DNA of 64,000 bases from Geosiphon pyriformis uo1 (lineage: Eukaryota; Fungi; Glomeromycota): the NCBI GenBank assembly GCA_016748015.1, contig JAAOMT010000563.1, positions 372,001 through 436,000 of the forward strand, in the 5' to 3' direction. Below the pieces are notes generated by a model. It was given only the letters and a program-made list of their open reading frames with translations, ran no database searches and was not told where the DNA came from. The translations under genes and the position numbers were made by a program. Of the stretch, positions 1 to 64,000 are shown piece after piece; positions within the stretch are counted from its first letter, which is position 1, and each line of letters starts with the position of its first letter.

Positions 1-2671
1 TTTAGATAGCCAATCATTACCAATGAGTGCTTGGTATTGGGTGGCTTTCATAACTAATACTTTGATTGGTACAATAATGCCGTTGACTTCTATAAGAAAG
101 TCATCAATCTCACCAATGAGAATTTTGGTTGCTCATAATTCTGACACTGGCAGCACAATTAACTTAGTGACCTAATTGATCCATAAATTGCTTTGTAATA
201 ATGCTGTCAGTTGATCCACTATCTAGGATCAGTTTGATGAAATGGCCATTGACTTTGGCATCAGTGTACATAATGGTAATGGGTTTTTTCTCGAATGTGG
301 CTCTACTGAATAATGGTGTTTGTGACAGTTCCTCAAATTCAAATGAAAATATTGCTACTAGTAATTCATCATTGGTAATGATGGCTAGAGGTATGTTGTT
401 GGTAAGTGATTGTTTTTGGTTGGTTTTTGGATTATTGGGTGGGACATCTTCTGGGGTAATCAGGAGACTTAAATAGTTCTGGGAATTCGGATTTTGGGCA
501 TACCTGGTGCCTGAATTCCATGGTTGAGATCTTGATAGTTGTGCCGTGGAACTGGGATCAGTTGATGGACTACCATCAATGATCTCCAGCTTTGCTGTGT
601 TAATCTTGGTCTTTGAATTCTGTTTTAAGGTAAGTTTTGTGGTGGTATTTGATGTTATTGGGACAGATAATTTACTTGAGACTGTAGCTGATAATTGGAT
701 TGGGACTATGGTTAATAAATTGTTGCTGGAAGCTAATAGACTGGAGGTGAGTATAATTGCTGTGTCATTGGTGTTTGATATATTGGCTGCATCATAGGTA
801 GGTAATTTTGTTGATATAGAGCTGGATTTGATTGATTACTGACATAATTCTGAGTTTGTAGTTGGTGATCAGAGTTTTGATACTGATTAACTGATTTCTG
901 ATCACTTATCTTTTTTCGACATTCAAATTGCAAATGTTCTTGTCTACCACAATAGTGGCAAATATGTATTTCCTGCTGCCACTGTTGATTGGTCAAGGAT
1001 GTTGGACACGACTGATTCTGAAAACAATCCGTGTTTCTGGAATTATTGTGTTGTTGTGGTGGTTGATATATTGTGTGATTGTCAGCTAAGTATCCTTCCA
1101 ATTTCTGATTAATTGAATTACTGAATTGTTTCAATTTGGAATCCAATTCAGATGATCCATTCATGACCAGGTTTACAGCTTGAGCATGATTGGCTTCTAG
1201 TTCAGCTACTTCGAAATCTCGTACATTGGTAACTGCATCCTGGAGAGTTTGTGGGTGCATTGGGCGTATGCGTTGAAGGATGTTACTGTGCAACTCACGA
1301 ATAAACTGGTTTAGAATTTGTGGTGCTGTAAAATAGTCAGCTTGGATTACTTGAATTTGGCGTAGATTCTTGTGAAACCATTCCAAGTAAGTGGTAACTG
1401 CTTCAGTTTCCCCTTGTTTGATTGTGATGAAGGTGTTGGCTAACTTGTTGATGCTATTATTGTTATTAAAATACCTCAAGAATTCAGTTTTGAATTTGTT
1501 AAAATTTTGGGGTTGGATGGTAAGGCTTTGGTACCATGCATTGGTGGTGTCCTAAAGAAAGTAGGAAATTGCTTGCATGATTCTAGCATTGTCTTAGTTA
1601 TTGGCTGTAATTGTTTTAGCTATATTATTCAGCCAGACTTGGGCATTATCTTCTTCACTGGTGAATTTATTGAGCTTTACGATTGGTGCGTATGTCATTT
1701 GTTGTTGTTGTTGTAGTACAGGCAGCTGATGAATTTGTTGAAGCGGTTGTTGGGGTGGCTGTCATATGGATTTGGCTAGTGGCTGATTAATGATAATTCC
1801 AGAAGATAAGTTTTGTTGATTAATTAAGTCGGGATTTTAGTCGTTCTGATTTGGCTGTGTTTGAAAATTTGGAGTTTTAATTTCCGGATTTTCTAAATTT
1901 AGATTTTGCTAAGTCTGGAAATTTGGGGGTTTTAATGTTTGGGTTCTTTGGAATTGGGTTCTGGTAAGTAAATTCTTGATTTTCAGATTCTTCTTTCTTT
2001 TCTTCTTGTTCTTTTTCCAATTCCATTACTTCTCAGAGACTCACGGTTCCGAAATCTAGTTGGGGTGGTAGAGATTGAAGTCCTGATAGCATTGGCAATT
2101 GGGACTTAAATCCTTCAAAATACGTGCTGTATGGTCCTAAAAGATCTTCTTTCTTTTGTTTACTTTGAAATAGAAATTATCCAAAGATTGATGTTGCATG
2201 TAATGTGGATGTGCCTATTAATATAATGTTGATGATGCTTCCAGATGTATAGTGATATAATGGATTTGTTGGTAATTCAACTTTAGTTTTCTTTCAAGTG
2301 GATGGTTGTATTTGTTTTGGTGTCACTGCTGGTGTTTGTAATTTTCTTTTGCCTTTACTAGCATAAGTGATTGGGTATTTTTGTTGTGTATAATATTCAA
2401 TTTCTTTATTAATCTCAGTAATGATAGATGCAAAATTATAATTTGTTGGTAGACTAGTGTTTTAGATTAATTTGTGGTAAAAAGTTTCTCTTGCTGATTC
2501 AATGTTTACTGGTGTTTCTAACAAATATGCAATTCTTTTGTTGATGTAGAAATTAAAGGCTAATTCCACTAATATATGATTTTGGTTTAATCTTAAGTGT
2601 TAACAGTAGTATTGAAATAAGAATTTTGCAAATTCTAAATGGTTTGCTCCTATACTTTCTGATTCTGCCAC
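1..2671 (-). pseudogene. Decayed gag-protease of Gypsy A copy 1
   Basis: ORF 733-1479 has a retrotransposon capsid region (TIKQGETEAVTTYLE) and a zinc knuckle. Flanking Q/P-rich frame is broken by TAA/TAG stops, and the protease motif lies near the window start. Confidence 0.85.
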
Positions 2672-2715
2672 TTTTAAAATGAGTGTAGTTGGTGCTGGTT
2701 CTCTGTAGAATTATA

Positions 2716-2732
2716 CCTCACAGAGAGCACCA
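2716..2732 (-). promoter_or_regulatory. Primer-binding site TGGTGCTCTCTGTGAGG
   Basis: Starts 2 nt inside the LTR end with TGG and is complementary to a tRNA 3' end ...CCUCACAGAGAGCACCA. Confidence 0.85.
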
Positions 2733-2734
2733 AA

Positions 2735-3577
2735 TGTTACAGATAATTATTTGGGGTCTTAAGTCAAATAACAAATCTGTAACTTGATGCTGGGTTGGTA
2801 TTTTGGTGTTGATATCTGAAGATTTTGTTGTGGAGTCTTTTGTATAATGGACAGAGATTCAAGTGTTGTCTTTTTCATAGCCTTCCAGAATTGCAATTCT
2901 GTCAAATTTCTTTCTTAGCATGGTGGCTGGTAATCTTGGCAAAGATGTTCTTCTGGTAAACTATCCTTAAATTCTCAATTCCTATATCCTTCCTTTGGAG
3001 TCTTTTACCAGGCTATCCTTAACATCAATAACTCAGCACTTAATTTTTAATCAGTTTAGTAAAATCAACAAAATGACAAAACAAAAAAAATAAAAGAAAA
3101 AAATAAATAAATAAATAAAAGCAATTACAAGTTAATATCCCATCAATAGCCATGATCAAAAGCTATTGTTCTTATGTGGTTAAGTATCACTTACTATCAA
3201 CATAAAGTGTTGATAGTGGAGAGTAGATTTAAGATGGTGAATAATTATTTATTGATATTTGTGAATGGAAGGTTGCTTAGATCAAATCTAAACTGAAAGA
3301 TCTGTTTTTTCTTATTTTAATGCTACTGCTATATATACATAATTTGGGTTTTACGAAATCACTCACATTCCCAAGCAATGTGCTATAATTTCTCAAGCAA
3401 TGCTTATATTGCTAAGTAATGTGCTATATTTTCTTGATATTACTTCACATTGCTAAGCGATGTGCTGTGATTTCTGACATTGCTCCACATTGCTAAGCAA
3501 TATGCTCATGTGCTAACTACTATTCTCCTATTGGTCTCCTATTTTTCTATATCTGTTTTCTTTTTTTATAAGTAACA
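2735..3577 (-). repeat. 5' LTR of Gypsy A copy 1 (843 bp)
   Basis: TG...CA ends with a 6-bp inverted terminus. Homologous to 9942-10833 (inverted) and 14480-15375 (same orientation). Confidence 0.93.
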
Positions 3578-6500
3578 CCACAGTCTCAAGTAATCTATCA
3601 GCCTCAACAAATTCAAACACCACCACAAAACTTATCTCAAAATGGAACCCAAAGGCCGAGATTGACCCAACAAAGCTGGAAATCATCAATGGTAGTTCAC
3701 CAACTGATTCTCAGTTCTTCTACACAACTAGCAAGATCTTGACAATGGAATTCAAGCACCGAGTATGTCCAAAACCTGAATTTCCAGAACTATTTAAGTC
3801 TTCTGGTTATTACAGAAGACCTCCAACCCAATAATCCAGAGACCAACCAACAACCAACACTTACCAGCAATATTCTACCAGCTACTATTACCGAGAACAA
3901 ATCACTGGATGCCATCTTCCCATTTAAACTCGAAGAACTATCAACCACGCCATTATTTAGTGAAGCTGCTTTGGAAAAAAAACCTATTACAATTATGTAT
4001 ACTGATGCCAAAGTTGATGGCCATTCCATCAAACTAATCCTAGACAGTAGATTAGCTGGCAGCATTATTATAAAACAACTTATGGATCAATTAGGTCATC
4101 GAGTTGATTGCGCTGCCAGCACCAGGATCATAACTGCCAATGGAGCAACAAAAACTTCCATTGGTGAGATCAACAACTTTCCCATCAAAATCAACAGTAT
4201 CATGGTCTCAATTAAAGTACTGGTTATGGAAGCCACCCAATACCAAGCACTTATTGGAAATGATTGGCTATTTAAAACCAACGCGTTGTTTGATTGGAAT
4301 ATGCAGAAGCTTCAAATTAGCCAGAACAGCCAACACACACACATACCAGCCACGTGTGGCCATTTCAAGACCATTAACTTGACAACCCCACTTATTGAAT
4401 TCGAGAAAAAGGAGAAAAAACCTACCTGGGAAGCCTACTAAGTTTCCTGGGCCAACACCAAACACAACAAGCTGCTGCCAGTATCTTCATGAAATGACAA
4501 CAGCAAAAAAAAGCAGAGTGAAAAACTTACCTGGAAAGCTGACCAAGTCTGGGAAACCAACAACAACCAGGAAAAACAAATAAATTGAAAATGGAAAAAA
4601 GACAAAAAGAGAAAAGGAAAGGAGAAAGAAGAAGAACCAACAACTGACAGCAACTCCACTTATAATTCTTACACTACATCTCACCAATCCATTTATCACT
4701 GCCCAAAACTGATATGCATCGATTGCAGCAAGAAATTGTTGTCAATGGGCACTTGTTGTGGTGACAATGAGAAGTACACTTTGGCAACAAAATTCTATTG
4801 CCACTCATACATCATTGAACACTTTGGAAGGCCAAAACAGGTTGGGAAATAGGACAATGAATCATGCTTGGCTTGTGGAGAAACTTTTCTAGACAAAGGA
4901 ATGTGGAACAACATTCCTGGACAAAGAAAAACGTGCAATGAATTGTGTCAATACATGATTCTCATAAGCAACTGAGTGAGGAAAAGAATGCTCATAGACA
5001 CTGTCTGAAAACGAGCTGTCAAACATCTGGATGGATGTCCACACAATGATAACAAAATCTGGCAAATGGCACTTGCCAAAATTGAAGGAGTGACACCAGA
5101 AGAGATAAAAACAATTAAAAATAACCCATCTAAACCTATAGAACTTGACTAAGACCCAGAACCAGTCATAAATCTCCTAGATCTAGAACAATTCCACAAA
5201 CATTATCAAGAGCTAGCACCTACAAAAAAAAAGCAGAAGCAATGCTTGGAAGAAATCAACACTCAACTATGTAACTACTGTTTGATTCCATGTGACTTTC
5301 AATATTGTAATGGGTGTAACCTCATTTACAATTCACCACTACACATGATCTACACAATCCTAGAGGAAAAAAAACCAATTAGCAATTGTGCATCAGAATC
5401 AGAATCAATTTTCAATCCCGATTTAAACTTTGACAATAATGATGATGAAAATAATGGTTCCAGTTTTACTCAAAATGGCAATGAAAATATCAGCAATTCA
5501 GATTCTGATTCAAATCCCAAAATATATATTGTGTTTCCTGATCTATCTAAGGAGCAGGAACTCAAATAGTATAATGATAATAATAAAAATATCATATTAG
5601 TATGCACACATAATACTGATGCAGGATTTGATCTGAGATATCCGGAAAAAGAAGTCATCAAATTGGAACCAAATTTGTGCACATGTATTGATCTCAAAAT
5701 AGCTCTGGAAATTCCAGCAACAATCATGATTCAATTAACATCTAGGAGTAGCCTAGCAAAAAAAGGAATCAACATCAAAGGAGGAATAATTAATGCAGAG
5801 TATGTAAGAAATATCATTGCTATACTACAAAATAATTCTGAAAAGACTTATATCATAGAGCCAAATAAAAAGATAGCACAAGCAATATTTCTACCTTTGG
5901 TAAAAATAGCTCAATTAGTGTCAATGAAAAACAGGGAAGAATTAGGAATTATTGCTAAAGGGATACAGGAATTTGAATTAACAGGTAGAATAGACATACC
6001 AGTTAATATGGTAGAAAAAGAAGTTATTGACAAAGGAAAAATTATCTCAATCTGTCAATCAATTTTCATTTCACCATATGACCAGTATATGTTACTTATA
6101 AAAAAAGAAGTAAAAAAATCAGGCTCAGTTGTTTGAAGCAGAAGCCACTATTTGTGAATCAGGGAAGATTGGACTCACTAATCTTTACATATCAGCCAAA
6201 AGCCCCAAAAACATCAAAATTCCTATCTACAACACAACTGAAAGTGTCATTGAAATACCAAAGAGAACTATTATTGGATATTTGACCACTGAAGTTGAGG
6301 ATCAACCACCAAATCACATTCCAGATTTTCAACAGCTTTGCAGATATGTGGACATTACATCACAAACCATTTATGAACAAAGTAAATGTTATTTGCTTCA
6401 ACCAGAACAATTGGAACAGATGAACATGGGAAATCTAGATCCACTTCAATGGATGCAACTCAAGATGTTACTCAACAATTTCAATGACATCTTTGCTAGC

Positions 6501-9227
6501 AAAAATGAATTTGGCTGAACCAACATTATCTAGCATCAGATCAAGACTGGAGATGCAATGCCAATTAAACAAAGAGCATACAGAGTACCACCAGTTAGCC
6601 ATGAGATTATTTGTCAAGAAATCAACCAGATGCTTGACAACAGGCTAATTCAGCTATCAATGAGTCTATGATCATTACCAATAGTACTAGTCCATAAGAA
6701 GAATAAAAAAATCCATTTTTGTGTAGACTACCGAAAATTGAATGGAGTAACAAAAAGTGATAGCTATCCAACTTTAAAGATCCAAGAACTATTTGATGCT
6801 TTTGAAAGAAATAAATGGTTCTCAACACTGGACTTAGATAGTGGTTACTGGCAAGTAACCATAGATCCAGCCGACAAAAAAAAAACAGCATTTACCACAA
6901 GAAAAGAAAATTTTGAGTTTGAAGTCATGCCATTTGGCTTGATGAATGCTTCAGCAACATTCTAACAGCTCATAGAAATTGTTTATACTGGATTACTATG
7001 AAAATCAGTAGTTATATACTTGAATGATACCAATGTGTTCTCAAAAACATTCAATAATCATTTGCATCATCTTCAACAAGTATTTGAAAAGTTAAGAAAA
7101 GCTGGATTGAAACTAAATGCAACCAAATGTTTCTTTAGAAAAACTGAACTCAAGTTTTTGGGACATGTGGTGAGCAAAGACAGAATCAAAACAGATCCAA
7201 ACAAGATTGAAGTAGTTAAGAACTTTCCAATACCAGCCAACTTGCCAGAACTAAGAGCATTTTTGGGATTCGCAGGCTACTATTGCCACTTCATTAAGGA
7301 CTTTTCTAAACTAGCTCAGCCACTTTATCATCTACAAACCAAGAATATAAAATATGAATGGACTAAAGTTCAACAAGAAGCATTTGACACATTGAGAAGA
7401 AAGCTTATCCAAGCTTCAGTATTGATGTATCCAGATCACAACAAACCATTCATTATTACTACTGATACATTAGGTCAAGCATTGGGAGCAGTACTATCAC
7501 AGAAAAAACCTGATAGAAGAAAGCATTCAGTAGCTTATGCCAGTAGAAGTTTAAGTTCAGCTGAAAAGAACTATGGAACTCCAGTACTGGAACACTTAGC
7601 AATCTATTGGGCTGTCATCAAATGGAGAGAATACTTAAGCCAAAAGTTTGAAATATATACAGATCACAAAAGATTGACTTCAATTCAGAAACAAAAATTT
7701 GCAGACAATCACCATGCCAGATGGAAAATAGAACTTTTACTATTCAATTATACAGTACATTATAAAAAGAGAAAAGACAATGGAAATACCAACAGATTGT
7801 TGTGAATGAAACAAATCTAAAAACATTTCAACCCAAAAATATAACAAAAGATGAACACACAAAAATACCAACAACTCCAGTATTATATAAATACTCAATT
7901 GTTCAAGAAGAAATTATCTCAAAAAGAACAAAACAACATAAAACAGCAATTAAAATATTTTATCAATCATCAAAATATACTTTACTGGAAAAACAGAAGA
8001 AATCCAGACCAACCAACCAGAGTAATTACAGAATTAAAAAAAGAAACAATATTGTTTAATATGCACTCAGACCCAACAGTAGAATATTTTTATAAAGAAG
8101 CAACCATAGAAAGAACCAGAAAAAGATATTATTGGCCATCAATGTATCCAGATATTATCCAATATGTTCAAAGTTGTGATGCTTGTTAAAAAAAAAGTGG
8201 AACAAAACTCAGTGAACCATTAAGACCAATCAAAGTAAGACAACTATTTGATTGCATTGGAATTGACTTAGTTGGACCATTAACAATCACTAGTAGAGGC
8301 AACAAATATATTGCAGTAGCTATGAATTATCTTACAAAATGGCCAAAAGCAAAAGTCATTCAAAGAGCAGATGCAGAATTCATTGCCGAATTCATCCATC
8401 AAGATTTGATATGTTAACACAGATGTCCAAAAGAACTACTATCAGATCAAGGAACTTATTTTGTGAATAAAACATTAATAGAATTAAGTCAGAGATTTGA
8501 GATAAAAAGACCATTATCATTATCATATCATTTACAAACCAATAAACTAGTTGAAAGATTCAATAGAACATTGTGTGAAACAATTGCCAAAATCAGTCAA
8601 AAAAACCAAGATGAATGGAATTTGTTTATACTATCAGTATTATTTGCTTATTGAACAATGAGACAAGATACTACACAAACAACACTATTTGAATTAGTAT
8701 ATGGTAAAACAACAACATTACCAGTTGAGATAGAGGTCAACACATATCCAACTGAACTAATAACAGAAGCTAATTTCTAAGAAACATTGTTAAGAAGAAC
8801 ATATGACCTAATAGAAACATTAAAAAACAGATGATAAAAAGCAGCTGATAACATTTAAAAGTCTCAAGAAAAGCAAAAAAAATGACATGATAACCAATTA
8901 TCAGATAAACCAGTTGAATTCAAGATTGGAGACAAAGTACTTTTACATCATACCAAAGCGGAAAAACAATGGAGTAGAAAATTTGACCCCAAATAAAACA
9001 GACCATTTTACATAGAAGAAATTCTTGGAAATAAAGCTTATAAATTAAGATGGGACAACAAAAGCTTAACCAAAGCAGCACATGGTAATCGACTGAAACC
9101 ATATTACCAAATAGCATTATCATCCACCAATAACATTCCACAATTGGGAGTACAACAAATACTAGTTCAACCAAAGAAGATTCCACGAAATCTGGAACCA
9201 ATCATAATCATTGGACCAAACATGTAA
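3578..9227 (+). pseudogene. Gag-pol polyprotein remnant with multiple premature stops
   Basis: PR (LILDS). RT (FCVDYRKLN, TLDLDSGYWQ, MPFGLMNA, YLND for YLDD). RH (ITTDTLGQALGAVL, YTDH). INT (HSDPT..YYWP..CDAC, IGIDLVGP, SDQGT, VERFNRTL). The Gag Q/P-rich frame is continuous with the PR frame in this copy. Confidence 0.93.
5590..5990 (+). pseudogene. Trimeric dUTPase domain within pol, between PR and RT
   Basis: Motifs in order: DAGFDLRY (I), SRSSLA (II), GGIINAEY (III, decayed), KIAQAIF (IV), KGIQEFELTG (V, decayed RGxxGFGSTG). Confidence 0.88.
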
Positions 9228-9291
9228 AATTAAACAATAAAAGAGTATATAAAAACACAGTATACGTGACAAAAGCAACCAAGAAAAAAAA

Positions 9292-9927
9292 ATGGAAATA
9301 CCAGATCATATTCACACTATAGCTCAACAACTGTTTCAGGCCTTAAGTCAACAACAGTTAGACATGGAAACTATCATTAACAACCAAACAATTTGCTATC
9401 GAAACACTAAAAGAAAGACAAAAAACACACCATATTAGTGGATACCAAAGAATGATAAAAACTGGTCAGATAAAATAATAGAAAAAGTAAAGAACACTTT
9501 TGGGAAAATACCTATTATGGCATTAACAGAAGAACTTACAAAAGAGAATTGGAAGCAATGAACAGAACAACTTTCAATATCATACTGTTACTACCAGTTA
9601 GATCAAAAGTTGAATATTCAAAAGTTGTATATCGACAAATTTAAGAGGATATTTAACCAAAACATAATACAGCAAATTGAAGAATTTATTGGGAAAAAAA
9701 TGAACTCAACACTACATGTGAGAACAATTTACTAACTGCACAATATATTTCAGAACTATCCAAAAATACTATTACACTCTGATATAGAAACCATAACCAT
9801 TAACCAATGGGGAAGAATGAACAATATACAAGTAGAAGACGTAAAAAATAAAGTCAAACAAACAATACTAGAAAAAAAAGTATTAGAGCTAATTCAGAAT
9901 GAAGATTTCGACAGAGCTCAATATTAA
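9292..9927 (+). pseudogene. Extra ORF3 (about 211 aa, unknown function) between integrase and PPT
   Basis: ATG at 9292 in an A-rich context. One frame runs to TAA 9927 with three internal stops, each explicable as C-to-T decay (MEIPDHIHTIAQQLFQALSQ...NEDFDRAQY). Confidence 0.7.
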
Positions 9928-9941
9928 AAAGGAAGAGATAA

Positions 9942-10833
9942 TATTACTCATAAAAAGAAAAACAGATATAGAAAAAATAGTAGACCAATAAGTGAATAGT
10001 ATGTAGTATGTGAGCACATTGCTCAGCAATGTAGAGCAATGATAAAAATCACAGCACATTGCTTAGTAATGTGGAGCAATGTCAAAAAACATGGCACATT
10101 GCTTAGCAGTGTAGAATGATGTTAGAAAATTAGGGCACATTGCTTAAAAAATTATAGCACATTGCTCGAGAATGTGAATGATCTCATAGAACATCAATTA
10201 TGTATATATAGCAGTAGTATTAGAAGTAGAAAGAGCAGAATCCTTCCATTAGAGACATCTCAGTTTAAATTTGATCTAAGCAACCTTCTATTCACAAATA
10301 TCAATAAATAATTATTTACTATCTCAATCCACTCTTTATTATCAACACTTTATGTTGATAGTAACTGAAACTTGACTACACTGAAACAATAGCTCTTGAT
10401 CATGGCTATTGACGGAATACTAACATGTATATTGCCTTGGCTTATTTCTTTATTTTCTTTTATTTTATTTTTTTTTTGATTTTTACTGTCATATACTAAC
10501 TGATTAAGAATTAAAGTGCTGAATAATTGACATCATGGATAGTCTGGTAAAAGACCCAGAAATAAGGGTAAAATTATATATATATTAACGGATAGCTTAC
10601 CAGAAAGACATGACTGCCAGAATAAACTGGCCATCAAGCTGAAGACAGAAATTGAGAACATAACTTACCAACTAACTACATTGTCATTAAATTTCTGTTT
10701 ATTATACAAAGGACTTAACTCTAAAACTTTCAGATACAACCAACATACTAGTATCACCAACATTGTCAAGATATTGAGCATCAAGTTATGGATTTGTTAT
10801 TTGATTTGAGACCCCAAATAATCATCTATAACA
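9942..10833 (+). repeat. 3' LTR of Gypsy A copy 2 (892 bp)
   Basis: Preceded by PPT AAAAAGGAAGAGA. Termini TATTAC...TATAACA are mutated TGTTAC...TGTAACA. Inverted homolog of 2735-3577. Confidence 0.92.
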
Positions 10834-11177
10834 GTAGGCTGTCAAACCTTCTCTCTTAAGTGAGAACACTGTTGAGCATGTTATAGCTTTGTAGCAGATG
10901 TCGGGTGCTGAAGTTAGGAGTAGTGTTGAATCTACTAGATTATTTCTTAGTGAGTTTATTTTTGATTCTAGAAATCTGAATGATGTTATTGAAAAAATTC
11001 GTGGGTTGGGATTATTCCCACCTCCTATTGTTTTAACTTAGTTAGTGCCTTGACTGATTCAGGTGGTTTATCACATGTAAAAAATATGTGATTCATGTCT
11101 AATTTGTAATTTCTTAGTAACACATAGTATTAAATAGTGTTTGAACACACTTTGTTAAAATGTAAAAAAAAAAAAAA
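10834..11177 (+). mobile_element. 3' end of a poly(A)-tailed non-LTR-type element that hosts the Gypsy insertion
   Basis: ORF C-terminus (...FLSEFIFDSRNLNDVIEKIRGLGLFPPPIVLT*), then a UTR with GGTGGTTTATCACATGT resembling the LINE 3' UTRs, then A14. Confidence 0.55.
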
Positions 11178-11199
11178 TTTGATTTGTACAGAACACAAA

Positions 11200-12920
11200 T
11201 AAAACCAAATTGCAATAATTAAATCATGCAATATACCAAATTATATAACATTTAAAATTTGCTAAAATATTTAGTAATTCAATAAAATATTTAATAGTTT
11301 ACTAAAATAATTGTTAATTTACAGAAATAACTTGTAGTTTAATAAAATATATCTTTAATTATTAAAATATTAAGAAAAAAAAATGTCAAATCATAGAATA
11401 GTATTATAATAAGTTGTATAAAAAAAGAGCTTTTTTTTAAAAAAAATATATTTCAATTAGAATTTATCTTAATTAGAATTAATATTTTTTCTAGTATCTT
11501 TTATACAAATTAATTTCAAAAAACTTACTTTAAAAAACACAAAAATTCTTAATTATTCTATATTAACATATTAAAATTGATTAACTATTAATTTTAATAA
11601 TTGTTAACAATTTTCTTAACACATTTTCTTATTTTTTTTTTCTTTTTTTATATTATTAAGTAATTTACAGTCAAGATTTTTTGTAAAAAAGTTGACTTTT
11701 ACAACAAAATAATTATACATATTTTGAAAAGCTTACAAATAAGATTTTTTTGTAAAAAAATCAACTTTTACTATAAAGTAACTATATAAGTAATTGGTAT
11801 AAAATTGGTTATTTCATTATAAGTTTAATAGCATATATAGTTTAAAGTATAAAAAAATACTTTAGAAGAAAAATTAACTTATTAGAAGTTCATTAATTTC
11901 TATTAACAGCAAAATTAACAACAAAAACAGCATTAATAATATTAAAAAAAATAAAAAATTATTTTTAATATTTTAACTGTATTTTATTAATTTATATTTT
12001 TTGGTTTTATAATTTTGTTAAATTATTCTTAAAAACTAGTTTTAAAATTTTTTCTTAAAAATTTTATAATCTTAATAATATATATCTTTGTTTTTATTTT
12101 TTAAAATTTTTTTTATTTATTTTTTAATAAATTGTTTTTTTATGTTTTTATTAGTTTTTGGTTTTAATTCTAAATTAAAAAAAAATTTTTAATTTAATTT
12201 TTAATATATAAGAAATTTTATAACTGTAATTTTATCTTAAATTTTAAATTTTTGTTTATAATATATATAAATTAATTAATATATTTTAAAATTGTTGTAT
12301 TAAATATAATTATTACTTTGAATAATTTTTATTATTATGTTAATTCTTAAAAAAATACCAAATATTATTAAAAATTTTAATTTTTTTTTTAATATTATTA
12401 ATAAAAACTTTTAATAGTTAATTTATCTTCAAAGTATTTTTTTATATTTTAAACAGTTTATGTTATTGGACTTATAATATTAATTTTATATTAATTATAT
12501 TATGTAATTATTTTGCAATAAAAATTAACTTTTTTATAAAAAAATATAAAAAAAATGTTTTTTATTTAGGTCTAAAATTGATTAAATAATTATTTAAATT
12601 AGTAACTAATTAATTTTAGAATATTAGTTGGAATTTATAAATTTTAAAACAATAATAAATATTAAAAAGTTTGGTTTTTAAAGTAAATTTTATTTTGTTA
12701 ATTTATTGTAACTAATTAATTAATGTTTTAAATTTAAAGAAAAAAGCCTTTTTTTATATATAATTTGTATTTTTTTGTTAATATTTTAGTAAACTATAAA
12801 TTAATTTTATAACTTATTAATTATTTTAGTAAACTATTAAATATTTTATTGAATTTTTAAATTTTTTGGCAAATTCTTATATAATTTAAAGTATTATATA
12901 ATTTAATTATATTTAATTTT
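11200..12920. mobile_element. Highly AT-eroded element with long inverted repeats (foldback/MITE/MULE-like relic)
   Basis: 37-bp perfect inverted repeat at 11276-11312 / 12819-12855, with further inverted similarity at about 11411-11445 / 12731-12767 and about 11677-11720 / 12500-12545. Boundaries are approximate. Confidence 0.6.
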
Positions 12921-14479
12921 TGCATATTATAAAAATTAGATTATTAATTAATAATATTAATTAATAATTTAATTAAATAATAAATAATAAAATGAACTAA
13001 TAATATATGTTAATTAACAATAAAAATTATAAAAGTAATTTTATACTAATTAATAATTCAATTTTTTATTAATAATAGTTTTATTTTTAATTTAAATTAA
13101 TTATTAAAATAATAATTTGTTAAGTTTTAAAGATAAATTAAAATTATTTATTTTTGTTATTAAGTTTATTATTATAGTTATAGATTTTTTAATATTCAAC
13201 TTTATTTTTTTTAAATTAAATAATTTTTTTTTATTAACAATCTAATTATTAATAAATATATATAAATTTTATATTGTTATATTATTTACTTAATTTTATT
13301 TAAAAAATTTCATTAATAATTTATATTTAAAATAAGATCAAAAAATCATTAATATAAATGTATTAAATTTCTTTATTAATTTATTTATTTGTTTTATAAA
13401 ATTAACAAATTAGTAAATTATAATTTTATAATATTTATAATAAATAAAAAAAAGTTTAACATTTATAAATAAATTAATACCAAAAAAATAGAATAAACAA
13501 TTAAAATCTGTTTTTTAATATATATATATTAATTATTGTTTAGTAACTTCAAAAACATTTTTATTAGAATTATACTTAATAATAATATGTTTAATCTATA
13601 TAAACTTAATATAAAATAATAAAATTAAATTAATTTAACACAAATCTATTTTTTTGAAAACAAAAACCATATAAATAATATTTTTTTAAGATTTTATGAT
13701 TATAAAATACATAATTATATATTTAATATAAGTATAAAATACAAAGTCTTAATTAATATTATTTTTTTATTTTTTTATTATGAAATTTATAAGTGAAATT
13801 CAACTGTTATCTAATATATAAACCCAAACTAAATACAGCTTATGCTCTTACTATATGTGACCAGCCACTTAAACTAGACAAAACAACATTATACATCTAT
13901 ATCAATAAATAGAACTTCATTTAAACCAGAAAAAAAATAATATATTTTGTATTTACCAAAACTAATAGTTAAAGATTCCATAATACCAAGCATATAAACC
14001 ACTCTATTTAACAACATAAACACTATATAACAAGACAACTCTAAAACCACACTATTATTTTTGACTAATCCAGTTTTTTCCATATTCATTCTATGTTTAA
14101 ACTTAACAAATCATATCTTAGTATAATACAATTCTATCACAAATTTCATGTATTTGACAAGAGCCAGAGCAGTTTTTCTCTTTTTATTAAAAACCAAAAC
14201 AGTCTTAATATATCAATCTCTTAACACAAGACTCTTATAAACTGTAGTGTACAGACTTATGTTTGAAGAACACAATAAAAGAGGACATAAAACAGCAGAA
14301 GTTAGTAAGCAAGAAAAGTTTGTTAATAATATCTACTTCTCAACAGTCTCAGCCAAAACATCTCCATGGAGATTAACATTACCAGCACAAGTAAAAACAT
14401 GATTAGACATTTCTACTTTATCACACAGTTAACACAGTACTCCAAAATAATCTTTATTATACAATTTCTTTTTAACTAC

Positions 14480-15375
14480 TGTTACAGATGATTATTTGGG
14501 GTCTTAAGTCAAATGACAAATTCGTAACTTGGTGCTTGATTGGTTTTCTGGTGTTGATATCTGAAGGTTTTGGTGTGGAGTTCTTTGTATAATGGACAGA
14601 GATTTAGTTGATGGTTTTTTATCCATAGCTTCCCGAAATCACAGTTTCATCAAATTTCTTTCTTAGCATAGTGGCCAGTAATCCTTTTGGTAAGCTATTC
14701 TCAAATCTATGAGTGTTTTACTCTTGTTTCACAGGTTTTTTACCAGTCCCTATGACGTCTGTAACTCAGTGCTTAATCCTTAATCAATTTAGTAAAACCA
14801 AAGAAATAACAAAAGAAATAAAAAAAATAAAAAAAACTAAAAGAAAATAAAGAAACAAGTAAAAGTAATTGCAAGTTAGTATTTCGTCAATAGCCATGAT
14901 CAAGAGCTATTGTTCCAGTGTGGTCAAGTTTCAGTTACTATCAACATGAAGTGTTGATAATAGAGAGTGGATTGAGATAGTAAATAATTATTTATTGATA
15001 TTTGTAAATGGAAGGTTGCTTAGATCAAATTTAAACTGAGATGTCTCTAATGGAAGGATTCTGTTCTTTCTACTTCTAATGCTACTGCTATATATACATA
15101 ATTGATGTTCTATGAAATCACTCACATTTCCGAGTAATGTGCTATGATTTTTTGAGCAATGCTCACATTGCTGAGCAATGTGCCCTAATTTTCTAACATC
15201 ACTTTATACTGCTGAGCAATATGCTATGTTTTCTGATATTGCTCTACATTGCTAAGCAATGTGCTGTGATTTCTATCATTGCTCTACATTGCTGAGCAAT
15301 GTGCTCATATGCTACCTACTATCCACTTATTGGTTCACTATTTTTCTTATATCTGTTTTCTTTTTATAAGTAACA
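14480..15375 (-). repeat. Solo LTR, family A
   Basis: TGTTAC...GTAACA, flanked by CTAC/CTGC. Removing the LTR plus 4 bp restores the codon alignment with LINE copy 2 near 57755-57795. Confidence 0.92.
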
Positions 15376-18361
15376 CTGCTACTGGTAGTTGTTTATGTAC
15401 TGTCTTTATTAAATACATATACAAATTAGCCAATTTCTTGCTAGTAAACTTTGAAAACATGTGTGAGTCAGATTGTCAGATTTTTATAATAGCAGTTCAA
15501 TCTATCTTTCTAATTATAATACTTGGAACTATGTTATAACTAAGACTAGTCTTTCAATAAGCATGGCAAATTAACTGGTACAGATTACAAATAAAATAAT
15601 AAATATTACCAGACACAGCTGTATTTTTAGCCACTAAAAACTGTTTCTAAATCCCAATTGACAAAGAAAAAAAAGAGAAAGTGGCTTTATTAGTCAATGG
15701 ATTAGTTCTAATATTGTTTAGAATCTTTGAATGGTTTTTGATCTTTACTTACTTAACCAAAATATCTTTATTCCTAATAAAATTAGCTATATGTCTTTTT
15801 TTAATCTAATATTGACTGTAAAAATTAAACATGGCAAATAAAGTCTCAAATATATATGTATCAATTGCAGATTGGCTGTCCAAATACAGAACTATAACAC
15901 ATAAAAGCAAAACACATTCCAAAGCCAAAATAACAGCTTGTAACTTAGCCAAAATAGAAGACAAAAGTCTATTCACTCTAATACCAATATTTATATTCAA
16001 AACCAGAAAGTAAGCAGCTGATTCACTTGTCATCACAATAGAATTAGCATTTTTTAGAAATCTATTCATGTAAATCTCAATACTATTAGATCAAATCTCT
16101 ATTAAATCACTATGTATATTAGAAAACTTCTTGGATTTTAAGATATTTAATACAGACAATTCAGAAATAGTGGCAAATTTGATCTTCAAAGGAACATTCT
16201 TGTTTATAAACTTAAATGCCAGTGTAAACCAACAAAACACAGAACTTTTCGGATCCAATTTCTTTTATTGCCAAAACATTTTTCAATTCATTATATTTTC
16301 TTTCTTGTTCAAAAGTTTGTTACTAAATGCAATACCAAACCACTTCAAAAAAAAACAGAATTGTAATACAAAAGTTGCTCTAAAATACCAAACATTAGAA
16401 ATTTATCTAATCCATAAAAAACATTAGGCAAATTGTTTACCAAAAATAATCCAATTTTCAAAAAAAATTTTTCCACCTTAGCCAAAAAATTATTTATTAA
16501 ACTAACATGCAACTTGACAGGAAACTGTAAAGAATTCATAAAAGACCACTTTAGAACTTGCAAATTCAAAAACCTATGCTTAAATAAATGCCTAAAAATG
16601 CTATAAATATTGGAAAAAAAAACCAATAAAGCCAACTTTCCTTTAGATTGCACTTGCTCAAAAAGTTTCAAACCATACAAAAATAGATGATACAAAACAT
16701 TACTAAGAAAGTCATGTGATAAACCAGCTTTGGTTCTAAGACTTTTCCTAATTATAACATCTTACTTGCAATATACATCTAATAAAACAAAACTGAATTG
16801 TATCTGATAGTTAATTATAAACTGCAGAATAGCTGAAACCAAATAAAAAAATTGTTTATCTGTAATAGTCTTTCTTAACACTACATTAAAAAAGAATCTA
16901 ATATCTATATGAGCTTAAAAACTGGGCTTAGAAAGACTCTTAGTAAACAAAAAAATGCCCAAGTATCTGTGTGATTCATCTTTTTTAGTAATCATGATTA
17001 ATAAATTATTAATTAATAGTAATACAATCTTAACATCTTAATTGATAGGAATTACTACTGTTTTATTATTATTAATTAAAATGTTATTAATATTAAAGAA
17101 CTTGCTGGCAATGTTCAAAATATATTGCAAAAAAGCTTGACTATTTTTGACCCAAATTGTGTTATTAACAAAGACATTAGCAGCTAAAAAAAAAGTTATC
17201 TCTCCAATAGTTTCAACTCTACCAGTTTTTGCTACAAATCTAGTATCAATTTAATATCTACACAAATGTTTATGTCTCTTTACTTTACACAAAAGTAGAT
17301 CATAGAAAATTCTTTAAAGAAATGGAAAAAAAATTTCACCCTAATTCAAACTATTATACACTCTATAACCACTTAAAAATTTAAAATCTGTTATTACTTT
17401 GTTAATTTTATCCTTATAAATACTGCCAAAAAACTTAACAAACTAATTACACATTTTAATGTAATGCAAATTAGCTCTCAAATGATACCAGTCTACTAAA
17501 TTATAAGCTTTGTACATATTCTGTAATATTAACCAAAGCTCTCTTTTTTTTTCAAAGTATTTTTAACAACTGATCCAATGACAAAAATAAGAAATTGAAT
17601 CAAAGTATTCTTCAACACTAAGAAATTATCACTACAAAAAACATCAAATTTGCTATATGCTAATAATATTTAATCAGAAAAGATCTTAGATAAAATCTTT
17701 CTGGCTGTCTCAATTAGTGTAATAGATCTAATATTTATTAAAACACCATTTTATTTATAAGGTTTTGGGATTATCAAAACCCATGCTCTTTTCTGAAGAA
17801 TTAGAATCACACTTAAAGTTAAACATAAATTCAACAGTCTCAAAAGACAAATTAATATCTCTTTACTACAATGTTTTCAAAGTTTATTAAGTATCCCCAA
17901 CAATTCAGCAGTCTTATTATTCAGCAAATTATTAATGACTAAAGACAACTTTTCTATATCAATTTTCTTTATCACACCAAAAAAAGTATTATTATTTATA
18001 TAATTCAGAGGCATATATTAACAAAATTAAAGATCAGACATTCTTGAAAGCACTAACTGCTTCTTTGTTTACTCTTCTATGATCTTATTTATCTTAAACT
18101 TCACTTTATTAGACTTAATTACCAACTTGTCTTCCATTACCAAATGATCTAAAACAATCTTGTAAAATAGATATTCTAAAATGTTTTTTATTATCTGCTT
18201 TTTATTAAAACAGAAATTTTCCATATAATAATCAATTACTTTTCTAATAATTATATTCTTAGATGTTTTTAATTCATAATATTAAAATTTCCAATACTTT
18301 TTTTTCACCATTGACAAATATTTAACTAAATCCATTAAACTTATACTATTTAGGATCATGT

Positions 18362-19774
18362 TGTTACCAAGTGAAAGTTACAGATTTGTAACTTCTTAGC
18401 AATGACAATAACTTTTACCTGGAACACACATTATCATGATCATGCTATGGACTATAGTATATCATAGGTGTATGGATTATTTTAGTAAGTGGGAGAGCAA
18501 AAAAAGGTATGTGATAATGTTATTAAAAGTGAAAGAAAGTATTGTCATTATTGTTTGTTTTTGAGTAAGAACCAGTTTTAGGTATTTTAAAAGGGAAAAG
18601 AGAAGTTACATCTCTTTATATGTATCAGAAGCACAACCAGCAACAAGCAGAAACCAAAACTACTTAAGAAAATTGTAACCAAAATTTTTTTAATTAGTTG
18701 TCGAAAGAGTATAGTATTCAAATGCCCCTTTGAAAACAAAGTTATAAAAATTATAAAAGATTATAAGAGCAAAACATAACTGAAATAGATTTAAACTTTT
18801 TATTGTTGAGACCACTCTTTAACAACATGATACTTTATTACTTATTTTAATATTACAACAATTTGTTTGGTAAAATAAGACTTAATGTGAAATAGTGATA
18901 ACATATGATTTGAAAGATTGAAAGTAATAGAAAGCTTGATGATTTTGTTAGCAAGTAAATAAGAAGTTCTAAATAATGTGATTCCAAATGGTGATAAGAA
19001 ATATGGAAAGACATACTTAAGATTGTGATAACAAATATTTAGAACATAGAAAAAGGGAAAAAAAAGAGTGAGAAATAGAGAAGAGAACTAACTGCTCACT
19101 ATAAAACTATAGTGAAAAGTTGGCTCAGTATTGAACTGATGCTTTTCTGAGCTGACAGAAAGGCTGTATATATAGCTAAATTATATCAGATCTACATACT
19201 ATATTAGAACTATTTAAAATATATTAATTATTTATATACATTTAATTAATCAATTCATGATAAGCTTACTCGGTCTGTTATTTATCCAAGAGCTAATAAT
19301 TTAAATGATCAGATTTTAGATGGCTGAATCTAGAACATTGATTGTAAATCAATAATACCAATTGTGATTATGATCAATATAATCAGAAGTAGATCAATTA
19401 ATTACATTTCTTAATAACTACTTTTAACTATTAATCGCAGATCTGGAATGTTAAATTGTTCCAATAAAGACATATAAGAATTTTGAAGCATAACAAAACC
19501 TGCTGTTATCTGATTACATGCGTCAATCATTTATTTCCATTGGTGTTTTTTCATTTGCCAAGATTTCTTTGTGTTCAACTTAGTTAAATTGTTGGATTGT
19601 GCCATATTTTTTTGTTGTAATTGGATTGATTACTGATTATTTATTTTCAGATTGCCGGCTGATTTTGTTGATTAAGTGCAATGATATAGGCCTTTTTCAC
19701 ATGATTTTGATGTTAATTTCTATTGTATGTGTTGTAATTTTTGCATTGAAAGGTGTGAAAATCTTCTAGTAATA
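18362..19774. repeat. Solo LTR of a different family B (1413 bp)
   Basis: TGTTAC...GTAATA termini with a perfect ATGT TSD. The LINE sequence resumes colinearly with 60730-60780. Confidence 0.8.
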
Positions 19775-22016
19775 ATGTTAACAATCTTAGATGCTTCAAT
19801 TTCATCAATAGCTGACCAAATTCTAATAAGACAGTCAAAATTCAACAGATCCTCAGAATTCCAGATTTTTACAATCTTTGCAATAAACAGTTCTAATTTA
19901 AAAAATTTTGAAAATTGTTTGTTTTTTGAACAATTATATTTGCTATATCAATGTTTAAAAAACACCATATTAGCAGTTTGTATTATAGCATCTTTCAATA
20001 CTATTTACATTATATTCAAATTACTATTGCTTTTTATATACTTAAATATGTCTGATTTTATCAACAACTTAGTAGAAAACTGTTTCTTAAAACACAATTA
20101 TTAGACTTCATCTGCATTTCTCAACTTGAACTTTTACCAGTTCCAATTGGTCTGTTTATAAGCACTGTTAAGATGAGTATTCAATAGTCTACTCAAACCA
20201 ATTATGATTGAAATTGCCTTATAATCTGTATTAAAAAACTTTAATACACAATCAACTTTATAATATGCAATTGTAGATACCAAGTTTTTACTTACAAAAA
20301 TAAAATCCAGTATCTTTTCAACTCCTCTAAAATTGTTTCAAGTAAAAATATTAGTTAACAAATATCTATTAAAGATATTAACCAGACTCAAATTCAAGCA
20401 AAACTTAAAACTCACACTCTTCTTGGATCTAATTTTATTAAAATTACCACTCAAAACTGTAAAGAAGCTAAAATTGACTGTTTTAAAGATCATGAAATTG
20501 ATATTAAAAGCTTGGCTAAAACAACACCAATAGATGTACCAGTATACAGACCCAAAATCATAACCAAAAACCTGCTCTTAAACAGAAAGCATATAAAAAT
20601 TAGCCAGCCCAGAATCTTGTTCATTCTTAAAACATGTCAAGCCAAAAACTTGTTCATAATTATGACAACTCCAGCACTAAAAAAACCTACACCCAAACCA
20701 GAAGTAAAAATCTGAATCTTATCAACTTATTTATGATTTATGGTTTAATATTAGACTTTAATTTTGTCTTAATAATAATGAAAACTATATTATCCAAATT
20801 CTTATATTATTAAACAATGTCTTCTTATTTTGCAAGGACATTAATATCTTGAATATTGTATATAGTAAATTTTCAAATTAGATTTATTATTAAGAAGAAA
20901 AATCTTTTTTACTTAAACCTATATTGTTTATTTTGGTTATTAGGCCCATAATTATGTTTAATAAATTGTTTATAGTTTCTTTCAATTTTGAAACAATTAA
21001 AAAACCAATACCTACTGCTCCTGCAACAGTCTTATCATTAGTAATCACACTTAAACCTTTACTTATTATTGTATCTGTTCTTTGATTCTATAATAAAAGA
21101 GTCACTAATAGTTATTATTCAGGATTAAACTGGAAAACTGTTGGCCCAAGTGCATTTAAATTTTTAGCCAGCTTACTAACTTCCTCTGCAAGACTGGTAA
21201 GACTGCACTTAAAAGCAGCAAATCTATTATCTATTTTATTAAACACAAGTAGAAAAGACTTCATTTCTGAAAAAAAGCCAAAATTCAACAGACTATTATG
21301 TAAAAGAAGAGAAAAAAAAGACTTATCAGCAATCTTAGCCCAAGAAACATTACCAAAAACAATTGGACAAGCAACAAAAATTAAGTGTTTAGCATAGATA
21401 GCTGTTAGTTTACTTTTATCAATATTTGAAAAAACTCTTTGAAAAGAAACACCAGAGAAAAAGTTCTTACCTACAACACAGCCCAATGATATATGACTCA
21501 TATTTTTATATTTTGCACACTTGGCATAATCCAAACAAAGACCAATAAAAATTAGCATCCTTTAAAACTAAAATGGTATTTATGACAGTATCTAAAGACT
21601 TAGCAAAGTTAAAACAAACAATTACACATCTAACCTAAACATAAATAACTAGTTGACAGTTAATAATACAAGTTTTCTTATTCATTAAAATGATATAATC
21701 TCAAATATTATGTGTATTTGTTCTTATTAATAGAATATATAACAGTATCTTATAATTGTTCTTTGCATTCTATGATTCTTTGTCTTTATTAGACTTAACA
21801 ATACATATTATATCTTTTTCAATAAGAATAGACTATCTAGCTGTAACTAATTCAACATAATTAATCTGTTCAAATTTAACCACAGCTTTTTGTCAAAGTC
21901 TTACTAACTATATCTTGATCGATTTAATTGGTCTAAATTCAAAAAATACAGTACATACAGTTTTAATTAATGTTCCAATTGGAATTTTTTTTACAATTAC
22001 AGTCCAATTTAAATGC

Positions 22017-22944
22017 TGTTACAGGTGATTCTTTGGGGTGTTAAGTGAATAACAAACTCATAACTTGGTGCACAAAGTAATTGGTGACAATGATAATTTG
22101 AAGGTATTTTATCTAAAGGTTTTCCAATTGAGTTCTTTGTATAATAGACAGAGATTCAATAGTAACAGTTTATCAATAGTTTCCTGAAACCGTAGTTTTG
22201 TCAATGGCTTGATCAGCTTAATGGATGATGATTCTCCTGGTATGATATTCTCTGTAAGGTATACTAGTGCTGTTTCCTGATGTCAGTTCCTTCATAAGTC
22301 CTTTAAGAGTAAGTATTGTTTAAGCAAGTTTATTCCTTCATAAGTCCTCTAAAAATAAGTATTGTTTAAGTAAGTTTTATTCTTCTGTAAGTCCTTCAAG
22401 AGTAAATCTTTTAATCAAATTAGTAGACAACAAAGAAAAATAAAAAAAAGATAAAAGAAAAAATAAGAAATAAGCCAAGACGATTTACAAGTTAGTATTC
22501 CATTAATAACCGTGATCAAGAGCTATTGTTCCAGTATGATTAAGTATCAGTTACTATCAACATGAAGTGTTGATAGTAAAGAATAGATTTGAGATAGTGA
22601 ATAATTATTTATTTAAGAATTGTGATAACTAAGCTAAGGATTCTTGATGTCAATTCTGTCTTTTCTGCTTCTAACACTACTACTATATATACATATTTGA
22701 GATTTCTCAATTTCTCAATTTCTTGCAACAAGAATCTTGGAATTTCTGGAATCCTGCGATTCCTAATGAGAAGAATCCTGGAATTCTGGAATCTTGTGAT
22801 TTCTTGCTGGAGAATCCTAAAATTCCTGGAATCTTGCAATTTCTCTAAGAGGAATCTTGGAATTCCACATTTACTACATCTACATCTGATTGGCTAATAT
22901 CTACTGACTAATAATATTATATTTCCTATATTTTATGAGTAACA
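22017..22944 (-). repeat. Solo LTR, A-related subfamily C (928 bp)
   Basis: TGTTAC...GTAACA with a perfect ATGC TSD. The central R-like region is shared with family A, but the tandem repeats differ. Confidence 0.9.
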
Positions 22945-24830
22945 ATGCTTAGCAGATTTTTTGAGATTGGCATTTATTATAATTATTGTCTTCTTTGCCA
23001 TATTAAAAGCCTAAACTAAGTTTGTTTTATAAGTAAATATTACTTTAATAATTCCAGCAAATTTTGAAAGGGTAGAAATCTCTCCAAAACTATTGATTTT
23101 CAAAAACAATTTCTTAACTACTATTAACTTTTCTTAAAAAAATTTCTTAACCACTTTATTTAAGCCAATATTAAGTGTAAATAACTTTTTAATAGAAACA
23201 TTAACCAAATTTTTCAAAAAAAGAGAAAGAACTAAAAAAGCATTCAATAAGATATTATTATTATTATCATTACTTAAGAAATTGATTTTTCTTAATAATT
23301 TTTTCAAAGTCTGTTTAGTTTTAACTCACAAGTCTTTTGGAGTTTGGTTGATATTTTTACTATTAAAAACATTACTCTCTCCATAGTCAATATTAGTCTC
23401 TTTAATCAAACACTTTTTTTCTATGTCTATACTATCAGATTCAATAGTATTACTAGTATTTAAATCTCAAAAACAACCACTTAACTCTTTCTTAGAAGTG
23501 TTTTTTATACTAATAACATTTTTTAAAATATTATCTCTCTTTTTTTTTCTTTTAATATTTATTTTATTAAATTTAAAAAAAATTAATTTTATAATTAATT
23601 TTATAATTAATTTTAAATTTTTTTTTAATTTAAGTACATATTTATATGTTTTAAATTAGTATTTATTTTGATATTTATTATTATAATCAATTTTTTAATC
23701 TTATTTAAATTTAATTTAAAAACATTATTATTGTTTAAAATAAATTTTTTAACAAAAAAACTAAATACAAATGTTTTAAAAATTTATATTTATATTTTTA
23801 TTAATTATAAATTTAGTTTCTTTAATATTTAAATTTTTTATGTTTTTAATATTTAAATTTTTATTAATATTATTTTAAAAGCTGTTAATTTTATTATTTT
23901 AAAACACAAATTTAAAATTTTTATCCAACTTGAATATTTTTATGTTTAAAAAACCAATAAAAAAATTTATAATTAATATTTTAATATTAAGCTTTTTGGT
24001 TTTTTTGGTTATTTTATCTAAAATATACTTAAAAATATCTTTTTTAATATTAAAACAAATTTTTATTATTATTATTTTTAATTATATTAACAACAAAAAT
24101 ATTTATTGTATTTAGTTTTATAAAAAAATATATATTAAAAGAAATAACTTAAAAAAGAAACTAAAAAAAAATAAAGTATTAAAATATTTTTTCGGCTTTT
24201 TTTTGTTCTTTTTATAATTAGAAAATTAATAATAAAAAGAGTTTTTTTATATATACATAATATCATATATTAAATTTATAACTTAATAATAATAATTTTA
24301 ATATTGTACAAATTTTTTTTAAATCATTAAATAATTTAAATATATAATACAAAATTTAAAAAATAATAAATAATAATAAGTTACAATTTAATGTGTTTTG
24401 AAAAAATTTATTATATATTATTTTCATATTATTTTATTATTGAGCTTAATATTAAAATATTTACATAATTATTATTAAATAAAACAAATGTGTAAAAAAT
24501 AAATAAATGATTATTATAAAATAATTAATATAGTTTGTAAGATTGTAACAGATTAAAAAATTTTCATTAATGCTGGCTAGAATTATAGTTTTGCCGTAAT
24601 AATAAATAACGGAGTTTACAAATTGCGATGTGAGAATCTACTCTAACCTCAAGGTTTAGGCTGTCATTCCTAAGCTTATACTCCTCTAATTATTACCATA
24701 ATATATCCACCTCGCGAGTCGCGAAATAGCTGATAGTATCGGCAAAGGGCACCAATCTTCAAATTAGCGCGCTGAACTCGGTTCACTATCTTAAGCAAAG
24801 ATATTTTATGGTTTGAAACCAAGACGAATC

Positions 24831-30263
<5,433 letters not shown>

Positions 30264-30904
30264 AATTTTGATGTTCGGGTGTTAATAATTCTATAAAGAA
30301 CTTGAGCTTGGTTGTTTTAAATAACCTTCTGGAATAATTTGCAAAGCTCACCTAGGATAAGAAGTTTTGGATTCTCAATTAAGTTCAAAGATTTAGCCTA
30401 TTAAATAATCTGAAAACTGAAAACAATCTAAAAAACGAATAGATTCTTTTGTTCATTTTCAAGCGTACTTATTTTTATTTTAGTCTGATAAAAATTTGAC
30501 TCAATCAGTGTATTGTATTTGATAGGCTTGGGATCTCTTCATCAAACAGCTAGGTGAATGATAAGATAAATTGATTATTAAAATATTATAATACAAGTTA
30601 TAAATTTTAAGTAAAGGTGATTCTAATACAAACGTAAAGGAAAAAATCGAGAATTCAAGTCTAGATTTAAAAAATTTGAAATTACCAATTTGCAATGCAA
30701 CTAATAAAATTAATTGTGAATCGATTGTGGATTTACAGATTTTCTTTATTTTCTGAATTGTTTTGACACTGTTTTATATTTTTGGCCAATAATCATAGTG
30801 TTTTTAAATGATCTACCACACTTATTGGCAATTAAAATGGATGTGAAATTTTGATATTATTATTATTATTATTATTATTATTATCATCAAGTTTGATACT
30901 ATTA

Positions 30905-30943
<39 letters not shown>

Positions 30944-32865
30944 GAGGATTTTGGATAATAATCATATATACATCTTTTTTTCGCGTTATCATTCAAAAAC
31001 CATAGGGTAGAAAACAAAAAAAAAAGAAAAAAAAAGAAACAAAAAATTAAAAATTCGATAAGAAGAATATCTTAAATTCCACAAGTGTAGATGAAACGGT
31101 TTCTTTTGATTTATATTTGCATTTAGAATTATAAATTAGAAAATTAAAAATTATTTGAAATCATCATCAATTTTATTGAAATTTATTTTTAAAAATCACA
31201 ACCATAACCATGACCACAACCACAACCACAACCACAACCAAAAAGATTAAAAATTAGGGGGAAATCTTGAACCTTCTTTTTTTTTTCATGCGTTGAGTAT
31301 ATTATACGCATTTAAATTTGAATGCATGTAATCATCATTAACAGTAACAGTAGCAAAACAACATAAAATTGGTAATAATAATTGTATTAATAATTATCGT
31401 AATAATTGTTATCATTTTATCATAGAAATTTAAAAAATAAATAAAATAAATATAAAAAATAAAAAATAAATAACCAACAAAATCTTGTGCTTTTAAAACC
31501 GAATTAAGGGATATTTGATAGTTACAGTTACAAATTTGGGTTAAAGATATATCTTAGTTTTCAATTAATCAAACCAAAAAAAAAAAAATTGTTTCTGTGT
31601 ATCATTTATTTATTTTTATTTTTTTTGGGAATGTGGCAAGAATTGGTGCGCGTCTGAGGGGGGGGGGGGGGGGAAAACACCATTTATGATGAATGATTAA
31701 TAAAATAATAATAATCAAATAATCAAATAATCAAATAATCAAAAATAATAATAATAATAATAATACTCAAACATAAGTATTACTTGAATTTAATGAATTC
31801 TCAGAATTTAAAACATATTTATATATATTATTTTCCCTTTTTTTCATTATTTCAAAAGGGTCCCACCGTAAAGATTAAAAGGTTGTGAAACAAATTTAAA
31901 AAAGTTGAGAGATCAGTTTGATACTGTTTTTTTGTTTTTTTAAATTTTCGAATTTCCAATTTCTTTACCCGTTACACGTATGATCATATAATTATACGAA
32001 AGTGATATCAGTGGTAGACGCGAGATTCAATTCTTCTCCCTGATATATTGTGTGTGTTATCTTTTTGATAATAATAATAATAATAATAATAATAATTATT
32101 ATTATTATTATTATTATCAAAATGAAATTTAAAAAAAAAAGTAAATCTTTTGGGGAATTTGAAATTGAATCATAAAACTTTCACTTAACTCGTTAGCTTT
32201 TAAAGTTATTCATTTACTTCTGTGTTCCTAAAGTTCCAATGATTTTCAGAAAATCGTCTAATTTTCTTGGCCAAATTTTTTTATTTGTTTGTTGCACACT
32301 GAATTATTATTGATCATTCCACAAGAAGGCATTTTTTTAACATTGTATTTTTTTTTTTATTACCAGTTACCCTTCTTCTTCATCACCATCACCATCATAA
32401 TCATCAATCATAATCATAATCATCTTCTTCATCTTCATCTTCTTACAATTCTACATGTCACGAAAATTATTTCAAATATAATTTCTTTTGGATTACATAA
32501 AAGATTTCATCTGGCATAATATCATCATCATCATCATCATCATCATACCTATCACAAAAGAAAAGGATTTCACAAACTTTTTTTCTGTGTTATCAAAAAA
32601 AATTTGTTAATTAATTTGTGAAATTTTAATTTATGCGTATCTCCAATTAACAATTATTTTAGTGATTAATTTATTTTTATTGAGAAATTTTTTAGAATTT
32701 TAGGTTTTTGCCCATTTTACGCAATGCACTGAAATTCCCACTCCTCAACTTTAAAAAAAAAATTTTTTTTTTACTTACAAAAGATGACGATGCTCATTAT
32801 GGTCACCACAGCCTGAATTTCCGAAAATTTTAATTTACGCCTAAATAATAATAACAATACTAGTA

Positions 32866-32886
32866 ATAACCATAATAATAATAATT

Positions 32887-32981
<95 letters not shown>

Positions 32982-32985
32982 TAAT
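32866..32985. repeat. (AAT)n microsatellite
   Basis: Long, nearly pure AAT run. Confidence 0.9.
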
Positions 32986-33909
32986 GATTTTGAATAAAAA
33001 ATTTATGTGTCGTGTAATCTTTTATAAAATGCGTTGAGTATCTTTGGAAGATTAAAAACCATTATAGGGGATGACAGAATTACAAGTTTTTTTTTCATTT
33101 TGGAAACAGGAACAATTTGTATTTATTTGTTCTTCAATTTAGGCACAGAGACGATTTTTGTCATTTTATTCATGCAGTGTTTGACGATTCTATGATCATA
33201 GAAACAAAAGGAGCGAACAAATGCAATTTGTTGTTGTTTGAATCTTTTTTAGAGTCTTTGCCTCACATTTTTGGGAGGGGGGAATGGTTGAAATTCGAAA
33301 AAATTTCGAAAGGTTACGTATTGTGAATAATAAATCGTTAAGAATTTGATCAGGTATTTTGAAGAAAATATGATCATTGATATCATTTCAATTATAACCT
33401 TTACGATCAATTACATCATGCTCGAATGACAAACTTTTTTGTTGTTGTTGTTGTTGTTGTTGTTTTTATTGTTTTTTTAAAGTTTTTTGTATTTGACATT
33501 TGACATTGACATTGTTAAAATAAATTTTTAATGACCAAATTTGGAAAATCGTTTAGGTGATTTTTAGTTTTAGTTTAATATAGTTTAATCTAAAAATTGT
33601 GAACCCTGGTATATATATATATGTATATATATTAAAATTTATTTCGAGAAATGATTAAGTTTATTAAATAACCATATTTAGACTTGAAGAATTTCATAAA
33701 AAAAAAATTATTATTATTATTATTATTATTAATGATAAATCAATAAATTTATTCTTAAATTTTAACTTATATACATTTTTAACAAACGTGAAAACTTTTC
33801 AAAAAAAATAAATAAATAAATCCAATATTGAAAAATAGTTAATTAAATTAATTTTTAATGAAGATAATCATTAATAACTAAAATATTGATTTATAAATGA
33901 CAACTTTTT

Positions 33910-33911
<2 letters not shown>

Positions 33912-33997
<86 letters not shown>
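33912..33997. repeat. (AAT)n-(TAT)n inverted compound microsatellite
   Basis: An AAT run directly abuts its reverse complement. Confidence 0.9.
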
Positions 33998-33999
<2 letters not shown>

Positions 34000-35865
34000 C
34001 CATATTTTCAAAAAAAATGCATGTGAAAAAAAACTTATTAGATGATAACAAAAAAAAAAGTAAAATACTTAACCCATTAAAACCATTAACCATTAACCAT
34101 TAACCATTAACCATTAAAACAAGTAATTAATATTTAAAATTGAGGAAATATTATTAAACAAAAATGCCATATAGAACCTTAAATTTAAACGTAGCCTGCA
34201 TAATATGCAAGAGTAATTAGACAAACATATATACTTAATCAAATTCTCGGGAGATCATAGAAAATCAACTTAAAATATAATGATCTTTACCCTGTTATAT
34301 CAATAATGGAATAATGACTTAAACCGGTTTATGTATGCATTTTGTTTTTAATTTATATATTAAGTATAAATATTAGTAGTAAAAGATGAATCAAATTTTT
34401 CGACGAGTTTTCTATCTCTTGTGAGTGAGTGAGCGAGTGTAATTCCCAAGAATCTTAATTCCTCCTAGAAACATGATAGCTATGAACCATGAAAAATTAC
34501 TGCTAGGATAAAAGGAATGATCTTTTGGTAAACTGAATTAACGACCTTGTGAAAAAAATAGTTATTCGGAAACTAAAAAGTTTTTTATATAATTATAATT
34601 TTTTTTATATTAGCTTTCCTTATCAATTTTTGTTTTGAAATTGTTAAAAATTATCATCACCGTTATCATTACCGTTATAATCACTGTTATCATATTTTTT
34701 TTTTTTTTTTACAAACTTGATTTTGATTTTGATTTGATTTGATTTGATTTGATTTTTCCCTCCCTTTTTTTTTTCATTAGCAAAACTAGGTAGTACACTT
34801 TTGTGATATTTGTATTTACAAATAGTTCAAGAACTATTTAGATAAGGAGGAATTATATATTAAAAAAAATATTTATATGAATTAATAATTTTTTGATAAA
34901 ACTTCCAAGTTTTGTTTCGTCCAAGAACAAATTTTTTCTTAGTTTGTAAAGTTAAAATTGATAATCTCTCATTTAATTTAGAGTTGTTACAATACACACA
35001 AATCCCTTCTCTCTGGATTTAATTTATAAGTGTTGTTGTTGTTGTAATCATGAAGATCTCAAAGGACTGATTTCAAATTTGGAATGTTCCAGCTTTATCA
35101 GATATCCCCTGTTATTTGAGGTATCTTTTTAGGACGAATATTTTGGAATAATAATAATAATATTATTATTATCAAACATTATACCATTATTATTATTATT
35201 ATTATTATTATTATCTTGAAAATTATTTTCAGCTTTGAAAAATCCTATTACCTTAACTATAAAGAGATTAGGTAATATTATAATTTTGAAATTCCCCAGT
35301 TATTCAGTTTCCCAATTCGGAAAAGTTTACCCTTTCCCCCTGCTAGATTGAACAAAGGATCTATTTCGATCCCTGTGCCATTCTTAAAAATTCTCATGAT
35401 TTAACAGTTTATTTTAATCACTTGATGTTAAATTTTGTTTGAATATTATATTATTCTAAACTCTCTCAATTCAAACGCCAATTTCTTTCGTTTATTTTTT
35501 TTTTAAAAAAAAAATAAAAATAAAAAAAGGAACAAGCGAACATTATCAAATGGTGCATTTATCCGCCTAATCAACACTTGATACATGAGCCTCGATATCA
35601 GTAAGATTACTCTTAAATTGGTAATAAATTTGACTGAGCCCGTATTGTAAATCGAAAATAGAAGGGAATCTAGGAATTTTTAATTTAAAGAAAAGGAGTT
35701 TCTTGAAAGGTATAAAAGAGAGAGAGGAGAAATCTTGGGAAGAATAAGCATCAAGCTTCTAAATCTTGAATTCTTTTTCCGGCTCAATTTCACGTAATAA
35801 TTGAATCTTTTGTTACGAAAAATTTTAAAATTTTCATCAAAACATCATAAATCAAAAACTTAAAA

Positions 35866-36429
35866 ATGTTCAAGTTTCATAATCTCCTCCTTTCGCTTTT
35901 CCCTATTCTGGTTACTATTTTTCTAACCTTAAACTCAATTCATGCTCAACTTCCGGAATACATTCCACCATCTTTACCCGGTAAATTCGCCTATACCATC
36001 AGCCTTCCTAAAAACAATACTCGTTATGTTGGGGAAAACGCAACAATCACTCTTCAATACGCATTTGAGAAGATCCTTCCATTTGAGATCACTTTACTGG
36101 ATGTATATTTGTATAGTACCAACGGAACACAATTGAAGTCAATTATTCGAAATGCTCCGTCTGAGGAGGGGTCTTATAGAATTACTAAAAAGTTTGCTCA
36201 AGGGCTAGAGTCTGGAAATTATTTTGTTAGATTTAATGAGGTAAGATTTGAGATGAAAATTATTATTATTATTATTATTATTATTAATTTTTTTTTCATT
36301 AATAATACCAAAATTCTAACTCTTTCAATTTTTTTAATTTTTAATTTTTTAAAGACCAAGAATAGAGGAATTTATTTTACAACTGTTTACCTTTATACTG
36401 ATATTCCAATCAAGTATGTTAAAAAATAA
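35866..36429 (+). CDS. Small secreted protein, about 149 aa after splicing intron 36241-36354, Cys-free, unknown family
   Basis: Signal peptide MFKFHNLLLSLFPILVTIFLTLNSIHA. TATAAAA at about 35711, GTAAGA...AAAG intron, and N-glycosylation sequons NNT/NAT/NGT. Confidence 0.75.
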   Translation: MFKFHNLLLSLFPILVTIFLTLNSIHAQLPEYIPPSLPGKFAYTISLPKNNTRYVGENATITLQYAFEKILPFEITLLDVYLYSTNGTQLKSIIRNAPSEEGSYRITKKFAQGLESGNYFVRFNEVRFEMKIIIIIIIIINFFFINNTKILTLSIFLIFNFLKTKNRGIYFTTVYLYTDIPIKYVKK

Positions 36430-38088
36430 TCAACTTGAAAAAAAAGTTAAGAGATATGAATAATTTTGAAATAAAATTCTTATGAATGATTTACTTTTTT
36501 GATTTGATTTGATTTGATTTGATTTGTAAAATAAAACTTTATTAAAAATGCTTATTTATTCAATTTTTCGAAATGAGTTGAAACGTATTTTATTATATTT
36601 TTTTATTATGATAATGATATTTTAATTTTAATGATAAACGAATAAAATAATAATACCAATAACAACAATAATAATAATAATGATAATAATAATAAATAAT
36701 AATAAATTAATTAAAATATTAATTAATAAAAAAGAAAACCAAATATTGAATATTAATTTATTAAAAAACCCAAAATATTTATTAAAAATTTTTTTTTTTA
36801 ACTTTATATTTATATATATACATATTATTATTTAATGTATATATATATATATATTTGTTAAATCTTAACAAGTTTTTGCAAAAAAAAAAAAAAAAAAAAA
36901 ACTTGTAAAAAAACTTGAAAATAATATATAATCAATAATAAATGTTAAATTATAAACATGTATTTGTGAAATAAAGAACAATTATTATTATTATAATTAT
37001 TATTATTGTTATTGTTACTTTTAATAAGTAATCATTAAATAAAAAAAAATACATTGTAACTGCAAAAATTAAAATATTATAAAAATAACACTTTTATTAC
37101 ATAATACAAAAATGGTGAAATAAATCTATAATCAAAAGAATACAAAAAAAAAAAAATAAAAAACTTGTTATTTTTTAATTTTTTTTTTATTATGCTTCGA
37201 AAATATAAGTTACCCGCGAAACTTTATTATTATTTTTATTATTATTAAAAATCATAACTTGTTTAAAAAAAAAAAAAAAAAGCTTCAAGAAAAAAATTTT
37301 TTTTCATATGAAAAATTTGTAATCATTTATAAGCAAAATTGGTCATATATCTTAAAAGAGAAATTCCCAGCCTTAAGACAACAGGACCCTTTTTTTTCCT
37401 CGTACTAAATAAAATAAAAAAAAGATATCAGGATGGATCACCGGCTGATTTGATTTGTTTTGTTTTTGTTAGGGGTTTTTCACGATAACCTATCCTCCCC
37501 TCCACTCTATATTCAGGATAATATTGTGAATATCGACGTGTTGGATATGATAATATCCTTTTTTTACATTTATATATAAATTTTTTTGGCAGATCTACAA
37601 ATAGTTAGTATGGCATCAGAAGCAAAAGCAAAAGCAAAAGCAGAGACACCAGCAGCAGCAGCAGCAGCAAAAGCATAAGCAGGGTCTTGACAACAAATCA
37701 TGATAATCCCGAGCGACAGGGCATGAAATGTTTTTTGAAGCAATGTAAAAAAAAAAAACAAAAAGCACATTGAAGAGCTCTGGAGGATCTCATTTAATGT
37801 GTATGTGTTGTGTTGTTGTGTGTGTACTGCCAAAATACTTGTACTTTTTTATGCTGCAATTTTGTTGTTACTTCTTGATACAATAAAAATCAAAAAGATT
37901 TTTGGTTGCTCTTTTTGGAAATACATAAACGAAGAAGGTGGTTTCAACTTGACGACGTCGTAAAATGTCCGATATATATGAAGGAATAAGTTATTAATTA
38001 CCCGTTTGTTGACAATCAGACCAACTCGTATGTATATTGTTCAACATCAAACACACTGGTTGAAAACCTGCCTTGCTTATACCTTTAC

Positions 38089-38096
38089 TGGTGGTG

Positions 38097-38138
<42 letters not shown>

Positions 38139-38168
38139 CTATTGCTGCTACTGTTGCTACTGTTGCTA

Positions 38169-38200
<32 letters not shown>

Positions 38201-38232
38201 GCTGCTGATGCTTCTGCTGCTGTCGCTGTTGC
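38089..38232. repeat. Compound trinucleotide repeat (GGT)n-(AGT)n-(GCT)n
   Basis: Read directly from the sequence. Confidence 0.9.
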
Positions 38233-39683
38233 CAATTCTAAAGTCGGATTTTTTTAATCATTGTATTCACTAAAGTTTTTTTTTTTTAAAAAAAATCTCA
38301 AAAATAATGTGCATGAATGGAAATGAAAAATATTCTCAAAGGTATTTTGCTGCTGTGGTCATTCCTATTAAGAATTAAATGTTACCATCTTGGAAAAAAG
38401 TTGTTTTGAAAAAATCTCTTGTATTTGAGAAATTTAGTTTTCTTGCAAAATTTTCTACAAAGATATTGAATTTTTTGGTGAGCTCTAACAATTGAAAACG
38501 GGTTTTTGCTTTAATGGGTAGCTGTTTAACTTTCTTTAAAGTTCTACACAAATAATGAAAGCCGCAGTATTTATTTTGTTGCCATATATATCATTAAATA
38601 TTGTTGAATGAAACCCTATTAGAATGTAAAATGGATAACTGAAACATTTCGATTAGATTCGCTTTTAAAAACCTTACACAAACCTATAAATCATTACACT
38701 TTCTCTTTCTTACTAAACTTTTCTTGTCACACATATGGTACATAGAAACTTTTGTACTACACCTGATTACTTTATTCTATTTTGGAGGGGGGGAGAGGGA
38801 GAGGGAGAGGGAGAGGGGGGGGGAGGTGAAGGGAAGAAATCAAAAAATATTTGAACAAATACAGGAAAATTAAGGAGACTCAGAAACACTAACTTTCATC
38901 ATCATCGTCCACTCGAAAAATCTAAAAAAATTGGGTTTTGGAAACGCCAGAATTGCCATAAATGCGAACCAATTAAAGCTTTGTACAATAGTCCTAGTAT
39001 AACACAGGGTGTGAATGAGGAACTTCAGGGTTCATTTAATGATTTTCATTTTTTCCATTTTTTCCATTTTTTTTTTTCGGTGAGATGGGATGATTTCATC
39101 GACAACAATAAAAAAGATGTTTGGGAAACTAAAATGGTGTTTAATAGCCAGGAGCAGCAAGACACCCATATGACATGAAACTAAAAGCAGAAATGGTTTA
39201 TTCTTGACATACAGCTTATATATTTTGATGTATGTAAAGTGGATCATGTTGTTTTTATTACTTCTTCTTCTTCTTCTTCTGTTGCCTTTTGATGATGCCT
39301 GTTGTTGCTCTTTTTTGTTGCTACTTCATGCTGGCATGTTTTGTTTTTATCCATGTTTCGACTGATCTTTTTGCCTTTTTTTCTTTAGATACTTGCAGTT
39401 CAATAAACGAAAGAGATCTTAAGCTTTTCGGGATGATATTTCATGTCAACAAACAATAAATATTGAACACAAATACACCGTCCTACTCGAACACAATCCG
39501 AGACAATAGCGCCTTTGGGACTCGATCCTCAGGTATTTACAGAATAGTTAAATCAAAAAAGAAAAATGAATTGTAACTAGATCATAAGTGAAATAAGATG
39601 TGATATTAACTGCCCATGAATCTTGCTGATACGCAACATGACATGAGGGAAAAGTATAGTAAAAAAAAAAAAAAATAATGAAA

Positions 39684-39721
<38 letters not shown>

Positions 39722-39789
39722 AATGCAAACAAGAGTGGTGATAGCATCGCTCTTAAAATTAATTTCATTGCGTCCAAAGACAATGGGGG

Positions 39790-39850
39790 GAGAGATAGAG
39801 ATAGAGATAGAGATAGAGATAGAGATAGAGATAGAGAGAGAGAGAGAGAG
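39790..39850. repeat. (AGAGAT)n-(AG)n microsatellite
   Basis: Read directly from the sequence. Confidence 0.9.
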
Positions 39851-41221
39851 AAAAGCGTGTCAAGTAAAAGGCCATGAATAATAAAAATTAAATTCGTACA
39901 TACACACACACACAAAAAAAAAATTGAAATAAAACCGAACAATGCAACGTGTTGTGACAAAACATTAAATTTGTGTGTTTGTTTCTCCCAATATTTTAAC
40001 AATGGAAAAACGGACAAGGAAATACCTTCAAAATAATCATGTTAAATGTTGGTGGTGTAAGCGAAAGAAGAATTATCATCGAGCCTGATCATTTAATTGG
40101 GCGATCTCATTACAGTCATTTTTGACTCATTGGAATCTTAATAATTCGTCTCTCTTTAAGTTTTTGTTAGAATATCAAAACGAAAGACTGCAAACACCGA
40201 AGATCCAGTATGCACAATGCGGCAGGTACGGGTAAAAATACAACATGCAAAGAACAAAACCGCAAAACACGGATCAACATTGCTTTCTTGGGCCAGAAAC
40301 CCTTTCTCCTCTTTATTATTCACTTAATGTCAATTGTAAAAACGAGCATTTCGAGTTTTTCCATTTTTTTTCTTCCCTGGTATATCGTTCTACCAATTTT
40401 AGGGGATGATCTGGAATTTTCGGCGGCCGTCAGTCTCTAGCTCATAAATTTCCTATTCCGGGCTTTTTTTCTGTTCTGATTTCTATCCTGATGTTCTCTT
40501 TGATCTGACACATCCTGCTTATCATGAAATCAAAAGAGTTGGAGTCTCTCCCTCCTTTGAAGAAAGTTTGTTTTTCTTTGTGTCCCTTCCCCTTGCTTGT
40601 ATGATGATGCCGATTCATTCCTATTATGATGATGATGATGATGATACTAATAATTTTAATGATTACTTTGACGCCTCCCAGTCGTGGGTCCCCATCTTCC
40701 CATATCCTGAGAGATCTAAATTCGGAAAGATACGTTCCGAACCCTGATTTCAGGGAACAATTGATTTTTGTTTCGCAGGGAACAGAACCTAAAAGAGTCT
40801 TAACCATTTCCATTCTGCTGGGCTCATATTTTATCGCGATTGATCCCATCAAAAGGAATTTTTTGCTGTTGGTCAAAGAACAATCCGAATTCAAATTAAA
40901 AAACTCTTTAGTAAAGAAAGAAAGAAAAAAAAAAAAAAAAAGGTTTCTCACGCACTTAATCATATCAATACTGTCACTTCCTTATTAAGACTAATATAAT
41001 TTTTCCTTGTGTCTGATTCGGCTTTATTTTTCTTTGTTGCTTCAACTTCTTTTTCTCGTTTACTTCTCGTGGTTGCGACCTTACGGATCTTGGCTCTAAT
41101 GATAAAAAGCGATAATTTGTTTCTCGCAAAAAAAAAAAAGAAGAAATATAGACATATATAAAAAATTAGGAAATTTAACGTGAAAATAATAAATTATTAT
41201 TATTACGATTATTATTCTTAC

Positions 41222-41264
<43 letters not shown>

Positions 41265-42401
41265 TATTTATTAAAATAGATTATTCCTTACATTTGAGTA
41301 TTTTTTTCAAATTTTTTACCGGCTATCATAAGCCTACCACAAGCCTACCAAACCTACGTTCTTCGTTCCACATATTTGATCATCAAATCCAAATTTCTTG
41401 GTGCCCACGTCGATTTTTCGTCATGTAACTCATGAAATAGGTGAAAGGCGTCGTTCTAGATTCACTTGACTTATTTAGAACCGCATCATTTGTCACAATT
41501 CTATTTAAAATATCACACCGTTATATACTGGTCATTGTATAATGCGAAGATGCTCCGAATAAGTTAGGTGTCTCAGAAGATACTTTTGGATAAATTAGCA
41601 TTATCAAATCACAATTGAAATTATCAATAGCCTATCTTTTATCGTATTTTCCCTATCATTGATATGGTTACCTAAAATTACGAGTTTTCCTTTTCCTTCA
41701 CGCCGTCTTCAACCTAGAACTCACCCGTCGTTGAAAAACAACCTTGAAAGGTCTCCACGGCCCCGAGCCGCCCCAATTTCTTCGTATACTTTGTGTTGCT
41801 GATTCAAGATCCAATTCTTTTCGCACACACAAACAAGACCAAAAACAAAAACATTCATTTCGCCAGATTTCCTCGTGTTTCACTGGTTTTTCTCGCAACT
41901 TTTCTCTCAGGACAACGAGTACCTTTTTTCAAATTAAGCTTACCTCAATTTTTACTCCAATCATTTACAACCTTCTAAAAAATCACGAATCGATTTCGCG
42001 ACATCATCAAATTAGGCAGTTTCTCATCGACCTAACGAACAAAAATGAATTTAGAGTTAGTTGACCAACCAGTTTTCGTATATTTTTGGAAGATAACTCA
42101 ACCTCTACCCAAATCCAGACTTCTGTACCTCCTTTTTCTACTAATCAGGTATAGCCAATTGATAACTTCTTTTTCGATTGGTTAATCAACCAAAAAAGTA
42201 TTGTACGATGCTCGTTGTATCGCCATAATATTATGAAAGGACAACAACCGGTTGTTGTTGTCTTTTTTGCGAAACCTGCAAACAGGATATTGACATAAAA
42301 GGTCAAATAGGTTTTTTGTCACCTTGTATACATCTTGAATGATAAATGTAAACTAGCGCCATATTTGAATCAATGGTTTGGTAAATGGTGAGCACAATGT
42401 C

Positions 42402-42440
<39 letters not shown>

Positions 42441-42565
42441 TAATAATAAATAATATAATATCAATTTCAAAAGTGACACGATGAATGATTATGATGAGAT
42501 TGGTTTTTTATTTTAATTTCTCTCAAATAATAATAATAATAATAATATACATTGATTAATTGTTG

Positions 42566-42609
<44 letters not shown>

Positions 42610-44453
42610 TTGATGATGATGAGTCAAATTATCAATATCGACAATAATAAAAAAAATTTAATTTCTTTTCCCTACCTTTATTATGTTTTTCTTACCTTTG
42701 ATTTCATCGCGATCTTTCCAAAGCAACTTAAAGAAAAGACATTTCATTCTCTGTTTGATTTCTTCTCCGAGTCTGTCATTCTTTTTTAATATTCTTTCAT
42801 ATTCGCCGCCGTGTAAAAAAAAAAAAAAAAAAATTTATCCAAAAGAGTTATTATTAGAATAATCATCACGGGTTCCCTGACACTTTTCTTGTTGATTCAA
42901 TTTAATCGGTGTATTAAATTTATGAAAATCTTGTAACCCATTTCAAATTTCAATAGAATTTTACTTTAAAATTTCTATATATTATAAATTTGGAATACAG
43001 TCTCAATACCCTTTTGAACTTTTTTATCCAATAGTATGAAAAAATTTTCAATTTTACTTTGAGTAAATCTGCACCCCCATCCAACATCCCCTTTCTTCAC
43101 CTCCTCTCTAACATTCTTTCTATTACTTACTTTAATCTCATTTTTAATAAAGCCAACTCTTTTTCACTCGTTTTTCCCCCCTCTTTTCTTTTCTCTCTTC
43201 TCTTCTTCACCACCACTTTAGACCGGTGAATAAAAAATAACAAACCAGCAAAAAGCAGCAAACTGTACAGTGTACGGGTAATATATCTCTTAATCAAAAT
43301 TAAAATTATTTCTTTTTGTCGTGATTTTTTTCTCTTCAATCAACAAAAATATATATCAATGAAGAAAGCTTTAAGGACTATATATTAGATTTTTTCACTT
43401 GGATAAAGATTGCGAGTTTTTTCAAACATTTTACATTTTATTCCCGAGTTGCTGCAAAACAACTAGAAAAACTAAAAAAGAACAAAGAGTTTGTTGCTCG
43501 TTTTATCCATCAACTGGGAACATTATCTTGAAATCTCCTCTTGCTATTTTTTATTCGTGACAATACTAAGCAATTCTCTCCTCAATTATTCCCCATTTTC
43601 CTGATATCAACAATTTAATAGATTATCGACAAAATATAGACGCTGCCAAAGAGCCTCCCATACAAACTTCGTAAAGAAAGCTGATCTCTTCGCCTCACTC
43701 TCACCTGAGAAAAAAAAGAAAAAAAGAAAATTCTTGTAATTTTCTTTCACTCCCTCCCCTTCATTCAAAAACTTCATTTTCCGTTTACAACTCGCTGGTC
43801 AAATAGACACATCAGAATTGCAAACCCCAAACAGCATTCAACGTTCTTCACAAATAGAATAGCATAAACTTTTCCTTCAAACTACATTACAACTACTACT
43901 GGTTGCTGGTATCTTTAAAATAATAGGTACATATAATAATAATAATAATAATAACAATAATAATTATAATAATTATAATAATAATAATTTTTTTTTTTCA
44001 TGTAAAAAATCTTTTTCTTGACCGTCCAAAATTAATCACCGATTCTTTTTCTCTCTTACTAGCGTATCTTACTCAAAATCTTTACCAGAATTTACCACGC
44101 CGACTTCTCCGGCCCCTTCACTCTCTCACTTTTCCACCACGAATTCCAACAACAATAACAGTTCTTCCTCCGTCACGAACTCGCCAAAGAACCAGAACTC
44201 TACCGCGAATTCAGCCTCCACTTCTCCAAAAACTAATAACAGCAACAACTCTCAAGCTGCGTCACGCTCTTTAAACAACAACAACAACAACAACAACTCC
44301 TCCTCTGTGAACACTTCTCCCTCGTCTACCTCTGTTAATTTACCTCCTCACCCTTCCGCCTTCTCTCCTTATCAAAATTCAGCTCAGCATCCTACACCAG
44401 TCACAACCCCAACATCTATTCCTAAAAACCCTCTTTCACAACCAGAAGTAAAC

Positions 44454-46697
44454 ATGATGACTTCACATTTGGAAAATGGTGCCAGTCCTACTTTAGGCTA
44501 TCCACCACACACCCACTTTGCAAATCCCACAGCTCATCCCTATTGGCCACAATGGTCCGGTGTTAATGGGGCTAATGGGACCAATGGAGTAGCCGTTGCC
44601 ACATTATCAAATAATCAAGGAAGTGCCTTCATGCCAGCATATGGGAGTCCAGCAGGAGCTGCTATTTCCCAACACAATCCTCGCCCAAAATTAACAACAA
44701 CAATATGGGAAGATGAAGCCACACTTTGTTACCAAGTTGATGCTCGAGGCATCTGTGTAGCAAGACGTCAAGGTACTATTTCAATTTGTCAATTCTTCCA
44801 GATTTTATACTTAAAATTGCTGACTATGAATTCTGAGAAAACTTATTGATCCTTGTCAAAATGAGATGGGGGCCTATAATTTGGTCAAATCGATTCCCAA
44901 CATCTAAATTATTATTTATCAATTATCCAATTCAACATATTTATCCAGTTATTTCCGGCATCCTTTTAATAACCCTTTTCTCTTTTTTTTTTTTTTTTTT
45001 TTTTTACCAAATAACTTTAGATAATGACATGATCAACGGTACAAAACTGTTAAATGTAGTCGGAATGTCACGAGGCAAAAGAGACGGCATTCTCAAAAAT
45101 GAAAAAGGCAGAGTTGTAGTGAAAGTTGGAGCAATGCATCTTAAAGGTGTTTGGTATGTAGAGCTTTACGGCCCCACAGATTTTATACAATATATAATTC
45201 ATCCAGAAAAATTCATCTTCTTACCAAACTATTACTATACAAAATGATTCACATTATAGGATTACATTTTCACGTGCAAAGGCCCTTGCCACCCAATTCA
45301 AAATTACTGAGCTACTTTATCCACTTTTCGTGGAGGATCCAAGTGTCTTTCTTCACAATTCTTACGGTAGCCCTGTGCACAGAATTCCTTCAATGGGCAC
45401 AGCAGCATCGTCTCAATGGAGACCTCATCATTTCACCAACACGTTCAATAATGGCACCTATGCTGAAACAGGTAGGCCATGGTATCCATACAGTAGTGGT
45501 AGTCCTGTTGCCAGTATGATTCAACCCACATCAGGTTCCCAAGGTATGGCGATTTCCTTCTTTTTTTTTTGGTGATCTTCCCAAGTCATCTACATTGTGT
45601 CTTTTGTAGTTAACATCAATTCCTTTCCTTTTCTTTAAAGGAACAAGAGGCCATAATCCTCATCCTCCGCAACATATCGAGGAAGAATATACAAACTATA
45701 ACCTGATGAATGGACAATCGCAACAGGGTCAACAAGGAGTTGTAGTCTCTGGAGGTGTAAGTACTTGAGAAATCTCGAAACTTTGTTTACGCTTTCGAAA
45801 TCATACGTGAAAAAACTTAACGAGTCGTTTATTTTCTAGAATTCATTTCAGGGAAGACCTCCAGCACAGTACGAAGGATCACCAAATTCGCAACAAATTC
45901 GTACGCCCAATCCTCTCTACAATAGTGTGAAAGCTGAGGAAGGTTCCCCAAGTAATGGAACAACAAGTTATTTCCGTTCCGCTTCTGGCCTCTATAACCT
46001 TGTTTCTGCAACCGAAGTTGTTGGTGGAACAACATCACAATCCGCTTCTCCTCAATTGATTGGTCAAAAACGTAGCTATGACGGGGATGACAATGATGAG
46101 TATAACAATGCCGTCAATCATTCCAATCAATCGAGTCCTCCACTTCCTATGCATCCCCCACCGTTGTCTAGCATAGCTGTTGGTGCGACAATGAATGTGG
46201 CCGCAAATTCTTTCCCAAGTCCATTGAACGTTAGCCCACAATCATCTCCAGGAAACACATCAGCTTTCTCCGGATGGAATCACGCTGGAAAACGAGTGAA
46301 ATACGAATATCCCGAAGCCACTACTCCATCATCAGCTCACTCATCTCCGAGGATTGGACCTGGTTATCAATTGCCTGGTTTAGGCGCAGGCCCTGCTACC
46401 CCCGGATCAGCAACTACCCCAACACAGGCATCATACACAAACAGCTCACTTCAATTGGTGACTAATGCTCAAGGTAGTCCTCATCATTATTCATCTGCCG
46501 CCAATAACGGTCCCGCCACAGGTACAACAACACCAACAACCGAAGGATTAGATCGGTACTTTCAAGATAGTGCTGTATTAAATACACCACCGGAAAGTGG
46601 TGGCGTCGGTACTCCAGTCGAGGAGAATAATAGACGCTATGATCAATACCGACGAGATGAATCAAATGATGAATTAAACAACAGTCAATGGGAATAG
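44454..46697 (+). CDS. stuA: APSES-domain transcription factor, StuA/Sok2/Efg1 clade (start may lie further upstream)
   Basis: Spliced [59 protein letters not shown]...HLKGVWITFSRA...LYPLF. Introns at 44773-45020, 45154-45259, about 45544-45640 and about 45757-45839. Confidence 0.93.
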
Positions 46698-48069
46698 ATC
46701 TGTCGGGTTGTGATTTTAGTAGTATAATCTAGATAAAAAGGTTGAATGTGAATACCCATCATGACTCTTCCGTTCTCTCTCCCGATCTTTCCTACTACGC
46801 TATTATTTTTATGGCAAAAAAAAAACAACTGAAAATCTTCAAAGAAACATTTTTCTCCCTTTTCTTTTTGTAGTTTCTCTTTACGCTTTTTTTCTTTCAA
46901 TACGGCACGTGGCTACAACTAGTTATCTACGTCTCGTTTCTCTTTTTTTTTTAATTTTTCAAATGGACTTTTTAGAGCACTTCATATAAACAAATCAATT
47001 AGACAGAACACCCTAGAGAGGGCAAAATACATACACAAGCACATACGCCACCCACATACAAAAAACTTCTACAATCAACACCCTCTCCCGACAAATAACG
47101 AAAGAGATATATATTGTGATTCAGTTATTTGAGATTGTCAATACATCCATGTGAGTTTGGCTACAAGATAAAATGCTAAATACATAAAAAACCATGTTGG
47201 TTTCTTTTTTCTTTTCTGTTTGTAAATATGCAAAATGATGAGGCAGAATGGATGGATAATCTATTTTATTATCAATAGACGTGAAGTTTAAAAATATTTT
47301 GGTCTAAAAAGTTTGCGAGATACTTATTCATAATATTATTGAACTTTGAGAACCATAATTTAAAACATGAAAAGACTCGAGCTCCAGAATAAGATTATAT
47401 ATTATCAGCGCATACTAAAGGGATATAAAATTTTTTATCATTGTTTGATTGATATCTAGTACGGCTAGTAAAGATATTGTGAAAATAAAGATCTGTGATC
47501 TGCCAAATCAGTAAATTAATTGATCAATAAAAGCAGCTTTTAAGTCTCAAAGCCTAATGTCTGATCCAAGAAAATGTTTTAATTAATATTATTTTTACAA
47601 TACAATAGATCTAATTAAACATATTGGTTTTATTTAATTAATTTTTACAAATATTTTTAATGCTTATTATTAGATATTTGTTATAATTAACAAACAAACC
47701 AATTTTATAATTTAACAACTTGGTATAAATTTTACATTTGTGTTAAAATTAATATTTTTTGTTTTTAATAAATTAATATTTAATATAAATAGTTATTTAC
47801 ATAGTTGTAATTTATATAATAATGCTTTAATTAAATTTTCAAATTATAAATACAATTAGTTGCAATCTGTTCAATATTATGTGTCATATTTAAAAATTCG
47901 ATTTTTAGTAATTAAAATCAATTTTTTATTAAAATACTTATTTTTAATATGAAAATCAAAACATCAACAAGATTCTAAAGATCGTCAGAACGAAACACTT
48001 ACAATTTTTCTTTTATTTTTATTTTTATTTTTATTTCTCAGTAAATCAAGAAAAATAATGGGATGATTT

Positions 48070-49851
48070 TTAATTGTTTTTGACCTCCCACCATGCACGT
48101 GGAGGTTTTACTCGCCTACCAGAACGGGTTGTTTTCTTTGATCTATTAAGGTGATCAACAGGAGTATAAATGGAACTTTTTCGTCTTCTTGTAGTCGGGG
48201 AAACAAGGCGAGGAGGCTCAGGTGTAATATTATTAGTGACCTCAGGATAGGAAATTTCAGGAACAGTATTGATGGGATCGGAAGAGAAGGCTTCATGGAG
48301 AATATCATCGCTGTGATCAGAAGATGAGGCTTTGGCTTCAACAATCCCAGGGGGATCCAGAGATGTTTCTAGAAGGGTAGTATTGGTGAAATCGGAATGA
48401 GCAGTATCGACAACGACAGAAATGAGGACATTAGATGAAGCGGCTTCGCGAATATCACTAGCGTAATCGGAAGGGATTTCGGGACCGACACATTTAATAG
48501 CATCAGAAAATATTTTGGGAGCTACCGCCGCAATTGAATTATTTTTCGAATCACTAACGGGAGGGATGTTTGAATTGGTTTCCGAGTCATCAGAAGGTGA
48601 AGAATCTACGTCATTCGTGACAGTTTTCGAATTTTCAATGGACAACGCAACAACCATATTCGAGTTAATCCCCGAGTCATCAATAGGGGGACCAGCTGTT
48701 AAATCTAAGTTAGCCTCCAAATCATCAATAGGCAATGACACTATTAAATCCAATTTATCAGCTTGTATGTCATCAACGGAGGCAGGAGCTACGAGATCCA
48801 ATTTATCGGTCTCTTCTAATTCACCATCATCAGATGACTCATTTAAGGCTTGCTTTTGTAACTTGGTAACCATTAGCCTGATATCACGTTTTTCCTCACG
48901 AACAAGAAGCTCACCAAGAGTGGCCTCTGACCAATCTTCCGGGAAGCCAAATTTAAAATCTTTGACATACTTTTCGGAGAATCCTAAGTTAAAGATTAAA
49001 TTTAGGAGAATATTCATGAGACCAATTATATAAAAATATTTTAATAATTTACCATCTTTACACATTTTTTCATAGTCCAAATCACCATGAAGTTGAACAA
49101 TTGTCCCAGTAAACGTTTCCAAAGTGTGTTCATCTATTCTACTTATTATAAGTGAACTATGCCATTTCTTAAATTTATAGTTATTTTCAATAAATGAATA
49201 AATTGATGATTAATATCCATTTAATTATTGGTTTTTGGATGGATTCTGAAATTAAAAATAGATTACCGATTTCATTCCAAGTTCAGAATTTTGACGAAAG
49301 CCTTCAATAAGGATCCATGTTTTGAGCTGTTCCCCTTTCTTTTTAATTATTATAAAATAAATCAATTTAAGAATTTTTACTATAAATCAAGAACATAATT
49401 TTAAATGCTTTGGTTTGACCTTTGATCATAATATACTTACAAAACCTGGAGCCAATATACATCGAAGGCACCATCGTGAAAGAACTATGGTATACTTTGT
49501 CTCATCGAATTTGGAATTACTTCGTATACGTTTAAGGTTTTCTGAAAGATCATGTTGATCACTGGTCCTTAACTTTCTTTTGTCTTTGAAAACTGAAAGA
49601 TATGTTGCTGATGATGATGATGATAATGATGGAGATGGCCCAAAAACCGACTCTAATGTATTCTTATGATTTTTAGGGGTTATGCTCCCTGACATAGTTT
49701 GATAGTCCGTCGAAATAAAGGATTTCATCTTTTCTGGCGACGTGTCAGTTTGCAACATCGACGACGATCGAGTTACAAGCAGCGAATTTTTATTCTCAAT
49801 TTTGGCAGAAAATCCTGACGTATATTTATATCCAGGTTTCAATTGGTGCAT
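48070..49851 (-). CDS. KNL2: KNL2/Mis18BP1-like CENP-A loading factor (SANTA domain plus C-terminal CENP-C motif)
   Basis: Spliced LSRWCLR...WILIEGF...WHSSLIISRIDEHTLETFTGTIVQLHGDLD...GFSEKYVKDFKFGFPEDW matches the SANTA pattern. The C-terminus is TTRSGRRVKPPRAWWE. Confidence 0.85.
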
Positions 49852-49976
49852 ATTAATTTCCTAAACCCAAAGTTCATTTAAGGAACAGAATATTTAGTGG
49901 CAATGATTGATCCTTTTAATTATGACACCTAATTTTGATTTATAACGTTAATTAATTCATTGAATGTTATTTAAAA

Positions 49977-50086
49977 ATCGCGTGGATGCGAGAATAAATC
50001 ACAATTTTGCTTTATCCCTCAATCTTTTGAAATTCTTCAGCTTCCCGGCTAATGTTCCAAGTTCGCTAACATTTGATCACGCGTGA
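49977..50086. promoter_or_regulatory. Bidirectional promoter with MCB/StRE-like CGCG boxes
   Basis: Palindrome TCACGCGTGA at 50077-50086 and TCGCGT at 49978-49983, within a roughly 300-bp gap between divergent ATGs. Confidence 0.5.
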
Positions 50087-50149
50087 CACCAGACTCGACT
50101 TTTTCGGTTGAAAAATGAAGTTAAAAAACCGGAAATAGTACAGTATCGA

Positions 50150-50592
50150 ATGGTGGTTGGCACCGCAAAAAGGTAAATTTTCATATTCTATTAAATAGAA
50201 ATTTCATATGTAATTATTTGTTCACATGATAAATCCAAATGCGTGTCGTAAACAAGGAATCGACAAAGACCTCGATTCATTCACGCGAGAAAGGTCGAAA
50301 ATGGCAAAGAACTTTTTTTGGTTCAATTCAAAAGGTAATCGACTCTTTGGAGAATATGATAACTTATTTTTCTTCAAAGTCCCACCTTCAACGATGTGCT
50401 TTTACTGTTGCGAAGCGAGTTTGTTAAGATCATTCTTTACCAGAGCCCATCCCTAGTCGGTGGATTGCGGCCGGTAGTAATCGTTGCCTCGATTCTTTAA
50501 TTGAAAAGTACAATAAAGAGGTCTGGCGTCAATTCAGAAGTGTTAATAATGGATTAAATCAAGATCAGGAAGTTCCAACTTTCAGTTCATAA
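50150..50592 (+). CDS. Putative 78-aa chromo/chromo-shadow-like protein (exons 50150-50172, 50257-50334, 50457-50592)
   Basis: Two GT-AG introns in matching phase give MVVGTAKRNRQRPRFIHARKVENGKELFLVQFKSRWIAAGSNRCLDSLIEKYNKEVWRQFRSVNNGLNQDQEVPTFSS. Confidence 0.55.
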
Positions 50593-52730
50593 AGAGCTGA
50601 TATTATGGTACAAAGATAGGAATTGCGTAAAGCAAAAACTTTTATATGTTTCTCTTTTCAAACATCGAATGTACCCTAATTTTAGGTGGAAATCGATTAA
50701 CAAATGGATCCCACTGTATTGCAACCTGGTGAAATAGTTGATCACGATATTCCATTTGGCCGGTGGTCTCAGGTAAATTATAACACATATATGATATTTC
50801 CTGGTTCGCATCGTCAAAATGCAAATACAATGCTAGAAAGGATCGATACAGGCACCACTCAACGGCGAACATTATTGCACATCCGATCAAGGAGAGTCCC
50901 GCCTTCGAGTTCTTCTGATTCAATCAACTCATTTCTTCGGCTTCCTCTTTCTTATCAGACGAAGATTTGATTATGCCATAAGATCATAATTTCAATAACA
51001 ATAGTGAAAGAAATGAAGGGATGATCGCCGAATTGTAGTAGGAATTAAAGACCAGGTTTTAAAAAACCGTCCATGTCAATATGCGATTCTGGATTTGGAG
51101 AAGGAGAAGAAAGGTGCATGTGACGGTTTTGCGTATTTTAACTTTATACAAATTCTCACTCTGATTTATCGAACAGATTTTATTACAATTTTCACCCTTC
51201 TTCCAAAAAAAAACAGAGATCTCATTAAATCAGCTTCTTGTGAGTTTTTTTTTCGTTTTATCATCTGATCGTTATACTACTTCGAATAAGATTCTTTATG
51301 ATCACATACATCAAAATATCCTTTTTTCACATGTCATAGCCCCATTATTGAAGATGGGAAAAATCGAAAAGCACACAGACAACGCCATGATCGATGAGCA
51401 ATTGATAAAATAGATTCGTTGTAGAATTCTTAGCCTTGAGCAAAGATACCTTTCTACAACTTGATAAATCCAAGATTCCTTAGCTTAGAGAATTTTCAAG
51501 GATGACCGCTATTCGGGGGATATTGTCAATTTTCTGAAGAAAAAACTCAAGGATACGGATAATGTCGGCTTTCCCAGTAATATATACAACTTTTTGAAAA
51601 TCATTGGATTTTTCGGGGAAAGATGAACACATTTAACTTTTAAGGTGAAAATTACTCCTTCACAAGGTTCAAAACAACAACAGTGAGCGTAAATTTTAGC
51701 AGATATTTAATTTTAGAGTCTAAACCTATTATTGATATCACCCTTTTGTGGATTAGCCCAAACTATTTTTCTCAATGATTATTGAAGGTCGGTCCAGATT
51801 ACTCAAAATTCTCGCGATTTAAAGAGCAATCATAGACTTGTATACACGCTACAGTCGCTTGATCATCTCAAACCAGTTTTCATCATATTTAATAATCACA
51901 AAAGTCATTTTCACCTACTAAATTGGGATTTCTAATATAAAAACCCCATCTAGAGTGAAGAATTTTCTCAAGATAACAATATATTAAATAATATTTGAAG
52001 AATGTAAAATTTGCAAGTTTAGCTGAAAGTATTAATTTAAAAAGACGAAGTTGTGTAACTAAAAGTCATTAACCTCCAATAATAGCAATTATTTATCCTT
52101 TACATACTGCGAGCACAGATTAATGCATATGAATTTATGATGATAAATTGGAAAATCCTCTGGGTATTATGATTTCTGCCTTAAAATATCTAGCTCTGAT
52201 TTTGTTCCACAAGATCCGTTATTTATATAAATAGAAGCTGGGCTCATTTATCATTTTTTTAAAATTTGAATCCCATTCAAAAATCAATCTTATAATAATT
52301 ATGAGTGTTAATTCAAGATTTCAAAGAGCTAACGTAAGTTCGGGTTATGGGATTACGCGAATTTTGAAACAAATGTTTAGTCTTAATTGAAAATTTCCCA
52401 AATTTTTTATTTCGTCATCATTTTTTTAATACTAAATCATCTGATCAAACTTTTTGAAATTAGCATCAAGTTAAAAATATTTGCCTGGTCTTTCGTGTAT
52501 CAAAACAAGATAACCATTGCAATCATTTTATCAATAATATTTGGACAAAACTGAAAATTTTCAAGTTAGCCTTGGATGTTTTTTTTGTTTATGCTATGTC
52601 GTAAATACAGTAAAATATCTAGACCTTAAGTTCTTAATCACCCAATCTCAATCAAGTTGAAAAATTAATTCGTTTTCCTTTTCAATTCTAACTCTTGAAA
52701 TATTAGCCTGGAGGGTCTTATAGACGTCTA

Positions 52731-55554
52731 ATGGATAAATCGGATCTGGAAGATAGCGAATTCATTTCTCCTGCAACAAAATCAGGTTTGCAAGAATTAT
52801 GCTCGACCTCATCCAATGATGATAATAATCCTTCTCAACAGTCAAACGAAATTGCTACGGCGAATACGGATCACAAGAATCAATTTTATCCCCATCATAA
52901 TATAGAACATCATGATACCACACTTTTGAAAGATGTAGAAAAGCATGCAAAAATTACATCAAGGGTTTATTTTTCGGCTTTTTTCGTTGCCATTGGTGGG
53001 TTTTTATTTGGGTAAGTGAAGGCTTATTTCGAGTAATACAGCCATATAATATGAGTGTTTCTTTTCTTCTGTTAATACAATTGTTCAAAATCTAACTTGA
53101 GAGCCTTTTTTTTACTCTTACCGTGGGGATTATAATAGGTATGATACCGGTGTAATAAGTAGCGCGATGTTGTTAATTGAACAGGATTTTTCAATGACTG
53201 CACTTGAAAAGGGAATTGTTGTTGGTGGTTAGTAAATTCTTACTACTATATCTGAAGTGTTAATTTGATCCTCATGGGTTTTATTGACTGAAAAGAGTCA
53301 TTCTCGCTGCCAAATCTTTTTAGCAACTACAATCGGGGCTTTTTTTGGTAGTTTGGGAGCTGGTATGCATGTAAAAATATTTAAAACTCCAAGATCAATA
53401 GCTTTTCTATTATAATAAATTTTGAAAATTTGTCCAAAATAGGACTCATTTCGGATACAATGGGTCGACGCATAACATCAATTTTAGCGGCGCTTGTGTT
53501 TATTCTAGGTGCATTGGTTATGGCTTTTGCTCATAATTACGCGTTTCTAGTCATTGGACGTTTAATTGTCGGCTTTGGTGTCGGATTAGCTTCGATGGTG
53601 GTGCCAATATATATTGGTGAAATATCACCAAGATATTATCGTGGTCGATTAGTCACGCTTAATGTGCTTATGATTACGGGTGGCCAGGTTGTTGCGTGAG
53701 TGTTTTTGAAATTTTTCCAAGACCAAAAGATGCATATAAAAAAGATTTTATTCCTGCTTGCAGATATATGATTGGAATCGCGTTTATTGAGATAGGTCAA
53801 GGTTGGCGTTGGATGGTAATTTGTTTTGTTTTGAATATTTAATTCTTGTGAATTTGGAATTAAACCCAACTCTTTTTGGCATCAAGGTCGGCGTTTCAGC
53901 ACTACCAGCCATGATTCAATTGATAGGTATAATAATCCAAAGAATTTAAAAGAGAATAATTTAATAAATCTAAAGTAACTCTATTTTTTTACAGGGTTTC
54001 CATTTGTCCCCGAAAGTCCACGTTACCTAGTACGTGCTGCAAAACCAGCTAAAGCTAAAAAAGTATTACAAATGATTTATCCTGATGCTCCGGAATCTTT
54101 CCTCGATAAAGGTTGACTAGTATGCTGCACCGTATTAATGTATCGGCTTTTAATTGCAATCATGATGGCACTAGCATAATCCCTTTCTTTGATTGATTTT
54201 CCCTCCAGAAATCGCCACCATTCAAGATACTATCGCTGAGACGACAACTGGTTCTTATAAAGAATTGCTACATTATCCGAATTCTCGACCGATGATTATT
54301 GCTTGTGGTCTGCAAGCATTTCAGCAGCTCTCTGGATTCGACACTGCAATGTATTATGGGGTAAGCTTGGGTTGGGTAAAACATTGGGATTCAAATTGTC
54401 TTTCAGAAAGAAAAATTTTCACGTGTGATATTTCTTAAAGGGAACCATTATGAAAATGGCTGGATTCGCGACTGTCAAAAGCGCTACCATCTTTTCAGTT
54501 TTGGTAGCCTTGACAAATTTTCTAATGACTGGTAAGCAAAATTTAAACTTCACATTTAAAAACATCCGTATCATGTTTCTAAAATTGGTTTTAATAATAA
54601 AATGATTTTCAAATAGCTGTTGCACTCTATGTAATCGACAAAATTGGTCGAAGACGAATTCTCCTGGTCACAATTATTGGAATGGTAATTGGTCTTTTAT
54701 TACTTGGAACTGGATTCATTTTTGTCACCGGATTTGTCCCAAAGCAAGACTCTTGTAGTGAATATGGGACGCGTTGTGGATCATGTTTGCAAGACGATCG
54801 ATGTGCCTTTACAATTCCAGAGAAAATATGTCTCCCTAAACCTGATAATGGTGATGAATATAAAATCATGAACATTTCATTATCCACCTACTCCTCTACT
54901 GATTATTATAATAGTTGCCCGGATGTGAATTATAGAGGAACTTATTTAACATTGATGAGTCTGGTATTTTATGTGGTAAGCTTATTTACGGTTTGAGAAT
55001 GATTTCTAAATTTCAAGTTTGAACTCGATGTTCAATTCTTAATGCTTTAATATAACTTATTTCTTTAAAAAGGCTGCTTATGCATTAGGCCTCGGTCATG
55101 CACCATGGTTGATTCAAAGTGAACTATTCCCGTTAAATGTTCGTGGTCGAGCTAACGGGATCGCAACTGGTAATATAACATATTTTCTTATTTCAAGCTT
55201 GAGCCATTTTCCTTAAAACCTTCTGTTTTGGAAGATTTTCTCCTAACTACCTTTTAATAAATTTGTCCAATATTCACAAAAATATTAGCCACAAACTGGA
55301 TCTTTAACTTGGCAGTTTCTGTTTCCTTCCTACCCTTAACTGAAGCAATAACCGCCACAGGTAAATTTCTTTTTCATCATTATAATATCTAAACATTTTG
55401 GTATTTGAAATAATCAAAAATTTAATCCAATCTTTAACCAGGCACATTTTGGCTTTATGCCGGTATAATGATTTTGGGTTGGATATTCGTTTTTCGATGG
55501 GTTCCTGAAACTAAAGGCAAAAGTTTGGAAGAAGTAAAAGAAGTGTTTTTTTAA
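52731..55554 (+). CDS. MFS sugar porter, myo-inositol transporter type (ITR/INT/HMIT-like), multi-exon
   Basis: IGGFLFGYDTGVIS, DTMGRR, PIYIGEISP..RGRL, PESPRYL, LQAFQQLSG, IDKIGRR, QSELFPLNVRGRA and VPETKGKSLEE. Confidence 0.92.
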
Positions 55555-56030
55555 TTTGGATAACACCCGATTGAATTATAAACATCCAAGGTGGATAATG
55601 AACAATTATAAATTCGCTCGATAATGTTACTTTACTGATGGAACAGCCAATGGAAGTTTAATTAATAAGCCTCGAAAGGAAGGCAAAGTATTTTAGATAC
55701 ACGATTGTCTCGAATCCTGTATACTTTGTTGCTTCTTTGGCATAGCTTTCTTTCGACGTAGGAAATTTTTATTTATTGGTATAGGTCGCCATCATATATT
55801 ACACTCTTTTATCATTAGGCAATATTATTCATTACTCGCACATTTTTCTAATAATAAAATTAATTATTCTATCTTTTTATTAAATTGATTATATATTTAA
55901 TAAAATGGTCTTTTTTTAATTTTATTATTATTAAAAATATTATAATTTGTTTTATTTATAATTATGTTTTTTTTAACAAGATTTATTACAATACAATAAA
56001 AAATATGTTTTAAAGTAAATGTGGTTTATC

Positions 56031-57040
56031 TTTTTTTTTACATGTAACCAGCCACTTGGGCTAATTAAAACTATATTAGACATCTAACACAACTGAATTA
56101 TTCATTTTCAAACCTGAAAAAATAAATGTCTTTTTTTATAATCAAAAAAAACTAAATAAGTTTTAAGCATATTTAAATTTTGTACAATCAAACTGAAAAC
56201 TATAAATACAAAACTTACATATTATTAAACACTAATTTTTTATCTTTAATCCAATTTTTTTTTATAGAAATTTAAATATTTTTTATATATTAATTATTAA
56301 TTATTAACAAAAATTAATTAACTTAAAACCAATTATTTTTGCAAAATCAAAAATTTATAAATTAGATTTTAAACATATAACTTTTGTATATTGTTATATA
56401 AAACAAATTATTTTAATATTTGTTAAACATTTTTAAATAATTAATTTCTTGGTATTTAAATTTTTATATATAAAAACACATAATCAAAAAACTTAATTAT
56501 ATTATAAAAAATATATATGAAACAGTAAAATATAAGTTATTAATAAAATCAAATTTAATATAAAAATTTAATAATTAAATTAACTTTACTTATATTTAAT
56601 TTATATTTTTAATTATATATTAATATATTTAAAATTAAATCTAATTTTTAATAAGTATAAACAATAATATTATAAATTTTTTTTATAAAATATTTAATAT
56701 TAACTAATATAAATATATTATTTAAAGTTTTTAAAATTTTTTAAATGTTTAATAATAATATAAATTTAAACAAATAATTATATCTGTCATAATATTATTT
56801 ATTTTATTATTTTTAATATATATAAATATCTTTTAATTTTGTTTATTATTTTTATAATAATTATTTATGTTTATAATAATTAAAAATTTATTTTATATTA
56901 TATAATAAAAATAATTTTTGTTTTTTTATTTAATTTGTTTTTTATTAAAAATTTATTTAATAAATAATTTTAAAAACTTTTAAAACAAATTCTTAAATAA
57001 ATATTTGATTAAATTTTATATTATTTATTTAATATATATA
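56031..57040 (-). mobile_element. Heavily AT-eroded LINE 3' fragment
   Basis: Poly(T) followed by ACATGTAACCAGCCACTT matches the 3' UTR motif of the other LINEs, and a remnant ORF2 C-terminus (FSGL..SVVLDV*) follows. The far boundary is uncertain. Confidence 0.55.
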
Positions 57041-57052
57041 TATATGTATATA

Positions 57053-60000
57053 TTTTTTTTACAAAATTAATGAGTGAAGTCTAACTGCTATTTAGTACAT
57101 AAAACCAAACTAAATGGAACAAACTAAATACAATTCATGCACTTACTACATATAATTAGCCATTTGAATCAGACAAAGCAATATTACATATTTATATCAA
57201 CAAATATATTACTATCTAAATCTGAAAAAAAATAACACAATCTGTACTTACCAAAATTAACAGCAAAAGATTCCATAATACTAAGCATACAAACTATCTC
57301 ATTTAATAATAAAGACATCATATAACAAGACAAGTTCAAAACCAAACTATTATTACTGATTAAACCAGCTTTTTCTATATTCACCTAATGCTTAGATCTA
57401 ACAAGCCACATCTTAGAATAATTTAATTTTACCACAAACTTAACATATTTGACAAAAGCCAGAACAGTCTTTTCCTTTTTTTTTAAGACCAAAACAGTTT
57501 CAGCAAGCCAATTTCTCAACACAAAACCTTTGCAAATCATAGTATAAAGACCCATATTTAAAGAATACATTGAAAGTAATTACAAAATAGCTGAAACAAA
57601 CAGGCAAAAAAAACTTGTCAATGATATCTATTTTTCAATAATCTTAACCAAGATGTTCTTATAAAGACTAATATTATCAAAACAAGTAAAAATATAATCA
57701 GACAACTCCATCTCATTACACAGCAAGCATAGCACTCTAAGATAATTTTTGTTATACAATCTCTTTCTAATCATCATTAACAGCTGTCTATATACTGTTT
57801 TTATCAAATATGTATACAAACAAGCCAATTTCTTACTAGTAAACCCAGATAGCATATGTGAATCAAGTTGCCAAATTTTCATAGTAATATCTCAATCTAT
57901 CTCCCTAATCATAATACTTGGAACCATATTATAACCAAGACTAGTTTTCTAATGAGCACAGCAAATTAACCAATACAGATTACAAATAAAATAACAAACA
58001 TTACCAAACACAGCAGTATTCTTAGCAACCAAAAATCATTTTTAAATCCCAACTGGCAAAGAAAAAAAAGAGAAAGTGGTCTTACTAGCCAACATATTAG
58101 CCCTAATATTGCTTAGAACTCCTAAATATCTCTTAACTTTTACTCATTTAACAGAAATGCTTTTATCCTTAATAAAATTGGCTATATGCAATCTCTTGAT
58201 TCAATATTAATTGCAAAAGTCAGACATGGCAAATAAAATTTCAAATACATAAGCATCAATCACAGATTGGCTGTTCAAATAAAAAACTATAGCACAAAAA
58301 GATAGAACATACTTCAAAACTAATACAACAGCTTACAACACAGCCAAAGTAGAAAACAAAAACCCAAATACTTTAACTTTAATATCCATGTCTACAACCA
58401 GAAAATAAGCAGTTATCTTATTCACCACTTTAACAGAACCAGTATTTTTCAAGAATCCATCTGTATAGACTTTAATACAATCTAACCAAATTTTCAGTAA
58501 ACTATCACATACATTAGAGAACTTTTCAGAATTTAAGACATTTAACACAAACAATCTGGGATTAACAATTGACTCAACTTCCAAAAAAACATTATTGCTC
58601 ATAAACTCAGAAGCCAACACAAACCAATAAGATACAGAGCTCCTTAGATCCAATCTTTTTTACTGTTGAAATGTCTTCTAGTTTATCATATTTTCTTTTT
58701 TGTCCAAAAGTCTGTTACCAAACACAACACCAAATCACCTCAAAAAGAAAACAGAATCATAAAACAAGAGCTGTCTCAAGATGCCAGACATCAGAAACTT
58801 ATTAGACTTATAAAAAGTGCTAGACAATTTGTTTATTAAAGACAACTCATTATTCAAAAATATTTTTACCATACCAGCCAAAAAATTATTTACTGGACTA
58901 ACTTACAGCTTGACAAAAAATTACAAAGAATTTAAAGAAGACCATCTTAGAATCTGCAAATCCAAAAACTTATGTTCAAATAAATATCCAAGAACATTTC
59001 AGATATTGGAAAAAGAGACCAATGAAGTCAACTTCTCTTTAGACTAGACTTGCTTAAAAGATTTCAAACTATACAAAGATAGATGATACAACACTTTACT
59101 AAGAAAGTTACAAGATAAACCAGTCTTAATTTTAAAATCCTTTCTAATTATTATATCTCACTTGTAATACACACCTGTAGAAACAAAACTAAACTGCATT
59201 CAAAATTAACTATGGGCTGCAGGACAGCTGAAATTAAGTAAAAAAATTGTTTATCTGTAATAGTCTTTCTTAATACCATATTAAAAATGAGTCTAAACCA
59301 AATTAGACTTAAAAAAACTCTTAATAGACAAAAAAATCTCCAAGTATATATGTAACTTACCCTTCTTAGCAATTAAAATTGGCAAACTATTAATCAAAAG
59401 TAAGACAAATCTGACACCTTGATTGATGGGAATAGCCACTGTCTTATTATTATTAATTGAAATATTATTAACAATAAAGAACTTGTTAGCAATGTTCAAA
59501 ATATACTGTGCAAAAGCTTGACAACTTCTAACCCAAATTGTATTATCAATAAAAGTACTAGTAGCAAAAAAAGAAATCTCCAACAGTCTTAATTCTGCCA
59601 GACTTAATTGCAAACCTAATATCAATTCTGTATCTACATAAATGCTTATACCTTTTTATCTTACACAAAAGTGGATCATAGAAAATTTTCTAAAAAAGTG
59701 AAAAAAACACCTTACTTTGATCCAAATCATCATAAACTCTATAATCATTTGATAGTCCAAAATTTATTATCACTCTATTGAACCAATTCTCATGAATATT
59801 GCCAAAAAACCTAATAAACCAACTGTATATTTTAATGTAATACAAGCTAGTCTTTAAATAATGCCAGCCCACTAAATCATAAGCTTTGTGCATATTCTGT
59901 AATATCAACCAAAGCTTTTTGTTCTTTTCCAGAGCATTTTTGACAACCAATTCAATGGCAAAAATAGGAAACTGAGTCAAAGTATTTTTCAACACTAAAA

Positions 60001-63000
60001 AATTATTACCATAAAAAATGTTAAATTTGCTACAAGCTAATGATATCCAATTAGAGAAGATTTTAGACAAGATTTTACAAACTATTTTGACTAATGCAAT
60101 AGACCTAGTATTTGTCAAAACTCTATTTTATTCATAAAATTTTGGGATCATTGAAACTTATGCTCTTTTCTAGAGAGTTGAAACCACATCCAAAGTTAAA
60201 CATAAATTCAATATTTTCAAAAAACACACCAACATTTTATCATCACAATACTTTCAAAGCTTATTAAATATCCTTAACAATCTGGCAGCTTTATTATTCA
60301 GCAAATTACCAACAATTAAAGACAACTTTTCCATATTAATTTTCTTTATAATACTTGAGAAAACATTATTATCTACATAGTTCAGAGACATATATTGACA
60401 AGACCAAAAATCAGACATTCTTAAGAGCACTGACTGTTTCTTTGTTTACCTCATTATGATTTTATTTACCTTAAGCTTTGTCTCATCAGGCTTAATTACC
60501 AACTTATTATTTACTACCAAGTAATCCAAACCAATTTTGCAAAATAGATATTCCAAAATGCTTTTTATTATTCATCTTTTGTCAGAACAGAAATTTTTCA
60601 TACAATAATTAATTGCTTTCCTAATAGCCATATTTTTAGTAGTTTTTGATTCATAATACTTAGATTTCTGATATTTTTTCCTTATCACTGATAAATGTTT
60701 AACCAAATTCAATAAACTCATATTATTTAGAACCATGTTATTAATCTTGAATGTCTTAACCTCATTAATAGCCAACCAAACCTTGACAAAACAATTAAAA
60801 TCCAAAAAATTTTCAGAATTCTAACATTTTACAATTTTTACAACAAGCTGCTCTAATTTAAAAAATTTTGAAGAATGTTTGTTCTTTAAACAATCATACT
60901 TATTATACTAAACTTTAGAAAACATCTTATCAACAGCTTGTACCATAACTTCCTCCAGTACTTTCCACATTATATCTAAGTTACTTTTGTTCTTTATAAT
61001 TCCAAACATGCTTGACCTTACCAACAACTTGACAGAAAAATGCTTCTTAAAATACAACCACTGGGCCTCATTTGCATTTCCCAACTTAAATTTTCACTGG
61101 TTTCAGTTGGCCTGCTTATGAAAACTGTTAAGACAAGCATCCAGAAGTTCATCCAAACTAACTAAGATTGAAACTGCCTTATGATTCATATCAAAAAACT
61201 CTAACACATTATTGACTTTATGTAATGCAACTGTAGATACCAGATTCTTACTCACAAAAATGAAATTGATAACTTTTTTAAAACCTCTAGAATTGTTCCA
61301 AGTAGAAATCTTAACTAATGAATGTTTACAAAATAAGTTAACTAATTCTAAGTCTACACAAACTTGAAACTTGCACTTCTTTTAGTACTATCTTCATTGA
61401 AGTTTCTACTTAAGACCACAAAAGTGCTAGAGTTGACTGTCTTGGCAATGAAAAAATTAATAACAAATGCCTGACAAAATTTTGCTTTGGCAAAAGCACT
61501 AGTATATAAACCCAGAACTATAACTAACAACTTTTTTTTAAATAAAAATTGAACTGAAATAATCCTACTAGGAATCTCTTCTACTTTAGACATATATCAA
61601 ATCAGAGAATTGTTCACAATAATGGCCATCCTAGCACCAAAAAAACTCTTATCTAAACCAGATGTAAAAATTCAGACTCTATCAAATTTGTTTATAATCC
61701 ATAACTTAACACTAGACCTCAATTTTGTTTCAGTAATAATTGATATTATGTTATCTAAGTTAATATGCCAATGCACAATATTCTTTTGTTTAGCCAGAAC
61801 ATTAATGCCACAAACATTACACATAGCAATTTTTCATACCAAATTACTCATTAAGACAAAAAGTGTACCAAAAAACCTAAATCAGCACACAACCAATTCA
61901 ATTTTGCTAAAACAAAACTGATAGAGGCCTTAAGAGCCACCAATTTCGATTCCAGACTGCCTATCTTGGTGGTTAAAATCTTTGAATTACTTAAACCCAG
62001 AACTGAACTCGTATTCATCAAAGATAAAAGAGAGATTACAAAGAGTACCTGCAAAACATTCAAAACCATATTTAAATCCAAATTCGAATTTGAATTTAAG
62101 GAAACAATTACAGCAGAAGAAGAATATTAAGAAACAAATACCATAGGCACCAGATCAACTATGCTCAGCTTTTTAATAATACTCAACACTTGATCAGCTA
62201 AAAGCTCTAAAAAACATTCCAGAGAAGCCAGGCAATCATTAATCAGAGAACTATTTTGAACAACTAGTGTGTTTTCTTTATTAAATAAAGCACCAGAAAA
62301 AAAGAAACTGGAATTAGAGCCAAAGTTGAAATAAAAATCACTAAAAGAAAAAGCAAGTAAGACCACTTGTGCCCAAGATTTGTTACTAAAAACAGCAAAA
62401 TAGAAAGTTAGGACACTCTTTTTTACATACAACTTAGTAAGCTCAAGGTGGCTTTTTTCTAAGATAATTTTCTTATAAAATTTTGAAGAAAACAAGACTA
62501 ATACATCCAATATATTACATTCAAGAGCTAAATGCCCAAAACATCTGCATTTCTTATACTTAACCAAATTCATCTTTGTCCAAAAGAATTTAATATCTTT
62601 AAATATTAACACAATATGATAAACAGATTCTAACTTCTTACCTGTTTTAAAACAAATCATGCACAGCAAACCTGATTGCCAAAGTCCAATAAACAATTAA
62701 TAATACAGGTTTTCTTACCAGTTTCTTTAAAAGAATATTCAAATCATAAGCAGTTGTCTCCATCAACAAAGTAAACAAAAGCATTTTAAACCAATCTCTT
62801 AATGTTTAGATATTACAATCTCTCACAGCTTTGGCTATGTGCACAAAATTTTTATTGATTAAGAATAATTATCTAGCAGCCAACAGATCAGCTTGACCTA
62901 ATTCAGTGAATTTTATCACAGTCTTTTGCTACATTCCAATTAATTAAATTTTGATTAACACAATCTGACCAAACTTGGCAACTGCAGCGACGATCATTTT

Positions 63001-63750
63001 TTTAGGCATATCTATGGGAATTTTTTTGATTACTATAGCTTAATTTTTTCAAACTTTAAGGAGGTAGTGATTTTTCCAAAACCATTAACTAATGAAAAAT
63101 TTTTTCTAATAAATTAAGTTTTTGCTATTGCTAATTTCTTTTTCACAGCTAAAAGATTGATATTTAGAGCAAAAAATTTCTTAACTAATACTTTAATCTG
63201 GGTTTTCACAATTTTGAAATCAATTCATCTTTTGTCAAAAGAGATATTGAGAGAAAAAGGGAGAAAATTCATATTTTCATTTATTCCAAAGTCAATAATA
63301 TCAATAAGAAGACCATTAACCAAATTAGTATTGTTTTTCTTAGCTTTAGAGATTGATACAGCCAAGCCAAGAAAAAAACACCACTTAAGTTCATCACAGA
63401 ACCACCAATCTTACTGTCATTAAATTCATTGTCTATATCCAAATACATGTCTTTATTAATACCAGATTTGATCAAAGAAATTTTTTTTCATTACCAGAGT
63501 GTTTTATATTGCCAACAGAGACTTTTTTCTTTTGAAAAAAAGTATCATCAACAGAATTATGAAAAATATTCTTAGAAGCCTTTTTTTTAAATATACTACT
63601 ATTTGAAATAGTCTTCAAGTTCACCACAAAAGAATTATTAGCTTAAAAAATATTAAGAGAAATAAAACCAGGTAGATAAAATAAAAAAAACTTCTTTTTT
63701 TGAAAAATTGCTCTTTGAAGAATTTAGATAAAAGAAAGAAAGAAGTTTTT
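57053..63750 (-). mobile_element. Near full-length decayed LINE, copy 2: ORF1 (Zn knuckles) plus ORF2 (APE-RT-RNaseH-Cys finger)
   Basis: ORF1 has CRCFGHLALEC. ORF2 starts at 61851 (KIAMCNVCGIN, IITETKL), with RT (LQNMHKAYDLV, FIDNT), RNase H (VYTDG), CLLC..FTC and a poly(A) tail at 57053-57060. The 5' end is approximate. Confidence 0.9.
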
Positions 63751-64000
63751 TTTATATGTATTTTTAATTAAGTTTATTTTGAAAAAATATATAAAAATCA
63801 AAATAATAATATTAAATAATTTTTTTATTAAGTATTTTTATATAATTATTATTTAAATTAAAATATTTAAATTACAAAATTTATTTTAATTAATTATATA
63901 TTAACTAATTAAAATTTTTTAGAAAATAAAAAAAAATTATTAAATTGTTATTGTTTTTAATATATTTACAAATAATTTAGATATAATATTTAAAAATCAA

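What the first reader, a model, noticed from the sequence alone, without database searches (positions are those of the whole stretch)
48070..49851. Fungal KNL2/Mis18BP1 with SANTA domain and a CENP-C-type motif
Seen: splicing four exons gives a SANTA-like domain (WxL..IEG..WHSS.I..R....L.T..G..VQL.G..D..GF....F..GFPEDW) and a terminal RSGRRVKPPRAWW (R-x7-WW). Known: SANTA plus a CENPC-k motif defines plant and non-mammalian vertebrate KNL2/M18BP1, which licenses CENP-A loading. Model yeasts lack KNL2, and Mucorales have lost CENP-A and CENP-C. Inference: this lineage keeps an ancestral animal/plant-like centromere licensing route that is little studied in fungi.
Basis: partly seen in the sequence, partly recalled or inferred. 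Interest (0 to 1): 0.8.

Follow-up and report, generated by a model that had tools for sequence, protein, structure and literature searches.

The report
Geosiphon KNL2/M18BP1 centromere licensing gene
This is an intact four-exon gene of the fungus Geosiphon pyriformis for the centromere-licensing protein KNL2/M18BP1, a real but expected member of a family already reported in early-diverging fungi.

Summary
On the minus strand at 48070-49851 lies a four-exon gene with GT..AG introns of 102, 99 and 69 nt.

- **SANTA domain:** it matches Pfam SANTA end to end (72.9 bits, E 3e-20). An AlphaFold model (pLDDT 90) superposes on the human M18BP1 SANTA crystal structure 9r6h (TM 0.74, 1.9 Å). The Trp-His pair essential in the human protein is kept.
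- **C-terminal motif:** RSGRRVKPPRAWW has the CENPC-k signature of plant and vertebrate KNL2 (RSGR-x4-P-x2-aromatic-W). It carries the arginine and aromatic pair that contact the CENP-A nucleosome in the chicken cryo-EM structure.
- **Partner genes:** the genome also holds two CENP-A-like H3 genes and genes for CENP-C, Mis18 and Scm3.
- **Relatives:** proteins with the same layout occur in eight other Glomeromycotina genera, Basidiobolus, Kickxellomycotina and a chytrid.

The function is inferred and was not tested. Novelty is modest. Zuo et al. 2022 already list chytrid fungi among CENPC-k KNL2 carriers, and the protein is in public databases flagged with a SANTA domain. One small new point is that the motif sits 2-5 residues from the C-terminus in several fungi, so the hairpin that reads the CENP-A RG-loop in chicken is absent.

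The parts
49441..49851 (-). Exon 1. The first in-frame ATG is at 49851; the deposited model starts at the second ATG, 49758. It encodes the Ser/Thr-rich N-terminal region and the first strand of the SANTA domain (..IVLSRWCLRCILAPGF).
   Evidence: The translation of 49758-49441 equals P0001 residues 1-106. A stop lies 3 codons upstream of 49851.
49339..49440 (-). Intron 1, 102 nt, GTAAGT..AG, phase 0.
   Evidence: GC is 18%. The junction is the same as in deposited P0001.
49267..49338 (-). Exon 2, 24 codons (KGEQLKTWILIEGFRQNSELGMKS), part of the SANTA domain.
   Evidence: equals P0001 residues 107-130. The invariant W114 and G119 of the fungal alignment lie here.
49168..49266 (-). Intron 2, 99 nt, GTAATC..AG, phase 0.
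   Evidence: GC is 18%.
49053..49167 (-). Exon 3, the SANTA core (KWHSSLIISRIDEH...CKD plus the first base of a Gly codon). W132-H133 (49164-49159) align with human M18BP1 W413-H414.
   Evidence: SANTA 27.7 bits for this exon alone; alignment to 9r6h.
48984..49052 (-). Intron 3, 69 nt, GTAAAT..AG, phase 1. It is in frame and free of stops, so it also reads through as an ORF.
   Evidence: GC is 17%. The SANTA profile match splits around it when it is read through.
48070..48983 (-). Exon 4: the end of the SANTA domain (FSEKYVKDFKFGFPEDW), a long acidic Ser/Asp-rich linker, the C-terminal motif and the TAA stop (48072-48070).
   Evidence: equals P0001 residues 170-472.
48925..49488 (-). SANTA domain (P0001 residues 91-188), spread over all four exons.
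   Evidence: Pfam PF09133, 72.9 bits, E 3.1e-20, profile 1-91/92. AF2 pLDDT 90.3. Foldseek top hit 9r6h, M18BP1 SANTA, TM 0.74, rmsd 1.9 Å.
48088..48126 (-). CENPC-k type motif RSGRRVKPPRAWW (P0001 R455-W467). R458 corresponds to chicken KNL2 R527, and W466/W467 to F535/W536. EVKNN and the stop follow.
   Evidence: Motif rules come from PMC9210943 and PMC10015371. The same T[RS]SGR-x4-P-x2-[FYW]W is in 69 of 150 SANTA representatives.

Best explanation
The gene encodes the Geosiphon pyriformis orthologue of KNL2/M18BP1, the protein that licenses centromeres for deposition of new CENP-A.

Shown here:
- The gene is intact and single-copy, with four exons.
- It has a full SANTA domain of the M18BP1 fold that keeps the Trp-His surface pair.
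- A long acidic, probably disordered linker follows the domain.
- A CENPC-k motif lies at the extreme C-terminus.
- No SANT/Myb domain is present, so the layout is that of plant alpha-KNL2.
- The same genome encodes two CENP-A-like histones, CENP-C, Mis18 and Scm3/HJURP.
- The same layout is conserved in other early-diverging fungi.

Inferred from work on chicken, Xenopus and Arabidopsis:
- The C-terminal peptide docks on CENP-A nucleosomes. R458 would sit in the H2A/H2B acidic patch, and W466/W467 against the hydrophobic CENP-A C-terminal tail (here ..RRIRG[LP]WGGLG).
- The SANTA domain adds a second centromere contact through its W132/H133 surface.
- The bound protein brings Mis18 and then the Scm3-CENP-A/H4 complex to existing centromeres.
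For: Gene model: canonical splice sites, and exons identical to deposited G9A89_017976.

SANTA domain:
- Pfam 72.9 bits, E 3e-20, full profile length.
- It is the only SANTA locus in the 128-Mb assembly.
- phmmer against PDB sequences hits the M18BP1 SANTA chain 9r6h at E 2.4e-8, with WHS aligned to human W413/H414. Those residues are essential for centromere localisation (PMC12953894).
- The AF2 model has pLDDT 90.3. Its Foldseek top hits are 9r6h chains A and B (E 1e-7, TM 0.74); the next hit is at E 0.1.

Motif:
- RSGR-x4-P-x2-WW matches the plant consensus KRSRSGR[VL]LVSPLEFW. It includes the Arg and Trp whose mutation abolishes targeting (PMC9210943).
- It also matches chicken R527, F535 and W536 (PMC10015371).
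- It did not arise in 200,000 shuffles of the protein.

Family:
- The exhaustive search gave 155 SANTA proteins, and 69 of the 150 listed carry the motif.
- Named hits include Pristionchus knl-2 and Protopterus mis18-binding protein 1.
- Fungal relatives with the same layout are Ambispora, Acaulospora, Gigaspora, Funneliformis, Entrophospora, Basidiobolus (two species), Mycoemilia, Zancudomyces and Gorgonomyces.
- Diversispora, Paraglomus and Smittium also have SANTA proteins, but I saw no motif in those models.

Pathway partners in the same genome:
- CENP-C with a cupin domain, Mif2_N and its own motif RRGTRNRIKPLKFW.
- Mis18, matching S. pombe Mis18 5hj0 and human Mis18-alpha 7sfz.
- Scm3 at 58-62 bits.
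- Two CENP-A-like H3 genes with a lengthened loop 1 and RW[QE]S.
Against: - No expression, localisation or binding data exist for this protein or any fungal KNL2 that I could find.
- The protein ends 5 residues after WW. [quoted passage not shown] CENP-A specificity of the fungal motif is thus not assured.
- Identity to animal and plant SANTA domains is only about 25-39%.
- The domain tree is unresolved, so orthology rests on domain content, single-copy status and best hits, not on a supported clade.
- The region that binds Mis18 in human M18BP1 cannot be recognised here.
- The start codon (49851 or 49758) and the 3' end are not verified by transcripts.
Confidence: 0.8

Rival explanations
1. 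It is a KNL2 orthologue, but the minimal C-terminal motif is only a general nucleosome acidic-patch anchor that cannot tell CENP-A from H3. Centromere specificity would then come from the SANTA domain or from CENP-C/CCAN contacts, as in mammals.
For: No residues follow the motif that could form the RG-loop-reading hairpin needed in chicken (the C-terminal distance is 2-5 residues in Geosiphon, Gigaspora, Mycoemilia and Gorgonomyces). In humans the SANTA W413/H414 pair is the only indispensable localisation determinant, and that pair is conserved here.
Against: [quoted passage not shown] Both Geosiphon CENP-A paralogues keep a hydrophobic tail, LWGGLG or PWGGLGL. The motif is conserved across about 70 representatives, which argues for a specific ligand.
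Confidence: 0.13
2. It is a SANTA-domain chromatin protein with a role outside centromeres, or a decaying relic no longer used.
For: There is no functional evidence in any fungus. The long linker is poorly conserved.
Against: The reading frame is intact across four exons with good splice sites. Nine columns are invariant in the fungal SANTA alignment, and the motif is retained across Glomeromycotina, Zoopagomycota and a chytrid. All partner genes are present. SANTA may be unique to M18BP1, since no close structural homologue was found in other proteins (PMC12953894).
Confidence: 0.05
3. The four-exon model is an annotation artefact, with chance ORFs stitched together.
For: No RNA data were available to me. 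The deposited model is itself a prediction.
Against: The SANTA profile runs unbroken through all three junctions. Introns have 17-18% GC against 40% in the exons. Independent gene models in more than ten fungi give the same domain order.
Confidence: 0.02

Closest known systems
Plant alpha/gamma-KNL2 (Arabidopsis alpha-KNL2)
   Same: Both have a SANTA domain in the N-terminal half, a disordered linker and a CENPC-k motif near the C-terminus with the same RSGR-x4-P-x2-aromatic-W signature. Neither has a SANT/Myb domain, and the sizes are similar (about 470-600 aa). The nearest ESM Atlas clusters are Streptophyta SANTA proteins.
   Different: Plant motifs are followed by a conserved WENKY.. stretch and about 25-30 more residues, whereas Geosiphon stops 5 residues after WW. 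Geosiphon has W-W instead of F/Y-W. SANTA identity is only about 30-35%.
Chicken/Xenopus M18BP1 (ggKNL2), CENP-A nucleosome complex solved by cryo-EM (PMC10015371)
   Same: Both have a SANTA domain followed by a CENP-C-like motif. The equivalents of R527 (acidic patch) and F535/W536 (CENP-A tail) are present as R458 and W466/W467.
   Different: The vertebrate proteins are about 1000-1400 aa, carry a SANT/Myb domain, and have the motif mid-protein with a downstream hairpin (D544) that reads the RG-loop. Geosiphon has none of these.
Human M18BP1 (SANTA crystal structure 9r6h, PMC12953894)
   Same: Same SANTA fold (TM 0.74, rmsd 1.9 Å) and a conserved Trp-His surface pair.
   Different: [quoted passage not shown] It also has a SANT domain.
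KNL2 of other early-diverging fungi. Chytrid fungi are named in PMC9210943; found here: Gorgonomyces KAI8912711.1, Basidiobolus ORX87177.1, Gigaspora RIB22961.1, Ambispora CAG8445274.1
   Same: Same architecture, with a C-terminal T[RS]SGR..P..[WY]W motif, often within 2-5 residues of the end.
   Different: They share only 21-27% overall identity with the Geosiphon protein. Linker lengths differ widely. Other Glomeromycotina and Basidiobolus share an N-terminal IF...RSPxPxH motif that is weak in Geosiphon.
CENP-C/Mif2 (own-genome copy on contig C357)
   Same: Shares the nucleosome-binding motif type (R..R....P..FW).
   Different: CENP-C has the R-x-R form (RRGTRNRIKPLKFWRNEKVVY), a C-terminal cupin and Mif2_N modules, and no SANTA domain. 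The window gene has none of the CENP-C domains, so it is not a CENP-C.
Fission-yeast Mis18 complex (Mis16, Mis18, Eic1/Mis19, Eic2/Mis20)
   Same: Same pathway goal: bringing Scm3 and CENP-A to centromeres through Mis18.
   Different: S. pombe has no M18BP1 and recruits Mis18 by other routes, including the spindle pole body (PMC7618776). Geosiphon keeps the M18BP1-type adaptor.

Membership tests
KNL2/M18BP1 | SANTA domain (Pfam PF09133) above the curated cut-off | tested here: met
   72.9 bits against a cut-off of 21, E 3.1e-20, profile 1-91/92. Exon by exon: 27.7 and 13.8 bits. Six-frame genome hit: 49.3 bits combined.
KNL2/M18BP1 | SANTA fold as in the solved M18BP1 domain | tested here: met
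   AF2 model with pLDDT 90.3 and pTM 0.80. Foldseek top hits are 9r6h chains A and B at E 1.2e-7, TM 0.74 and rmsd 1.9 Å over 100 columns; the next hit is at E 0.1.
KNL2/M18BP1 | Exposed Trp-His pair of SANTA (human W413/H414), needed for centromere recruitment | tested here: met
   The phmmer alignment to 9r6h puts P0001 W132-H133 on the human WH. W132 is present in at least 90% of the fungal rows. The requirement comes from PMC12953894.
KNL2/M18BP1 (CENPC-k-bearing subgroup: plants, non-mammalian vertebrates, chytrids) | CENPC-k motif: Arg 9 residues before a [FYW]-W pair, Pro 4 residues before the final Trp, usually as RSGR | tested here: met
   RSGRRVKPPRAWW at residues 455-467. It agrees with the plant consensus and with the key chicken residues. 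It arose in 0 of 200,000 shuffles.
KNL2/M18BP1 (vertebrate type) | Hairpin downstream of the motif that reads the CENP-A RG-loop (chicken D544) | tested here: not met
   Only EVKNN follows the motif before the stop. Gigaspora, Mycoemilia and Gorgonomyces are the same. This feature defines the chicken binding mode, not family membership.
KNL2/M18BP1 (animal type) | SANT/Myb domain | tested here: not met
   No Myb/SANT family appears in the Pfam scan of P0001 even at E up to 10. Per PMC9210943, the conserved features of plant KNL2 are SANTA and, in the alpha and gamma clades, CENPC-k. So a SANT domain is not required for the family as a whole.
KNL2/M18BP1 | Named family members among the significant sequence matches | tested here: met
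   Pristionchus 'knl-2' at E 1.8e-14 and Protopterus 'mis18-binding protein 1' at E 4.4e-9 are among the hits. No reverse search from these proteins was run. The domain tree is unresolved, so no supported clade can be claimed.
KNL2/M18BP1 | Direct binding to CENP-A nucleosomes, Mis18 binding, centromere localisation and a requirement for CENP-A loading | not testable with these tools
   Only co-occurrence could be shown: CENP-A in two copies, CENP-C, Mis18 and Scm3 are all in the genome.
CENP-C/Mif2 (considered because of the motif) | C-terminal cupin dimerisation domain (PF11699) | tested here: not met
   No cupin hit in P0001. The genome's CENP-C is a different gene on contig C357.

The most novel reading that the evidence does not exclude
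Early-diverging fungi (Glomeromycotina, Zoopagomycota, chytrids) may share a minimal KNL2 whose CENPC-k motif is the literal C-terminus. This KNL2 would read the CENP-A nucleosome through only the acidic patch and the CENP-A tail, without the RG-loop hairpin. It would work with Mis18 and Scm3, and its loss in Dikarya and Mucorales would mark the points at which fungi rewired or abandoned CENP-A licensing. This would give a simple fungal system for asking how M18BP1 was replaced in yeasts.
Probability: 0.25. Interest if true: 0.5.

Novelty: new member of a known kind. Interest (0 to 1): 0.35.

Why it matters
It shows that a glomeromycotan fungus keeps the whole animal/plant-type CENP-A licensing set: KNL2, Mis18, Scm3, CENP-C and CENP-A. 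[quoted passage not shown] That helps place where in fungal evolution the adaptor was lost. [quoted passage not shown] The value is that of a tidy annotation and a comparative data point. It is not a new mechanism: the family, the motif and its presence in chytrid fungi are already published.

Tried and rejected
- **Word-index searches:** the read-through ORF, the SANTA region alone and the fungal alignment A1 returned essentially only the protein itself. Relatives share too few exact 5-mers, and the low-complexity linker swamped the candidates. I therefore used the exhaustive search.
- **The look-up of encoding contigs for P0001:** no record.
- **First CENP-C motif regex:** R.[ST].R....P..[FYW]W missed the genome's CENP-C because it has RRGTR. 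I found it by reading the frames.
- **SANTA-domain tree (FastTree, 145 rows, 104 columns):** deep forks are unresolved. Geosiphon sits in a weakly supported group with other Glomeromycotina, Basidiobolus and Mycoemilia. I did not use the tree as evidence of orthology.
- **N-terminal alignment:** an IF...RSPxPxH motif is clear in other Glomeromycotina and Basidiobolus but only weakly matched in Geosiphon. No claim is made from it.
- **Literature:** Kral 2016 as held does not mention fungi. The Sandmann 2017 paper could not be read. The 'chytrid fungi' statement therefore rests on Zuo et al. 2022 alone. No held paper links KNL2/M18BP1 with Glomeromycota.
- **Joined model of the window gene:** likewise not built or searched. 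Exons were searched by reference, and the deposited protein stood in for the spliced product.
- **Flanking ORFs:** no informative neighbours.
- **Taxonomic absence of KNL2 in Dikarya or Mucorales:** not tested. Only 30 of the 150 representatives were name-checked.
Full report
**What is there**

The window has 29% GC. Its one close protein match names the organism as Geosiphon pyriformis, a glomeromycotan fungus. The assembly is 128 Mb in 792 contigs, and the window is contig C705:372001-436000.

On the minus strand between 49851 and 48070 the frames read as four exons: 49851-49441, 49338-49267, 49167-49053 and 48983-48070 including the stop. They are separated by introns of 102, 99 and 69 nt. 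Each intron begins GTAA and ends AG. The introns have 17-18% GC, against 40% for the exon stretches. Intron 3 is in frame and free of stops, which is why a mechanical ORF of 350 aa runs through it.

**How the spliced product was checked**

The exons were searched one by one by reference. Exon 3 alone reaches Pfam SANTA at 27.7 bits (cut-off 21). The start of exon 4 gives 13.8 bits. The stretch from exon 3 through exon 4, read by reference across intron 3, gives 45 bits in two pieces.

The word-index search with that read-through stretch returned one protein, P0001. This is 'hypothetical protein G9A89_017976 [Geosiphon pyriformis]', 472 aa, already flagged with PF09133. Each exon's translation is an exact piece of P0001, at residues 1-106, 107-130, 131-168 and 170-472, with the split Gly codon at 169. 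It differs only in starting at the second ATG (49758) rather than the first (49851).

P0001 matches the SANTA profile over positions 1-91 of 92 in one unbroken stretch, at 72.9 bits and E 3.1e-20. That unbroken match across three junctions is itself good evidence for the splice sites. The six-frame genome search finds no second SANTA locus.

**The SANTA domain at structure level**

A sequence search of PDB chains hits the M18BP1 SANTA construct 9r6h at E 2.4e-8. P0001 KWHSSLIISRI aligns with human YWHSNVIIERI. The paper that reports 9r6h shows that human W413/H414 form an exposed surface pair and that the WH/AA mutant cannot localise or load CENP-A (PMC12953894). These residues are W132/H133 here.

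I aligned 83 SANTA domains from the exhaustive search (A2) and folded the Geosiphon domain. The model has mean pLDDT 90.3 and pTM 0.80, with six strands followed by three helices. Foldseek against the PDB returns 9r6h chains A and B as the only significant matches (E 1e-7, TM 0.74, rmsd 1.9 Å over 100 columns). The next hit is at E 0.1.

**The C-terminal motif**

The protein ends ..KKTTRSGRRVKPPRAWWEVKNN.

- Zuo et al. 2022 give the plant CENPC-k consensus as KRSRSGR[V/L]LVSPLEFW. They note that the Arg of SGR and the Trp are needed for centromere targeting in Arabidopsis (PMC9210943).
[quoted passage not shown] That places the Arg nine residues before the Trp (PMC10015371).
- In Geosiphon, R458 is nine residues before W467, P463 is four before it, and W466/W467 form the aromatic pair. 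RSG precedes R458, exactly as in plants.

The motif is the only match to even the loosest form of the pattern in all six frames of the 64-kb window. The strict forms never arose in 200,000 shuffles of the protein.

It is the KNL2 flavour of the motif and not the CENP-C flavour. The genome's own CENP-C reads VRRGTRNRIKPLKFWRNEKVVYGR, with the R-x-R spacing typical of CENP-C.

**Relatives**

The word-index searches could not see relatives, so I used the exhaustive profile-free search once. It gave 155 proteins at E ≤ 1e-3, all matching through the SANTA region. Of the 150 listed, 69 carry R-x4-P-x2-[FYW]W, almost always as T[RS]SGR.

I looked up names for 30 of them:

- **Glomeromycotina (the nearest hits):** Ambispora leptoticha, Diversispora eburnea, Entrophospora, Acaulospora morrowiae, Gigaspora rosea (two copies), Funneliformis mosseae and F. 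caledonium, and Paraglomus brasilianum.
- **Other fungi:** Basidiobolus meristosporus and B. ranarum; the Kickxellomycotina Mycoemilia scoparia, Zancudomyces culisetae and Smittium megazygosporum; and the chytrid Gorgonomyces haynaldii.
- **Non-fungal family members:** Pristionchus 'knl-2', Haemonchus SANTA/Myb proteins, lungfish 'mis18-binding protein 1' and plant SANTA proteins.

In the full-length fungal alignment, nine SANTA columns are invariant (W114, G119, R140, G158, F178, G181, F182, P183, W186). The T[RS]SGR..P..W motif recurs at or near the C-terminus.

The motif is 5 residues from the end in Geosiphon, 4 in Gigaspora, 2 in Mycoemilia and 5 in Gorgonomyces. This supports the stop codon at 48070-48072 as real. 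It also shows that these fungi lack the downstream hairpin that carries the RG-loop-reading Asp544 in chicken. Basidiobolus, Ambispora and Acaulospora have 26-49 further residues, which are basic and not hairpin-like.

No Dikarya or Mucorales turned up among the names checked, but the check was not exhaustive. The SANTA-only tree is too short to resolve deep branches and is not used as evidence.

**The rest of the pathway in this genome**

- **CENP-A.** Among the histone-fold hits, two loci encode H3 variants with CENP-A hallmarks: an altered alpha-1/loop 1 with insertions, RWQS or RWES in place of RFQS, LVHLFEDA, and tails RRIRGLWGGLG and RRIRGPWGGLGL. They lie at C789:420281-420852 (+) and C596:225350-225853 (−). 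Canonical H3 lies elsewhere.
- **CENP-C.** It lies on C357, with cupin pieces of 29.5 and 34.4 bits, two Mif2_N modules of 36.7 and 28.2 bits, and the motif exon.
- **Mis18.** A Yippee/Mis18 gene on C577 (27.4 and 30.5 bits) matches solved S. pombe Mis18 (5hj0, E 2e-5) and human Mis18-alpha (7sfz, E 4e-5), and no other solved protein at E ≤ 10.
- **Scm3/HJURP.** It is on C650 at 58-62 bits.

The full licensing set is therefore encoded.

**Most likely mechanism**

Shown here: domain content, fold, key residues, conservation and co-occurrence of the partner genes.

Inferred from vertebrate and plant work:

- The C-terminal peptide anchors the protein on existing CENP-A nucleosomes, with R458 on the acidic patch and W466/W467 on the hydrophobic CENP-A tail.
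- The SANTA W132/H133 surface provides a second centromere contact, whose ligand is unknown even in humans.
- The bound KNL2 recruits Mis18 and then Scm3 with new CENP-A/H4.

The main uncertainty is whether a motif without the RG-loop hairpin is CENP-A-specific. The rival reading is that it is a general acidic-patch anchor and that specificity comes from SANTA or from CENP-C.

**Comparison and novelty**

The architecture is that of plant alpha/gamma-KNL2: SANTA, linker, C-terminal CENPC-k and no Myb. Pfam finds no SANT/Myb domain in P0001. It is not the long SANT-bearing animal protein.

It is a member of the KNL2/M18BP1 family on every sequence and fold criterion I could test. The biochemical criteria cannot be tested here.

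It is not new in kind. Zuo et al. [quoted passage not shown] Several fungal orthologues are already labelled SANTA-domain proteins in UniProt and NCBI.

I found no held paper that discusses KNL2 in Glomeromycota, and the Mucor kinetochore survey never mentions KNL2 or Mis18. The extension to Glomeromycotina, Basidiobolus and Kickxellomycotina, and the terminal, hairpin-less form of the motif, are therefore modest additions.

**Verdict:** Interest is about 0.35.

Noticed in passing
G000:C789:420281-420852 (+) (L033) and G000:C596:225350-225853 (-) (L034): There are two distinct CENP-A-like H3 genes, each with its histone fold in three exons. Loop 1 differs strongly between them (EFVTESLELRWQS against DIITNERGGNGSVGYRWES), and the tails are RRIRGLWGGLG and RRIRGPWGGLGL. 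I did not resolve whether they are functional paralogues or diverged haplotypes.
   Followed up: partly
G000:C357:258605-259654 (-) (L031:3106-4155): The CENP-C gene carries two tandem copies of the Mif2_N module (SRKTG[IL]TVK..DGL.DIDDFF; 36.7 and 28.2 bits). Each is preceded by a similar K[RK].NKF..EIGVRGR stretch, which suggests a tandem duplication of about 300 bp.
   Followed up: partly
window 44846-45244 (+): An ORF gives a weak KilA-N domain match (20.5 bits, below the 23.8 cut-off), about 3 kb downstream of the KNL2 gene. Neighbouring ORFs at 44307-46694 have no Pfam match.
   Followed up: no
window 50226-50453 (+): The 76-aa ORF head-to-head with KNL2 overlaps the stretch another reader called a chromo-like microprotein (s1-682694). 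It gave no Pfam family at E ≤ 0.01. A spliced product was not examined.
   Followed up: partly
window 48005-48040: A short run of (TTTTA)n, which is (TAAAA)n on the gene strand, lies immediately 3' of the KNL2 stop codon. It probably belongs to an AT-rich 3' UTR or terminator region.
   Followed up: no
Proteins P0018, P0053, P0089, P0005, P0008 (alignments A1 and A3): KNL2 of other Glomeromycotina and of Basidiobolus share an N-terminal motif M..(A)IF.....A.RSP.P.H, followed by SAF..P..G. It may be a proline-directed phosphosite or a partner-binding motif. It is only weakly recognisable in Geosiphon (..TDTSPEK..).
   Followed up: partly
Proteins P0089 and P0155 (Funneliformis): In both Funneliformis gene models the CENPC-k motif lies 117 residues from the C-terminus instead of at the end. 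This may be a 3' over-extension of the gene models or a real extension.
   Followed up: no
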